Assembly: GCA_977020255.1 (NCBI GenBank)
Contig: CDROCS010000506.1
Coordinates: 3,100,001-3,164,000, forward strand
DNA length: 64,000 nucleotides
Reading direction: 5' to 3'
DNA from: Obrimoposthia wandeli
Taxonomy: Eukaryota
Shown: piece after piece, positions 1-64,000 of the stretch
How positions within the stretch are numbered: the stretch's first letter is position 1
Layout of the letters: every line of letters starts with the position of its first letter
Translations under genes and position numbers: made by a program
Notes under the pieces: generated by a model
Seen by the model: only the letters and a program-made list of their open reading frames with translations
Database searches by the model: none
What the model was told of the DNA's origin: nothing

Positions 1-73
1 GATTGCAGCGTTCTTATTCGTCATTCTTAGTATGGCAATTGGTGCGGGCTTCCTTTACGAATTTATCTTCTAG
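1..73 (+). CDS. 3' end of an ArsP/DUF318-family permease (partial, begins before the window)
   Basis: Frame from nt 2 reads IAAFLFVILSMAIGAGFLYEFIF-TAG, identical in protein to the C-terminus of 3834..4751. Not in the ORF track. Confidence 0.9.
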   Translation, partial: IAAFLFVILSMAIGAGFLYEFIF

Positions 74-115
74 GGCATTTGTTAGGTTATTTTTTAGGTT
101 ATCGTTAAGCAATAT

Positions 116-138
116 AAGGCCACATCGTTTGTGGCCTT
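116..138. terminator. Probable bidirectional intrinsic terminator
   Basis: AAGGCCACA-TCGTT-TGTGGCCTT followed by TTT, between convergent genes. Confidence 0.7.
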
Positions 139-161
139 TTTACTTTATGAGATTCTTTATA

Positions 162-1508
162 TTAAAATATCATGTGCGCACAAAGGGCGATGATAGGTAA
201 TGTAACCAGTGTACGCAGAATGAAGATTGCCATTAGTTCAACAATGTTCACTGGGATCTTGCTTGATAAGATAACCGAGCCCGTTTCTGACATAAAGATA
301 AGCTGAGAGATAGACAGTGCTGCAATCACGAATTTAGTGATGTCACTTTCAATCGTTGATGCGGCGATAATTGATGGTACATACATATCGGTAAAACCAA
401 CTAATACTGTTTCCGCTGCTGCTTGTGCTTCAGGTAGATTTAATAGCTCTAGCAGTGGTACAAACGGCACGCCTAACCAGGCGAATAATGGCGTCGTTTC
501 AGCAATAACCAAGCCCATTGTACCCACCGCCATGATCACCGGTAATACCCCAAACATCATATCTAATGAATTTTGTAAGCCTTCCACTACCGTCGATTTT
601 ACGCTGGTGACTTTGCTCGCTCTTTCTAGCGCTAATTGGTAACCATATTTAGCAGCTGACATTGATTCAGGAATAAGTTCGTTATCAAGATCAGGTTTAC
701 TGCCGTCAATGTAGGTATCTTTTTTATAGCTTAGCGGTGGCAGAAACTGAATAATCATTGCCGCGATAATACCTGACAGACAAATAGTTAAGTAGAAAGG
801 CACGAAATAATTTTCTAAACCTACCTGCGTTAATACCACTAACGAAAACGAAATACCGACAGGGGAAAACATGGTTGCTACGACAGCTGCTTCTCTCTTT
901 GTATATTTTTTTTCTTCATATTGTTTGCTGGTTAAAATCACACCCACGGTGCCGTCACCAAGCCATGATGAAATACAGTCAATTGCAGAACGACCAGGTA
1001 AACGAAATACAGGGCGCATTACCTTGCTTAACATCGTGCCGAGAAACTCTAATAGGCCGAAGTTTAATAATAATGGCAGTAATAAACCGGCAAAGAAAAA
1101 GGTAACAAGCAGTGATGGCAATAGATCATGCAATACCAGCCCGCCAGTATTAGCGCTCCAAATAAACTCTGGGCCAACCTGATACAGGGCGAATAATGTG
1201 AATACAGCACCAAGTACACGGATCACAACCCAAACTGGGGTCAGCATAAATAATCGCGTTAACAATGCAGAGTTAACAATAAAGGCAGGTTTGATTGTGT
1301 TAGCAAATACCGAGACCAGTGCTGACAAACAAATAATGGCGGTAATGAGTGGATGAATTGCGTCACCTAACAAACCCTTTACGCCACTCGCCATTAACGC
1401 CAGTGGAAAGGTAAAGTTACCATCAACGCTTAATGGTGCAAGAAAGAAAAACAACCCCATTAAAGACGGAATTAAAAACACTAATAAATTTTTTCTGGTA
1501 TCACTCAT
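162..1508 (-). CDS. YjiH-family / nucleoside-recognition (Gate) domain membrane transporter
   Basis: 448 aa polytopic protein; PGRSAIDCISSWLGDGTVGV and GFTDMYVP motifs are typical of YjiH-like transporters. Confidence 0.8.
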   Translation of the reverse strand: MSDTRKNLLVFLIPSLMGLFFFLAPLSVDGNFTFPLALMASGVKGLLGDAIHPLITAIICLSALVSVFANTIKPAFIVNSALLTRLFMLTPVWVVIRVLGAVFTLFALYQVGPEFIWSANTGGLVLHDLLPSLLVTFFFAGLLLPLLLNFGLLEFLGTMLSKVMRPVFRLPGRSAIDCISSWLGDGTVGVILTSKQYEEKKYTKREAAVVATMFSPVGISFSLVVLTQVGLENYFVPFYLTICLSGIIAAMIIQFLPPLSYKKDTYIDGSKPDLDNELIPESMSAAKYGYQLALERASKVTSVKSTVVEGLQNSLDMMFGVLPVIMAVGTMGLVIAETTPLFAWLGVPFVPLLELLNLPEAQAAAETVLVGFTDMYVPSIIAASTIESDITKFVIAALSISQLIFMSETGSVILSSKIPVNIVELMAIFILRTLVTLPIIALCAHMIF

Positions 1509-2084
1509 TAAATTCGCCTTGATTTTTTATTCATTAAAACTGAGTTTTTATTCTAGCTGGGCGATTTTACTTTTATATGACGCATAGTCAATATATAAAT
1601 CTGGTTATATTGTTAATAACCATACTCTGAGTTGTTGGTGGCGGTTTTTATATGTGAAACGTCTTTAATGGTGGTTTTTGAGTTGGAAATATAAGGGCGG
1701 GGGATATTTAAGAACACACGTGTGCCTTATAACAAAACTCCCTTAACAAAGCTTATATGAACAGAACCTGAACAAGGTTTAAATAATGTTACGACTGGTC
1801 ATATATTTAGCTGTTTAGTGAACAAAATGGTGGGGTAAGTAAAGTAAAGTCAGTAAGTTAGAGGTTAAGGTAAAGTACAGTAAGAAAATTTATTTTTGTT
1901 TGATTCCACTACATATTTTAAATATATTGGCGCCCATTGACAGGGTAGCACTTGATTTAATATACGATTTCAAATCGTTTCTTGCTATTGCAGTAACTGT
2001 CTTCTTAATCATCGACTTAACAATTAACGTAACGATTTATTTAATTATTATTTTAATTATCGCCTTAAAAAAATGGAATTGTTC

Positions 2085-3023
2085 ATGAATAATATCAATA
2101 AAGCATTATCTCTTACACTGACTGCACTGGTATCTACAGCTGCTGTTGCAGACGATAAAAGTACCGACGAATTTTCTTTTGGTGGACGTGTTGAAGCACA
2201 AGGTTTCCTTACTGATAGCCATTATAGCGATGAATTTACAGGCCGTTTACATGGCCAAGGTAAATACCAACTAAATGACGCTATCACGGCGGTTGGTAAA
2301 TTGGAGCTTGAATCAGAACTAACAAGCTTTTCATCTGATAAGTCATTTTCAGATTATACCCGTTATGCGTATGCGGGTGTTGAAACTGCTTACGGTACGC
2401 TAACATACGGTACGCAAGATAATGCGGTTACCTATCTAACAGACTTTACCGATATGGCTGAAGTGTATAGCGGTTATACCAACTCTAATATGATCGCAAG
2501 TGATGATCGCGCTGAAGATACGCTGCTTTATAGTGTGACCAAGGGGGATTTCAAATTTAATGCCTCAGCAAATTTAGACGATAATGAAAAAGGTGGCGGC
2601 GTGATGCTTGCTTATCAATTACGTCCGGATGTTGAAGTGAGTGCAGGTTATGCTGCAACTGAAAGAACTGGATTCTATACAGATTCATCAGAGGTATACA
2701 TGCTAGGTGCGCGTTATACTAAAGACGGTTTCTTACTGTCTGGTTTAGTGCAAAAAGGCACGGTATTCGATGATGACTTTAATGCTGTGGATGCATTTGC
2801 GTCTTATGGCTTTGGTGACAACACAGTTAGCCTTTCGTATAACTATTTAAGTGCTGATGCACGGGAAAATCTAGATATTAACTTCCTTGCAGTTGAATAT
2901 GGTCGTTATTTTGGTGGCGTCGCGCTATATACAGGTTATAAAGTCGCATTAGGCTCAGATACTTCAGCGTCGGTTGGTAAAAGTGCAGATGAGTTCATGC
3001 TAGGTGCACGTTACGAGTTCTAA
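2085..3023 (+). CDS. Gram-negative trimeric porin (OmpU/OmpC-like)
   Basis: Signal peptide, RYAYAGV-x-YGTLTYG and DFTD motifs, C-terminal GARYEF. ATG 2085 preferred over 2073 from RBS position. Confidence 0.85.
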   Translation: MNNINKALSLTLTALVSTAAVADDKSTDEFSFGGRVEAQGFLTDSHYSDEFTGRLHGQGKYQLNDAITAVGKLELESELTSFSSDKSFSDYTRYAYAGVETAYGTLTYGTQDNAVTYLTDFTDMAEVYSGYTNSNMIASDDRAEDTLLYSVTKGDFKFNASANLDDNEKGGGVMLAYQLRPDVEVSAGYAATERTGFYTDSSEVYMLGARYTKDGFLLSGLVQKGTVFDDDFNAVDAFASYGFGDNTVSLSYNYLSADARENLDINFLAVEYGRYFGGVALYTGYKVALGSDTSASVGKSADEFMLGARYEF

Positions 3024-3083
3024 TTTTATCTCAAGATCAAAAAAGCCCCCAAGGAAGGAGGCTAATCACAATAAAGCGTATGA

Positions 3084-3452
3084 TTATACTTTTGCTGGTG
3101 CAGCTTTTAATTCGCTGATCATTGCAGTCAGTTGGTCAATTTTAGCTTCTACTTCATTCAATTTTGAGCCTTGAACACCAGTAAAACGACTTGTGATACT
3201 TTGCGCTTTGCTTTCAATTGAGTCTAATGTGATTTTTTTAGCAAAAAGACCAGACGTTTTTTCTTTTAGTTTCGGTTCAACTTGCGTACCGCGTTCAACA
3301 AGAGATTCAAAAAGTTGCGTTGCTTTATCTGATGATTTTGATGCGCCATCAAGGATAGTGCCATAAACGCCAAAACCAGCAGTGATAGATGTTTTTGCTG
3401 TGTCTTTTGCGACAGTTAAGATAGTTTTTGCTTGGTTAAGTAAGTTACTCAT
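3084..3452 (-). CDS. Phasin-like (PhaI/PhaF-type granule-associated) protein
   Basis: AGFGVYG...F-x-x-LVERG motif and amphipathic helices; AGGAG 8 nt upstream of ATG 3452. Confidence 0.65.
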   Translation of the reverse strand: MSNLLNQAKTILTVAKDTAKTSITAGFGVYGTILDGASKSSDKATQLFESLVERGTQVEPKLKEKTSGLFAKKITLDSIESKAQSITSRFTGVQGSKLNEVEAKIDQLTAMISELKAAPAKV

Positions 3453-3557
3453 GATAATCACTCCTAGTTTAATAATTTAGATTAAGGTTTGTTTCAACTG
3501 AGTTAATCATATTGGTTTTATTTAGAAATATAATTCCAGAGTACGAAATAAATTAAT

Positions 3558-3585
3558 TATCTATCTATCTATCTATCTATCTATC
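3558..3585. repeat. (TATC)7 microsatellite
   Basis: Seven perfect TATC units in the intergenic region. Confidence 0.95.
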
Positions 3586-3729
3586 AACCACCACCATCAA
3601 TAAGTAACAGCCAATCGCCAACAACTAACCATCTATGCCGTGTTTAGCAATAACATCAATACCCATACGCCCACTCATCACCCTGTAACCCATCCCATGT
3701 ACACCTATTGATTGTAATATTAGAAAATC

Positions 3730-3807
3730 ATTTCGATAAATGTGGAAATAAGTTTGACAGTGCTTTTTAAGATCGGTATATTACAACTATTCCAGAAACA
3801 TCGAAAT
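3730..3807 (+). promoter_or_regulatory. Sigma70 promoter flanked by two putative ArsR-type operators
   Basis: TTGACA (3754-3759)-N17-TATATT (3777-3782). Operators ATTTC-N10-GAAAT at 3730-3749 and TATTC-N10-GAAAT at 3788-3807. Confidence 0.7.
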
Positions 3808-3833
3808 GAAAAGCGAAGCGAAAGGCACTTATT

Positions 3834-4751
3834 ATGATAAACATTACACAAGACATGGTCATGGACACGTTAGGTATGTTCGCATTCTTAGCTGTTGAAC
3901 TAACAATTTTATTTTTAGTGATTAGTTACATTGTTGGGGTACTACAAGAGTATATTCCACCATCAAAAATCCAAAGTATTCTAAGCGGTAAAAACGGTAG
4001 AGGTTACATTGTTGCTGGTTTACTGGGTGCGATCACACCGTTCTGTTCATGCTCTACTATTCCTTTTCTTAAAGGCCTGTTAAGAGCAAAAGCGGGGTTT
4101 GGTACTATGATGGTATTCTTGTTCGCAAGCCCACTGTTAAACCCAATCATTATTGGTTTGTTTGCCGTCACGTTCGGCCTTAAAGTCACTGTTTTCTATT
4201 TTGTGATCGCAATGGGTGTATCGGTTATCGCTGGTTACACATTAGAAAAACTAGGCTTTGAAAAATACGTGAGAGCGGAAGCGTACATGACGCCAGAAGC
4301 AAAAGGTTGTGCAACAGCCTGTGGTGGCAAAAAAGCGCCAGTGAACAAATGGATGCGTATTTGGAACACGACTTGGGTTGATTTCAAAAAAGTAGTCCCG
4401 TATTTAGTCGGTGGTATTGCACTTGGTTCAATGATTTATGGCTTTATGCCAACGGAATTTGTAGCAAGTGTGGCGAGTGCAGACAACCCATTCGCTATCC
4501 CAATTGCAGCGGTAATCGGTATTCCACTTTATATTAGAGCTGAAGCTGTTATTCCTCTCAGTGCCGCATTAGCAGCAAAAGGCATGGGACTCGGCGCGGT
4601 AATGGCATTGATTATTGGTAGTGCAGGTGCAAGTTTAACTGAAGTGATTTTACTTAAATCTATCTTCAAAAACCAAATGATTGCAGCGTTCTTATTTGTA
4701 ATCTTGAGCATGGCAATTGGCGCAGGCTTCTTATACGAATTCATATTCTAG
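3834..4751 (+). CDS. ArsP/DUF318-family predicted permease
   Basis: 305 aa; TPFCSCSTIP motif, Cys-rich central loop GCATACGG, GIPLYIRAEAVIP second repeat. Confidence 0.88.
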   Translation: MINITQDMVMDTLGMFAFLAVELTILFLVISYIVGVLQEYIPPSKIQSILSGKNGRGYIVAGLLGAITPFCSCSTIPFLKGLLRAKAGFGTMMVFLFASPLLNPIIIGLFAVTFGLKVTVFYFVIAMGVSVIAGYTLEKLGFEKYVRAEAYMTPEAKGCATACGGKKAPVNKWMRIWNTTWVDFKKVVPYLVGGIALGSMIYGFMPTEFVASVASADNPFAIPIAAVIGIPLYIRAEAVIPLSAALAAKGMGLGAVMALIIGSAGASLTEVILLKSIFKNQMIAAFLFVILSMAIGAGFLYEFIF

Positions 4752-4768
4752 GTCTAAAAAGGCCACAC

Positions 4769-4816
4769 AAAGTGGCATTGTAAATAATGCTGTGTAATTA
4801 TTTACAGTGCCACTTT
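4769..4816 (+). terminator. Long 20-bp stem hairpin downstream of the permease
   Basis: AAAGTGGCATTGTAAATAAT / ATTATTTACAGTGCCACTTT inverted repeat with one G-U pair. Confidence 0.6.
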
Positions 4817-5088
4817 GAAGTAAACCTAATGTATTTAAAGGTTTTAATTTAAACCTTGCCCCTTGTGACACATCTACACGCCTTTACCGTTCGCTGTGTA
4901 GCATGCTTCTTCGCACTTGGTACTACCGATGAGAAGTTTAAGACCAATCTGCCTCCGAGATCCAAATTACTCCCTCTATATAGTTAGATGAAGGTCACAA
5001 ATAACAGACTAAAGACTTAAGTCTAAATATCTAATCGATATAAGACCATATAGAATATGGCTTTTGATTTATATTAAACGGAATTTAC

Positions 5089-6408
5089 ATGAAAATTAAA
5101 TTAATAGCTTTATCAGTTATTTTAGCGTTGACAGGGTGTGATGATGATAACTCAAATGCTCAGGGATCTCAGGGGAGCTTATCTACATTTACATTTATAG
5201 ATGAACCCGTTAAAGGTCTTTATTATGAATCTGGCACTAACGTTGGCTGTACAGATCAAGATGGTAAGTACAAGGTAAACAAAGACCAACCTGTTAGCTT
5301 CTCTATCGGGAAATGCGATGAGCTAAACCAAGTAATATCTGGTAACAGTAATAAGGTAGAAATTGGCTTTGTTGAGAAACCAAACTCACTCACTACACCT
5401 TATGACTTGAAAGTAAATATTTCAACAAATGTGGCTGATGTAAATCCGATCGCGATTGCTTCAATATTGAAATCACTAAATACCAGTACTGATGATGTAA
5501 GATTAGATCTATCAGGTATAAAATTAAATGAGAATGGTGTTGATACGCGGTCAGCACTTAAAGGTTTAATATCGGAGCCAGGTAAAGATATCTCAACGGT
5601 ATTAAACCCTGGACTATTTACCCAATTACAAACAGTAAATAGCAATAGCAACAAAGCCTTCAAGAATACAGAATTTGTAGACGAAGCGACTGTTGAAAGT
5701 CAACTATCTCAAACCATTAAAGATTACGCTCAACCTGCCCTATTTACTGTGGGTGATGTAGCTGAGAGCTATATTGTGACTTCAAACAATGAAGCCTATT
5801 TTTTCAATCGCGATGAGGGTGATGATGGCAGTTTTTCAGCCCATGGCGTTGGAACAAAATATATATATAGCAATGGATTGGATTTAACCGCTTTAAACAT
5901 CGATACATGGGGCATACTAAGTCAGCCTTTTGGTAGTATTGGAGATATAGGCGATCTTTATATCGCTCAAGGTACTGTCATCGATAAATTGAAATCAGAA
6001 AGTAATGCTTGGTTGGTTGATAACAGTACGAGTTCAATTGAAACTTGGCATAAAGGCGTGTCGGTCACCGATTTGTCTGTATTAACTGGTGATTACATTT
6101 CAAAACCGGGTAGTGAATACGGCTTTAAGTTCACTTTCAAGTTTGTAAATGATGAGTTTACTCTGACTCAAACTAATGACAATAAAGATCCAAATGTCGG
6201 TGTACATTTTAGCGAGTCAAACGTAATTGTCGCCGATATTGTTTTAGGGAAAACGCATGTTAAATTTTCAAGCACACCGATTGAATACGTTATTATCCCT
6301 ACATCATCAGATGGAATGAATATCGCTTTATTAGCTAAAAGCACTTTTGCACCGAATTATCCAGATAATCCATATGCATTAGTCGACCGTCTAATCAAAT
6401 TAAAATAG
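5089..6408 (+). CDS. Hypothetical secreted lipoprotein
   Basis: Lipobox LALTG-C followed by an acidic/Ser-rich linker and FIDEPVKGLYY...TDQDGKY...FSIG N-terminal module seen in marine lipoproteins; function unknown. Confidence 0.75.
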   Translation: MKIKLIALSVILALTGCDDDNSNAQGSQGSLSTFTFIDEPVKGLYYESGTNVGCTDQDGKYKVNKDQPVSFSIGKCDELNQVISGNSNKVEIGFVEKPNSLTTPYDLKVNISTNVADVNPIAIASILKSLNTSTDDVRLDLSGIKLNENGVDTRSALKGLISEPGKDISTVLNPGLFTQLQTVNSNSNKAFKNTEFVDEATVESQLSQTIKDYAQPALFTVGDVAESYIVTSNNEAYFFNRDEGDDGSFSAHGVGTKYIYSNGLDLTALNIDTWGILSQPFGSIGDIGDLYIAQGTVIDKLKSESNAWLVDNSTSSIETWHKGVSVTDLSVLTGDYISKPGSEYGFKFTFKFVNDEFTLTQTNDNKDPNVGVHFSESNVIVADIVLGKTHVKFSSTPIEYVIIPTSSDGMNIALLAKSTFAPNYPDNPYALVDRLIKLK

Positions 6409-6423
6409 GTTGACGTAATTAGT

Positions 6424-6451
6424 CAATGGAGGCTCTCTGAAGCCTCCATTG
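6424..6451. terminator. Hairpin between convergent genes
   Basis: CAATGGAGGCT-CTCTGA-AGCCTCCATTG, perfect 11-bp stem. Confidence 0.7.
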
Positions 6452-6544
6452 AGACAGTCATATCTAATAACAGTTAGCAAGGTTCTTTGGTAAGGTTAGC
6501 TAGCTATATCTGTATTACGACGACAACAAGCTAGCAAACTATTA

Positions 6545-6985
6545 TTATACCGACGCTACTATTTCAGGTAGGCATTTTCGGCTAATAATAACGGCTCTGA
6601 CGTTGTCGTACACCCAGTTAAAGATAAAAGCATAAAGAGTAATGAAAACAGTCACCACAATATCCATCATAAAGGCATCTACAATGCTGATAGTTAAAAT
6701 GTAAGCCATCACAGGTACGGTGAGTATCAATAGCCCCGCTTCAAAAATAATGACATGAAATAACCGCAGTTTTAGGGTTCTTTTGTCTTTATCCCCAGGG
6801 AAGAATAGATCGAATAGCCAATTAAATAAGAAATTCCATACCATGGCCATACTGGCGATGACTATCATGGTTCCTGATAATACTTGTGGATCATGATTGG
6901 TAAATATTATTAATCCTAAGATAGAAAGAGAGACCGCTAATACTTCAAATAGTAGGGCGTGAAAAATACGTTCTAGTGTCGACAT
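6545..6985 (-). CDS. PACE (AceI-family) efflux transporter
   Basis: ERIFHALLFE, WNFLFNWLFD, RLFHVIIFEAGL and YAFIFNWVYD repeats diagnostic of PACE. Confidence 0.9.
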   Translation of the reverse strand: MSTLERIFHALLFEVLAVSLSILGLIIFTNHDPQVLSGTMIVIASMAMVWNFLFNWLFDLFFPGDKDKRTLKLRLFHVIIFEAGLLILTVPVMAYILTISIVDAFMMDIVVTVFITLYAFIFNWVYDNVRAVIISRKCLPEIVASV

Positions 6986-6995
6986 CGTTATCTCT

Positions 6996-7037
6996 TTATC
7001 AGTTAAGTGTTATCAGTTAAGTGTTATCAGTTAAGTG
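6996..7037. repeat. 3 x 14-bp tandem repeat TTATCAGTTAAGTG
   Basis: Three perfect copies immediately upstream of the PACE start codon. Confidence 0.95.
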
Positions 7038-7167
7038 CATTTTATTTTTCAAATGTGCTTGGTAAGCATGGCGAGGATTATGGCATTGGTGTGATTGACT
7101 GCAAAGTTAACAACCATCACTAAGTGTGATAGCTTGAGTGATTAATGGTCATGTGGGTAGAAAGCTG

Positions 7168-8052
7168 ATGTACAGTTTTGAGCAACTTAAAATATTTGTT
7201 TGTGTGTGCGAGAGTGGATCTTTTTCAGCTGCGGCTCGACAATTAAAGCGGGCACAATCAGGTGTGAGCCAATCCATCTCTAATCTCGAAATTGCGGTCA
7301 ATCAAGTGCTCTTTTTACGAGATAAAAATACGCCGGTGTTAACCGATAATGGCAAAGCATTATTGCCTATTGCCCGCGCGATCCTGCATCAGCAACATTT
7401 TTTCGATCAAAAAATAGAAGCATTAACTAGCGGTGATGAACATGAATTGGTGATCGCCATTGATGAAAGTGCCGTTAATCCGTTTTTGCTCGATTTACTC
7501 AGTGAATGCGCAGGGCGATTTCCGTTAACGCATATTGAAATTTTATTAGACACGACGTTTAATGTTGAAGAGATGGTGCGAAGTGGCAGAGCACAAATAG
7601 GCATCATTTATTTTAATGGCGCACTGAAAAGCGATATGGACCATTATATTATCGGTCACCAAAAATTTATTACCATGGTTTCTCCCGACCATGCTTTGAC
7701 GACGTTATCTCAAGTTAAAGAAGCTGATTTACAAGCGCATCGTCAAATCGTGTACCGCGGTGTGGAGTATAAAGAGTTGTGGTTTAGCTATGGTATCAGC
7801 ACGCATGCTTGGTATACGAATACCCATCAAATGCTGTTGGAACTGGCGACTCGTGGTGTTGGCTGGGCGGTCGTACCCGAGAGTATGGCTACGCCTTATT
7901 TACTTGATAAAAGGCTGGTGGCATTGCCTGTCGTATTCGAGCCCGATGGTTGGATGACGGCTGTCGGATGCTTGGTATCAAGACGGCAGAAGAGGGGGCC
8001 AGTGTTGGGGCATATCTTGTCAATGTTGCAGACTAAATATGATGTAAGGTAA
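7168..8052 (+). CDS. LysR-family regulator (AceR-like, divergent from PACE)
   Basis: YSFEQLKIF...GSFSAAARQLKRAQSGVSQSISNLE HTH; ATG 7168 preferred. Confidence 0.9.
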   Translation: MYSFEQLKIFVCVCESGSFSAAARQLKRAQSGVSQSISNLEIAVNQVLFLRDKNTPVLTDNGKALLPIARAILHQQHFFDQKIEALTSGDEHELVIAIDESAVNPFLLDLLSECAGRFPLTHIEILLDTTFNVEEMVRSGRAQIGIIYFNGALKSDMDHYIIGHQKFITMVSPDHALTTLSQVKEADLQAHRQIVYRGVEYKELWFSYGISTHAWYTNTHQMLLELATRGVGWAVVPESMATPYLLDKRLVALPVVFEPDGWMTAVGCLVSRRQKRGPVLGHILSMLQTKYDVR

Positions 8053-8137
8053 ACCGCGGTGATTTGTGCTTTGCTTGTGGTGACAATAAGTGTTTTTTTA
8101 GATAGTGTTATAAATAGTTTTATAACGGGTATGAAAT

Positions 8138-8896
8138 CTAGAACGCGTACAAAAGTGTCATGTTAGTTTCAGTGTCCGTGCTTTCTTTATTGTCGAGAGG
8201 CGCGTTGTTATAACGTACCACAACAGAAAATTTCATTGCTAAGGCATCGATAATGGTTGCTGTTATTGACGTTTCAGACCGCCCTTCGAATATTTCACCA
8301 TACTCGGCAACAAACATCTGCTGGAACTTAGAACTGGTTGATATTCTCGTTTCATAATTCATGACGCCGTGAGCTACCCATGTCTTTTCTGTATCATAAC
8401 CGGCTTCAGCGGCACTCTCGTCGTCTAAACGTTTAAACTTATAACCTGGACCGACTTCGATATTAAGTTGGTTTTTATCATTATTAATAAATTTATGCCC
8501 GTAACCAGACGCAATCGTTGAGTCAGAAGTAAAACCCGTGAAAGGATCGACTTCATGCTCTGATGCCACAAATATATAGTTGATATTCGATAACTGATAG
8601 TTGCCCTGTAAACGGCCAAGATAACGTTTACCGGTGACTTGACCTGCATCTTTTTTGTATAACGCTTCAAACACATACTGGTTTTCCCAGTTACCCAATT
8701 CGTGGTTGATGTCTAAACGGGCTTTTACCGACGTCGTTTCTGTATTACCTGTGGTGATCGTTGCCCCTAATTCGGCATCACCACCAAAGGTATTTTTATC
8801 CTCGGAGACATCGGTATCGACTTGGGCTAAACAAGAAGTGGTGATTAAAAAAGGTGCTGCCATTAAAAGAGCAGACGCTACGCGCATTGTTTTCAT
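8138..8896 (-). CDS. DUF481 (YdiY-like) outer-membrane beta-barrel protein
   Basis: Signal peptide, AELGATITTGNTET, GYGHKF, EVGPGYK, C-terminal LLYAF. Confidence 0.85.
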   Translation of the reverse strand: MKTMRVASALLMAAPFLITTSCLAQVDTDVSEDKNTFGGDAELGATITTGNTETTSVKARLDINHELGNWENQYVFEALYKKDAGQVTGKRYLGRLQGNYQLSNINYIFVASEHEVDPFTGFTSDSTIASGYGHKFINNDKNQLNIEVGPGYKFKRLDDESAAEAGYDTEKTWVAHGVMNYETRISTSSKFQQMFVAEYGEIFEGRSETSITATIIDALAMKFSVVVRYNNAPLDNKESTDTETNMTLLYAF

Positions 8897-9286
8897 TACT
8901 GGACTCTCAATATTTAATCTATTGCCGGCTTAATGAGTATATTCATAATCGACTAATGTGCCCAATGATCGCCGCTGTCATGCGTATTAATACCTGATTT
9001 ACTGATTTCTTAACCAACAAGCACATCGGCGTCGATATAAATTAATTATATTGCGTCGTTTGTGAATAGGCCTATTTGGCGTTAACTAAGCTAATTTCGT
9101 GGTCAATAAACGCATTTGTGCATTGAAATTAATTTCTTTGTCGGAATATAATTTCGCTTGAGATAAACGTTTTACATCGCTACGTTCGATTTAATTAAAA
9201 ATTTGATAGACGATTCTAATGTTATAGATTAAATTAATGATGGAAATAATATTGCTATTAATATTATACATTTAAATGGATTTATC

Positions 9287-9448
9287 ATGAAAACTTTTGC
9301 TAAATTAGCTGTTGTTGCTTTCACTTTTACTATTCTTTCTGGCTGTACTGGTACTACTTACAACGCAGATAAAAGCTGTGGTGCAGATTACCTGATCCAC
9401 CCTGCAATCTCTGTACCTGGTATGATCGGCGCATGTGAAGCGAAATAA
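9287..9448 (+). CDS. yhfL: Small DUF4223/YhfL-family lipoprotein, copy 1 (53 aa)
   Basis: MKTFAKLAVVAFTFTILSG-CTGTTYNADKSCGADYLIHPAISVPGMIGACEAK. Lipobox plus C-x2-DYL-x-HPAIS-x4-IG-x-C, as in E. coli YhfL. Below the ORF-track cutoff. Confidence 0.88.
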   Translation: MKTFAKLAVVAFTFTILSGCTGTTYNADKSCGADYLIHPAISVPGMIGACEAK

Positions 9449-9489
9449 TTTTTATTACGGGCATACACATTGCTCGTCGTGATAATTTA

Positions 9490-9517
9490 AAAAAGGCTAT
9501 CAAGTGATAGCCTTTTT
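9490..9517 (+). terminator. Intrinsic terminator after copy 1
   Basis: AAAAAGGCTATC-AAGT-GATAGCCTTTTT. Confidence 0.85.
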
Positions 9518-9775
9518 ATTTGCATTTTTTTCATCCAAGTCTTGTTTAACCCTCTCTTCTGTTACCTCTACTGCCAACGACAATATGGATATAAGGGTCG
9601 TTATTTTTTAAATTAGCAAACAAGTGTATGATTTTTAACCGTTTCAAGTACTATTTTGACTTGGTTAACACTTTAGAGGTGGAAAGTTCAATATTTTATT
9701 GGATGTTTTAGTGCCATGCGTTACATTACGCGGGAATAATATTGCTTTAATATTATATACTTAAAAGGCTTTACC

Positions 9776-9937
9776 ATGAAAACTTTTGCTAAATTAGCTG
9801 TTGTTGCTTTCACTTTTACTATTCTTTCTGGCTGTACTGGTACTACTTACAACGCAGATAAAAGCTGTGGTGCAGATTACCTGATCCACCCTGCAATCTC
9901 TGTACCTGCAATGATCGGCGCATGTGACGCTAAATAA
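9776..9937 (+). CDS. yhfL: Small DUF4223/YhfL-family lipoprotein, copy 2 (53 aa)
   Basis: Same as copy 1 except G45A and E51D (...SVPAMIGACDAK). Confidence 0.88.
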   Translation: MKTFAKLAVVAFTFTILSGCTGTTYNADKSCGADYLIHPAISVPAMIGACDAK

Positions 9938-9978
9938 TTTTTGTTACGGGCATCGATATTGCTCGTAGTAATTATGTC

Positions 9979-10006
9979 AAAAAGGCTATCAAGTGATAGC
10001 CTTTTT
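9979..10006 (+). terminator. Intrinsic terminator after copy 2
   Basis: Identical hairpin AAAAAGGCTATC-AAGT-GATAGCCTTTTT. Confidence 0.85.
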
Positions 10007-10040
10007 ATTTTCTGGGCCTATTTCTGTTCTTTCTCTCTGT

Positions 10041-10320
10041 TTAGAAAATGAACCCGTATAAGAAACCTGCGCCGATTTCCATACCTAAGATTACGAATAA
10101 GAACGCTGCAATCATCTGGTTTTTGAAGATAGATTTAAGTAATACCACTTCAGTGAAACTTTCTCCTGTACTACCAATAATCAATACCAATACCAATACC
10201 AATACCAATACCAATAACTAATGCCATTGCCATTACTGCGCCAACTCCCATGCCTTTTGCTGCTAATGCGACACTTAACGGGATGACTGCTTCAGCGCTG
10301 ATGTAGAGTGGAATACCGAA
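10041..10320 (-). pseudogene. 5'-truncated, frameshifted relic of the ArsP/DUF318 permease C-terminus
   Basis: Minus strand reads FGIPLYISAEAVIPLSVALAAKGMGVGAVMAMAL-(VI/GI repeat)-frameshift-LIIGSTGESFTEVVLLKSIFKNQMIAAFLFVILGMEIGAGFLYGFIF-TAA. Confidence 0.9.
10182..10216. repeat. (CAATAC)5 plus a partial unit inside the permease relic
   Basis: Five perfect hexamers at 10182-10211 plus CAATA. Confidence 0.95.
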
Positions 10321-10453
10321 TCCGGCTTTGGGTAACCGTGGTACAAACAGTGATATAGCTTCATTATTGCATCGTCACTGTTAATTGGCTCTGGTATAGT
10401 GAGTGTCTGCATTAGTGCGATCCATATCGTTAACTTACCAAGGAATAAGATAA

Positions 10454-11077
10454 ATGAGTCAATTACTTGAACATGCCTTGACCGTGTTTATGGCCTTTTT
10501 TGCCATTATGAATCCAATTGCAAATACGACTGTGTTTGCTGGCCTAACAGGATCAATGGGTAAAGCGAAACAAATGAAGGTGGCTATTAAATCGCTCACG
10601 ATCACCTTTATTATCATCGTACTGTTTTCTATTTTGGGTAAATCAATATTCCATCTCTTTGGTATTACGTTGCCTGCATTACGCATTACTGGCGGTATTT
10701 TGGTATTTCTGGTCGGTTATCATATGCTGCAAGGTAAAAGCTCGAAGTTACATACCGCAGAAGAAAGTGATGACGCAGACATTGCTGTATCTCCGCTCGC
10801 AGTCCCGCTTCTTGCCGGACCTGGTACCATCGCAACCGCAATGAATTATTCATCTGCTGGTGGCTGGAGTGAAATTATCATTACCGTGGCCGCATTTGCG
10901 GTGTTATGTCTGATTACTTTTGTGTGCTTTATTTTTTCGTCAAAGATTATATCGGCAATAGGAGAAAGTGGTCTTAGTATTGTGACCCGCCTGATGGGAC
11001 TAATTTTGGCTGTGATTGGTATGCAAATGCTCATTGGTGGCGTAACGGAAGTGATGAGTACACTCACCAGCGCCTAG
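10454..11077 (+). CDS. MarC-family integral membrane protein
   Basis: IMNPIAN, ALRITGGILVF, SPLAVPLLAGPG, IVTRLMGLILA motifs. Confidence 0.92.
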   Translation: MSQLLEHALTVFMAFFAIMNPIANTTVFAGLTGSMGKAKQMKVAIKSLTITFIIIVLFSILGKSIFHLFGITLPALRITGGILVFLVGYHMLQGKSSKLHTAEESDDADIAVSPLAVPLLAGPGTIATAMNYSSAGGWSEIIITVAAFAVLCLITFVCFIFSSKIISAIGESGLSIVTRLMGLILAVIGMQMLIGGVTEVMSTLTSA

Positions 11078-11115
11078 TCAAACTAGGCGTCATGTTTTAG
11101 CTGTTATTCACCCCG

Positions 11116-12003
11116 TTAGCGTTGGGAAAACAGATTTATTAACGTCATGAAATCGGGCTGCTGTAAACGATGAGCAGCTAACGTGATACCCACTTGACGC
11201 TCTGTTTTTTCAACCCCGGCAATGTTTGAAATGGGGATTGCGGTGTAGTTTTCATGTTCAAGTTGCTCGGTGGTGAGTGGGGCGAGTAAAAGCCCTATTT
11301 GTTGCTCTACCAATGCCAGCGCCCATTCTTCGGTATCAACGGATGCCACGCGCTCTATCTGCAATTCACGCATGTGACCCATCAATATACTCACTTTTTT
11401 GCACTGTCTACGTTCAATCATCGCGATGCCTTGCAGTTGATCTAATGTGACATGGGTTTTAAAAGCGAGTGCATGATTGTTCGGAATTATTAAATAGTAC
11501 TGATCTCGCCATAACGGACGGAATGTCGTTACACTGTGCTTGTTATCGTTGTTTAAATGAATGTTCTTACTGTCGTTATTTAAATTAATGTCTTGGCAAT
11601 CGCTGCCTAAATAAATATCGGCGGTACTGTCGCTGGTTAAATGTAGCAACCATTGCGGACAATGTTGTTGCAGTTGCGACATCAACCGTTTTAAATACAC
11701 CACACTAATATCTGCCTGCACGGCGACAGTGACGGTTTGCCGTGATTGCTGTGGATTAAAATACGCGAACATCGACCCAGCTTGATTTAACAAGGCTTTG
11801 CTGTGTTGATAAAACTGCTGCCCTGCAGACGTCGGCGTTACGCCTTTTTTATGGCGCGTTAATAGCACTGTATCAAACTCCGCCTCCAATTTGTTAATGG
11901 CGATAGTGATAGACGGCTGAGCAACAAAACACTGTTTTGATGCTGCAGTGATACTGCCGGAGTCGACCGCGGCAACAAAATATTTTAACGATTTTAAATC
12001 CAC
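11116..12003 (-). CDS. LysR-family regulator
   Basis: MDLKSLKYF...GSITAASKQCFVAQPSIT HTH; GTG start with GAGGT RBS; contains a 10-aa internal duplication (INLNNDSKNI/IHLNNDNKH). Confidence 0.9.
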   Translation of the reverse strand: MDLKSLKYFVAAVDSGSITAASKQCFVAQPSITIAINKLEAEFDTVLLTRHKKGVTPTSAGQQFYQHSKALLNQAGSMFAYFNPQQSRQTVTVAVQADISVVYLKRLMSQLQQHCPQWLLHLTSDSTADIYLGSDCQDINLNNDSKNIHLNNDNKHSVTTFRPLWRDQYYLIIPNNHALAFKTHVTLDQLQGIAMIERRQCKKVSILMGHMRELQIERVASVDTEEWALALVEQQIGLLLAPLTTEQLEHENYTAIPISNIAGVEKTERQVGITLAAHRLQQPDFMTLINLFSQR

Positions 12004-12102
12004 GAATACCTCTTTTACTATTTACGATTTACTACGTGCGACGGTTATTACGCGCGTACTTTACGATGTGAGAATAGTACGACGTGTGAACCGAATTAAA
12101 GG

Positions 12103-12984
12103 TCACATTAAAAATTCAGGATAGCGCGGTAATGTGGCCGCTACGTTTTCATCATGCGCGGGAACAATGACTAATTTTTTATTTTCGATGGTCAACTGAT
12201 GCAAGGTTTCAACCAGGTCATCTGATTTCTGCTGATCGTAATTGAGATCCATTAACCATTTCACTAATGCGCTGCGGCCAACATTATTGTTTACCCCTGC
12301 GATTGCCCATGTGCTATCGCCAATAAACAGATATTCGTTATTTACCAATACCCCTATCTGACCGTGGGTATGACCAGCCATATCGAGCAAGATGACCGAG
12401 CCATCATCAAACACATCTAAGCTAGCTGCAAAACCTAATTTACGGGTGTTATTTAATGAGATGAAATGCCAGTTTATCGCGGGATCATCAAATTGGCTTT
12501 GAATAAAAGCAGGTGGCGCATGTTTTTTGGCGGTTTCTAATTCTTCTTTCTGCACCCATATCGGTGTATTAAAGCGTTTGAAATCTTCAATGCCTGAGGC
12601 ATGATCCCAATGTAAATGGGTCGGTATAATGGCTTTTAAGCGGCTAAAATCATAACCCTGTTGCTGCAATTGATCGACCGCTGGTACGGCTTTTGTGTAA
12701 GCTAATAACTGCTGATCCAGCCAACCCATCACCGCGACTTGGTCATCTACGTTTCTGCCAAGGCCGGTATCAATTAATAAATCGCCTCGCTCATGTTGAA
12801 TGAGTACTGCGTTGTGCACCAGCTGACGTTTTTTAAACCATTCCCCACCCGAGACAATAAGCCCTTCAGAACTGCCTGCCGATTGTCCGGTATTGATGAC
12901 CGAGAAATTGGCCTTGGCCGCTATCGCGTTGAAACTGCAAACCAGCGTACTTGCCATGATTAAAACAACACCCATATTTTTCAT
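12103..12984 (-). CDS. Exported MBL-fold metallohydrolase (AHL-lactonase-like subfamily)
   Basis: Signal peptide, LLIDTG, THLHWDHASG (HxHxDH), GHTHG, GD and PAHD metal ligands; AGGAG RBS supports ATG 12984. Confidence 0.8.
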   Translation of the reverse strand: MKNMGVVLIMASTLVCSFNAIAAKANFSVINTGQSAGSSEGLIVSGGEWFKKRQLVHNAVLIQHERGDLLIDTGLGRNVDDQVAVMGWLDQQLLAYTKAVPAVDQLQQQGYDFSRLKAIIPTHLHWDHASGIEDFKRFNTPIWVQKEELETAKKHAPPAFIQSQFDDPAINWHFISLNNTRKLGFAASLDVFDDGSVILLDMAGHTHGQIGVLVNNEYLFIGDSTWAIAGVNNNVGRSALVKWLMDLNYDQQKSDDLVETLHQLTIENKKLVIVPAHDENVAATLPRYPEFLM

Positions 12985-13389
12985 TATTATCACTCCTTTG
13001 AAAGAAAGAGTAAGTGTATGTAGCCACTGCCCATATGTAAAATATACTATATCTATAGTAATGGCATATTTTTATTATGGATGGGGGTTGTCAGATATAG
13101 GCTGAGAGTGTTCATTGTGCCCCCCGTCACATCTTGATCGATGTTTTCAGTGATTATTTTAAATCTACCCCGTGGGGATCATACCTACGACTGAACTAGA
13201 ACCTGTATTGCCATAAATATTTTATTAGATTGTATTTATTTCATATGCTTAGCGTAACTTATCATGCTGAATATTGATGTGGATCATAAGCCCAGTCTTA
13301 TTTGTTGATAATATGTTACCCCTTGTTGGGTACTGGTTGGCAATCTGTTGCTGATCTGTTGACTGGTCAAATTGTGAAAGCGATAAAAT

Positions 13390-15006
13390 ATGAAATTAAG
13401 TGATTTATCAATTAAATACAAATTATTATCCCTCGTTATCTTTTCCGCATTACTTTTGATCGCGGCTTGTATCTACAATCTCAATGAGCAGAGAAAGTCT
13501 TCTTTGATTGAGCGTGAGAGCAAACTGAGCGCGCAAGTTGAAGTGGCAGTCAGTTTGCTTGACCATTATTATCAGCAACGTAATGAATTAGGTGTTGAAG
13601 CCGCAAAGCAAAGTGCTATTAAGGCGATTAGCAGTATTCGCTACGATACTGATAACTACTTTTGGATCCTAACGCCGCAACTGCAAGTTATTTCTCATCC
13701 TAAAAAGCCAGCATTAAATGGTGTTAATGCCCGAGACTTCAAAGATGGTGCCGGCAAATATCATTGGCGTGAAATGGGTGTTATTGCCACTACGACTAAA
13801 GCGGGATTTCTTGATTATCAATGGGTAAGTCCACAGAATGTATTGAAAGATAAAATCTCTTATGTCCAGCTGTACCCTGAATGGCAGTGGATTATCGGGT
13901 CGGGTATTTTGGTTGCAGATATACAAGAAGACTTCCTTGCCGCCAGTCTAAAAGAAGCCATTGTCGCGGCAGTGTTGATCGCCATCTTAGCTAGCTGGGG
14001 ATTTGTCATTGCCAGTAATATCATTAAACCATTGGAAAAATTGATCGCCAGTACCCATAACATTGCGGATGGAGATTTGACGGTAAGATTACATGCTGGT
14101 CGTAAAGATGAATTGGGCGAAATGAGTAATGAAATTGACCGTATGCTGGAGAAGTTACAAATGACGTTATTAGCCGCTAATGAATCGGCTGAACAGTCTG
14201 CCAGCATGGCACAAAGTATTGCGCAAGCAAGTGAAGAAGCAGCCGTTAGTGTCAACAGTCAGCATATCCAGCTCGAGCTACTTTCTTCGGCGATGACCGA
14301 GATGAGCGCGACGATTGAAGATGTAGCCAGCAATGCGGAAAACACCGCTTGTAGCACCTCGTTAGTGACCGATCATGCGACGCAAAGCGGCACCGCGATG
14401 CAAAACACTGCATCGACTATCTCTGATGTTTCGAAAGGCATTGCGTCGGCGGATCAATTGGTGCGTGAGTTACAAGCGGGGGTCTATGAAATTAGTGCCG
14501 TTGTGAACGTGATCAGTGAGGTTTCCGAACAGACTAATTTACTGGCGCTAAATGCCGCCATTGAAGCCGCTCGTGCAGGGGAACAAGGTCGCGGTTTTGC
14601 GGTGGTGGCTGATGAAGTTAGAAATTTAGCCAACCGTACTAAGCAATCAACAAGTGCAGTTCAGAAAACCATTGATGCGCTAATTGAACGTACTGAACGA
14701 ACGGTTAAAGCCATGGCCAGCAGTAATTTGAAGGTGGAGGAGAGTGTGGGTGTTTCAGTTGCAACCCAGCAACAGCTTACAACGATGGTTTCTGAATTGA
14801 TCCGCTCTAATGATATGGTCGCGCAGATTGCCGCTGCATCAGAGCAGCAAGGTTTGGTCGCAAATGAAATGACTCAAAATGTGAGTATCATCCATCTTGC
14901 TGCCAATGAAGTAAAACAAGCATCGCAAATGCTGGCAGAAGAGAGCCAATCACTGGCTGTGACCTCAGAGGTTCTTTACGGCCAGTTAAAGTATTTCAAA
15001 GTTTAA
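13390..15006 (+). CDS. Methyl-accepting chemotaxis protein (sCache_2-HAMP-MA)
   Basis: Two TMs, NYFWI...HP...KDGAGK...WQWIIGSG Cache domain, [31 protein letters not shown]. Confidence 0.95.
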
Positions 15007-15047
15007 ATATCTATGTTGCTATTTAGCTCTTTACTTGATGTTCCGAA

Positions 15048-16073
15048 TTACTTGATAACGCTTGTTATCCAAGGGCCAATGAATGTTGATGCTGTAATGA
15101 TAATAGAAAAATGGTTATTATCTTCAACGGTTATTATTTCTTTGCTGGTGGTGTTTTTACTATTTTTTTGCGCAAATTGGGTGACCTTTATAGGGTCAAA
15201 TGCTTCGTCTTTATCGCCAATCCATAGCCCAAATTGCGGTAATGCCGATAATTGTGTATCCGGCGAAGAGGGCGTGACAGCATTCGACATATTGACAGTA
15301 TTAAATGCCACTATTTCAGGATTGTTTGCTAAAACGTTGGCGGGAAAATTGAATTTAACCGCTTTTGCATGACCAGAAAAAAGTCCGCCACTCATGCTGT
15401 TTATGACAAAATCTGTCACGTTGACTTGAGAAAATTCGTAACCGTCATTTTTATCTTTATCGTGACTTGTTTCTGAACGAAAACCAAAATAGGGGGCAAT
15501 AAATACATAACCGTCAATGGGGGCTTTTTGTTCCCAGCTGGAATAGTTAAGTGCAAGACCGGCCCCTGCTGAATGCCCACCTAAAAAGAGCGGCAGGTTT
15601 GGATACTGAACACGGGCGTGTTTTACCAGCGTGTTAATATCTAACCAAACTTGTTCATCACTGGGCGCATCACCTCGGTCACCACCTGAACGTCCATGGC
15701 CTCTTAAATCTGGTGTATATACGGCTATGTCAAATTCATCTCTTAAGCCCACTCCAATATGATTATAAGAAAGTCCACTGTGGGCACCGGCGCCATGATA
15801 AAAAATTAAAATTGCTTTAGGTTGTAATGGACGATAAGCCCTAAACGCCAATGCGGTATTATCACTCGCTTGCACATATTCCAAAGGCATAAGCTCTTTT
15901 TTATCGGCACTTTTTAATTCTTTCAGTGAAAAGAATTTCTGTTGTTGTGGCGCCAGTGATAGCGGTTGCGCTAATTGATTTGCATGTGATTGTTTGATTA
16001 ACGGAAAAAGCATTATCATCATGGCTAACACGTAACTTATTTTCATCATCATTCCTTTCATTAGGCTTTTCAT
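15048..16073 (-). CDS. Secreted alpha/beta hydrolase (lysophospholipase-like)
   Basis: YHGAG, PDLRGHGRS, GGHSAG nucleophile elbow, NNHF His; signal peptide. The true start is probably one of the downstream Met codons. Confidence 0.85.
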   Translation of the reverse strand: MKSLMKGMMMKISYVLAMMIMLFPLIKQSHANQLAQPLSLAPQQQKFFSLKELKSADKKELMPLEYVQASDNTALAFRAYRPLQPKAILIFYHGAGAHSGLSYNHIGVGLRDEFDIAVYTPDLRGHGRSGGDRGDAPSDEQVWLDINTLVKHARVQYPNLPLFLGGHSAGAGLALNYSSWEQKAPIDGYVFIAPYFGFRSETSHDKDKNDGYEFSQVNVTDFVINSMSGGLFSGHAKAVKFNFPANVLANNPEIVAFNTVNMSNAVTPSSPDTQLSALPQFGLWIGDKDEAFDPIKVTQFAQKNSKNTTSKEIITVEDNNHFSIIITASTFIGPWITSVIK

Positions 16074-16087
16074 TTCGACTTGACTGG

Positions 16088-16954
16088 TTATTTCAAGGGG
16101 AGATAAATATCTGTCACGACTTCCGCCTCTGGCACATCAGGGAAAAAACTGACTCTTTCAAAAAAGAGCGGGGCATCACGTAATTCTACTTCACTTTGCG
16201 CAAGCCAATCGGAATATAAATAAGCGATAGTTTCACTAATTGTATCGTCAGAACCTACATGTCGAATAACCGCACAACGTCCTGCTGCGATATTTTTTGT
16301 GACGACCCCATGCTCATTTTTTGTTACGTCAGATTTAACTGATACGCATATGTCACAGCGATACTTCTCTGGTTCAGTTACCGCGGGATCATCATAAACA
16401 ATGTTAAAGGTTCTGCTGACTTTGGGTGACAAATTGTTTTTTCTACGCCAATCAATAAATAAGTTAATGGTATTGCCAAGTAACTCGAGGGGACCAAGGT
16501 GTACTAAGGCGGCTACTTTAACTTCATTAAAATCCACAATTTCAACACGATGAGAGCGTTTATTTGATTTCATTCGTTGGATCCTTAACGTCTTGGATTG
16601 TTCATATTTTTGATACCACGGCTGCCATTGCGGTTGTTCCCTAAATTGGGATGGATTCTGGCCAATGGATTGACTGAAAGCCCGAGAAAATGCTTCTGAA
16701 CTTTCATAACCATTAGCGACTGCAATATCAATAATTCGCATCTCTTTTTTAAACGCTAATTGGTAGGAAGCGCGCTTCATTCTAGCTTGTCTAATATAAG
16801 CGAATGCCGTTATGCCAAAGAGTGATGCAAACTGCCGATGGAAATGATATTTAGATAAACAGGCCAGATTACTTAACTTATCGATGGTTAGATCTTCATC
16901 CAAGTTAGAATCTATATAGTTTAGCAATTGATGAAAACGTTGAGGATAATTCAT
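16088..16954 (-). CDS. AraC-family regulator with GyrI-like effector domain
   Basis: LSKYHFHRQF, GYESSEAFSRAF N-terminal HTH; C-terminal GRCAVIRHVG...DIYLPL GyrI domain. Confidence 0.92.
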   Translation of the reverse strand: MNYPQRFHQLLNYIDSNLDEDLTIDKLSNLACLSKYHFHRQFASLFGITAFAYIRQARMKRASYQLAFKKEMRIIDIAVANGYESSEAFSRAFSQSIGQNPSQFREQPQWQPWYQKYEQSKTLRIQRMKSNKRSHRVEIVDFNEVKVAALVHLGPLELLGNTINLFIDWRRKNNLSPKVSRTFNIVYDDPAVTEPEKYRCDICVSVKSDVTKNEHGVVTKNIAAGRCAVIRHVGSDDTISETIAYLYSDWLAQSEVELRDAPLFFERVSFFPDVPEAEVVTDIYLPLK

Positions 16955-17279
16955 GCTCTATAGCAACCTTAAGATGGACTCGCTCGGTAACAATAAGTTA
17001 CTCATTTACACTTGATGATACATGATGAAAGTTGCGGAGTTTCAATATCCGCCGCAAAGGCTGTAAAAGTGTGGGCTACTTCCCGCTTGTGATGTATGAG
17101 GATTAGACTCGGTGATTATAATGTATTGGTCTGTTTGATTTCAAATTGTAGAGGAGGTTAGATAGGCTATCGATTGTAATGCGAGATAGGGGGCTGGATA
17201 AAATTAAGCATGTTGAGGTAATAATAAGCTAAGTTGGGTCATTATAAATCCCAACAAAGCTTCATGGCAGGGGGCTGAA

Positions 17280-17582
17280 TTATACTAATTCAGGCCCTAA
17301 ACGTAGACGCGCTTCATAGTCGTCGTAGTAATCTCTTTCTGCTAATAACACAGTTAATTTGTCTAAGGTGAAATCTTGATTACTCACGCCATTTTCTAAG
17401 CGTTGTAAGCAATGACCAATCGCTGTTTGCTCGTCTTGCTCTAAATATTCTCGGCAAAAATACAGTGGCGGTAGGCCATAAGCAAATGAGGTTAATTGGG
17501 CAATGTGCATTGCATCGAGTGGTTGTGTTAATTGTGCGAGAGAAATATTGGCAGTTGACTGATCTTGACCGGTATTAGACAT
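17280..17582 (-). CDS. Hypothetical protein (100 aa)
   Basis: Protein-like ORF; no recognisable motif. Confidence 0.7.
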   Translation of the reverse strand: MSNTGQDQSTANISLAQLTQPLDAMHIAQLTSFAYGLPPLYFCREYLEQDEQTAIGHCLQRLENGVSNQDFTLDKLTVLLAERDYYDDYEARLRLGPELV

Positions 17583-17645
17583 TGAAAGCGCTCATATAAG
17601 AAAGACCCTAAATATCTTACAGTAAAACTATTTTTATTACTGAGC

Positions 17646-18092
17646 TTATTCGATATAAATTCGATGGTTTCTGGTGCGGAACTGCTGTGGTGTCATAGCA
17701 AAACGTGCTTTAAAGGCGTGGATATAAGAAGAATCGTTTTGATAACCCACCTGATGTGCCACGTTTTGTATTGATAGCTCGGACTCTAGCAGAGACAGTG
17801 ACTGAATTAGACGTAAGTGCTGTCGCCACAACGCAAACGATGTATTGAACTCTTTCGCAAATATTCGTGACAATGTACGTTCAGATGCCCCCACTATTTC
17901 ACCCCATTTTGACAATGTAAAATCCAATTCTGGCTGCGCTGTTAAACGCTCAAAAATAACCTTAATGGGTCTATCTTGTGGCATTAATAGCTTGAACTTG
18001 AACGATTCACTGCTATGAATTTGGTCATGGACCTCAAGTATTAGTTGAGAGCTTATCTCGAGCGCATTAGATCTCGTATGGCGGTGGCAAAT
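17646..18092 (-). pseudogene. 5'-truncated AraC-family regulator (HTH only)
   Basis: C-terminal HTH (GASERTLSRIF, GYQNDSSYIHAF) is intact. The frame extends 36 codons upstream of ATG 17984 to a TAG at 18093-18095, with no N-terminal ligand domain. Confidence 0.7.
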
Positions 18093-18127
18093 CTATCCTT
18101 GTTTTGCTGTACGCATGCTGTTGGCTA

Positions 18128-21100
18128 TTACGCTATCAAGCCAAGTTGTTGATTGTCGGCCAGGGATATGCCGACCAACAAGTGACAGTGAAGTATTGGC
18201 GTGATCGGCTGTCCAAAATGTGGGATCTTTGCCGCTGGCATCGGCCGTGCAATGCCATAACCCTGAGCGGCATAACAACCCATTTCGAGCAGCATCAACC
18301 CGTGTTCTGTTGTCTCAACACCTTCGGCAATGACTTCTCGGTTAAAAGAACTGGCTAACGCAAGTACGCCATTGATAATGGCATAATCGTCAGGATCATC
18401 GAGCATGTTCTTCACAAAACTTTGATCTATTTTGATGGTATTTGCTGGTAAATCCTTGAGGTGGGTAAGTGACGAATAACCCGTACCAAAATCATCGAGG
18501 GCGATATTCACCCCTAATACATTTAGGCAGGTATTGAGAATATCGCGAATGGTATTGAGATCAGTCAGCGCGCCACTTTCTAATATTTCTAATTGTAAAT
18601 ACTTGGCATTGAAATTAGGATAGCTTGCTAATGCATTTTCCAGCTGAGTTAAAAATGCGGGTGAGATCAAGTGATAACAAGCGATATTGACACTCACTTC
18701 AAGAAAAATACCTTGTTGTTGCCATTCAACCGTTTGCTTCAGTGCTTGGTTAATAACCCAATCACCTATCTGAATTTCTAACGCTGAACCTTCAATAATC
18801 GGTAAGAAGTCCAGCGGTGGGATCAGACCATCTTCTGGATGTAACCAACGGATCAAGGCTTCAGCACCATATACCTCACCGGTTTTCATATTTATTTTTG
18901 GTTGGTAATATAAAGCAAATTCGTTATTTAATAAGGCCTGTTGTATTTCATCAAGCTGCTGGTTTTTTTGTGTTTTTTGTTTATCTTGTTCTGGATTAAA
19001 TAAATGAAAACGATTTTTACCGGCTAATTTTGCTTGATACATCGAATAATCAGCGTGACGTAATAAGGTATCTAAGTCGGCATCATTATCTGGATACAGT
19101 GTAACGCCAATTGAAACACTGATATTAAAAATATGCCCGGCAATAAGATAAGGTTGGGCAAGACAATGATTAATCTGGGTTAATAGTTCCTGACAATGCT
19201 GCAGTGATTCGATCTCACCTAATAACAGCACAAACTCATCACCACCCTGGCGTGATGCGGTATCTTCATCTCTGATATTCGAGCTGAGACGTTGCGCAAC
19301 TGCGATGAGTAATTGATCGCCAATGTCATGGCCATAGCGATCATTGACTGGCTTGAAGTTGTCCAAATCTAGAAAACACACACCAAGCATGGTGCCTGTT
19401 TGCTGACTATGGTTAATGCCTAACTTGAAACGGTCTGCAAGCAGTGAGCGGTTGGGTAATTCGGTGAGCATGTCATAATGCGCCATTAATTCGAGTTTTT
19501 GTTGCTGCTGTTTAGCCTGCGTAATATCAGCGAATAAGCCCACATAGTGTAAGGTCTCGCCATCATCATTGCTGAGTGAGGAAATAGACAGTCGGGCGGC
19601 AAAGAGTTCACCGTTTTTCTTTTTATTCCACACTTCGCCATGCCAGTGACCCTGTTCAACGAGGCTCTGCCACATTTCAATAAAAAAAGTAGGGCTCTGT
19701 TTGTTGGACGAAAGGATACTCGGCGTTTGGCCTAATACTTCGTTAAGACTGTAACCAGTGACGCGCGTGAACGCGGGATTGATATCAATGATTTTTCCCG
19801 TTGCATCGGTGATCATCAGCCCTTCATTGGTCTCGCTAAATACACGGGAAGAAAGCTTAATTTTTTCATCTGACAAATTTCGTTCAATGGCTATTACGCT
19901 GAGTTGAACGGCGAACTCGAGTAACTTGAAATCTCTCGCTGTTGGTGTGCTCGGTTGATGATGGTAAATTGCAAAGGTGCCCAGTAGTTGATTGTTCGAC
20001 CCTATAATAGGTTCAGACCAGCAAGAGGCTAAATGAGCTTTGGCTGCTAGCGCTTTAAAGGGGGACCAATATGGGTGAGTTTGCGTATTTTCAACGATCA
20101 CTCTTTGTTTTGTGAATGCGGCGGTGCCGCAACTGCCGACGCCATCTCCGATCTCGATACCATCAATAGCGGCATTGTAAAAATCAGGAATGTTTGAGGA
20201 TGAAAATCCACAATGAAGCTGGTTGCCTCGGGTATTTGCCAATAGTACAGAGCACAGCGCGCCAGTTTGTTCTTGTTCGATAAAACTAACGATATGTTCT
20301 AAAATTATATTTAGTGGATCGCCTTTTAATAATTTCTCTAACACCGCGCTACGTGCATTATCATGTAACTCGATTTTTTTACGCTGCGATATATCGGTAT
20401 GCACACCTGTGCACCAGGTTGGTTTATGCTGATCATCCCATGCGGTAAATTCACAGGTTGTTTGGATCCATAACCACTGTCCATCTTTACCTTTTCTTCT
20501 ATATTCAAGTTCAAATGCCACGCCATTGCGTAAGGATTGTTGATATTTATTTGAAGCTGACCCAAGGTCGTCTGGATGAATGCTTTCTAGCCAATGCGCT
20601 AACGTCGTTTGTACGTCGGCCGGACCATAGCCTGCCATTTTAGCGCTGTGACCACCAAATGAAATGTCACCGCTTTGTACGTTTAGCTCAAACCACACTT
20701 GTCCTGCTGATGTTAACGCTAAATTTAAGCGTTTTAAATTATCGTCTAATTCTTTCGTACGCGCAGCAACAATATTTTTCAACCCTGTTTTATCATCTCT
20801 TATGCGTAAGATTGAGATAGCAGAAAAGGTCACTAATATTGTAAATAGCATACCCAACAGCGACATCACGAAGAGCGAAATGTAGTGATTACAACCATTG
20901 CTGTGAGATATTTTTAACATCCACGTCACGTTGGCTATGTTGATGTTGTTTACAACGGGAAAAGCAGACAGTAATTCAGGTGAGTTTACTAAAACTTGCA
21001 TTTCCCCGGTGTCGGGATGAGTGCGAGATAATTGATAAGCGAACCCTGCATCGACTAATGCCGATAGCTTTACAGGCGCAAGTACTTGCGGAAAACGTAA

Positions 21101-21652
21101 CAACACAGTAGCAAAACCCCAAAAATATTCTTCACCGTTTGGGCGGTCTAAATATATTGGTAACCGCCCAGCTGCGCCATAACCGCCTTGCATTAAATCA
21201 AAAGGACCTGCCAAGGTTAATTTACCGCTATTTTGGATCGCGACTGACTCTTTATTTCTATTCGGTGCAGTGAGTAAGTTATAGCCAAGTGCTTTTTCAT
21301 TACCCGCCAGTGGTGCGATGTAGCGAATAACACCGTTTGGAGCAAGCTGTAATGCGGCGATATTGGGATAGAAAGGCAGCATTTCAGTTGCAAATTGGTT
21401 GAACTGATCTTCATCAAGCTGTTGCTTTTTAACTAAGGCTGCAAGTGGGAAGGTTGCGGATAATGCCTGATTGATCGTACTCTCAATGAGATTGACATAA
21501 ATATGAGATAAATTTTGAATGGCTAAGCGTTCTTTTTGATGTTCATAATTATAAATAGCATAAATTGTAGTCGCAGATAGAACGATAGACACGACGAAGA
21601 TAAGTTGTATCACTAGAGATGTTTTTAATTCTTTCAACATTGAATTCTTCAA
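18128..21652 (-). CDS. Membrane-bound CHASE-PAS-GAF-PAS-GGDEF-EAL c-di-GMP enzyme
   Basis: CHASE (LQLAPNGVI...LAGPFDLMQGG), PAS, GAF, PAS, RDED-x5-GGDEF, GAEALIRW, LDDFGTGYSS, AEGVET. Confidence 0.93.
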   Translation of the reverse strand: MKNSMLKELKTSLVIQLIFVVSIVLSATTIYAIYNYEHQKERLAIQNLSHIYVNLIESTINQALSATFPLAALVKKQQLDEDQFNQFATEMLPFYPNIAALQLAPNGVIRYIAPLAGNEKALGYNLLTAPNRNKESVAIQNSGKLTLAGPFDLMQGGYGAAGRLPIYLDRPNGEEYFWGFATVLLRFPQVLAPVKLSALVDAGFAYQLSRTHPDTGEMQVLVNSPELLSAFPVVNNINIANVTWMLKISHSNGCNHYISLFVMSLLGMLFTILVTFSAISILRIRDDKTGLKNIVAARTKELDDNLKRLNLALTSAGQVWFELNVQSGDISFGGHSAKMAGYGPADVQTTLAHWLESIHPDDLGSASNKYQQSLRNGVAFELEYRRKGKDGQWLWIQTTCEFTAWDDQHKPTWCTGVHTDISQRKKIELHDNARSAVLEKLLKGDPLNIILEHIVSFIEQEQTGALCSVLLANTRGNQLHCGFSSSNIPDFYNAAIDGIEIGDGVGSCGTAAFTKQRVIVENTQTHPYWSPFKALAAKAHLASCWSEPIIGSNNQLLGTFAIYHHQPSTPTARDFKLLEFAVQLSVIAIERNLSDEKIKLSSRVFSETNEGLMITDATGKIIDINPAFTRVTGYSLNEVLGQTPSILSSNKQSPTFFIEMWQSLVEQGHWHGEVWNKKKNGELFAARLSISSLSNDDGETLHYVGLFADITQAKQQQQKLELMAHYDMLTELPNRSLLADRFKLGINHSQQTGTMLGVCFLDLDNFKPVNDRYGHDIGDQLLIAVAQRLSSNIRDEDTASRQGGDEFVLLLGEIESLQHCQELLTQINHCLAQPYLIAGHIFNISVSIGVTLYPDNDADLDTLLRHADYSMYQAKLAGKNRFHLFNPEQDKQKTQKNQQLDEIQQALLNNEFALYYQPKINMKTGEVYGAEALIRWLHPEDGLIPPLDFLPIIEGSALEIQIGDWVINQALKQTVEWQQQGIFLEVSVNIACYHLISPAFLTQLENALASYPNFNAKYLQLEILESGALTDLNTIRDILNTCLNVLGVNIALDDFGTGYSSLTHLKDLPANTIKIDQSFVKNMLDDPDDYAIINGVLALASSFNREVIAEGVETTEHGLMLLEMGCYAAQGYGIARPMPAAKIPHFGQPITPILHCHLLVGISLADNQQLGLIA

Positions 21653-21873
21653 GGTGCGCTATGCCTGTCTTTGCTCTTTAGTGATGGGAAGTGGTGGGTA
21701 CTTCCCCCCTCGTTTATTTTACTGTTTTGATATCTTTGTGATACGACTTACCCGAGATTATCGGGGGAGCTGTGCTATTAATACCACGATGCTGGAGAGC
21801 GGGATATATACATAAAGTATAATTTAATTTTTTGGCTGAAGGTTGCAAAGACCAAATGACAGTGCGGTGATAT

Positions 21874-21916
21874 TGCTCGACCCCGCGATGGTCTTAGCCA
21901 TTAATGAGGTCGAGCA
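21874..21916 (-). terminator. Hairpin downstream of the deaminase
   Basis: TGCTCGACC...GGTCGAGCA stem with an inner ATGG/CCAT pair. Confidence 0.5.
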
Positions 21917-21982
21917 GATATTTGAAGTGTAGTGACCAGATTAAAGTGATGCGGCTGCATCACGCTAATTTCATGTATAAAT

Positions 21983-23335
21983 TTATGTGTTTGCGAGCTG
22001 TGTCGCTAACATGATCTGTTTAGCCATCAACTGATTTAAGTCTAATCCGACGATTGCACCATCAAGTACACGCCATTTACCGGCAACCATTACCTTATCG
22101 GCTTTGGTTGCGCCACACAGTAATAATGCGGCGACGGGAGTCCCTGCACCAGCAAAGCGGATCTCATCGAGTTTAAACAAAGCTATGTCGGCCTGTTTGC
22201 CCACTGCTATCTCGCCAATATCATCACGTCCTAAACAACCTGCAGAGCCCTTTGTTGCCCACTCGAACGCTTTTTGATGGGTGATATCACTGGCACCATA
22301 ACGTAATCGTTGTAATAACAAAGCTTGGCGCACTTCACCGATCATATTCGAACCATCATTAGAGGCCGAACCATCAACCCCTAAACCCACCGGGCTGCCA
22401 GCCGCTTGTAAAGCCAATGTTGGGCACTGGCCTGATGCTAATATCATGTTTGATGATGGGCAGTGACAAACACCGACACCAGCATCACCTAAGCGTACTA
22501 TTTCTTGTTCGTTAAAATGGATCCCGTGTGCCAACCAAGTGCGATCATTTAGCCAGCCAACACGTTCTAGATAGTCAACAGGGCGAACACCAAACATCTT
22601 GATACAAAAATCGGTTTCGTCATGGGTTTCAGCTAAATGGGTATGCAGCCTGACATTATGTTCACGCGCCAGATCGCCTGTTGCGCGCATCAATTCTTCA
22701 CTGACTGAAAAGGGCGAGCAAGGTGCCAGTGCAATACGGGTCATCGCGCCGTCTTCATACTGATGATAGGTTTCAATCAAGCGCTGGCTGTCTGCTAAGA
22801 TCACGCTATCTGTTTGGATCGTCGTGCGTGGCGGTAAACCACCTTGATCTTCGCCTAAGCTCATTGAGCCTCGGGTAAGGTGCACACGAATACCAAGTTT
22901 TTTAGCTTGTTCAATTTGAATGTCGATCGCATGTTCGAGGCCATCAGGGAATAGATAGTGATGATCACTGGCCGTCGTGCAACCGGAGAGTAATAATTCA
23001 CTCAAGGCTATCTGTGTTGAGGTGGCAATCATTTCTGGGGTGAGTTTTGCCCATATCGGATACAGGCTTTGTAACCAAGGAAATAACTCTTTATTTAATG
23101 CATCTGGAAATGCGCGCGTTAGGGTTTGATAAAAATGGTGGTGGGCATTGATCAGACCTGGAATCAAAACGTGCTCGCGGGCATCGACAACGTCATCGAT
23201 TACAGCAATGGGCTCTGCGCCTGCTGGGACTAATTCAACAATAATATCGTCTTGAATAACAATGCCGCCAGCATAAGCGGGATCTAAACAGTCGAGGGGA
23301 TTTTTGATCCACAAACGGGATGATTTAACGTGCAT
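21983..23335 (-). CDS. 8-oxoguanine deaminase (amidohydrolase superfamily)
   Basis: PGLINAHHHFYQTLTR, LAPCSPF, LHTHLAET, WLAHGIH, GLGVDGSASND. Confidence 0.88.
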   Translation of the reverse strand: MHVKSSRLWIKNPLDCLDPAYAGGIVIQDDIIVELVPAGAEPIAVIDDVVDAREHVLIPGLINAHHHFYQTLTRAFPDALNKELFPWLQSLYPIWAKLTPEMIATSTQIALSELLLSGCTTASDHHYLFPDGLEHAIDIQIEQAKKLGIRVHLTRGSMSLGEDQGGLPPRTTIQTDSVILADSQRLIETYHQYEDGAMTRIALAPCSPFSVSEELMRATGDLAREHNVRLHTHLAETHDETDFCIKMFGVRPVDYLERVGWLNDRTWLAHGIHFNEQEIVRLGDAGVGVCHCPSSNMILASGQCPTLALQAAGSPVGLGVDGSASNDGSNMIGEVRQALLLQRLRYGASDITHQKAFEWATKGSAGCLGRDDIGEIAVGKQADIALFKLDEIRFAGAGTPVAALLLCGATKADKVMVAGKWRVLDGAIVGLDLNQLMAKQIMLATQLANT

Positions 23336-23557
23336 ATAAACTCCTAATTGTCAGGGTTTAGAAAAATAATTAAGGCCAAAGACCTTAATAGCTCAAACCC
23401 GGATGTAGGAGCTGATAATGCACAAACCGGAAAGGTGCAGTATCAGTTGATCTAAGATCACGGCTATTTAATGATCGCCTCCAAATCAATCAACCAAGAT
23501 TTTTATAACTTGATTGATAAGGGGTATCACAACAACAAATACCCCTCAAGTCAATAT

Positions 23558-24964
23558 TTAGCGCGCGTGTACTTCTTTCGCTACCACGGTGTTTTGTTGT
23601 TCTTCTTCTCCTTCTTCAACCTCTTTTTCTTTTTTTCGTCGCGGTAGGATCATGCTCATCAAAATAGCAGAGAGACCGGCAACCGTGACTGAAGAACTGA
23701 AAATACTTTTTAACAAAGGTGAAAATGAACTGGTTACTTCAGGCACGGCGACAACACCGAGACCAAGACCAAACGACACCGCCATGATCAATAGATCACG
23801 ACGATCTAAATCGGCAGAAGCTAGAATACGGATACCGGCAGAGGCGACCGTACCAAACATCACCAGTGTTGCACCGCCTAATACTGGCTTAGGTAATGTT
23901 TGCAATACCGCACCAATAATTGGGAACAGGCCAAGCAAGACGAATAGTCCGCCAATATAAAAAGCCACATAGCGACTGGCTACGCCGGTTAATTGGATCA
24001 CACCGTTATTTTGGCTAAAGGTAGACATCGGAAAGCTACCAAAAATAGACGCTAAGCAAGAGTTAACGCCATCACCTAAGACGCCACCACGGATACGGCT
24101 GATGTAAACAGGACCTTGTGTCGGTTGGCGCGATACCATCGAGTTTGCGGTTAAATCACCTGTGGTTTCTATCGCTGTAACAATAGAGATAATGGCGACG
24201 GGAATAAATGCGGCGAAATCAAAATCGAAACCATATTTAAACGGGACCGGTATTGAAATAAGGGCAACGTCTGCAATTTCAAAACTCACCATGTCCATGT
24301 AACACGCGGTTATATAACCGACTAACATGCCGATCATGATGCCAGATAAGCGTAATACCTGATTACTTGAGCGGTTAATTAAAATAATTGTCGCTAACGT
24401 CACGCCACCAACAATGAGATATTTTGCATCGCCGATTTCTGGATTACCGAAACCACCGGCGATATCTGTCATGCCGACTTTAATCAGCGATAAACCGATA
24501 GTGGTGATGACAATTCCGGTCACCACTGGGGTGATAATATGCTGTAATTTATGGATGATACGGCTTAAAAATATCTCTACAAATGAAGCGAAGAAGCACA
24601 CACCAAAAATCATGGCTAAGATTTCTTCGGGGCTACCGCCACGGTTTTTCACAATAAAACCAGCGGCGAGTACGGCGCTTAAAAACGCAAAACTGGTGCC
24701 TTGTACGCAGAGTAATCCTGAGCCGATCGGGCCAAGGCGTTTGGCTTGTAAAAACGTGCCTACACCCGACACAAATAAAGCCATGGAGATAAGATAAGGT
24801 AGTTCACTGCCTAACCCTAAAACGCCGCCAATAATTAATGCGGGTGTGGTAATACCAACAAAGCTCGCTAAAATATGCTGAAAAGCGGCAAACAAGGCTT
24901 TAAGTGGTTCGGGGCGATCATGAAGTTCGTATAACAAGTCATCTGTAGTTCCTTTTGTACTCAT
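23558..24964 (-). CDS. NCS2 xanthine/uracil permease
   Basis: FQHILA, QGTSFAF, ETTGD, STFSQNNGVIQLTGVASR signature. Confidence 0.93.
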   Translation of the reverse strand: MSTKGTTDDLLYELHDRPEPLKALFAAFQHILASFVGITTPALIIGGVLGLGSELPYLISMALFVSGVGTFLQAKRLGPIGSGLLCVQGTSFAFLSAVLAAGFIVKNRGGSPEEILAMIFGVCFFASFVEIFLSRIIHKLQHIITPVVTGIVITTIGLSLIKVGMTDIAGGFGNPEIGDAKYLIVGGVTLATIILINRSSNQVLRLSGIMIGMLVGYITACYMDMVSFEIADVALISIPVPFKYGFDFDFAAFIPVAIISIVTAIETTGDLTANSMVSRQPTQGPVYISRIRGGVLGDGVNSCLASIFGSFPMSTFSQNNGVIQLTGVASRYVAFYIGGLFVLLGLFPIIGAVLQTLPKPVLGGATLVMFGTVASAGIRILASADLDRRDLLIMAVSFGLGLGVVAVPEVTSSFSPLLKSIFSSSVTVAGLSAILMSMILPRRKKEKEVEEGEEEQQNTVVAKEVHAR

Positions 24965-25098
24965 ATCTACTCTACCTCAATGTTGATTATCATCATTATT
25001 TGAACAATTGATATTTTTATTCTGTGTCAGGTACATCCATTTTAAAACGCTGCGACAGAACCCAATATCCATTAAAAATATATAGTTGTTCACATTGA

Positions 25099-25108
25099 TT
25101 GTCTACAA
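25099..25108. promoter_or_regulatory. Possible GntR/FadR-type operator upstream of the purine permease
   Basis: TTGT-CT-ACAA palindrome about 135 nt upstream of the NCS2 start. Confidence 0.4.
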
Positions 25109-25529
25109 CTTGATCACTAATTGGAAACAAAATAGTAACAACATGACGTGGATCTATAATATTAAAATAGAATTAAAAGAGGTGTAATAGCTTATTTTAT
25201 AATTAAAATCAGTAGCTTGCGATTTAATTTTGAATGAGTATTGTGAACAATTTATAACACGTTGTTGTGTTTGTGTTGACGAGGATAATGATATTTAGTC
25301 ATGTTTGTTTAATTGGAGCCGTCAGTAGCTAAAATGGCCGTAATAAAACGTACTTATTTACACTTATTCATAATCTAAATCATCTTGTTACCTCATAATG
25401 GTTAATTTTGATCTCTAATATTGATCAGATCACAAACCTGGTAGGCGTTTTGTGGTTAAATCACGACAGACTGTAAAGTTATATGTGATGTTGCCGATAG
25501 AGTAATGTCCTCTCCATTTATTCAAAGAA

Positions 25530-27161
25530 GTGCCACGAATGAACTTAAAAACACAATCATATTTACTTGCCGGTATCATCTTATCAGCACTTGTTGCTAT
25601 TACTGTCGTGGGTCTGTGGACGCTGAAAGCATCCAGTACGGCGGATAATGAATCTCGGGTGACCGAGGTGTTTCAAACTACCTATAATTTCATTACTAAT
25701 ATGGAAAAAATGGTCGCGTCTGGTGAGCTAGAAGAAAACAAAGCCAAACAAATCGCGATCCAGGTATTGAGAAATAACATCTATAAAGACAACGAATACG
25801 TGTACGTTGCTGATGAAAATCTGATGTTCCTTGCTGCGCCACTTGATCCGCAATTACATGGTACGAGCTTTAATGATTTTAAAGACAGTAAAGGTAAAAG
25901 TGTTGGTCAGATCTTAACGAATGCAGTGAATCGCCAGCCAAATCAAATCGCCGAGTATATTTGGACGCAACGATTGCCTGATGGTTCAGTGGAAGAAAAA
26001 CACTCTATTGCCGAAAAGACCACGCGTTGGGGTTGGATTGTGGGTACAGGTATTGGCGAGAATGAAGTGAATGCGCGTTTTTGGTCGAGTGCTAAATGGC
26101 AATTCGGTTTATGTTTCGTGGTGGCGAGTCTGATTTTTGGACTACTTATGACGGCAATTAAACGTATGATTGCGATTATTGGTGGTGAACCACAAGATGT
26201 ATTAACTGCGATTCAATCGGTAGCTGATGGTCAAATTAGCACATCATTTAGCGAGTCTGCGCCAAGAGACAGTATTTACGGCGCCGTACAAACAATGAGT
26301 ATGTCTTTGGGTGAGTTAGTTCAGCATCTTGGGCAAGCGATGAACGCACTAAGCACAGAGTTACACGATGTTGATACACGCGCTAAACAGATGAGCGAAT
26401 TAACCGAGACCCAACGACAGTCAACGGTGATGATTGCAACGGCAATGACAGAGATGGCGGAATCGGCCAATGGCGTAGCCGACTCTGCCCAAGCGACGGC
26501 GCAAAATACCCTTGATGCGGATAAACAAAGTGTCGATACCCATAATTTAATTAACTCGACAGTGAATAATATTCAAGGTCTTGCTGATCAGCTACACACG
26601 GCAAGTTCTGCGGTGTCTTCGTTAGATGGCGATGTAAATAACATTACCAAGATTTTAGATGTGATTGGCGACATTGCCGAGCAAACTAACTTGCTCGCAT
26701 TGAATGCGGCGATTGAAGCGGCGCGCGCGGGTGAACAAGGCCGTGGTTTTGCGGTTGTTGCTGATGAAGTGCGAAACTTAGCTGGGCGCACCCAAAACTG
26801 TACCAAAGAAATTCAGCAAATGGTGACGAACCTGCAAACTGGCTCTCGTAATGCGATTTCAACCATGGATATATGTGCTGATACGAGTGCGAGTACCGTC
26901 ACGGAATCTAAGCATGCATCGGAAGCCTTGTCGCAAATTGTGACTGCGCTAGAAACCATCTCATCGATGAGTCATGAAATTGCCACTGCCGCCGCTGAGC
27001 AAAAAGTGGTTGGTGAAGATATTGCTATGCAAGTGAACATGATTGAACAGAGCAGTTGTCAGTTATCGACAACCGTATCGGATGGCGCAGAAAGCTCACA
27101 AACCTTGGTGCGATTAACCGCTGATTTAGCCAGTTGGTTGAATAAATTCCAAGTTAAATAA
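25530..27161 (+). CDS. Methyl-accepting chemotaxis protein (sCache_2)
   Basis: NEYVYV...DPQLHG...KDSKGK...WGWIVGTG Cache domain; conserved signalling hairpin. Confidence 0.95.
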
Positions 27162-27215
27162 TAAAGCAATTACAGTGAATAGCGGGTATTGGTGTTATAC
27201 CCCTATTTTACTGTG

Positions 27216-28184
27216 TCATTTCCAAAATTTACGAATGGTTGGTGTTGAAATTTGTACTTTGGGACATGATTTACAGTAACTTAATTTGTCTAAATCTTTT
27301 TCCCTATGAATTGTTCTTGCTGCTTGTAACCTCGGGCTCATCCAAATATCTTTTAGTGATGTGTCATGGGCATTTTGAATAATTTCTTCTTCTCGAAAAG
27401 CACACTGGAATCGGCAAAGTGGCACATCACCGTTCCAATTTATTTTTAGCTCAAATTTAATAGAGTGGCAGCGTTTATATGGACCGTCAGTAATAATCGG
27501 CCTGTTTGGCGTGAAGGTGTTGAAACTCACGACGTCGGAATGTTTAAACCATTTTAGCTTATAAGTGTTTAATTTTTCTGGATCGTCATTACTAAATGCC
27601 ACGTTGCGGATCGCGACGATTGGTGTGTTAGAGTGTTTTTTTTCTTTCTCTTCATGGAGTAATTGTACGTTACGTTTGACGGTTGCATAATCGCCGCCGA
27701 CACGACGTTTTCCATAACTAGCAGCATCAAATCCATCGATAGAAATACCTAAATAATCGATACCTGAATTGATGACTTCATCCGGAGTTAACACTTCTAA
27801 CAAGGTACCGTTGGTGGTGAACTCGGTTACCACGTTTTGACTTTTGGCAAAGGCTAAAATTTCTTTCAGGTTAGGATGCATTGCAGGCTCTCCTAAACCT
27901 ACAATTCTTAGCATAGTACGTTGATGTTGGGCTATTTCACCTATAATGCTAAACACTAATTTAAGATCCATGTAGCCAACAGGACGTGTCATATTATGTG
28001 TTCTTGGACAATGTGGGCAGCGAAAATTACAATCGTTGGTCAGTTCAAGCTCAACCGCACTGGGGAATGTAGACTGTAAGAACATGTAGGGATATTTGTT
28101 GTAAAATTTAGATCGAATAAAATTAATCGGATTGCCGTGTGAACCATAGTTGCCCATTATTAACTTTTTTATGTAGTTCATCAA
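27216..28184 (-). CDS. Radical SAM protein with SPASM/Twitch-like C-terminal domain
   Basis: CNFRCPHC (CxxxCxxC), GLGEPAMH, TTNGTLL, ISIDG; C-terminal RC...INWNGDVPLC...CKSC. Confidence 0.9.
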   Translation of the reverse strand: MMNYIKKLIMGNYGSHGNPINFIRSKFYNKYPYMFLQSTFPSAVELELTNDCNFRCPHCPRTHNMTRPVGYMDLKLVFSIIGEIAQHQRTMLRIVGLGEPAMHPNLKEILAFAKSQNVVTEFTTNGTLLEVLTPDEVINSGIDYLGISIDGFDAASYGKRRVGGDYATVKRNVQLLHEEKEKKHSNTPIVAIRNVAFSNDDPEKLNTYKLKWFKHSDVVSFNTFTPNRPIITDGPYKRCHSIKFELKINWNGDVPLCRFQCAFREEEIIQNAHDTSLKDIWMSPRLQAARTIHREKDLDKLSYCKSCPKVQISTPTIRKFWK

Positions 28185-28270
28185 AGATACCCAGCGTTGA
28201 GGTTTAAACTAAATCATAGTAGAGGACTGCGATTTTGCTAAGAGCGGTCGTGGTTACTACACGGAACAAT

Positions 28271-28297
28271 TAACATTGATAACATCGATAACATCGA
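28271..28297. repeat. 3 x 9-bp tandem repeat TAACAT(T/C)GA
   Basis: TAACATTGA TAACATCGA TAACATCGA. Confidence 0.85.
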
Positions 28298-28299
28298 TA

Positions 28300-29169
28300 T
28301 CAGTGATGATTTAAAAATTTATCGCGCAGTAAGTTGATCATAGCGCGGGTTTTTTGCGGTAAGAATTGGCGTGAAGAATACACCAAGGTCATGGCAATTT
28401 CTGATTGATAAATATCGGGCAGAACATGAATCAACTTTCCTTGTTTAATCTGTTGCTGAACTAAAATCATCGGCAGCAACGCAATACCATGCCCCGATTG
28501 TGCCATGCGATTCACCAAGCCCAAATCCTCTGAAATTAAGCGTATATTCAAGCCTTCTGGTAATATGCAAGAATCGTAGTGACTGGTTAAAATAGCATGT
28601 TCAAACAGATCGTTCAGACTGTGTGGCATCGGGTGATTTGTCAGGTAATGTGGTGCACAAAACAGGCCTCTTTTAGACGGGAAGAATACTTGCTGGATGT
28701 AATCTTCATTAATAATATCGACGACATCAGGCAATAATTGCAAGTCGATATTTTCACGTTTCAAATCGACACTTTCATGTCGATGAATTATTTCTAAGCT
28801 GATGTCTGGAAACTGTCGTGCGTAGTCATCTAACAATGCTGCAAAGAGAGTTGAAGCAATAAACGCCGCAGGCACGGCAATGCGCAATACGCCTTGTAAG
28901 CTTTGCTGTTGGTTCTTCAGTAGCGAGATGGCTTGGTTTACATCGCTTAATGGCTGATTAATATGTTGATACAACAACCTCCCATGCTCGGTCAGTTCGA
29001 TCTGCCGTGTGGTGCGGATAAGTAGTTGGCAACCTAGTGCTTTTTCTAATTCTTGGAGTCGTCGGCTGACCTTGGAACGCTGTAATCCATGGGCTTGTGC
29101 CGCAGCGCTAATACCGCCATGTCTTACTGTTAATATGAATAAGTACAGATCATCCATCGATGCTTTCAT
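28300..29169 (-). CDS. LysR-family regulator (CrgA/DmlR-like)
   Basis: SAAAQAHGLQRSKVSRRLQELEKALGCQLLIRTTR. Confidence 0.92.
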   Translation of the reverse strand: MKASMDDLYLFILTVRHGGISAAAQAHGLQRSKVSRRLQELEKALGCQLLIRTTRQIELTEHGRLLYQHINQPLSDVNQAISLLKNQQQSLQGVLRIAVPAAFIASTLFAALLDDYARQFPDISLEIIHRHESVDLKRENIDLQLLPDVVDIINEDYIQQVFFPSKRGLFCAPHYLTNHPMPHSLNDLFEHAILTSHYDSCILPEGLNIRLISEDLGLVNRMAQSGHGIALLPMILVQQQIKQGKLIHVLPDIYQSEIAMTLVYSSRQFLPQKTRAMINLLRDKFLNHH

Positions 29170-29319
29170 TGATTGTCCTATTATTAGTCGAGCTATTATT
29201 CATTAACGCATTACTCATTGTCCTACTTATGAGACGCAAGTGCCATATTAATTGTTGTATTTAATCAAGTCGAATATTTCTATAATCCCCCACTGTTTTA
29301 TTCGTCATCGGAAATTTAT

Positions 29320-30387
29320 ATGCCTCATACCCAGTCCGCTTTTCATCGTTGGATGCGTCGCCTTATTGTCTTGTTCATTGTATTCATGGCTTACATCATA
29401 GTAGCCGATAGATACGCACCGTTAACCACCGAGAGTCGAGTTTATGGTTATGTGGTGCAATTAGCACCGGAAGTATCAGGGCCGATCATCGATGTTGCCA
29501 TCAGTAATAATCAGCATGTGGAAAAGGGCCAGCTGTTGTTTCGTATTAATAATAGCAAATACAGCATCGCGGTAAACAAGGCCAACGTGGCATTACAACA
29601 AGCGTATGAGCAACAAACATCCTTGTATGCGCAGGTCGAAGCGGCCATCGCAAATACCGCCAGCAGTAATGCCAATTACAACAATGCGGCGGCGGAATAT
29701 AAACGTATCAGCAAGCTGGCTAAAAAACACCTGGTGTCCGTGTCTATGCAGGATAGTGCTTATGCCAAATATCAAGCTGCGCGCTCGACACTGCATGCGG
29801 CTAAGCAACAAACCCTCGCAATTAAAGCCCAATTGGGGACGGGAGTGGGTGACAGCTCATTGGTGATGGCGGCTAAGAATAACCTTGCGCAAGCGACATT
29901 AGATTTATCCCACACCAACATCTATGCACCGAACACGGGCGTGATCACGAATCTGCAATTAGAAGTCGGCGCGATGGCCACTGCGAATCAACCGATGCTG
30001 ACGTTTATTTCCAGCGATTCGCTGTGGGTAGCTGCTGATTTTCGTGAAAAAGCCACGACATTAATCAGTAAAACCTCCGCTGCTTATGTCACTTATGATG
30101 CGCTGCCGGGGCAAGTATTTAACTTCACTGTCGCCAGTCGTGACTTTGGTGTGGCGTCGGCGCAGCAAACCGCCAGTGGTCAATTAACCTCGGTGGAAGT
30201 CAGCAATCGTTGGGTGCGAGATGCTCAGCGTATACGCGTGAACCTTGCCAGTGAGCAAGCTATCCCGAGCCAACTATTTGTCGGCTCGCGCGCCACCGTG
30301 GTGCTTTACCCTACCGATAATGTGTGGTGGCAAACTTTGGCAAGTCTGCAGATCAAGCTTGCTGGTTTACTGCATTATATTTATTAA
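29320..30387 (+). CDS. HlyD-family membrane fusion (efflux adaptor) protein
   Basis: N-terminal TM, LAPEVSG, VEKGQLLF, IYAPNTGVITNL, WVRDAQRIRV. Confidence 0.92.
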   Translation: MPHTQSAFHRWMRRLIVLFIVFMAYIIVADRYAPLTTESRVYGYVVQLAPEVSGPIIDVAISNNQHVEKGQLLFRINNSKYSIAVNKANVALQQAYEQQTSLYAQVEAAIANTASSNANYNNAAAEYKRISKLAKKHLVSVSMQDSAYAKYQAARSTLHAAKQQTLAIKAQLGTGVGDSSLVMAAKNNLAQATLDLSHTNIYAPNTGVITNLQLEVGAMATANQPMLTFISSDSLWVAADFREKATTLISKTSAAYVTYDALPGQVFNFTVASRDFGVASAQQTASGQLTSVEVSNRWVRDAQRIRVNLASEQAIPSQLFVGSRATVVLYPTDNVWWQTLASLQIKLAGLLHYIY

Positions 30388-30467
30388 GGCCACTGGGTTT
30401 ATTAAGACTGCATGGGTTTATTCGGCCGAGTCAGTGTATTCGGTCGATTTAGTTTAACGGGGAGGGG

Positions 30468-31466
30468 ATGATGAAAACGATGCGACTTTGGTTTGCATGT
30501 GTGTTTGGTTTAGCGCTAAGTATGGTTTTTGGTTGGTCGTATGGTTTTTTTGCTGCGTTACTGCCGGTATTTATAATTGCCCGTGCAGATGATTGGCATT
30601 GCAGTTTAATCAATCAAATGGTGTTCGGCATTATTTTAGTCACGCTGGAAGTGAATTTCATTTCGGGTTTTTTACAAGCGTATCCTTGGTTGATGACAGT
30701 GGCCGTGGCCATTTTATTTTTGAGTAAGTGTATCGCCATGACCAAACCAAGCAGTTATTTGTTTGGTTTTACAGGATTGCTGGTGGGCTCGATTGCACTT
30801 AATTTTATCAGTTATCCGAGCTTTGATATTGAGGACTTCACGGTCACGCTTTGGGTCAGTGCTTTTGCTATTTATCCTATTTGTGCACTAGCGTATTTTT
30901 TATTTCCCGAACCAGTAAACCTAAAGGTGGTGAAGCCACATGCCGCGCCTGCGGCACCGCACGATCACATCGGCGTATTACGGCAGGCTGCAATGGGGTG
31001 GACCATCGCCATGTTGGCTTTTTTAATCTTTCAGTTTGCGGATCTGAGTGACTCGATTTCAGCGCAAGCGTCTATTTTTATTGTGTTAACACCGATGACT
31101 TTCCTTGGTTCCATGGCGGTAGCAAAAATTCGCATCAGCGGTACATTGCTGGGTTGTGTAGCGGGTATGGCGATCCAGTTAGGTTTATCGAGTTGGGCTA
31201 ATAATGGATTATTATTTTTAATGGCCTTTGCGATAGCGGCTGGTTTTTTTGCTTGGTTAATCGCCATGGGTGGGGTTAAATCTGGGCTTGGGTTCTCGGC
31301 GTTGAGCGCATTAGCAGTGCCCCTGACAACCGCTTTTCAGCCTGGGCAACAAGATGCATTCTTCTCTATTGTCTATCGTTTTAGCTCTATTACCTTTGCG
31401 GTTATTTTAACGTCGTTGGCAATATGGTTGACCCATTGCGTGCTAGTGAGAGTGATTAAAGCGTGA
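30468..31466 (+). CDS. DUF2955-family (FUSC-like) membrane protein
   Basis: Polytopic membrane protein in the typical LysR-HlyD-DUF2955 arrangement. Confidence 0.8.
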   Translation: MMKTMRLWFACVFGLALSMVFGWSYGFFAALLPVFIIARADDWHCSLINQMVFGIILVTLEVNFISGFLQAYPWLMTVAVAILFLSKCIAMTKPSSYLFGFTGLLVGSIALNFISYPSFDIEDFTVTLWVSAFAIYPICALAYFLFPEPVNLKVVKPHAAPAAPHDHIGVLRQAAMGWTIAMLAFLIFQFADLSDSISAQASIFIVLTPMTFLGSMAVAKIRISGTLLGCVAGMAIQLGLSSWANNGLLFLMAFAIAAGFFAWLIAMGGVKSGLGFSALSALAVPLTTAFQPGQQDAFFSIVYRFSSITFAVILTSLAIWLTHCVLVRVIKA

Positions 31467-31541
31467 CATCGTTATCGGTGTCGCTATCTTTTATTTTTAC
31501 TGAAAAAAATAAGACTACAATTATCGTTAACGTAGACATAT

Positions 31542-31597
31542 TACGTAGAAAAGAATACGTAGAAAATAATACATCGTGAAATTTACATAGAAAATAA
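31542..31597. repeat. Degenerate 4 x 14-bp tandem array TAC(G/A)TAGAAAA(G/T)AA upstream of the pilin
   Basis: Units start at 31542, 31556, 31570 (degenerate) and 31584; a related unit at about 31529. Confidence 0.7.
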
Positions 31598-31743
31598 CGA
31601 GATAGAAGCTTTTTAAGCTGGTCATTCATTATTTTGCAATTAAGCTTATAGTACTAAGTATTTTATAAGGCATAATATTACAAATCTCTCATCGAGAGTG
31701 AAAACAGCTAACAGATAGTTCGAAAATTTAACCGAGAGAGAAA

Positions 31744-32286
31744 ATGGATTTTACTGCGTTTAAAAGAAATACAGGGTTTAAAATAAATAGTGGCTTTACG
31801 CTCATTGAATTGGTCATTACGATTGTTGTTTTAGGTGTGCTGTCTGCAACGGCCGTCCCGCGTTTTATCGATTTAAAAGATGATGCAAAAAAAGAAACGG
31901 TTGAAAACTTTCACGGTAGCCTGAAATCAACTGTGCGATTACTGCATATGAAGGCTCAAATTGACAATATATTAGGTGATAATGTCACCATCGCAACAGA
32001 CTATGGGGATTATCAGTTTTATCGTGGTTATCCAGAAACCAGGAGTGAAGTGATAAAGCCATATGCCTACTTTATTGAAACGTTTATGGAATTAGGTACA
32101 CCAGTCGATGTGATTCAAAATAATAGCACTCGAACAGCGGCCTATGCTGAAATCACGGTTTATGAAGATAATGACTTTTCGCGTCTCGGTTATGGCTCTG
32201 GGAATTTACTCAGCGATTTGTGTTATGCACAGTATCACCATACTAGCGCGACTCAAGAATTTACCTTAGAGACCACGGGTTGTTAA
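31744..32286 (+). CDS. MSHA-like type IV pilin
   Basis: Class III signal G/FTLIELVITIVVLGVLSATAVPRFIDL; C-terminal Cys pair. Confidence 0.88.
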   Translation: MDFTAFKRNTGFKINSGFTLIELVITIVVLGVLSATAVPRFIDLKDDAKKETVENFHGSLKSTVRLLHMKAQIDNILGDNVTIATDYGDYQFYRGYPETRSEVIKPYAYFIETFMELGTPVDVIQNNSTRTAAYAEITVYEDNDFSRLGYGSGNLLSDLCYAQYHHTSATQEFTLETTGC

Positions 32287-32307
32287 CGTGAAAGGGTTGG
32301 ATAAATA

Positions 32308-32874
32308 ATGAAAAACAGATGCACTTGGTGCGGGGATGATCCCTTGTACGTTCGTTATCATGATGAAGAGTGGGGCGTAGCAGTTCATGATGAACAACGC
32401 TTATTTGAATTCTTGATTTTGGAAGGCGCGCAAGCGGGATTAAGTTGGATAACAATACTGAGGAAACGCGAGAATTACCGACTGGCTCTGGATCAGTTTG
32501 ATTATAAGCTGATAGCTAAGTATAACGAAGACGACGTTAACCGCTTACTCGGCAATGAAGGGATTGTGCGTAATAAGTTAAAAATTCGCTCTGTGATAAA
32601 AAATGCCCAAGGTTTTTTAAATATCCAAGCCGAATTTGGTTCGTTCGATGCGTATATTTGGCGCTTTGTTAATGGCGTGACGCTGCAAAATGATTTACCT
32701 TCACTGGCAGCAACACCGGCTAAAACTGAGATTTCAGAAGCCATGAGTAAAGATTTAAAAAAGCGTGGTTTTAACTTTGTCGGACCGACGATTTGTTATG
32801 CGTTTATGCAAGCAACCGGCATGGTTAACGATCACACCACCGATTGCTTCCGTCATCAACAAGTGCAGCTTTAA
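32308..32874 (+). CDS. tag: DNA-3-methyladenine glycosylase I
   Basis: RCTW, YHDEEWG, LEGAQAGLSW, RNKLKI, GFNFVGPTICYAFMQATGMVNDH. Confidence 0.97.
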   Translation: MKNRCTWCGDDPLYVRYHDEEWGVAVHDEQRLFEFLILEGAQAGLSWITILRKRENYRLALDQFDYKLIAKYNEDDVNRLLGNEGIVRNKLKIRSVIKNAQGFLNIQAEFGSFDAYIWRFVNGVTLQNDLPSLAATPAKTEISEAMSKDLKKRGFNFVGPTICYAFMQATGMVNDHTTDCFRHQQVQL

Positions 32875-32879
32875 TTTAT

Positions 32880-34133
32880 TTACTTACTTACCCACTCAGC
32901 TGATTTAGTTTTGGCCAACAAGTTCGGTGGGCTAATTAATGCCGACTTCCCCGCAAGCGTCGCTAAACCTACCCAGATAAGACTCATTCCTGCAGCCAGC
33001 ATTAATGGCATATCCCAGCTGCTTGTTGCTTCATGCATTGACCCAAAAATAATGGGGCTGGTCGCGGCAAATAAATAACCGATACATTGTGCCATGCCAG
33101 ATAATGACGCGGCTTGATGTGAGTTATGTGTGCGCAGGCCGACAAAAGATAATCCGAGAATAAAACCACCACCACAGCTAAAACCGAGTAATGTCACCCA
33201 AATGACAGCGTGTTGATGCATCATCAGTAAACCTGTAATGCCAATGAAAGCCAATATAGTCATCGCTAACCCTAGGGTGCGTTTGTCTTTTACTTTTGCC
33301 ATTAACGGGATAAGTACCAGCGCTGGTGCTGCTGATGCCAATTGTAAAACACCGTGAATGTAACCCGCGTCGTGCTCTGAATAACCATAGCTGACTAAGA
33401 TGCTCGGTAACCAGGCAATGAAGGCATACATAATAAATGAGTTGAACGCCAAGAACCCTGACACGTGCCAAGCTGCTTTGTCGCGCCACATATAACTGTG
33501 GCTATCAATATCCGGTGTATCAGCGGCTGGTTTGGTGTGGTTACTTAACTGTGGTAACCAAATTAACATGGTGATAATTGGCAAGATAATAGTACCCGCC
33601 AGTGCAAATGCCCAGTTAGGGATAAAAGTGACATTGAGGCTATCAGCGACGTTCAGCATAGGTATTGTGGTGCTAGCACTGAGTGTTGCACCTACGCCCA
33701 TGGTAAGCACATAAATCGCGGTTAACGTCGGGCCTTGATTAGGGAAGTCGCGCTTTAATAAACTCGGTAGGAGTACGTTACCGATAGCAATACCGATGCC
33801 GATAACACAGGTGCCTAAATACAAGGTGAGGCTTGAGCCTGTCGAACGTAGGACTATACCGCTGGTGATTGCCACGAGTGCCAACATCAAGGATGGTTCA
33901 AGGCCAATTCTGCGGGCTAATGCCGAGGACAGTGGTGAGAAAATAGCAAATGCCAGCAGTGGTAATGTGGTCAGCATACCGGCTTGTGTGGCCGATAAAT
34001 TGAGGTCGTGAGAGATAAAATCTAAGATCGGTCCTATACCGGTAATGGGGCCGCGTAAGTTACTGGCGATGAGTAAAATACTGACTATGAGCAATATAGG
34101 ATGAGCAATATTGGGTTTATTATCTTGTGGCAT
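32880..34133 (-). CDS. CynX/YeaN (NimT)-like MFS transporter
   Basis: ASNLRGPITGIGP, GNVLLPSLLKRDFP, LSGMAQCIGY. Confidence 0.9.
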   Translation of the reverse strand: MPQDNKPNIAHPILLIVSILLIASNLRGPITGIGPILDFISHDLNLSATQAGMLTTLPLLAFAIFSPLSSALARRIGLEPSLMLALVAITSGIVLRSTGSSLTLYLGTCVIGIGIAIGNVLLPSLLKRDFPNQGPTLTAIYVLTMGVGATLSASTTIPMLNVADSLNVTFIPNWAFALAGTIILPIITMLIWLPQLSNHTKPAADTPDIDSHSYMWRDKAAWHVSGFLAFNSFIMYAFIAWLPSILVSYGYSEHDAGYIHGVLQLASAAPALVLIPLMAKVKDKRTLGLAMTILAFIGITGLLMMHQHAVIWVTLLGFSCGGGFILGLSFVGLRTHNSHQAASLSGMAQCIGYLFAATSPIIFGSMHEATSSWDMPLMLAAGMSLIWVGLATLAGKSALISPPNLLAKTKSAEWVSK

Positions 34134-34273
34134 GAGTCTGTCCTCTGAAGCGATGGCTTATATTACCCATTCCCAATCAATCTGAATTTATGTATATTGA
34201 CAATTTATTGCTAAAAACAGCCATTATGAAACTACCTCACTATTTAATTAAGTCACTATGCAATTAGGCCACT

Positions 34274-35059
34274 ATGCAACTACCTCACTATAAAATAGGT
34301 TTCGATTCGGACAGATATACTGAAAGTGTCAATGCACTGCGGACATCGGGTCTTGAAAGAGCTTATGAAATGCCAGTCCATCAACATGTGAAATGTCAAT
34401 TAGTGATGCCCCTCACCGGTTTTGTTCGCTGTTCGATTGCTGATGCTATCTGGATGGTACCGGCTAACTGTGCCGTTTGGATCCCAAGCCAAGTACCGCA
34501 CAGTAATCATATTTCTATCAGTGATGATGTATGCATGTTATTTGTGGATCCTGAAGTGGTGGGAATACCAGATAAAATTTGTACCTTGTCTATCTCACCG
34601 TTATTACGCGAGTTAATTGTTAGTTTGGCGAGTAAAGATCAACATTACGCAGCGGATGAAAGTACCGTGAGATTGGCGCAAGTATTGATTGATGAACTTA
34701 TTGGTATGCCTAAAGAACATTTCGACTTTCCTATTCCAGCAGAGCCAAGGCTTAATCAGATTGCTAATCAGCTATTAGTTAATCCTGCCGACCGTAAAAC
34801 AGTCGGGGAGTGGGCGGCGTTATACGCCATGAGTGAAAGAACATTTTCGCGCTTAGTGAAACAAGAAGTAGGTATGACTTTTGGGCGTTGGCGTGGGCAA
34901 CTTCACCTAATTATGGCGTTACAAAAGTTGTCGTCAAATGAGTCGGTACAACGTATATCAGAAGATTTAGGTTATGAATCTGTTAGTGCGTTTATTACTT
35001 TTTTCAAAAAGACCTTAGGCAAGCCACCTAAACAATATATGCGGCTTGCAGTATCATGA
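34274..35059 (+). CDS. AraC-family regulator (NimR/YeaM-like)
   Basis: HQHVKCQL, WMVPANCAVWIPSQVPH, GYESVSAFITFF; divergent from the MFS gene. Confidence 0.9.
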   Translation: MQLPHYKIGFDSDRYTESVNALRTSGLERAYEMPVHQHVKCQLVMPLTGFVRCSIADAIWMVPANCAVWIPSQVPHSNHISISDDVCMLFVDPEVVGIPDKICTLSISPLLRELIVSLASKDQHYAADESTVRLAQVLIDELIGMPKEHFDFPIPAEPRLNQIANQLLVNPADRKTVGEWAALYAMSERTFSRLVKQEVGMTFGRWRGQLHLIMALQKLSSNESVQRISEDLGYESVSAFITFFKKTLGKPPKQYMRLAVS

Positions 35060-35085
35060 TGCTATCGCGGTGGCTAAAAAAATCA

Positions 35086-35940
35086 TTAAAACAGGCGATT
35101 AATCCAACCATATTGTATTTTTTGCTGACAGCATAACCAGATAAATTGATTGCAGGTATAAGGACAACCGTGACTTGTCAGTATGCTGAGCTGATTTTCA
35201 TCCAATAAATATTCTGGAATATAAGCCAGCCAGTGTTGGTTTTTTAATAAGCTGGTTAATGCCGAAATGGTATCCACGCGCGCCACAATTCGCCGTGCAA
35301 AGGCTTCATCATGCCAGCCATCATTACTTAATAAACTGCCAGTATCGCCATAAATATTACTCGATGGCACAATAAATCCATACCCAAGGATCTCGGTAAT
35401 GGGGATCGTAGACGCTCGCTTAGCCAAGGGGTGGCTTGGGCTACAGGCCAATACAAATTTAACCTGAGCTAATAACTTGGTTTTAATACCCTGAATTTGA
35501 GGTGGTTCACCATTGGTCGCTACCAACGCGAGATCGACCTGATAGCGCTGTAAGCTATTAACCCCTGGATCCTTAAACGTTGCCAAGGTGAGTTCAGGAT
35601 CATATTGTTGCAGCGGGGCAACTAAAGCGGGAAGATAATGATTTAACAACCCATCGGCACCGCTAATACGCATATGGGTGCGCTGTGGTTGACCTAGTTC
35701 CAACTCGATATCATGGTTGATATTTAATAATTCATTACTGCGGGCTAACAACGTTTTACCCGCTGGAGACAACTGCCAACCTTTACCTATTCGCACAAAC
35801 AATGCTTGCTGATAATAATTTTCTACCCGACGGACGACTTTTGATAACGTGCCCGGTTGCATATTTAAATGTAATGCTGCTTCTCGCAGACTTAAGTAAC
35901 CAGCAACTTGCACAAATAGTTTTAAATCTTCTATTTTCAT
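35086..35940 (-). CDS. LysR-family regulator
   Basis: N-terminal HTH (SLREAALHLNMQPGTLSK); divergent from the flavin oxidoreductase. Confidence 0.88.
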   Translation of the reverse strand: MKIEDLKLFVQVAGYLSLREAALHLNMQPGTLSKVVRRVENYYQQALFVRIGKGWQLSPAGKTLLARSNELLNINHDIELELGQPQRTHMRISGADGLLNHYLPALVAPLQQYDPELTLATFKDPGVNSLQRYQVDLALVATNGEPPQIQGIKTKLLAQVKFVLACSPSHPLAKRASTIPITEILGYGFIVPSSNIYGDTGSLLSNDGWHDEAFARRIVARVDTISALTSLLKNQHWLAYIPEYLLDENQLSILTSHGCPYTCNQFIWLCCQQKIQYGWINRLF

Positions 35941-36032
35941 ATAGATTCCAATATGGAAACAATCATCTATAAATCGTTTACCAATAGTATTTGTGAGCAG
36001 CGTATCATAGCTGCAATAGATTAGGAGATCCT

Positions 36033-37034
36033 ATGCCACGTTTTAGCCCACTGATTACTGATTCATTTACATTAAAAAACCGCTTAGTCGTACCGCCGAT
36101 GGCATCGCAAACTGCCGAGCGAGATGGTTTAGCGACGTTGGATACTCTGACGCATTATGCCAATTTGGCTAAATCAGGTGCGAGTTTAGTCATGGTTGAA
36201 TACAGCTTTGTCTCCCTTGCTGGACGCAGTGAAGCAAATCAATTAGGTGTACATCATGACCGCTGTATTGCGGGACTGGCAGAAATAGTCAACATTATTC
36301 ATCAAGCTGGTGCCAAAGCGGCATTGCAATTGACTCACTGCGGCGGTAAAGACAGTAGTGGCACTAGTGTTGATTTAATGGGGCCTGCCGGTATTACAGT
36401 GCCAGCTTATGACCGAGAGTTACCCTTACCACGGGCAATGACGATGGACGATATTGCGGATTGGCAACAAGATTTTGTGCATGCCGCGCTTAGGGCTGAA
36501 CAGGCTGGGTTTGATTTTGTAGAATTACATTGTGCGCACGGTTATGGGTTAAACCAATTCTTATCCTCGATCACCAATCAAAGAACCGATCAACATGGCG
36601 GCACGTTAATCAATCAAGCGCGCTTGATTACAGACATTATAACTGGCATCAGTCAGCAGGCGCCGAAATTAAAATTGATGGTGCGGATCCCTGGGCAAGA
36701 TCTCTATCCCGGTGGTCTGAGTCAAACTGATATGGTAGACGCTGCACAACTTATGGTTACTGCCGGTGTGGATATATTAAACATTTCATCTGGTATTGGC
36801 GGTTGGACACGACCTAAAAATAGGCGTGGGCAAGGGTATTTAATTAATGAATCTCAGTATATGAAACAGGCTAATTTAGGCGTGCCTATTATCGGCGTTG
36901 GCGGTATTGAAGAGGGCGATTATATTGATACAGCGATTGAAAATGACTGGTTAGATCTCGCCGCAGTGGGCAGATCAATACTTAAAGATCCTGCGGATTT
37001 TTATGCCCGCCAAATGATCAAAATAAACGGATAA
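36033..37034 (+). CDS. NADH:flavin oxidoreductase (Old Yellow Enzyme family)
   Basis: LKNRLVVPPM, QLTHCG, ELHCAHGYGLNQFLS, NQRTDQHGG, AVGRSIL. Confidence 0.92.
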   Translation: MPRFSPLITDSFTLKNRLVVPPMASQTAERDGLATLDTLTHYANLAKSGASLVMVEYSFVSLAGRSEANQLGVHHDRCIAGLAEIVNIIHQAGAKAALQLTHCGGKDSSGTSVDLMGPAGITVPAYDRELPLPRAMTMDDIADWQQDFVHAALRAEQAGFDFVELHCAHGYGLNQFLSSITNQRTDQHGGTLINQARLITDIITGISQQAPKLKLMVRIPGQDLYPGGLSQTDMVDAAQLMVTAGVDILNISSGIGGWTRPKNRRGQGYLINESQYMKQANLGVPIIGVGGIEEGDYIDTAIENDWLDLAAVGRSILKDPADFYARQMIKING

Positions 37035-37118
37035 ACAGATAGTAACCCGTTTGAATTGTCGACTCGATAAACAAACGGGTAATATGATATGAACAGTAGT
37101 CGTTTATATTTTCGTTAT

Positions 37119-37682
37119 TTACTTTTTAAATACCAGATTGATGTTAACTGGCACTGCGTCTGAAAGCGCAAGACCACCGACGGTTGCAGCTAGCTTGGTC
37201 AAGTTAGCCGCTGGAATAGAAAAATCACTGGCTTTAACGATCACGGGTGTATACGAACTGACGATAATAGCATTGTCTGTTTTAGTGATGATAACCGGAA
37301 AGTTAAATGTCTTTTTATTGCCATAGAAAGACACTTCTGCAGGCACGCTCATTTTTGAAATTGGCTGGGTTAACGACGCTAAATCAAATTGTCCGCTAAT
37401 CATGATGACTGGGTTTTCAGACGCATCAAAAAACAATGAGTTAAGGCGCTCATTACGGATGGAAATACCTGTGTCTACGTTTTCTACTGGTACGATAACC
37501 GCAAATCTACCCTGCTCATCTAGACTGCCAGTTAACCCCGTGATCGTTGCTGGTTCGACGACATATTGTTTTTTTATGGTGGCAAAACTGAGTGATGACA
37601 AGTCTGTTTCTACATTAAACTTGTCTGTAGCAAATGATTGAAATGACAATAATGCCAGTGATAAAAGCAGTGTTTTTTTCAT
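37119..37682 (-). CDS. YceI-family secreted lipid/polyisoprenoid-binding protein
   Basis: Signal peptide, SSLSFATIKK, VDTGISIRNERL. Confidence 0.85.
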   Translation of the reverse strand: MKKTLLLSLALLSFQSFATDKFNVETDLSSLSFATIKKQYVVEPATITGLTGSLDEQGRFAVIVPVENVDTGISIRNERLNSLFFDASENPVIMISGQFDLASLTQPISKMSVPAEVSFYGNKKTFNFPVIITKTDNAIIVSSYTPVIVKASDFSIPAANLTKLAATVGGLALSDAVPVNINLVFKK

Positions 37683-37767
37683 GTTTATTTTCCTTAATTA
37701 ACGTTATTTAAAACTTAAAGTCGTATTCATCATAGCGTGATAAATAGTTTGATTCATCACGCTTTTA

Positions 37768-38412
37768 TCACGTTGTTATTAACGCGTCATGGTCACTTGC
37801 TATTAGCGTTGCTGGCAACTTGGCTTTATTGATTAAATGAGCATGGCTACTGAGTAGTTTTTTTAATTTTGGGGTGATGATATTTTCACAAAATGGCCGT
37901 TGTGGATCGCTGTAGTAATAATTTTGCATAGACTCATCTGACAACTTGAACTGGTTAAGTGTATACGCACGGGTAATCAGCGGTTGTTCAAACTCATCTT
38001 GCAATAAAGCTAAGTTGTGTTTTATTTCGGTGATTTGATAAGGCTCCATCGCATAGACGGCGCTGCGGTATTTGTCCCGCATAGAATGGATTATTGTGCT
38101 GCTGTGGGTATGCAAATGAATAGCGATGAGATTTTTTAAACTGATCACGTCGGGCATGTAAGAAACAATAATACCTTCTGAAAACCAATCATCGTCAGCA
38201 AATGAAGATATCCAGCCTTGCTCTACTTTCGTCACGCCACGTAACGAGAAAAAGATTGCTTCTGTGCACCAATAACAGGTGCCACTGAGGCCGATTTTTT
38301 TGCCTATGGTGTTTGTATCACTATCTATAGAACTGCTTGTTGTAGAGTCTATTACATTATCTATTGCACTGTCTATCGCACTATTCATTGCATTATTTAT
38401 TGTACTAGCCAT
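37768..38412 (-). CDS. msrA: Atypical peptide-methionine (S)-S-oxide reductase
   Basis: GTCYWCTE (variant of GCFW), VEQGW, YRSAVY, C-terminal PFC; low-complexity repeat N-terminus. Confidence 0.75.
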   Translation of the reverse strand: MASTINNAMNSAIDSAIDNVIDSTTSSSIDSDTNTIGKKIGLSGTCYWCTEAIFFSLRGVTKVEQGWISSFADDDWFSEGIIVSYMPDVISLKNLIAIHLHTHSSTIIHSMRDKYRSAVYAMEPYQITEIKHNLALLQDEFEQPLITRAYTLNQFKLSDESMQNYYYSDPQRPFCENIITPKLKKLLSSHAHLINKAKLPATLIASDHDALITT

Positions 38413-38537
38413 TATACTTCCTTGTATGCGCCTATCTTTTATTGTTGTAACCCGCCAGCCTTGCCTATGAATGCAAGAACGACGTTAAGCTCGTTAATTA
38501 TGGACTATAAAAAAGCTTCATAGCCAGACCTATGTGA

Positions 38538-39361
38538 TTATTTTTTATAAATTTGCTTGGTTTTGACGACACCAAGAGGAAATAATTTTCGCACGCCTTG
38601 GCGCACCGCATTATCAGCTTGTAAAGCCATATCTCTAACGCCCTGATCGGGTCGGCCACGAAATGAGGTGACATGGAATTTATCTGTGGGTTTAAGCGCA
38701 TTATCTGAAAGTAATAATTTTTGATACACAGGTTCTATTTTTATCGGCGGTGATAGGGCTAATAGAGTGCCATGAGCCGTCATGTGTCGCCATGACGATC
38801 AGTCGATTGAATACACTCTCTATGGTCAGTTATTTGTTCTCTATACCGTCGGGCCAGAGTTCTAAATTACCGCCGTTAGCCTGCTGCCAATCTGGCGTGA
38901 CATAATATAATAGATTGAGAACGCGCCATTGTTTACGGTCTTTTTCGTGTGAATTGTCTAAATGAGGATTCAAGAACTGACCTTGGTGCATTAATGAAAT
39001 CCCCCCCTGCATACAGATTTTCATCGGCGTAGAGACTCTCAATACCACAAATGTTTTTAACGAGTCTAAGAATACGCGGGTCTTGAAATGCAAAAATAAC
39101 TTCTTCTAACAAGGGGTCATGGTTATTCATTTGCGCCGTGACGTATTTATATTCTCTGAGGTTATATTTACCACCCACTAACATCATGTCGTTATAGTGA
39201 GGAAATACAGTGTATATTCTTGTGGCTAAATCAACGGGCAAAAAGTTATCAATATAGAAGTGACCAATACGACTGACAGAGTCATCATACATTGCTTTGA
39301 TCGTATCAGCTTGTTCAGTTAGCTTATCAATAATTAAGTCTGCAATATCGAGTCTGTTCAT
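38538..39361 (-). pseudogene. 2OG-Fe(II) oxygenase disrupted by three lesions
   Basis: Reconstructed ...LYAGG/ISLMHQGQFLNPHLDNSH...LELWPDGIENK*LTIESVFNRLIVMATHDGSWHS...CVS/..SDNALK. Lesions: G7 run at 39001-39007, in-frame TAA at 38830-38832, frameshift at about 38710-38725. Confidence 0.88.
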
Positions 39362-39545
39362 CGTACACCTACCATTTAACCACGTTTGATACACATTTTA
39401 GCACATCATAAAAAACCCATAAGCGACATTACCGTTCGCTAAATTACACCGTCACTATTTAATGAATATTTAATTAATAAGTTCAGAGAGTTAAGTTTTA
39501 AAATCACGACAAAGAAAAATTACGTTATGATGGTGACTGATTACT

Positions 39546-40505
39546 TTGTATGGCGAGTGCCCTTTGAATAACTACAAATTATTACCGGCGTTAATTTCAA
39601 TATTACAAACGCGTAATTTGACCGCGTCGGCACGACAACTCAATGTTACCCAATCGGCGATAAGTAAAACCCTCACGCAGATCCGCGCGGCATTTCATGA
39701 CAAGATCGTGATTCGAGAAGGTAATCAATTTGTACTAACGCGTAAGGGTGAAGAATTAAAAGCGCAGTTACCGCTATTGATGCAGACCTTGGATAATTTG
39801 TATTTACCGAGTGTGATGGATCCGAGTCAATGTCAACGCCAATTTACTCTTGCCTCGAGTGATTATGTAGCGCAAGCGATCTTGCCGTCGATATGTTGTG
39901 AACTCGCTGTCAATGCGGGTAATGCTAGCGTGGAATATCAGCTTTGGCATAAAGACAAGTTGACTGAGTTAGCTGACATGCCGTTGGATCTCGTCAGTAC
40001 CATTACCGATAATGTACCTGAAAACTTGCATGGTAAAACGATTGGTGAAGATCAGCTGGTGGTCGTGTGTCGTCTTCAACATCCCTTGTGTCAGACTAAT
40101 GATCTATCGGTGAGCGAGTATATCAATGCCAAGCATGTTTTGATCAGTGGCGGTGGCGATAAAGACAGTCCGGTCGATCTGGCATTATTAGCGCAGGGTG
40201 AGCAGCGTCAAGTGTTTGCCTCTGTCCCATTTTTTCAAGCGGCGATTGAGCTGTTATTAAAAACCGACACCTTGCTGACGACGCCATTACATATCGCAGC
40301 AGACTTTGCGCAAACATACGATCTTCGGATCATGACACTGCCGATCGATCTGAAACCACAGCAGTATTATTTGTTGTGGCATGCTAAACACCATCAAGAT
40401 CCAGAGCATACTTGGTTTAGAGAACTGTGTTATCCCTTCTTAAAAAATCATCTTGAACGCACAAAGGCACAGGGTATGAAATTGATTCATGCTAGTGAGT
40501 ATTAA
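39546..40505 (+). CDS. LysR-family regulator (NodD/LeuO-like)
   Basis: NLTASARQLNVTQSAISKTL, FTLASSDY, HQDPEHTWFR; true start probably TTG 39564. Confidence 0.9.
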   Translation: MYGECPLNNYKLLPALISILQTRNLTASARQLNVTQSAISKTLTQIRAAFHDKIVIREGNQFVLTRKGEELKAQLPLLMQTLDNLYLPSVMDPSQCQRQFTLASSDYVAQAILPSICCELAVNAGNASVEYQLWHKDKLTELADMPLDLVSTITDNVPENLHGKTIGEDQLVVVCRLQHPLCQTNDLSVSEYINAKHVLISGGGDKDSPVDLALLAQGEQRQVFASVPFFQAAIELLLKTDTLLTTPLHIAADFAQTYDLRIMTLPIDLKPQQYYLLWHAKHHQDPEHTWFRELCYPFLKNHLERTKAQGMKLIHASEY

Positions 40506-40609
40506 ATGCAATTTTTGTTCATGATTTAACTTCGTTAAGATGTGGGCAACTGAAAGCAATTAATAAGGCTTTCTAACAACGACTATAACAAGAGTAATAA
40601 GGAGTGAGT

Positions 40610-41218
40610 ATGGAATTAACTGCATGGATGTCTTTAGCGCTGATTTGCATGATGGGCGCGATGACACCGGGTCCAAGTCTCGCTGTGGTATTAAAGCACA
40701 CTATCTCTGGAGGTCGTGTTAATGGTGTCGCGGCTAGTATTGCGCATGGTGTTGGTGTGGGAGTGTATGCGACGTTAACTGTGGTTGGTTTAGCCATTGT
40801 GATCCAACAAACGCCGTGGTTATTTAATGTCATTAAATATGCCGGTGTGGCGATGTTATTACGCTTGGCTTATAAAGCATTAACGTCAAAACCCGCGTTA
40901 GAAAATGCGGAGCAAGCAAAGGAAATCGTGACCTTAAAAGACAGCATAATACAAGGTTTTATGATTGCGTTTTTGAACCCGAAATTAGCTATTTTCTTTT
41001 TGGCGTTATTTGGCCAATTTGTCGAAGCAGACGCGGGTTGGTTGCAAAACCTGATTATGGTCGGCACGGTGTTTACGTTTGATACCTTGTGGTACTGCAT
41101 GATTGCCATTGTATTGTCGCAGTCGTCATTGTTGGATAAATTAAGAAATAACGTGCACAAGATTGATAAGGTGACTGGCGTCGTATTATTGGCTGTTGCA
41201 GCGCGAGTGGCGATGTAG
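40610..41218 (+). CDS. LysE/RhtB-family exporter
   Basis: MTPGPS, GFMIAFLNPK. Confidence 0.92.
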   Translation: MELTAWMSLALICMMGAMTPGPSLAVVLKHTISGGRVNGVAASIAHGVGVGVYATLTVVGLAIVIQQTPWLFNVIKYAGVAMLLRLAYKALTSKPALENAEQAKEIVTLKDSIIQGFMIAFLNPKLAIFFLALFGQFVEADAGWLQNLIMVGTVFTFDTLWYCMIAIVLSQSSLLDKLRNNVHKIDKVTGVVLLAVAARVAM

Positions 41219-41385
41219 AGGCGTCGTTGTAATGTTGTGGTTTTGTTGTGATGTTGTAATTCATGCCTTTTAATCACCATTGCTTTTTAAGCAAAGGTGA
41301 GGATCGGTTGTAGATCGTAGTGATCTTCGCAAGGTGCGTGGTCATTGTTGCGGTAATAGCAAGACGCTGTGGGCACGCTGGCTCA

Positions 41386-42606
41386 TCATCGCTGGCAAGG
41401 TACCAGCGTGCTATCGGGTTCACTGAGTGAACGACGAGATACCAATCTCAGTGCAAAGACTAACGCCACCATGAGGGTATGAATAATACTTGTAGCACCT
41501 AATACCATCCACCATCCACCGACTTGCCAGCAATAGATAAGTATAAAGCCACCGACACTACCGCCTGAATAATACATCACCAGATAGAGTGCGGTTGCTG
41601 TCGATCTACCTTGCGTCGCACTGCGGCCAATGTGGCTGTAAGCCAAGGCATGAATAAAGAATGCCCCTGCGCTTAATACCAATAATCCGATAATGATGGT
41701 GAGCATGGTTTGCAGTGAAAGGATCATCAGCCCAACGACGCTAATCGCGATGCCGAGTAATAACCCGCTGAATAAGGAATGGTGATGTAGCCAACGGCCA
41801 CTTAGCTTTGCTGAAACAGTGCCGCTGAGGTAACACAAAAACACCAATGATAATAAGCTGGCGGGTAGTGAGATAGGCGCGGCCGATAATTTAAATCCCA
41901 TCACTGAAAATATATTAATGAACACGGAAAAATTAAGTCCGCCAATTAACATGGCAAAAAACAGCGTGGGTGTTTTAATATGTTTAATAATCTGTCTACC
42001 ATGATGGGATAGTCGCCCTTGTTGCGCGATAAAATGACGTTGTTTTAATATCAACGGAAATATGATCAGTAGCGCGATACCACTGAGTATCGACATCGCT
42101 AAAATAGTCCACTGTAGTCCTATCGCATCTGTCATCACTCCACCGTATATCCGCCCAATGATGCCTCCGAGCGTGTTTGCGCTAATATAACCACCAACCG
42201 CGATCACCAGTGCTGCTGGTACAAACTCTTCGGCCATATAGGCGACCGCGACAGCAATAAATCCAGCGAGGGCAATACCAAGTAACGCGCGCAATAAAAT
42301 GAGCGTATTTAAATCAGGGCTGATAAACATTAAAAAATTAATGCAGGGAATAAGCACTAAGCTGCAGCGCATAATGGGGCGACGGCCAATCACTTCAGAT
42401 AAGATTGCCCAAGGCAGCAGGGATAAAGCAATCGCTAAGGTGGTACTGGAAAACAACCAGTTAACTTGTAATTCAGTGGCGTCAAACTTAACCATGAAAT
42501 ACGGCAGTAGCGGCTGAAAATAATATAAATTGCAAAACACCAGAAAGGAACCGAGTCCAAGCCCCAATGTTACTTTTTTATAATCTTGAGAATGCAGTGC
42601 AATCAT
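41386..42606 (-). CDS. MFS transporter (YnfM-like)
   Basis: FCNLYYFQPLLP, SEVIGRRPIM, AVAYMAEE, YISANTLGG. Confidence 0.9.
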   Translation of the reverse strand: MIALHSQDYKKVTLGLGLGSFLVFCNLYYFQPLLPYFMVKFDATELQVNWLFSSTTLAIALSLLPWAILSEVIGRRPIMRCSLVLIPCINFLMFISPDLNTLILLRALLGIALAGFIAVAVAYMAEEFVPAALVIAVGGYISANTLGGIIGRIYGGVMTDAIGLQWTILAMSILSGIALLIIFPLILKQRHFIAQQGRLSHHGRQIIKHIKTPTLFFAMLIGGLNFSVFINIFSVMGFKLSAAPISLPASLLSLVFLCYLSGTVSAKLSGRWLHHHSLFSGLLLGIAISVVGLMILSLQTMLTIIIGLLVLSAGAFFIHALAYSHIGRSATQGRSTATALYLVMYYSGGSVGGFILIYCWQVGGWWMVLGATSIIHTLMVALVFALRLVSRRSLSEPDSTLVPCQR

Positions 42607-42780
42607 TAATCCGTCCTGCTGATGCTAAGTTGATAGCTAGGGTAATCACTAAGGTAATAACTAAGGTGGTAGCATGATCACCTTTATTAAGCTAATACGG
42701 TACTAACAATGCTTATAGAGTAGTGGAGTAATGCTAATATTAAAAATATATAAATATGATAGAAGGCATCTATTTTAGTT

Positions 42781-43668
42781 ATGCTAAATTCAAAAACATT
42801 ACATTATTTTGCCACCATTGTTGCGCAGGGCAGTTATACCAAAGCGGCGGAGCACCTTGGCATCGCCCAATCGGCGCTGAGTATTGCCATGCGTAAATTT
42901 GAACAACAAATTGGTATGCCATTATTGATCCGCAGCAGTAAAGGTGTGGTGGTGACCAAAGAAGGCGAGGTATTGCTTGTCCACAGTAAAGATATTCTTG
43001 CCCGTATTAGCGATGCTGAAACCGCGCTAAATGATTTACGTGGTTTAGAACAAGGTGAGGTCAGTATTGGTATTCCGGGCATGATGGGCTCGTATTTCTT
43101 TCCCGAAATATTAATGGCATTTAAATTCAAGTACCCGAATTTAAAATTAAGTATCATGGAAGGTGGTACCCAAACGATTAAAGAAAAGTTACTCTCTGGT
43201 GAATTAGATTTAGGCGTGATCGTCGATGATCATGTGCCTGACACGTTGCAAGTTCAGCGTTTTGTGCGCCCGCAGATGGTGGCCGCTGTCGGTAAAAACC
43301 ATGCATTAGCCAGTGCGAAATCGGTGACTTACGCCGACTTTTTCACCCATGAATTAGTGATGTTTAAGGCCGGTTATTTTCATCGCGAAGTGATTGATGG
43401 TTTGTGTCGAGCTAATAACATGACTGCAAATTATTCTTTTGAAACCAATTTGATCACCATGATCCTGAATATTGTGAAGAATGAATTTGCCATTACTGCA
43501 CTGCTGGAGTTGGTCACAGATCAAGAAACCGATGTCATGGGTATCCCGTTTGATCCACCTATCTATTTGAATTTAGCGCTAGCATGGCGTAAAGATGGTT
43601 ATTTGTCGTTGGCTAATAGGCGCTTTGTTGAATTTACTTTGGCGCAAGTAGCGGGCATTGATAGTTAA
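42781..43668 (+). CDS. LysR-family regulator
   Basis: GSYTKAAEHLGIAQSALS HTH; divergent from the MFS gene. Confidence 0.92.
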   Translation: MLNSKTLHYFATIVAQGSYTKAAEHLGIAQSALSIAMRKFEQQIGMPLLIRSSKGVVVTKEGEVLLVHSKDILARISDAETALNDLRGLEQGEVSIGIPGMMGSYFFPEILMAFKFKYPNLKLSIMEGGTQTIKEKLLSGELDLGVIVDDHVPDTLQVQRFVRPQMVAAVGKNHALASAKSVTYADFFTHELVMFKAGYFHREVIDGLCRANNMTANYSFETNLITMILNIVKNEFAITALLELVTDQETDVMGIPFDPPIYLNLALAWRKDGYLSLANRRFVEFTLAQVAGIDS

Positions 43669-43734
43669 TCGTGAGTTAATGATTTATAAGTAGGCGTTCA
43701 TAAGTAGGCGTTAATAAATAGAAAAAGGAATGTC

Positions 43735-44256
43735 ATGAGTATATCTATCACTACGCCGCGTTTAACGATGCGTCAAATCACCGAGTCTGATTGGCCGCTA
43801 TTTTTGCGTTTAAATACAGAACCTCGTGTTATCGAAAAATGTTTTGATCAACCTTGTGTTGATGATGTTCGCGCTAGATTTGATTCACGTTTACCACGCT
43901 GGTCGGTGACGTCTGGTGCTTGGCTATGTTTGGTTATCATTGATAGTGAGACTAATCAGGCGGTAGGTATTACGGGTTTTGATTATGATGGTCGATCTGC
44001 AGAAGTGGGTTATCTGTTATTACCTGAATATTTTGGTGTGGGTTATGCGACGGAATCTTTACAGAGCGTGATTGCCTGGGCAATGCGCGTGCATTTGATC
44101 ACGGCATTTCAAGGTATTGTCACTGAAGGTAATTGTGCTTCAGAAGCCGTGCTGGCGAAGTGTGGTTTTCAGCTGAAGGAGGTTATACCACTGGCGTATG
44201 ACATCGGCGGTATCTTGTATGCAGATCGTATCTATAAGCTGAATACCAGTGCATGA
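43735..44256 (+). CDS. GNAT N-acetyltransferase (RimJ/RimL family)
   Basis: TPRLTMRQ, AEVGYLLLPEYFGVGYATE, NCAS...LAKCGF. Confidence 0.9.
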   Translation: MSISITTPRLTMRQITESDWPLFLRLNTEPRVIEKCFDQPCVDDVRARFDSRLPRWSVTSGAWLCLVIIDSETNQAVGITGFDYDGRSAEVGYLLLPEYFGVGYATESLQSVIAWAMRVHLITAFQGIVTEGNCASEAVLAKCGFQLKEVIPLAYDIGGILYADRIYKLNTSA

Positions 44257-44284
44257 GTGGATGGTATTCAGCTATTCACTGTGT

Positions 44285-45271
44285 TTAAGCGGCTTGTGAG
44301 TTATCGTTTAAGTTATCGGCTGAATCCGCTATAGCGCTATTCGTTGGGTTAATGGCTGGTGGATTCATTAACCATGGCGTTAAATTGTTTGCCATGGCAA
44401 CTTCACTATCATCCAACCACTGGTAGCGTTTAGTGTACATTTTACGTTTGGTTTTCTTCAATGTGAGTGGATCTTTACGTGGTGTAAATACCGGTAAACC
44501 ATAAAAGTATGGGTCTAGCTTAGTCGCTTCAAATTCGTCCCATAAACCATTGTAATCAAAGGTCACTGAGTTTCGTTTTGAGCCAATATAACGTATTGCT
44601 TGATAGATATGACCTTTGTTTGAAATCGCTTTTACTTCACTGATACCTAATACACGAGCGAGCATTAATGCCATTTCGACGAGTAACGATTTAGTACGTA
44701 AACCGTGCAGTGATTTAGTTAATTCTTTAATCAATGCATGGCGATCTTCAATTGATTCTGCAGGGCCTTGGAGCATACCAATATGCATTGTTTTAGTTGT
44801 AGTACCTGAAATGTTACAGGCTAAAGCATACACACTTTGGTCTTTGTCATTCACTAAACGAATACCTAGGCCACCTTCACGGCTGGCTCCGCGATATAGT
44901 TGCACACGGTATGTGTCCCCGTTTAAGCTTTCAAAGTCTAAAATTGTTATCCCTTTACTAGAAATAACGGCATTCGAGTTTTCACCAAAGGTATCATCAA
45001 TATATTGATAATGTTCCGTAATATGTTTGATGCGCTCTGAATTAGACCAATTTACGCAAAGAAAAGGCTTTAAAGGTTTTTCTAGGATCTCGGGATTGTT
45101 GGCTAAAATTGGCTTTAAATTATCATTAGCAAACAAAGTTGTCATTGCTTCGATGGCTTTACCGTTAGTCGCTGCCCAAAAGTAGAATCTCGCTTTCTTT
45201 TTTATTTTCTTCAGGCCTTTGCTTTTTGGGTAAATCAGGTCGGCGAGTTCAGAGAGATTAGTTTTAGACAT
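44285..45271 (-). CDS. VirK/YbjX (DUF535) family protein
   Basis: REGGL, IGMLQG, TKSLHGLRTK, YNGLWDE, RKMYTKRY; ATG 45271 with AGGA RBS. Confidence 0.88.
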   Translation of the reverse strand: MSKTNLSELADLIYPKSKGLKKIKKKARFYFWAATNGKAIEAMTTLFANDNLKPILANNPEILEKPLKPFLCVNWSNSERIKHITEHYQYIDDTFGENSNAVISSKGITILDFESLNGDTYRVQLYRGASREGGLGIRLVNDKDQSVYALACNISGTTTKTMHIGMLQGPAESIEDRHALIKELTKSLHGLRTKSLLVEMALMLARVLGISEVKAISNKGHIYQAIRYIGSKRNSVTFDYNGLWDEFEATKLDPYFYGLPVFTPRKDPLTLKKTKRKMYTKRYQWLDDSEVAMANNLTPWLMNPPAINPTNSAIADSADNLNDNSQAA

Positions 45272-45617
45272 CGATTTTTTGTTCCTAGTAAACCACCTCA
45301 CAGCGGATGATTTATATGTATATTTAAAGTTTAAGTGCGTATTTTCATTGCTATATCATGTTATGACTGCGCAATAATCGAGAGCACACTATCAGCGGTT
45401 ATGTCGAATATATGTGAAATTTAGCATTATTGTCCATTTAACTGTTTAGTTGCAGCGTAACTGCTTAGTTAATAATACTTAAACCACTAGGTTTCACTAA
45501 GAAAATATTTGTAAGCATCTGTCAGTGATCTGTTTTGGAGAAGCCAACAGCATCGCTATAGAGGTTATGCTGTTAGCTGTAGTGATGGATGTAAAAATAT
45601 GATTTGATAGAAAAGTA

Positions 45618-45983
45618 CTATTGTATGCAAACACCCTTCATTAATATTTTGTTATACCAACTTAAAAAACTATGGTCGGTAGAATATTGCGTGCTTACTG
45701 CCGTCAATTCGCCATCACACTGCGCTATAAGTGATTGACGTGCCTCATCAACATAGTTGGTGTTCGCGGCAAAGCCTAAAATCACATGTTGTTTAGTGCT
45801 TGCTTCGACATATTTATAATCAAGACCTGTTGGGATTACTTGGTCGAAACCATCGGTATTGACCATGTGGATACTACTGGTGCAACCATTTAATAACAGT
45901 ACTGCTGAGAGCAATACTAAGCTGCTAAGTGTATTTTTTCTTATCACACTCTTTATTATATTATTTATCACGCTATTTATCAC
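45618..45983 (-). CDS. Small lipoprotein 3 of a three-gene operon
   Basis: Lipobox LLNG-C; LIAQC...KGVC motif; start overlaps the upstream stop. Confidence 0.75.
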   Translation of the reverse strand: MINSVINNIIKSVIRKNTLSSLVLLSAVLLLNGCTSSIHMVNTDGFDQVIPTGLDYKYVEASTKQHVILGFAANTNYVDEARQSLIAQCDGELTAVSTQYSTDHSFLSWYNKILMKGVCIQ

Positions 45984-46294
45984 ATTCTGTCCTTAGGCAG
46001 GCTGCAATACCCACTGATGATGACTTCGCGTTTAAATACTAAAAGATAACTAGTGGTTTGGTGTTTGGTAAAGACACCACTTATTTTACCGCCCACACAC
46101 TGCGCTTTTAAATTATCTACAGCTCTGTCGGCAAAGTCATTTTGAGTGGTGAAATTGAGGAATACCCAGTCATGCGCATTGGCTTCGACAAGCTGACCTT
46201 TATCTTTTGGTATTTGCGTCATTGATACTGTGTTTAAACCAACACAGCCACTGAGTGTTAGGGCGATAAATAGTAAACAACATTTACGGATCAT
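45980..46294 (-). CDS. Small lipoprotein 2 of a three-gene operon
   Basis: Lipobox TLSG-C; LKAQC...SGYC motif. Confidence 0.78.
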   Translation of the reverse strand: MIRKCCLLFIALTLSGCVGLNTVSMTQIPKDKGQLVEANAHDWVFLNFTTQNDFADRAVDNLKAQCVGGKISGVFTKHQTTSYLLVFKREVIISGYCSLPKDRM

Positions 46295-46304
46295 GATTAA
46301 TTCC

Positions 46305-46721
46305 TTAGATTATACAATCAGCGTCGATACGAACGATTTCACCACTAGCAATGGCGTAATCATTGGCTTCTCGGACGCTGCGAATAGCGGTTATTTTGCC
46401 TGATTGGCATTGAGCATGAAGTTGGTTTAGTACATTTTGAGCATAGGCATCATTAAATACCGGATTACCTGTTCTCGGTCCCATATTCATAAGCGCCCAG
46501 ATAGTTCTGAGAGCTTCTATTTCATCACTGCCTGAGCCATTGCTTAATAAGGCATCGGTAAGCGCTAAAGTCGTGTCTACATTAACGGTATTTTCAGACA
46601 CCTTGACTGAAATAGGCTTTAGCCTTCCCTGGCTCTGGTCTATATCTCCGACCTGGATGTGATCCATGCGAGCGCAGGCCGTGAGTAATAATATTGGGGT
46701 AAGCAACAAATATTTTCTCAT
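46305..46721 (-). CDS. Small lipoprotein 1 of a three-gene operon
   Basis: Lipobox LLTA-C; LHAQC...ADC motif. Confidence 0.78.
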   Translation of the reverse strand: MRKYLLLTPILLLTACARMDHIQVGDIDQSQGRLKPISVKVSENTVNVDTTLALTDALLSNGSGSDEIEALRTIWALMNMGPRTGNPVFNDAYAQNVLNQLHAQCQSGKITAIRSVREANDYAIASGEIVRIDADCII

Positions 46722-46775
46722 TGTAAATGTCCCATTGATTTAAGCGAGTGCATGACGCTACATCGTTTGATGTTC

Positions 46776-46902
46776 GTTGCACTCTCGTATTTAGTACTCA
46801 TGTAGGCGGCAAGCGAACGAAGCCCCTGAGCATAGATCTACTATGTGATTGGGCTGAAAGAACGCAGCCAACACCCATGCAGCTTCAAAGGCGACGGGTA
46901 TA
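46776..46902. mobile_element. ERIC-like miniature inverted-repeat element
   Basis: GTAGGCGGCAAGCGAACGAAGCCCCTGAGCATAG...CTATGTGATTGGGCTGAAAGAACGCAGCCAACACCCATGCAGCTTCAAAGGCGACGGGTATA follows the ~127-bp ERIC consensus; left terminus degenerate, so the left boundary is approximate. Confidence 0.8.
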
Positions 46903-47121
46903 GACATATTGTAAACAGGCTGACTGGATTTGTAGGTAAGCTTGTGTATGCATCTGTCAACAAATCTAACTGTACAGTCATGCCATCCGTTAAACAGATG
47001 GAAACTAACTTTTAGTTATAATAAATTGCGATAGAATGGCCGTCATAATAAAGCTGAACAGTATGTGCACGTTAATTACGATGATTGCGGCATACAGCAT
47101 AATGATGTGGAGAAAAATAAA

Positions 47122-47541
47122 ATGAGAACAAGATTAGACCGTATTAGACATGCGATTTTATTTGAAATTATTGGCCTAGTAGCAATCATGGGGGTGTTAA
47201 GCCAACTTGGTTTTGAGCTCGGTCATGTCGGCGTGATGGGGGTATTATTCTCGGTTGTCGCGACGGGCTGGAACTATGTTTATAACATCGGTTTTGATAA
47301 ATACATGCTGAAAAAAATAGGCTCAGTGACGAAAACAACTCTGATCCGTATTGTGCACAGCCTTGGCTTTGAAGGCGGTTTGCTGTTTTTGACTATTCCG
47401 TTTATGGCGTGGTTCTTAAACCTAAGCTTATGGGATGCATTCGTGCTTGATATTGGCATGGTCGTGTTTTATTTGTTTTATGCTTATGGCTATAACTTAG
47501 CGTATGACAAGATATTTCCAGTGCCGACTACTAAGGTATAA
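47122..47541 (+). CDS. PACE (AceI-family) efflux transporter, second copy
   Basis: RIRHAILFE, WNYVYNIGFD, RIVHSLGFEGGL, YNLAYDKIFP; ATG 47122. Confidence 0.9.
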   Translation: MRTRLDRIRHAILFEIIGLVAIMGVLSQLGFELGHVGVMGVLFSVVATGWNYVYNIGFDKYMLKKIGSVTKTTLIRIVHSLGFEGGLLFLTIPFMAWFLNLSLWDAFVLDIGMVVFYLFYAYGYNLAYDKIFPVPTTKV

Positions 47542-47598
47542 TGGAACTAAAATACATTTAAAACCTGATTAGAATGATGTTTATTTCACTTATGTTAA

Positions 47599-47669
47599 AA
47601 ACATCTTGACCAAAATATGTAGAACGCTTAGTGTTGTGGCTGTCTGGAAGGCCAGCGGTTCGGCCATCC
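47599..47669 (+). promoter_or_regulatory. metB promoter with tandem MetJ (Met) boxes
   Basis: TTGACC (47606)-N17-TAGTGT (47629). Phased 8-mers GGCTGTCT-GGAAGGCC-AGCGGTTC-GGCCATCC (47638-47669) and AAACATCT (47599) resemble AGACGTCT. Confidence 0.6.
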
Positions 47670-47723
47670 ATGGTGGTTGTTGAATATAATTATGACCACG
47701 GTTGTCGAATACAAGGAAAAAGT

Positions 47724-48890
47724 ATGTCAAATGCCAAGATAAAAAGTATCACTACAGCAGCAGTGAGAGCAGGAATAAATACCGATGAACATCATGGTGC
47801 TGTCGTTGCTCCGATTCATTTATCAAGTACTTATTCATTAAAAGGCTTTAATGATAAACGTCAGTTTGACTATTCTCGTACGGGAAATCCAACGAGAGCA
47901 ACGTTTGCACAAGCCGTTGCTGACTTAGAGCAAGGCAGTGTAGGTATTGTTACCAGTACTGGTATGTCAGCAGTGCATCTTCTTTGTCAGTTATTGTCGA
48001 CAGATGACTTAGTGGTTATTCCTCATGATTGTTATGGCGGTAGTTTCCGTTTATTTACTCATTTAGCCAAACGTGGTCAATTTAAACTCATTGTTGTTGA
48101 TCAAAATGATCAAGTCGCATTGGCGAAAGCGTTAGTTAAAAAACCGAAGTTGGTGCTAATTGAAAGTCCAAGCAATCCATTGCTACGCTTAGTCGATATT
48201 GAGACTGTTACTAAAGCGTGTCACGAAGTCGGAGCCTTGGTTGCGGTAGATAACACCTTCCTTTCCCCTGCATTACAACAACCGTTAGGACTAGGTGCAG
48301 ATATTGTTTTTCACTCTACGACTAAATATATTAATGGTCACAGTGATGTGGTTGGTGGTGTTTTAGTGACGAAAGTACAAGACCTTGGTGAAAAGCTAGC
48401 TTGGTGGGCAAACTGTATTGGGATTACAGGGAGTGCTTTTGATAGTTTTTTGGCGTTACGAGGCCTAAAAACGTTACCTATTCGGATGAAACAACACCAA
48501 GAAAATGCGTTGCAAGTGGCGAGCTTTTTAAAATCTCATCAAGCTATTGATACCGTGTATTTTCCTGGTTTTGAAGATCACCCTGGCCATGATATTGCTA
48601 AAAAGCAGCAGGCTGGTTTTGGCGCGATGCTCAGTTTTAATGTTAAAGGTGGCGAAGCGGCAGTGAAAAAATTATTTGCTAACCTAGAGTTGTTTACGTT
48701 AGCGCAATCATTAGGTGGCGTAGAAAGTCTTATTTCTCATCCCGCCACCATGACGCATGCTGGCATGGAAGAAAGTGCTCGTCTTGCTGCTGGTATTACA
48801 AATTCACTCGTCAGAATTTCTGTCGGTATTGAAGATATCGATGATATTTTAGCTGATTTAGCAAATGGTTTAGCTAAGAGTCAACGATAG
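47724..48890 (+). CDS. metB: Cystathionine gamma-synthase
   Basis: YSRTGNPTR, HDCYGGS, VDNTFLSP, HSTTKYINGHSD (PLP Lys), AQSLGGVESL; ATG 47724 with AGGA RBS. Confidence 0.95.
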   Translation: MSNAKIKSITTAAVRAGINTDEHHGAVVAPIHLSSTYSLKGFNDKRQFDYSRTGNPTRATFAQAVADLEQGSVGIVTSTGMSAVHLLCQLLSTDDLVVIPHDCYGGSFRLFTHLAKRGQFKLIVVDQNDQVALAKALVKKPKLVLIESPSNPLLRLVDIETVTKACHEVGALVAVDNTFLSPALQQPLGLGADIVFHSTTKYINGHSDVVGGVLVTKVQDLGEKLAWWANCIGITGSAFDSFLALRGLKTLPIRMKQHQENALQVASFLKSHQAIDTVYFPGFEDHPGHDIAKKQQAGFGAMLSFNVKGGEAAVKKLFANLELFTLAQSLGGVESLISHPATMTHAGMEESARLAAGITNSLVRISVGIEDIDDILADLANGLAKSQR

Positions 48891-48913
48891 TAGATAGTAG
48901 ATAGTAGATAGTA
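48886..48913. repeat. (GATAGTA)4 heptamer repeat overlapping the metB stop
   Basis: Four perfect units. Confidence 0.92.
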
Positions 48914-49008
48914 ATAGGGTGATAACAATCACCCTACTTTATTGTGGATCGTCAGGGATAGAAAATAGGATATAATGCCTACTTCTTATCTTTATAATAG
49001 AAACCCGC

Positions 49009-49332
49009 ATGACACAACCAACCGCCATGACCTTCTTTGAACGTTTTGAAACTGATATTCTTAACGGTAAAAAAACCATTACCATTCGTGATGAATCTGA
49101 AAAGTATTATGTCCCTGGTTCGGTAGTGACCGTCTCAACGCTTGAGAGTGGCCGTGAATTTTGTCAGTTAGCTATTCTTAGTGTAGAGCCTATTTTATTT
49201 ACCGAGTTATCGGGTTTTCACGCTGAGCAAGAAAATATGACTTTAACAGTGCTTAAACAGGTGATCCAAGATATTTACCCCGGTATTGAACAGTTATACG
49301 TGGTGTCTTATCAACTGGTAGGTCAGTTATAA
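49009..49332 (+). CDS. yqfB: ASCH-domain N4-acetylcytidine amidohydrolase
   Basis: MTFFERFETDILNGKKTITIRDESE...HAEQENM...IQDIYPG. Confidence 0.9.
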   Translation: MTQPTAMTFFERFETDILNGKKTITIRDESEKYYVPGSVVTVSTLESGREFCQLAILSVEPILFTELSGFHAEQENMTLTVLKQVIQDIYPGIEQLYVVSYQLVGQL

Positions 49333-50043
49333 ATGCGATTGGACAAGTTTGTTTGTAAAAGTACGACGTTAACTCGAATCCAAGCAACGGCGATGATCAC
49401 TGATGGTTGTGTTGTGGTGAATAGCGACGTTGTTTGTGATGTCGCCACGCAGGTACATGAAGATAATCACATCAGCTTAAATGGCGAGACGCTAACCGCA
49501 AGAGCATCCCGTTATATCCTCCTACATAAACCCGCAGACACTATTTGTTCTAATATTGATGAAGCTTACCCGTCATTATTTAATTATATCGATGTCGAAA
49601 ATGCAGCTGAACTGCATGTTGCAGGGCGTTTAGATGCCGATACAACAGGGCTGGTATTAGTGACAGATGATGGCCGTTGGTCATTTAATATTATAACCCC
49701 CACTAAACATTGCCAGAAAGTCTATCGGGTTGGCTTATCACGTCCTATTAGTGATGATGTCGCGGCTAAATTTGCCCATGGCGTGCAATTACAAGGCGAG
49801 CAACAATTAACGCGACCGGCAATACTAGAGACAGTGACACCAAAAGAAGTATTATTGACGATTACCGAGGGTAAGTTCCATCAAGTGAAACGCATGTTTG
49901 CGGCTGTCGGTAATCGTGTGGTGAGTTTGCACCGTGAGCAGATTGGCGCGATACAACTGGATGTTGAAGTTGGATTATGGCGTTATTTAACGGATAGTGA
50001 AGTGAACTCGTTTATAAATATAGCGGAGTCTAAAACATCATGA
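49333..50043 (+). CDS. rsuA: RsuA-family pseudouridine synthase
   Basis: MRLDKF S4 domain, HVAGRLDADTTGL, ITEGKFHQVKRMFAAVGN. Confidence 0.88.
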   Translation: MRLDKFVCKSTTLTRIQATAMITDGCVVVNSDVVCDVATQVHEDNHISLNGETLTARASRYILLHKPADTICSNIDEAYPSLFNYIDVENAAELHVAGRLDADTTGLVLVTDDGRWSFNIITPTKHCQKVYRVGLSRPISDDVAAKFAHGVQLQGEQQLTRPAILETVTPKEVLLTITEGKFHQVKRMFAAVGNRVVSLHREQIGAIQLDVEVGLWRYLTDSEVNSFINIAESKTS

Positions 50044-50900
50044 TTAATCCTATATTACTTCGCAGCTTTTGTACGCTGGTGGAAGTTGGCCATTTTACCC
50101 GTAGTGCTGAGCGTCTGAATATGACGCAATCAGGTATTAGTCAGCATATCCGCAAACTAGAAGAGCAGCTTGGTCAAGATTTGCTTATTCGAGAAGGAAA
50201 GCAGTTTACTTTAACGGATGCGGGGCAGCGGTTATATACCGAGGGTAAACAGATAATCAACTCACTATCAGAACTCGAACAGCGGGTGACGACAGATCCT
50301 GCTTTTGAAGGCCTGGTCAGAGTGATGTCTCCGGGGAGTATTGGCTTGAAACTGTATCGTTATTTACTGACGCTACAAACACAGCATCCCAAATTGGTGA
50401 TTGATTATCGCTTTGCACCCAATGCAACGATAGAAAAAGCCATTGCCGAGCACAGCGTGGATATTGGTTTTATGACCAGTTCATCGACACTAGCGGAAGT
50501 GAGTTTGAAACCGATAGCGGAAGAAGCCCTGTTGTTAGTTACTCCTGCCGATATTGAAGAACCAAGTTGGCAAACATTAATGCAATTAGGTTTTATCGAC
50601 CACCCTGACGGTGCGTTCCACTCAAGTTTGTTACTTGGGGCTAATTACCCAGAATTTAAACATTATAATCAGTTTAAAAAGGCCGGTTTTTCCAATCAAA
50701 TAAGCCTGATTTTAGAGCCTGTCAGTTTAGGGCTTGGTTTTACAGTATTGCCTGCTTATGCGGTAGCAGACTTCCCTCATCCAGATAAAGTGAAGATCCA
50801 CCACCTTAAAATCCCTGTTGCGGAAACACTATATCTTGGTGTTCACCTGAATAAATTTATGCCCAGTCGTGTTAAGACTGTAATCGTTGCAGCTGTTTAA
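50040..50900 (+). CDS. LysR-family regulator
   Basis: HFTRSAERLNMTQSGISQHIRKLE; ATGA overlap with rsuA. Confidence 0.9.
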   Translation: MINPILLRSFCTLVEVGHFTRSAERLNMTQSGISQHIRKLEEQLGQDLLIREGKQFTLTDAGQRLYTEGKQIINSLSELEQRVTTDPAFEGLVRVMSPGSIGLKLYRYLLTLQTQHPKLVIDYRFAPNATIEKAIAEHSVDIGFMTSSSTLAEVSLKPIAEEALLLVTPADIEEPSWQTLMQLGFIDHPDGAFHSSLLLGANYPEFKHYNQFKKAGFSNQISLILEPVSLGLGFTVLPAYAVADFPHPDKVKIHHLKIPVAETLYLGVHLNKFMPSRVKTVIVAAV

Positions 50901-50991
50901 AATAAAGTTTAGAGTAGGTTTAGAGTAAGGTTTACAGTCAGGTTTACAGTAAGCATTTGTAATAGGTATTAGAGTAAATATTGTTATTGCA

Positions 50992-51010
50992 AATGAGATG
51001 TATTACTATT
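50992..51010. promoter_or_regulatory. Possible Fur box upstream of the ChaN-family gene
   Basis: AATGAGATGTATTACTATT, a partial match to AATGAnAATnATTnTCATT. Confidence 0.45.
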
Positions 51011-51092
51011 GGCGACTAGTTATTCTTAGGGTGTTATATGTTTATTTTTTCTCAACGATCTTTTCCATCTTTACCGTACTAAAAAATTATAA

Positions 51093-52076
51093 ATGCGCCA
51101 TCAGCCTTAATGGCCTCAGTACTGGCTTTTAGTACCTATCCATCTTCAGGCTGTGCGAAAGCCTGTGTTCGAATAGAAAAGCGTTAAATCGGAAGTAACT
51201 ACTTACTTTGATTATAACTTGCAGTCAGCTTCTGGTCAGGATATTAGTTTATCGCGCTTTGTTGAAGAGATTAAAGATGCGGATGTGGTGCTGGTGGGAG
51301 AGTGGCATACCCACACTGGTATTCATCGTTTTCAAACTGAGTTATTACAAGCCATGCTGGCAGATAATGACAATGTCACATTATCAATGGAGCAGTTTAG
51401 TCGTGATAAGCAAGCTATTGTGAATGCTTACTTAGCGGGGGAGATTGGCGAAGGCACATTAATCAAGCAGGGTAATGCATGGCCAAATTACAGCAGTGAT
51501 TACCGCCCATTAGTCGAACTGGCAAAAGCTAACAACATTGATATTATTGCTGCCAATGCACCTAAAAAAATTATCCGCTGTATCGCCAAAGAAGGGATTA
51601 GCTATATTGATAAATTACCGGCAGATGAACGCGCTTGGCTAGCTGAAAATATTAATACGCAAGATTCACCTTATAAAACCCATTTTATGGCCTCGATGCA
51701 TCATGGTGATGAAAGCCAAAATGAAAGTAAATTTGCTTCGCAAGTGACGTGGGATGAAACCATGGCTGAGAGTATCGTTAATTATTTATCAGACGATTTA
51801 AATGCAGGTAAGCAAGTGTTACACATCGCTGGTAAATTCCATACTGAAAATGGCTTAGGTACAGCGTCCAGTATTCTGGCTCGCGCACCGGAATTAAAAG
51901 TCGTCATCGTCACGCCTGTGGATGTAAATAGCGTACTTGTTGGTAATAAAGGCACTGCAAGCGATTATCGATTACAAGTTATTACGCCACCTAAGCAATT
52001 CGTGCAAGAAGCAAACATGATGGCGTCATTTAAAGACTTATCTAAGCGTAATGATAAGTTAACGTGTATTGAATAA
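51093..52076 (+). pseudogene. ChaN-family (iron-regulated, heme-binding) lipoprotein with a frameshifted signal peptide
   Basis: Body 51219-52076 is intact (VLVGEWHTH, SMEQF, WPNYSSDYRPL, WDETMA, GKFH). ATG 51093 hits TAA at codon 6; the lipobox SGC lies in another frame and a TAG precedes the body. Confidence 0.7.
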
Positions 52077-52097
52077 AGCGCTGTTAGATGCTTTTAT

Positions 52098-53039
52098 TTA
52101 ACTGGTTTTAGCTGTCGAGCAGGATGAAGAGTCCTGTTTGATACAACGCGCTAAAATAGCAGTGACAATAAAACCAAAGAGTAAACGTCCCCATAAAATT
52201 GACATCAGATCCGCACCTAATAATAAAATCAAAATAGTATCTTCGATGATGCTGTGAGTGAGTCCTAAAAAGCAGACTGCGAGGAAAATATCACGCTTAC
52301 TTATTTTACCAGTACGTGCTTCATCAATTAATAATCCTGCACCAAAACTTAAGCCCAACACTAAGCCAATCACACAAACGTTAGTGGTTTCTTTGCCGAT
52401 GGTTAACGCTTTTAAAAATGGCGAAAGCAGGTTTTGAATCAGTTTTTCGATACCACACCATTTTAATAAGCGCAGCAATAGCATTAATGCGGCAATAATA
52501 AAAAAGATAGAAAATAGCATGCTGAGTTGTGCCATCGTCCAATCAAATAAACTTGAAGACGCAGGCGTTGGCTGCCAAACAATGACCGCAGGCTGTTGTT
52601 GCCAATTACCTAATTGATAGACCTGATTAGCGATCATACCTAGGATAAAACCACCGCCAATACGCAAAGGCAGGGTGACATGCCAAGATACACCCGATAA
52701 TTTAGCTACCGCGCCTTCCACGGGTAAAGCGTGAGCCAACAGCATCATGATGCCAAGGACTGATACTTGGGCGACGGTCAGTGGACTATCACCGGCTAAA
52801 TCAAAAAAAACAGCCATACCAGTATAGATATTGGTGAGCATTGCTGTTGCCCAGACCAAGCCCATTTCTTCAGGTAAGCCAACTAGACTCATCAACGGCG
52901 CTAGCAATTTACCTAACCACACAGTGCCGCCAATCATATCTAATGCTTTAACGATAATAAGTGCGGGCACCATGACTTTCAGCAGCGTGAGATAAACGCG
53001 CCAGACATCGAGTAATAATGATTTTAAGGTTGTGAACAT
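52098..53039 (-). CDS. Nucleoside-recognition (Gate) domain membrane protein
   Basis: LVGLPEEMGLVW, AHALPVE, LSFGAGLL, HSIIEDT. Confidence 0.8.
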   Translation of the reverse strand: MFTTLKSLLLDVWRVYLTLLKVMVPALIIVKALDMIGGTVWLGKLLAPLMSLVGLPEEMGLVWATAMLTNIYTGMAVFFDLAGDSPLTVAQVSVLGIMMLLAHALPVEGAVAKLSGVSWHVTLPLRIGGGFILGMIANQVYQLGNWQQQPAVIVWQPTPASSSLFDWTMAQLSMLFSIFFIIAALMLLLRLLKWCGIEKLIQNLLSPFLKALTIGKETTNVCVIGLVLGLSFGAGLLIDEARTGKISKRDIFLAVCFLGLTHSIIEDTILILLLGADLMSILWGRLLFGFIVTAILARCIKQDSSSCSTAKTS

Positions 53040-53191
53040 GTGTTTGCTTCCTAGCTGCTAAATAAAGTTGATATTGGTCATAAATAAGTGGTGTTTGATA
53101 CGATCTATTATATTCAACTAGGTAGAAATAATTTCAATAATGGCGTACAAATGTTTATATAAATTTCTTATTTACTAGGCGTTAGTTAATT

Positions 53192-53656
53192 ATGTTTCTC
53201 GACCGACTTGATAAAGCCATTTTACGCCAGTTACAACAAGATGCGTCCGTGAGTAATTTACAACTCGCATCCTTGATTGGCTTGTCGCCACCGGCTTGTT
53301 TTAAGCGGGTAAAAAAGTTAAAAAGCGAAGGTATTATTGCCAGCCAAGTGGTACTGCTTGATCAAGATAAGCTGGGTGCGTGCTTGCATATGATTGTGAG
53401 TGTGGAAATGGAAAGAGACCGTTTAGATTTGAATGATGGTTTTATTAAACGCATTCGTCTCTCGCCTGAAGTCAGGGAGTGTTATCAAGTAACAGGCGGA
53501 ATTGATTTTGTGTTATTGGTGACAGTCGCAAACATGCCTGACTATGAAGATTTTTGTCAGCGTCATTTGTATAGTGAGGCGAATATGAAGAATTTTAAAA
53601 CGCAGATATCGATGAATAGAGTTAAATATGATACCTGCGCTGTTATTCCTGATTAG
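53192..53656 (+). CDS. Lrp/AsnC-family regulator
   Basis: LDRLDKAILRQLQQDA, GLSPPACFKRVKKL, ECYQVTGGIDF. Confidence 0.93.
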   Translation: MFLDRLDKAILRQLQQDASVSNLQLASLIGLSPPACFKRVKKLKSEGIIASQVVLLDQDKLGACLHMIVSVEMERDRLDLNDGFIKRIRLSPEVRECYQVTGGIDFVLLVTVANMPDYEDFCQRHLYSEANMKNFKTQISMNRVKYDTCAVIPD

Positions 53657-53672
53657 GATATTAACGAGTCCG

Positions 53673-54311
53673 TTATAGCAATGCTTGCTTGATAAATGAG
53701 GCCATGCCCTCGATCGTTGCTTGTAAATGCGCTTGATGAGTAAAACCACTTTTTACTCTGGGTTTTAAATCATGGTCACCGTCTGTTAACCACAAAAATT
53801 CAATATCCTTTGGCAAACCATAACTGTTTACTTCTTCTCTGGTTCCTAACTTATCACGATCGCCTTGGGCAATAAAAACGGGTTGCTGGATCAATGGAAA
53901 GTGTTCAGTACGCAGCGATTCCGGCTTATTGGCTGGGTGAAAAGGAAAACCTAAACAAGCGATGCCTTTTACTTTCGCGTTAACGGTGAGTTCATCAGTG
54001 CTTGGATCGGATGCCACTAAACTGGCCATACGTCCACCCATGGATTTGCCGCCAATCACCATAGGTTGGTCGATACTGGCAATTAATTGCTGAAACTGAG
54101 CGATTAACTTGGGTGCGCGCTCTGGCGGTCGGCGAGTACCATTATCTACACGTTGTTGCATGTAAGGAAAATTGAAACGTGCTACGCGTATACCTTGTTG
54201 GGCGAGCCCTTTGGCAATCGTTTCCATCACGTCTGAGGTCGCGGGCGCACCAGCGCCGTGCGCAAATACAAATAATGGGCCATCAAGTGGGCCGTTATAA
54301 ATGAGTTCCAT
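53673..54311 (-). CDS. Alpha/beta hydrolase (KANL3/Tex30-like)
   Basis: FAHGAGA, RFNFPYM, GGKSMGGR, QGDRD, DGDHDLKP; start at 54311 or 54326. Confidence 0.88.
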   Translation of the reverse strand: MELIYNGPLDGPLFVFAHGAGAPATSDVMETIAKGLAQQGIRVARFNFPYMQQRVDNGTRRPPERAPKLIAQFQQLIASIDQPMVIGGKSMGGRMASLVASDPSTDELTVNAKVKGIACLGFPFHPANKPESLRTEHFPLIQQPVFIAQGDRDKLGTREEVNSYGLPKDIEFLWLTDGDHDLKPRVKSGFTHQAHLQATIEGMASFIKQALL

Positions 54312-54511
54312 GATCTTCCTATGCAATGAATAGACTCTATGCGGGATAACGCATTAAAAGACCATTGTACGCGATTGCTCGACTATTTATACACGGCTAA
54401 TAGCCACGTAATGACATCATCAGGTTAGCTTCATAGACGGTGAAAATAATAAGTGCTAGTGTGAACTAACTTGAGCTTGATCTGTTACAGCGTAACGTGG
54501 AGATATAACAC

Positions 54512-54889
54512 ATGGAAATGTATGATTCAGTCAATGTATTTGGCGAACAGTTGGAATTATGTGGCGAGGATCCTGTCACTGGCTTTTATCGCGACGGTGC
54601 CTGTAATACCTGCAGTCAAGATGCCGGATCGCATACTGTGTGTATTGCAGTGTCGGCTGAATTCTTAGAATACTCGCGTTTTAAAGGCAATGACTTATCA
54701 ACTCCGGTACCTGAATTTGGATTTGAAGGTTTGCGAGCCGGTGATCGTTGGTGTTTGTGTGCTGCGCGTTGGTTGCAAGCCTTGGAAGATAATATGGCGC
54801 CGAGAGTCTATTTGCAAAGAACACACATTAAAGCACTAGAGATCGTACCGATGGAATTACTGAAACGCTATACAATGGATTTGAGCTAG
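54512..54889 (+). CDS. DUF2237-family protein
   Basis: NVFGEQLELC, TGFYRDGAC, GNDLSTP, GDRWCLCAARW. Confidence 0.92.
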   Translation: MEMYDSVNVFGEQLELCGEDPVTGFYRDGACNTCSQDAGSHTVCIAVSAEFLEYSRFKGNDLSTPVPEFGFEGLRAGDRWCLCAARWLQALEDNMAPRVYLQRTHIKALEIVPMELLKRYTMDLS

Positions 54890-54928
54890 CGTATTAACGA
54901 TGCCCTTTGTCGGTCTCGATTGGCTAAC

Positions 54929-54962
54929 AACATATATTTCTGCTAGTATCGAAATATATGTT
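54929..54962. promoter_or_regulatory. Perfect palindromic operator upstream of arsR
   Basis: AACATATATTTC-N10-GAAATATATGTT, 12-bp arms. Confidence 0.8.
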
Positions 54963-54990
54963 GTTAGCGGTTAACTTGGAGAACTGAAAA

Positions 54991-55308
54991 ATGGATATTG
55001 ATGTAATTGCGAAAGCACTGAAAGAATTGGGGCACCCAACCCGATTAACTATTTTCAAAAGTGTGATCCGCGCCGGTTATCAAGGTATTGCGGTGGGTGG
55101 CTTGCAAGAACAATTAGCCATTCCTGGCTCTACATTATCGCACCATATTTCTAGTTTAGCGTCCGCAGGTTTACTGTCTCAACGTCGTGAAGGTCGTACT
55201 TTGTACTGCGTGGCTGAATACGATAAATTACAATCAGTGATTGGTTTTTTACAAGATGAATGCTGTATTGATGAAGTGATAAGCAATGCCGCTGAGTCTG
55301 TTAAATAG
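54991..55308 (+). CDS. ArsR/SmtB-family regulator
   Basis: LKELGHPTRL, IPGSTLSHH, GRTLYC, C-terminal ECC. Confidence 0.92.
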   Translation: MDIDVIAKALKELGHPTRLTIFKSVIRAGYQGIAVGGLQEQLAIPGSTLSHHISSLASAGLLSQRREGRTLYCVAEYDKLQSVIGFLQDECCIDEVISNAAESVK

Positions 55309-55396
55309 TTATCTATCTATTATTGATATACGTTCCGTGACTCAACGCGAGTACGGAACGACATGGCATTACATAAAATAAAATAGTCTTCTGACT

Positions 55397-55915
55397 TTAC
55401 ATCATCCTCTTCAAAATACGCTTTCCCATCATTTCATGCTTAATGAGTGCGGCTAAATGACAAAGCACTAATGCTGCTAATAACCGGCAGGCGTACAGGT
55501 GCAGGGTTTCAAAAAAGTGAATACTATGTTGCTGTTGTAGTAGCTGTGGGATAGTCAATAATCCAAACACATTGACGTCATGACCCATCATTAATACCCC
55601 ACTAACGAGTACCAGCGAAACGAGTATATAAAGTAAGGTATGTCCGATGTGCGCGAGCTTGGTTTCCAATATCGACATTGCGGGGTGTGGTGCCGGTACT
55701 CCGTATTTTAATCTGTGGTAAATACGCCAGCAAAACAGCGGAATAAATACCGTTGTTAGCGATACATTGAAACGTAAAATATGACTTTTAATATTCGTGT
55801 CCAATTCAAAAAAGGCGATGTATAACCCCGAGATACTTGCCCATAAGATCACGAGTGCGGAGATCCAATGCAGGTATTTTGCGGTGCTATCAAATTGATG
55901 AGTGAGTTGATGCAT
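55397..55915 (-). CDS. Cytochrome b561 (YceJ/CybB-like)
   Basis: AKYLHW, HIGHTLLY, CHLAALIKH heme-ligand helices. Confidence 0.85.
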   Translation of the reverse strand: MHQLTHQFDSTAKYLHWISALVILWASISGLYIAFFELDTNIKSHILRFNVSLTTVFIPLFCWRIYHRLKYGVPAPHPAMSILETKLAHIGHTLLYILVSLVLVSGVLMMGHDVNVFGLLTIPQLLQQQHSIHFFETLHLYACRLLAALVLCHLAALIKHEMMGKRILKRMM

Positions 55916-55943
55916 ATGTGTTCCTACTTTCGTGCAGATAAAA

Positions 55944-55972
55944 AAACAGCGTAAATATGATTTACGCTGTTT
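55944..55972 (-). terminator. Terminator after gbpA
   Basis: AAACAGCGTAAAT-ATG-ATTTACGCTGTTT; T-run on the minus strand. Confidence 0.75.
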
Positions 55973-56027
55973 GACTTACATTGAGTTATTTTAAGCGGCT
56001 TATTAACAAGCGGCGATTAACTATGTG

Positions 56028-57452
56028 CTACGAGCAAGGGCCAACTAATACCCAACCTGTATATAACGTATCTGGAGTGCGGCCTACATCGGTCCAGCGC
56101 TCTGCACGATAAACATTATCTTGGTAAGAAACTTCTTGGCCTGGTTTGTATTGCTTGCTGATATCAATTGCTTGAATATCTTGGCAGTCGCCCGGTACTT
56201 CAGCATCTACGACATTAAAGTTATTTGACTCTTGTAGCGATAAGTTACTGTCATCGTTTGAGTTAGCGATGGAGACTAATTTAAAAGCGCCTGCCGTTAC
56301 ATTTTCAAGTGATAAGGTAAAACTTTTAACAGTATCGTTCACATTGTCAGATATTGATGCAATCGCTTTATTATTTGCATCAAAGATGGTGTTGCTGACA
56401 TTTAAGTTACCCACAGCTTCAATGCTAAAGGTCACCGTAACCGTATTGTTGTCGATCACATATTCATCTTCTAGACCTAAAACAGTGATGCTATCGTCAA
56501 CTGGAATATCAGCTTTAATAATATCCACTTCAACAGAAGTCAGGTTCGAATCTGCTTTTAGGTAAACAGGGTTGTTACCGTAAACAGGGGTGAATACATC
56601 TTCGTCACTCTTCGATCCCGCTTGAGCATTGGCTTGCTCGGTATTGATTGCTTTCGCGAGGTTGTAAGACCACGTGTTCTTTTGACCGTTGGCGGCAGAG
56701 TTAATTTCAATGATGGTTTCGGTGGTAAACGAACCCACAGATGAATCAAAGAAGCGTGCTTTGACTTTATCGCCAGCGACTAAATCTTCTTTAGGTGCGA
56801 TGGTGGTACTTTGCTGCCAAACATCTGCTGGTGGCGGTGGTGTGCCATCATCAGCAAATTCCACATCGATTACATTGTAAAATGCATTGGCGGTATCATC
56901 GATAGTCCACACTGACAGGATCACTTGATAACCATTACGTTCAGGCACATTACAGCTATGTGCTTCACCTAAATCTTTAAGCGGTTGCTGACCATCCATA
57001 TCAATCACACAGAAAGGATTCGCTAAATCAAACGACTCGCGCGTTAATGGGGCGTTTTGGTTCCAATCTGGCTTGGTGATGTAATACACATAATCTGTGG
57101 TTTTGTGATTGGCAGTGCTGAACCAATGGAAGTCATTTAGACCCGCTTGGATCTTAGTTTTGTACCATTTGTTTGACGATTGCAGGTCGAGTACATCAAA
57201 TGACCCGCCTTTTTGTGCTGATGCAATCTGACCATCAACAGGACCGTTAGTAGGAAAACCTTTTGATGCTTCCAAGCTTTGTCTATCATATGATGCATTA
57301 GCGCAATCATTTTTTGACCCGTTACTTGAGTGGCATAAATTAACACGAGAAGGGAACTCGCCAGCGACAAAACCGTGTGCAATAGCGAGTGTTGGCATTA
57401 AGGCTGCTGATACAGTGAGGGCACTGAATGACGCTAATATTATTTTTTTCAT
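56028..57452 (-). CDS. gbpA: GbpA-type AA10 lytic polysaccharide monooxygenase / GlcNAc-binding protein
   Basis: Signal peptide then His1 (A-HGF), TANH, NAFY; GbpA domains 2 and 3; C-terminal CBM5/12-like module (VSYQDNVYRAERWT...W). Confidence 0.9.
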   Translation of the reverse strand: MKKIILASFSALTVSAALMPTLAIAHGFVAGEFPSRVNLCHSSNGSKNDCANASYDRQSLEASKGFPTNGPVDGQIASAQKGGSFDVLDLQSSNKWYKTKIQAGLNDFHWFSTANHKTTDYVYYITKPDWNQNAPLTRESFDLANPFCVIDMDGQQPLKDLGEAHSCNVPERNGYQVILSVWTIDDTANAFYNVIDVEFADDGTPPPPADVWQQSTTIAPKEDLVAGDKVKARFFDSSVGSFTTETIIEINSAANGQKNTWSYNLAKAINTEQANAQAGSKSDEDVFTPVYGNNPVYLKADSNLTSVEVDIIKADIPVDDSITVLGLEDEYVIDNNTVTVTFSIEAVGNLNVSNTIFDANNKAIASISDNVNDTVKSFTLSLENVTAGAFKLVSIANSNDDSNLSLQESNNFNVVDAEVPGDCQDIQAIDISKQYKPGQEVSYQDNVYRAERWTDVGRTPDTLYTGWVLVGPCS

Positions 57453-57841
57453 ATCATAAACTCCATGTTAATTAAAATTTGTAACGCGCTGGCATAGAAC
57501 GGTGTTGTCCCCCATTGTCGCTCGATTATCATAACGACGTGTCACAACTGTCTCTAGAGTAATAATTATTTCTATTTGTAAAAACATGCCTAGTGGATAA
57601 ACGATCCCTTAGACCACTTCGTATCTAGGCATTTATTAAAATAAAATTAAAATTATTACTGTGGAATCAACGTCTGTATCAACATATATTCAAAATTATG
57701 TTGTTTAGTGGTGTTTTTATTTTAAACTTAGTGTTTAATGTCGCTGAATAATGACGATGATGAAGTTTGCTATTACGGTATTAAGTATGAATGGAAGTGA
57801 AAATGGGATATAAAAAATACTCTTATCCAAAAACAATAATC

Positions 57842-58756
57842 ATGAGGGTATTTTCTAAACTTTAAGAAAAAATACGATTCATATCATCTTTCAGCGCGAA
57901 GGTCTCCGGCTTATTAAATGAAAGTGGAAGCTGGGGCTCCTTTGATAGCTTGGATACGATATCTATTAGTCGTTGGGAGCGTGGTATCAATACCCCTTCT
58001 TTAACGAAGCAGTCTGAAATAGCGGAAGTGTTTGGTGTCGATCTGTTTAATATCTACAGTTCAGATGCTGATTTTGTCGAAGAAAGTGTATACGCAATAC
58101 AATTTTCTGCGGGCGAAAAAAATGACAAAGTAACGCACCCTTATTACAATAATGAGCAATACCATATCGAGTTCATTCACCCTGAACACGTTAAGTTTGA
58201 GCAATTTCTCAAACTTTGTTTAGTGTATGAAGGTAATCCTCGTTTACTGCCTACACATCAAGAAAAAATATCTGCAGCGTTGTTAACATCACTTACCTTA
58301 GTTTCTGCTCTTTGTAATTTTAGCCAATTGGTTGGTCATTGCCTGTTTTGTAAGGTTAATAGCAAAGCATTGTTTGAGTTTATGAATAACAGCATTGGTA
58401 TCCTTGATTTATTGGCCAGTACGCAACAACATCAAGCGAATGTATTGGTGGTGTTTTCGTCATTTGGGGTATCACCACAAATTGATAATCATATGATGTC
58501 TGTTTATCTGAACCAATTAGCAACGGATAAAACGATTGAGTATTTGAGTTTTAGTACTTGTGATAGCAAGTTGAAACAAAAGTTAATGCAGATGAAGATC
58601 CCGATGTTTAAAGTCAAACCGATTGAGAAAAACGCTAAAATTATTCAGAACTATTCGTTTATTATGAGTCGCTCTGAAGTTATGGCCAATCGAAATATGC
58701 TGATGTTGTCTGTTATACCGACACGAGACATGCAACCTACAACTACCGGTATATAG
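57842..58756 (+). pseudogene. XRE/HTH_3-family regulator with a premature stop at codon 8
   Basis: ATG 57842 reads MRVFSKL-TAA(57863-57865)-EKIRF...LLNES...LDTISISRWERG in one frame. The ORF-track start at TTG 57950 lacks the first HTH helices. Confidence 0.75.
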
Positions 58757-58766
58757 TGGAGTCATT

Positions 58767-59969
58767 ATGAATATTTTAATTGTTGATGATCAAAAGTTTG
58801 TCCGAGAAGCGATTAAAGCCGATCTTGCAGAGAACACCTTACATAACAAGGTTAAAACGTTCGAGGCTGAGAATGCCCAGCAAGGTATCGAAGCCATCGT
58901 TGCGATGAAAGGTAATATCGATTTACTTATCTTAGATTTAAAAATGGATAACAGTGATGGCATGGAAGTCATCAACTTTTTATCTGTACAGAGTCGCTAT
59001 GCCACGATACCACTGGCTGTGATCAGTTCGTCAGATAAACGTACGCTTGAGTTGGTCAACAGTATTGCCTGTGGGTTGAAATTGAATGTCGTGGGTGTGT
59101 TTGAAAAACCGATTGATATGGATACTATATTAGCTGAAACGCTACGTTTACAAAGTGTTAGTGATAATCCGCCAGAGGTTACGGCGACGGAGGCTGTGTC
59201 TGATTATGATATAACCCAGTTACTCGCAGATGAGCAAGTCTTGCTTTGCTTTCAACCTCAAGTTGATATGAAAAGTAAAGCGATTACGGGCTTTGAAGTG
59301 TTAGCGAGAATGTATGATGAAAATGGTTATATTTATCCTGATACCTTTATACCTTTGATTTATGAAATTGGACTAAACGCTCAATTTACCAAAATCATTA
59401 TTGCGAAAGCATTCAAACTTTGGACACATGAGACTAACCTCGCTGGTTATACTCTATCGATTAACGTCACCGCACAAGATTTGATTAATCATGATTTGAT
59501 TGATTACATTATCCGTCAAAAGCAAGCACACTCGCACATAAAGCTAATCTTAGAGTTGACCGAATCACAAGAAATAATGAATCAAGCGAGTGTATTAAAC
59601 TCAATCGCGCGACTGATAATTAATGGTATTCGCATCTCGTTGGATGATTTTGGTAAGAGCTATTCAACCTATGAACGTTTGGATACTATTCCCTTTAATG
59701 AAATTAAAATAGATCGCTCTTTTGTGTGTGATATTGATACCAATGAACAGCATCGTCTTATTGTTGAGTCGACGATCGCCTTAGCTAAAAAAATGTCGGT
59801 GAATGTCGTTGCTGAAGGCATTGAAACAGAAAGCGTGCTTAATATTTTAGATGATCTTGGTTGCGATATCGCACAAGGATATTTATATAGTCCGCCCATG
59901 GAAGGTCGTTATTTAAACGCGTGGATCAATCGCTACGAGCACAAAGAAGTGAGTGGCAATGACAAGTAA
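58767..59969 (+). CDS. REC-EAL response regulator (c-di-GMP phosphodiesterase)
   Basis: IVDD, LILDLKM, FEKP receiver motifs; FQPQ, EVL, ELTES, LDDFG, EIKIDRSF, AEGIET, QGYL. Confidence 0.92.
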   Translation: MNILIVDDQKFVREAIKADLAENTLHNKVKTFEAENAQQGIEAIVAMKGNIDLLILDLKMDNSDGMEVINFLSVQSRYATIPLAVISSSDKRTLELVNSIACGLKLNVVGVFEKPIDMDTILAETLRLQSVSDNPPEVTATEAVSDYDITQLLADEQVLLCFQPQVDMKSKAITGFEVLARMYDENGYIYPDTFIPLIYEIGLNAQFTKIIIAKAFKLWTHETNLAGYTLSINVTAQDLINHDLIDYIIRQKQAHSHIKLILELTESQEIMNQASVLNSIARLIINGIRISLDDFGKSYSTYERLDTIPFNEIKIDRSFVCDIDTNEQHRLIVESTIALAKKMSVNVVAEGIETESVLNILDDLGCDIAQGYLYSPPMEGRYLNAWINRYEHKEVSGNDK

Positions 59970-60252
59970 TATCAGAGATAGCTTAAAAGGCTTCTTTTGC
60001 CGTTATAGTGACGCGCGACGTTTACCACTATATCAAGCGCTAGTGAGCGAATTAACCAATATTCGCTCACAAGCTGGGTTAGTAGAAAACGCCGAAAAAT
60101 TGAATTCACTTAAGCATCAATTTAAAGGTATTTGCCGCTACCTGCACCTCGAACTAGATATGCAGATTGATGCCATGACGACACCTGAACAATTACTTTA
60201 CGCGGTCGATAATATCCACAAACAAGTTGTCGCGATTGAACATGAATTATAA
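59953..60252 (+). CDS. Stand-alone Hpt phosphotransfer protein
   Basis: LKHQFKGIC resembles the H-x-x-KG motif; about 100 aa helical; overlaps both neighbours. Confidence 0.7.
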   Translation: MAMTSNIRDSLKGFFCRYSDARRLPLYQALVSELTNIRSQAGLVENAEKLNSLKHQFKGICRYLHLELDMQIDAMTTPEQLLYAVDNIHKQVVAIEHEL

Positions 60253-62233
60253 ATTTAATCTAGGCAGTTATGTTTGTATTTGTCTGTTTGTCACCATGAT
60301 GATTATGGGGGCATTTACCCGTTATGGTTTGAATGGATTTACACGTAATCATGATAAAAAAGTATCGACGCTGATGGCGCTGAATGAAGAAAATTATTTG
60401 CAGCACAAGTTAATTATTAATGCGATGCGATCTTTTTTTAAATCATCAGATAGAGTAAAAGAAGCCGATTTTGAGATCTTTACTCAATCGTTATTAGGCG
60501 AACGAACTGCGCTATTCTTTACGATGACACCCGAATTGACGTTAGGTTATATTTCTGATGACGCTTTTGTTGCTGACTTAGATAAGTTGGAAGTAAGCTT
60601 AAATAAAGAGGGGAAGTTAAGCGGTGATTTACCTCATTATCAATTGGTTTCAATCGCGATTGATGAGCCGAACATGCCGTATTTGTTTTATGCGATACCT
60701 CTTGATAATTTATTGTTTAACATGAATAAATTAAAAGGTACTTGTTTAAAATACACCTCCGTACAGTTATCGACAACGAATCAAGATTGTGTGCGACGAA
60801 CTGCGAATAGAATGTCAGCATTTTTCCGTTACAGCACAGACTTAGATATCAGCGTCCCAGAGTATAATTTTTATTATATTTTAGGAATTGAGTCTCAAGT
60901 ATCCCCGTCAAAGCTGTTTGAATTTAGCTGTATGTTGTTTTCGATATTGGTTATCTGTGTGCTGATTTCGATATTGTTGTATTTTAAATTGATAAATAAA
61001 TATTTATTTATCAATATTGAACGTGAGAATAAATTTAATGTCGCGATGGTATCGAGTATTAATCATGAGATAAGGACGCCGATTAATGCGCTATTAGGCT
61101 ACAGCCAAATACTGAAAGATATGCCTAAAATCAGTGACGAGCACAGCGCTGTGATTGATAAAATGTTGTGGTCGGCTAATTTATTGTATTCAGTGGCAGA
61201 AAATACCCTTAACTACAGTAAGTCTACAGCGGGTGGTTTAATGCTTAATAGCGCGCCGATTAATACCTTGCAGTATATGGATAGTATTAAAGATTATTAC
61301 AATCGTTTGAGTATTCCTGCGGATAAGATCCTCGATTTTAATGTGAGCGATAAGTTACCTGCGGTGATTAGTGTCGATAGCACTAAATTATTTCAAATCA
61401 TAACCAATATGATTAACAACGCATTGAAGTACAGCACGGGTAAGACGGTACGTTGCCATGTTGATATCTGTCAACGCTTAGCCTTTCACGAAAATATGGT
61501 TTCAGGGCTGCAACAGAGTCCGTCATCGGCAGTATCATCATTAGCAGCATCACAAAACAGCCGCGGTTATTACTTACGTATTCTGATCCAAGATTCTGGT
61601 CTGGGTATGTCACAATCAACCAAGACGTTACTCACCAATCCATTTACTGTGGATGCGGAATCGCAACTAAAGCAAGTCTCTAGCATTGGTTTAGGACTGT
61701 ATACCTGTAATCAATTACTGACTCAAGTCGGTGGTAAATTAAGACTGCACAGTGTGAAGAATGAAGGTACTAAAATCATGCTGCATTTTCCCTGTCAGTT
61801 TGATCAAGCGGTACCGTCACAGCAGTTAAACTCACAGCAGCTTAACTCGACTGATTATGCCAGTATGCGTGTTTTGATTGTTGACGATAACAGCTTTAAT
61901 CTCGAAGTATGTAATGCCATGTTAGAAGATAAACAGTTTAATACGGTTTGCGCGAATAGCTCGAAAGATGGATTAGTCAAATTTGTTAAAGTAGAACCCA
62001 ACGTGGTGATTGTTGATTACCAGTTAGATGTGTTTAATGGACTTGAGTTAATTACTAAAATGAAATTTATGCAAAGCAATGCACAGATCCAATATTTCAT
62101 TTTATCCGCCAATGATAAAAATGAGATTGTCGATAGTGAGCACTATCCAGATGTTTATTTCATGCAAAAACCGTTTAATACCGCGATATTTTTAAGTTGC
62201 TTAGTAAGTGGAGTCGCTTCCCAGAAAGCGTAG
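60227..62233 (+). CDS. Hybrid sensor histidine kinase (periplasmic sensor-HisKA-HATPase-REC)
   Basis: Two TMs, INHEIRTP, NMINNALKY, QDSGLGM, IGLGL, IVDDN...IVDYQL...QKP; ATG 60242 is the likely start. Confidence 0.92.
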   Translation: MSRLNMNYKFNLGSYVCICLFVTMMIMGAFTRYGLNGFTRNHDKKVSTLMALNEENYLQHKLIINAMRSFFKSSDRVKEADFEIFTQSLLGERTALFFTMTPELTLGYISDDAFVADLDKLEVSLNKEGKLSGDLPHYQLVSIAIDEPNMPYLFYAIPLDNLLFNMNKLKGTCLKYTSVQLSTTNQDCVRRTANRMSAFFRYSTDLDISVPEYNFYYILGIESQVSPSKLFEFSCMLFSILVICVLISILLYFKLINKYLFINIERENKFNVAMVSSINHEIRTPINALLGYSQILKDMPKISDEHSAVIDKMLWSANLLYSVAENTLNYSKSTAGGLMLNSAPINTLQYMDSIKDYYNRLSIPADKILDFNVSDKLPAVISVDSTKLFQIITNMINNALKYSTGKTVRCHVDICQRLAFHENMVSGLQQSPSSAVSSLAASQNSRGYYLRILIQDSGLGMSQSTKTLLTNPFTVDAESQLKQVSSIGLGLYTCNQLLTQVGGKLRLHSVKNEGTKIMLHFPCQFDQAVPSQQLNSQQLNSTDYASMRVLIVDDNSFNLEVCNAMLEDKQFNTVCANSSKDGLVKFVKVEPNVVIVDYQLDVFNGLELITKMKFMQSNAQIQYFILSANDKNEIVDSEHYPDVYFMQKPFNTAIFLSCLVSGVASQKA

Positions 62234-62313
62234 TGGGCGGTATGATAGAACACATCTAATATGCTTGATTATTGCTGTGTCGTTTGATACAGCGGACTAC
62301 CTAAGGTGAACCT

Positions 62314-62707
62314 ATGGCTAAGTATAACCCCGTCACTAAAATGCAAACCTATGGCATTCACTCGCAGTGGCAAAGCAAATCAAAAGATTTACCGAGCATT
62401 CAAAAATTCACGACAGATATCCCCGCAGAAATTGATATTGAATTTGGTTTTATCGTTAATATTAAAAAAGCCCGTGGCGCTAAATTGCAATTTTGTATTG
62501 CTCATCCTGGTATTTTAGACGTCGATGGTAATGTACGCGCACCGTTTACCGGCGACGTGCATGTGACAAACAGTGATTGGAATTTTTACTTGGGCGACAC
62601 AGTATGGCAAACTGATTTGGGTCATTGATAAATGTGGTGACTCGTGCTATTAATCGTATCACTCGATGGTAAAATATTAAAGCGGATAAACCTTCAACAT
62701 CGCTTAA
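62314..62707 (+). pseudogene. DUF3859-family protein with a frameshifted C-terminus
   Basis: DIEFGFIVNIKKARG...DWNFYLGDTVW is followed by out-of-frame pieces VIDKCGD / LIVSLDGKIL / TFNIA-TAA (62705-62707). Confidence 0.7.
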
Positions 62708-62815
62708 CACTGTTAAAAAATCCAGCCCTATTATATAACCAACAAAGGCAGCAATTGTGGACGCGTTTATTTCCCAAAAAAATTGGGATAACTCAGCGTT
62801 AAGATCCACCCATGG

Positions 62816-63403
62816 ATGCGAGCATGGTATCGGATGAGTTTTATGAGTATATATATGGACTTTAAACAACAGCCTGAGTTGATCCGCAGTGCGTTAGAAG
62901 ATTTGTTACCGTTTCAACAGTGGGAATTTGTTGAACAGTTTTATCGTTTAATCGAATGGGTGAATGGTGCAAGCTCGTTATTAGAAAGTAATGACTGTGT
63001 GTTTAATGCCGCGGAAGATAATAGCGACCAGCAATATCCGTATGCGAAAAAATGCAGTGCACGATTAATGATTTTATTCCGAGATATTCCTGAAAATTGT
63101 CAGGACAAAAGTCTTGATTGGTTAATGAATAATATCCAGTCAATGGCCTCGTCGATGAAACCAGGCTTTAAAGCCGGTGCTATTGGCTTATCAAAATCAC
63201 CGACCTGTTATTTAGCCTTGGGTGATAAACCGGATTCCGGCGGAATGGGTTACCAAGTCACGTTAAACTTCTTTGCCTATGGAGAAGATGAGCAAGCGTG
63301 TTATGCGAACCTGAACGATGTATTGGCAATCACTCAAAAAGCATTACTGCGTGTAAATATGCGCATTAAAAATGGCGAAATAGATGCGCTTTACGCGATC
63401 TAA
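62816..63403 (+). CDS. Hypothetical protein
   Basis: 195-aa protein-like ORF; true start probably 62834 or 62843; no motif recognised. Confidence 0.65.
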   Translation: MRAWYRMSFMSIYMDFKQQPELIRSALEDLLPFQQWEFVEQFYRLIEWVNGASSLLESNDCVFNAAEDNSDQQYPYAKKCSARLMILFRDIPENCQDKSLDWLMNNIQSMASSMKPGFKAGAIGLSKSPTCYLALGDKPDSGGMGYQVTLNFFAYGEDEQACYANLNDVLAITQKALLRVNMRIKNGEIDALYAI

Positions 63404-63521
63404 ATACCAAGTAGCTATAATATTAGTAACTATGCCAATACCGATGCTAAGAACTGATGCGTTGAATATAGCATTGAACGCATCAGTAGCTTCGTTAGAT
63501 TGTAGTAATAATTGAGTTGGA

Positions 63522-64000
63522 TTATAACGGTAACTTCGTTAAATCAACCCGCAATAAACAGTTAAATTCTTTACCAAAATCTACCGATACGCGGGCGTGT
63601 ACTGCGCCTTGTTTATCGGCAAACTCTTGTTCACCGGCAATCGCAAATACGCCTTCGTGCCAAACGTTGGCATGAATATAGGCACCGCGCTCACCACTGA
63701 AATAAAAACATACAAAGTCTTGTGGTTTGACATCGTCCCCCGGCAAGGCTAATGGCAGTAAAAATGGTTGATTAGCCTTAGGATAAAACATCTGCCCACC
63801 ATCGGGGTGATAGTTTGCATGCCATAAGAGCAGTTGTGTTGGTTTGTTACTGTGGTTGTCGATAGCGATTTCTGGTCGTTGGTTATAACCGATAATATAA
63901 TGGCCATCGACGGCTTTATTACGGCCAAACAGATTGTCTCCTTTCCAGGTACTAATAAACGTCCCTTCAGTCACACCGCCTTCATCACCAGTATCTTCAT
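63522..64000 (-). CDS. Ureidoglycolate lyase-family protein (partial, starts beyond the window)
   Basis: Frame is open to the window end (EDTGDEGGVTEGTF...); LLWHANYHPDGGQMFYP, NVWHEG, DKQGAVHARVSVDF. Confidence 0.78.
   Translation of the reverse strand, partial: EDTGDEGGVTEGTFISTWKGDNLFGRNKAVDGHYIIGYNQRPEIAIDNHSNKPTQLLLWHANYHPDGGQMFYPKANQPFLLPLALPGDDVKPQDFVCFYFSGERGAYIHANVWHEGVFAIAGEQEFADKQGAVHARVSVDFGKEFNCLLRVDLTKLPL

Follow-up and report, generated by a model that had tools for sequence, protein, structure and literature searches.

A putative phosphorelay cassette with a predicted RocR-type c-di-GMP phosphodiesterase as output in Moritella

The Moritella chromosome in the window (the entire 64,000-nt stretch of DNA that was analyzed) probably carries a conserved phosphorelay unit, whose patchy distribution fits horizontal spread and whose output would be a RocR-type phosphodiesterase of cyclic di-GMP (c-di-GMP); we estimate the probability of this reading at about 0.72. 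It rests on the domains and key residues of the proteins, on their predicted folds, and on a conserved order of the genes, from which we infer phosphate flow, phosphodiesterase activity, and the function of the regulator. The cassette and its surroundings comprise the following features:

56028..57452, minus strand: gbpA-type gene of a lytic polysaccharide monooxygenase (LPMO; Pfam LPMO_10, GbpA_2, GbpA_D3, and CBM_5_12)
57453..57802, no strand: AT-rich divergent control region of 350 bp (GC 0.28-0.32)
57586..57632, no strand: inverted repeat ATGCCTAG-N31-CTAGGCAT, whose arms overlap with two back-to-back -35-like hexamers
57803..58756, plus strand: gene of an XRE-type HTH protein with a C-terminal GNAT fold (HTH_3, AF2 model, Foldseek)
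58767..59969, plus strand: gene of a REC-EAL response regulator (Pfam Response_reg and EAL, alignment with RocR 3sy8)
59959..60252, plus strand: gene of a putative single-domain Hpt protein of 97 aa (HxxKG motif, AF2 model, structural matches)
60242..62233, plus strand: gene of a hybrid sensor histidine kinase (Pfam HisKA, HATPase_c, and Response_reg)

The corresponding open reading frames on the plus strand span positions 57950-58756, 58767-59969, 59953-60252, and 60227-62233. The first two genes are separated by 10 nt, and the REC-EAL and Hpt genes, like the Hpt and kinase genes, overlap by 11 nt if counted from the likely ATG starts, so that the tight packing of four genes described in the original prediction is real. 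The His-Asp-His-Asp relay with a REC-EAL protein at its end, which it had also put forward, is well supported as a sequence-based prediction by the domains, the phospho-acceptor residues, and the gene order across genera.

The second gene encodes a protein with a Response_reg domain (residues 3-123) and an EAL domain (E = 9.2e-59) in Pfam. It aligns over its full length with RocR (3sy8; E = 1.7e-38), with the catalytic residues in register. D7-D8 and D57 match the acidic pocket and the phospho-acceptor aspartate of the RocR receiver, and the catalytic set of the EAL domain is complete (E177VLAR, N233, E263/E266, D293-D294, K314, E350/E353, and Q370, aligned to RocR). The protein is predicted to be an active, RocR-like c-di-GMP phosphodiesterase. 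The best NCBIfam model is PvrR (NF052596), but since the score of 205.7 bits falls short of the cut-off of 580, the protein is not a PvrR orthologue.

The third gene encodes a small protein of 97 aa if translation begins at the conserved ATG at 59959; the reading frame itself opens at a GTG at 59953 and comprises 99 aa. Because the 99-aa frame has no match in Pfam (or in NCBIfam), its identity was taken from motif and fold. The motif H55-x-x-K58-G59 (numbering of the reading frame) is invariant in six sequences from Moritella and Photobacterium-type genomes, down to an identity of 29%, and H55 is predicted to be the phospho-histidine of the Hpt. The AF2 model (pLDDT 90.8) has a helical-bundle fold with five helices, and all three motif residues are located within the helix formed by residues 47-63. 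An exhaustive VIA structure search of 48,161 chains with this model returned ShpA as the first match (Z 8.8, rmsd 2.5, 91 positions aligned), followed by HptB (Z 8.1) and then by YojN, LuxU, Ypd1, and plant AHPs; Z-scores of 8-9 are modest for a helical bundle. Foldseek gave no match in the PDB at E <= 1e-3, and its top row was the Hpt domain of BarA (E = 0.32). The Pfam profile Hpt (PF01627) reached an E-value of 0.027, which is below significance, in one of the six orthologues, and a profile made from all six yielded only chance-level matches among PDB sequences, with no Hpt among them. As modeled, the protein is a single-domain Hpt, judged by the invariant HxxKG motif and the confident helical-bundle model.

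The hybrid kinase comprises HisKA, HATPase_c, and C-terminal Response_reg domains but no Hpt domain, and it ends about 16 residues past the receiver match. It possesses H280 in HisKA, the N, G1, and G2 boxes, and D597 in the receiver (numbering of the reading frame from TTG 60227). Its likely start is the ATG at 60242, judging from orthologues with a stop upstream of that ATG. Apparent TAG stops in three Moritella kinase matches are located upstream of the true ATG and hence do not represent lesions. Hydropathy suggests a first transmembrane helix at residues ~12-32, a periplasmic domain at ~33-228, and a second transmembrane helix at ~229-262. The periplasmic region had no Pfam match in any of four lineages; the look-alikes proposed by a language model (CHASE, dCache/Cache-like, CSS-motif, and GAPES1) are a lead only.

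In the proposed relay, the hybrid kinase would sense a periplasmic signal and autophosphorylate on H280. The phosphoryl group would then be passed to D597 in the kinase's own receiver, from there to H55 in the dedicated Hpt protein of 97 aa, and finally to D57 of the REC-EAL protein, whose EAL activity would be altered by phosphorylation. The resulting change in the c-di-GMP level might go in either direction; ArrR, a homologue, is inhibited by phosphorylation. The XRE-HTH/GNAT-fold protein would most likely act as a ligand-responsive regulator of the operon. The route from Hpt-less hybrid kinases to their REC-EAL partners is often obscure, as exemplified by PvrS/PvrR; because a dedicated Hpt is encoded here between the two partners, the relay is directly testable in a compact natural system.

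The same gene order (HTH-GNAT, REC-EAL, a reading frame of ~100 aa, and a hybrid histidine kinase) recurs in Photobacterium, Shewanella, and other marine genomes at protein identities of 24-56%, which argues that the cassette is a selected unit. It is present at this level of identity also on a contig of Photobacterium type within this assembly (L003); further copies are found in a Photobacterium cluster (L025/26), in Shewanella (L027-29), and at loci L021/22, L030, L047, L048, and L049. The cassette is rare, with 8 representatives among 1.84 billion proteins; of the roughly 388 genomes of the order that were sampled outside Moritella, 3 carry it. Distant relatives of the HTH protein (~300 aa) stand alone, so that the linkage between regulator and relay is specific to this HTH clade. 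Locus L024 has a stand-alone REC protein in place of the hybrid kinase, and Shewanella sp. YLB-07 carries only the regulator, in a plasmid-like context. The kinase is truncated and the Hpt gene frameshifted in one Moritella genome (G013), which indicates that the cassette is dispensable. Cassettes outside Moritella include a fifth conserved small gene.

The XRE regulator that had been placed at the head of the operon indeed has an N-terminal XRE HTH, which is intact in the orthologues, but it is not a plain XRE protein: its C-terminus has a predicted GNAT fold, and the assembly shows a disrupted HTH. The start codon of the gene is ATG 57803 rather than 57842, in agreement with an upstream RBS-like GGAAG and with orthologues of 316-320 aa. 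An in-frame TAA at 57863-57865 (codon 8 if read from ATG 57842) lies in a divergent patch of ~80 bp (57856-57937), which differs from all relatives by about 11 indels and about 20 substitutions. The sole frame left open begins at TTG 57950 and encodes 268 aa without helices 1 and 2 of the HTH, which are disrupted by the TAA and by frameshifts; HTH_3 matches the window only with profile positions 25-52 and scores 21.7 bits (cut-off 23). The gene forms an open frame of 320-328 aa without internal stop in 12 of 13 Moritellaceae genomes.

The stop codon and the density of changes in the patch are what would be expected if the first gene were a pseudogene and the cassette of this strain deregulated or decaying, which we consider a tentative reading with the odds somewhat against it. 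The damage is restricted to the patch, and the rest of the gene is 98-100% identical to that of M. dasanensis; also the REC-EAL, Hpt, and kinase genes are intact in this assembly. Moreover, the patch is unique to this assembly and missing from every relative, including a near-identical strain (X3) whose contigs match both flanks with 0 mismatches and switch to the intact version exactly at the patch. The source is a mixed assembly of 1.35 Gb that holds a second Moritella contig, which favors a local consensus error. The patch is either a sequencing or assembly artefact or a strain-specific lesion; a search for sequencing runs of this exact strain found none, and the best share of words was 0.53.

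The divergent neighbor of the cassette is of the GbpA type, with the four-domain architecture of a chitin-binding LPMO in Pfam; the NCBIfam model GbpA (NF009690) scores 454.5 bits, slightly short of its cut-off (481). The control region between the two is AT-rich and divergent, as had been described, but with the regulator starting at 57803 it measures 350 bp and not ~390 bp. According to the original prediction, the cassette may serve as a dedicated module by which c-di-GMP is lowered as the cells attach to chitin or a host surface, and it would co-regulate gbpA via this shared region. The two are adjacent, divergent, and about 350 bp apart in 9 of 13 Moritellaceae genomes (9 of 12 Moritella species), that is, in all nine that have gbpA. 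The spacer (57453..57802) contains blocks conserved across Moritella and promoter-like sequences on both strands (TAGGCA-N16-TAAAAT on the plus strand and TAGGCA-N16-AATAAT on the minus strand; consensus matches only), whose -35-like hexamers are overlapped by the symmetric arm cores of the inverted repeat (TGCCTA and TAGGCA), which are kept in all Moritella copies. Also G013, which lacks gbpA although the full region is available and whose kinase and Hpt genes have decayed, is at least compatible with such a link. By contrast, no gbpA was found near the cassette in Photobacterium, Shewanella, and the four other lineages examined outside Moritella, so that the synteny expected of a dedicated link fails beyond the genus, and 3 of 12 Moritella species hold the cassette without gbpA, among them one (G012) with all four genes intact. 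The adjacency in nine species of a single genus is explicable by shared descent. Moreover, the conserved blocks and the inverted repeat persist at a locus without gbpA (L009), where the arms are 16-18 nt apart rather than 31 nt as in the window. An Rfam scan of positions 55900-62700 on both strands (E <= 1) detected no family and no c-di-GMP riboswitch (GEMM) in the spacer, so that the gbpA leader is without a GEMM RNA such as Vc1/GEMM-I of V. cholerae.

A dedicated link to gbpA is therefore unlikely, and judging from its distribution, gbpA is a Moritella-specific neighbor outside the conserved cassette. Outside Moritella, the TGCCTA/TAGGCA pair with a similarly short spacer occurs only at L021, and a search for a shared operator upstream of the regulator found no 8-mer common to at least four of six lineages. 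A local regulatory link via the shared 350-bp region is possible in Moritella as a secondary feature of the cassette; if true, it would matter for the biology of chitin colonization, and it rests on adjacency in one genus.

The AF2 model of the regulator (pLDDT 82, pTM 0.80) contains a GNAT-fold domain of about 200 residues. Foldseek returned 135 PDB matches at E <= 1e-3, with GNAT enzymes at E-values of about 1e-5 and a probability of 1.0; Naa60, agmatine N-acetyltransferase, and bacterial GNATs were the top matches (target TM 0.5-0.63). The ESM Atlas contains HTH+GNAT-like clusters, and its GNAT clusters align to regulator residues ~97-290. That the protein is an active acetyltransferase with a component of the relay as its substrate, or a maker or sensor of an acyl signal, and as such the functional core of the cassette, with the HTH being autoregulatory, is nevertheless quite improbable: although the predicted fold, matches that include acyl-homoserine-lactone synthases, clade-invariant residues suggestive of a defined pocket (HPYY, YExN, QxxGH, SxxG, N215, Y221, K256, and R276), and the tight coupling of the regulator stop with the REC-EAL start would be in its favor, Pfam acetyltransferase models do not match, the acetyl-CoA loop position reads S205-x-x-G208-x-S/T (G208 invariant) instead of the GNAT consensus Q/R-x-x-G-x-G/A, the TM-scores to enzymes are only 0.5-0.6, and fusions of an XRE HTH with a sensor domain are well known, e.g., XRE-cupin proteins (PMC7901475). 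The regulator most likely is a one-component regulator that acts on the promoter of its own operon.

One may also speculate, with little confidence, that the ancestral unit consisted of five genes (encoding a ~65-aa protein, XRE-HTH/GNAT, REC-EAL, Hpt, and the hybrid kinase), in which the GNAT fold would connect the phosphodiesterase, itself controlled by the phosphorelay, with acetylation or with a signal from acyl-CoA or a metabolite, and that Moritella recruited this unit beside gbpA, with one bidirectional promoter region controlling both attachment to chitin surfaces and c-di-GMP turnover. The XRE-HTH/GNAT-fold proteins form a rare clade and, together with the linked small protein, show a genetic tie to the turnover of c-di-GMP in gammaproteobacteria of cold and deep seas.

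In agreement with the original assessment that this is not a recognized system, the literature searched contained no paper describing the cassette, and searches for its Photobacterium and Shewanella orthologues (by accession and keyword) or for XRE-GNAT fusions returned nothing specific. The cassette represents a variant of the type of system exemplified by RocS1/RocR and PvrS/PvrR. A sensor kinase likewise controls a REC-EAL phosphodiesterase in the VieSAB system of Vibrio cholerae, another chitin-associated marine gammaproteobacterium. There, VieA bears an HTH at its C-terminus and the Hpt is fused to VieS, whereas the cassette has a free Hpt and places its HTH on a separate protein with a GNAT fold. 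The regulator shares its plan with XRE-cupin-type one-component regulators, in which an XRE HTH at the N-terminus precedes a domain of a small-molecule-binding type (PMC7901475), but its C-terminal GNAT fold has no Pfam model, and the genes of its clade are found in tight linkage with a phosphorelay operon.

A kinase is paired with a REC-EAL protein also in Pseudomonas aeruginosa (RocS1/RocR, or SadS/SadR) and in Aeromonas veronii (ArrS/ArrR) (PMC11841396), where phosphate likewise travels from a membrane kinase with a receiver through an Hpt to the REC-EAL phosphodiesterase. Among solved structures, RocR is closest to the REC-EAL protein of the cassette, and its catalytic residues are conserved. 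However, both RocS1 and ArrS belong to the unorthodox kinases, in which the Hpt is part of the kinase, and sense through PBP/PAS domains (PMC11841396), whereas the cassette encodes a separate 97-aa Hpt and a kinase whose sensor domain is unrelated to theirs and matches no Pfam model. A DNA-binding response regulator of the RocA1 type is absent, and the operon is headed by the XRE-HTH/GNAT-fold protein instead. PvrS/PvrR of P. aeruginosa PA14, which operates with RcsC/RcsB, likewise combines an Hpt-less hybrid kinase with a REC-EAL protein, and PvrS is expected to reach PvrR through an external Hpt (PMC3842833). In PA14, the Hpt of RcsC serves as the relay and no single-domain Hpt is needed (PMC3842833), whereas the cassette has a dedicated Hpt gene between those of the kinase and the REC-EAL protein.

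The window is, by its sequence, a chromosome segment of Moritella, collinear over ~9 kb with Moritella dasanensis ArB 0140 at 93–100% protein identity. ORF calls reproduced the originally predicted layout, with gbpA on the minus strand and four genes of a putative phosphorelay cassette on the plus strand:

56028-57452, minus strand: gbpA, with LPMO_10, GbpA_2, GbpA_D3, and CBM5/12 (Pfam)
57950-58756 (ORF), plus strand: first gene, regulator, with a partial HTH_3 (Pfam)
58767-59969, plus strand: second gene, REC-EAL, with Response_reg and, at 9e-59, EAL (Pfam)
59953-60252, plus strand: third gene, 99-aa ORF (Hpt), no Pfam match
60227-62233, plus strand: fourth gene, hybrid kinase, with HisKA, HATPase_c, and Response_reg (Pfam)

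The refined starts are ATG 57803 for the regulator (GGAAG upstream; orthologues annotated at 316–320 aa), ATG 59959 for the Hpt gene (Met kept in orthologues), and ATG 60242 for the kinase (in three orthologues, a stop precedes the corresponding Met), which leaves gaps of 10 nt or overlaps of 11 nt within the cassette. The spacer between gbpA and the cassette is AT-rich (GC 0.28–0.32). A DUF3859 gene (62314-62628) begins 80 nt 3' of the kinase; no terminator-like site was seen in the gap. Next comes a 195-aa ORF (62816-63403) for which no family was found. In most Moritella copies of the cassette, synteny extends to both genes (DUF3859 is partial in locus L012 and undetected in L051), and neither is located beside it in other genera.

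The kinase carries two hydrophobic segments on either side of a ~195-aa periplasmic domain that matched no known family; its look-alikes are CHASE/Cache-type sensors, which provide a lead only. Further features are H280; the N, G1, and G2 boxes; and D597 within the receiver. Pfam detected no Hpt domain. Hybrid kinases of this kind depend on an external Hpt to reach a response regulator (PMC3842833), and the cassette encodes one between the kinase and REC-EAL genes. In the small ORF, H55-x-x-K58-G59 is invariant among sequences down to 29% identity, and the protein is confidently modeled as a helical bundle (pLDDT 90.8), in which helix 47–63 bears the His. In an exhaustive structure comparison against 48,161 chains, two histidine phosphotransferases came first, ShpA (Z 8.8) and HptB (Z 8.1), and the top 26 also included YojN-Hpt, a Shewanella Hpt domain, fungal and plant Hpts, Ypd1, LuxU, and CheA-P1. 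Because Z scores of 8–9 are modest for such a helical bundle and sequence-profile support is marginal, the predicted function as an Hpt is based on motif, fold ranking, and position together. The REC-EAL protein aligns end-to-end with RocR (3sy8; E 1.7e-38) and retains D57 and the full EAL catalytic set (E177-V-L-x-R, N233, E263/E266, D293-D294, K314, E350/E353, and Q370). Its best NCBIfam model is PvrR, but a score of 205.7 against an equivalog cut-off of 580 led us to reject it as a PvrR orthologue. From domains, motifs, and gene position, we infer a multistep relay, a well-supported reading that agrees with the original prediction.

The XRE regulator proposed as the first gene has its HTH in orthologues but is broken in the window. 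Translation from ATG 57842 yields MRVFSKL and then meets a TAA stop at 57863-57865, after which there is no likeness to an HTH, whereas all relatives read MRVFSSFLRKIRTEHNLSQEGLRALLNE... at the N-terminus, an intact XRE HTH. DNA alignment confines the damage to a ~80-bp patch (57856-57937) with many substitutions and indels between cleanly aligning flanks; it was found in the host assembly alone, within a gene that is otherwise 98–100% conserved. Among contigs from four public runs compared with this region, three sets span the patch with an intact version (11 gaps relative to the window). Those of a near-identical strain (X3) show no mismatches on both flanks, diverge from the window at 57855, and rejoin it at 57938, with intact sequence between. 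The frame is open (320–328 aa, no internal stop) in 12/12 Moritellaceae genomes that have the gene. The host assembly (1.35 Gb, 6912 contigs) mixes several organisms, as shown by contigs from a second Moritella and from a Photobacterium-like genome. The former (C1647; loci L002/L018/L020; ~80% protein identity) has the cassette plus gbpA, the latter (C122; L003/L017/L019) the cassette without gbpA. Given the intact version in X3, the open frames in 12 genomes, and the mixed assembly, we lean towards a local consensus error. A strain-specific lesion is a less likely explanation, given that the exact window strain was found in none of the public runs to settle the matter. The patch suggests that the mixed assembly may have further local consensus errors in other places.

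The regulator also has a domain that was not part of the original prediction. The model of the intact M. dasanensis orthologue (11-sequence alignment; pLDDT 82, pTM 0.80) combines an N-terminal helical HTH with a C-terminal alpha/beta domain that matches GNAT acetyltransferases in Foldseek (135 PDB hits at E<=1e-3), including Naa60, agmatine N-acetyltransferase, PA3270, and AHL synthases. No acetyltransferase sequence profile matches the regulator, and its CoA loop reads S-x-x-G-x-S/T with Gly as the only invariant residue. By analogy to other fusions of an XRE HTH to a sensor domain (PMC7901475), a sensory role seems more likely than an enzymatic one.

A regulator profile search of 1.84 billion representatives retrieved 8 proteins at E<=1e-30. 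Named members belong to Moritella, Photobacterium (P. profundum, P. frigidiphilum, P. indicum), and Shewanella (S. decolorationis, S. mangrovisoli, and strains ANA-3, GD04112, and YLB-07). The order regulator, REC-EAL, ~100-aa ORF, and hybrid kinase recurs in L003 (the Photobacterium-type contig of the host assembly), L025/26, L027-29 (Shewanella), L021/22, L030, and L047-L049 (three genomes sampled from the order). Identities of the copies in other lineages to the window are 30–47% (regulator), 40–56% (REC-EAL), 24–39% (kinase), and 24–31% (Hpt), and the gene order is clearly under selection. Variants include a stand-alone receiver after the Hpt instead of the kinase (L024) and a regulator by itself in a plasmid-like, IS-rich setting (Shewanella sp. 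YLB-07); HTH relatives further removed (~300 aa) occur on their own. Among 401 genomes sampled from the order, the regulator occurs in 15 (12 from Moritella and 3 from elsewhere), so the cassette is rare and patchy, a distribution that fits horizontal spread.

In Photobacterium, Shewanella, and three further genomes, a fifth conserved small gene (~60–75 aa; motif TGLYF..R.WI.YT..PE.ID..Y..LL...TNGTRYDLY.LLL.K), which matched no Pfam family, lies directly 5' of the regulator and overlaps its start; it is missing from all Moritella copies and L030:

L027:7841-8035, immediately 5' of regulator
L025:7829-8053, immediately 5' of regulator
L047:8367-8558, immediately 5' of regulator
L048:8493-8693, immediately 5' of regulator
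L049:9920-10105, minus strand, immediately 5' of regulator
L024:6753-6971, 3' of the cassette instead
L021:5351-5512, three in-frame stops

The proposed dedicated coupling to gbpA is not supported beyond Moritella by the gene neighborhoods. The synteny check found that the adjacency is not conserved outside this genus, an outcome that the original prediction had named as refuting it: no LPMO or gbpA was found within the fetched flanks of any non-Moritella copy. The neighbors there are cupin/bactofilin/M23, DTW/MFS, a TonB receptor, an MFS/AraC/GGDEF group, or pfa genes. Among Moritellaceae, gbpA is present in 9/13 genomes, always divergent from and adjoining the regulator. Three genomes keep the cassette with gbpA nowhere in the genome: G012, with all four genes intact; G013; and G004, counted only up to the Hpt gene, inside which its contig stops. 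In G013 (L051 = G013:C1:2039000-2058000, about 6307-7499), the kinase is cut to residues ~343-662 through deletion of the sensor half, and a frameshift divides the Hpt gene; regulator and REC-EAL are still intact in this decayed cassette. Conserved spacer blocks, including the ATGCCTAG...CTAGGCAT repeat, are kept in the gbpA-less locus L009. This inverted repeat (57586-57632) has arms with the cores TGCCTA and TAGGCA, which every Moritella copy shares; 31 nt separate the arms in the window vs 16–18 nt in L009. The arms fall on the -35-like hexamers of two promoter-like sites in back-to-back arrangement. No c-di-GMP riboswitch was found between gbpA and the cassette. Common descent would explain the adjacency within Moritella, where a local link is conceivable.

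The gene arrangement in the original prediction holds up for the most part, once its boundaries are adjusted and the first gene is read as broken in the window. The literature searched contained no mention of the Photobacterium or Shewanella orthologues or of the cassette architecture. The cassette resembles RocS1/RocR, ArrS/ArrR (PMC11841396), and PvrS/PvrR (PMC3842833), in which a sensor kinase and relay control a REC-EAL phosphodiesterase. Unlike these systems, it has a free and dedicated Hpt, a kinase with a periplasmic sensor that lacks annotation, and no DNA-binding response regulator, and its conserved first gene encodes an XRE-HTH/GNAT-fold protein.
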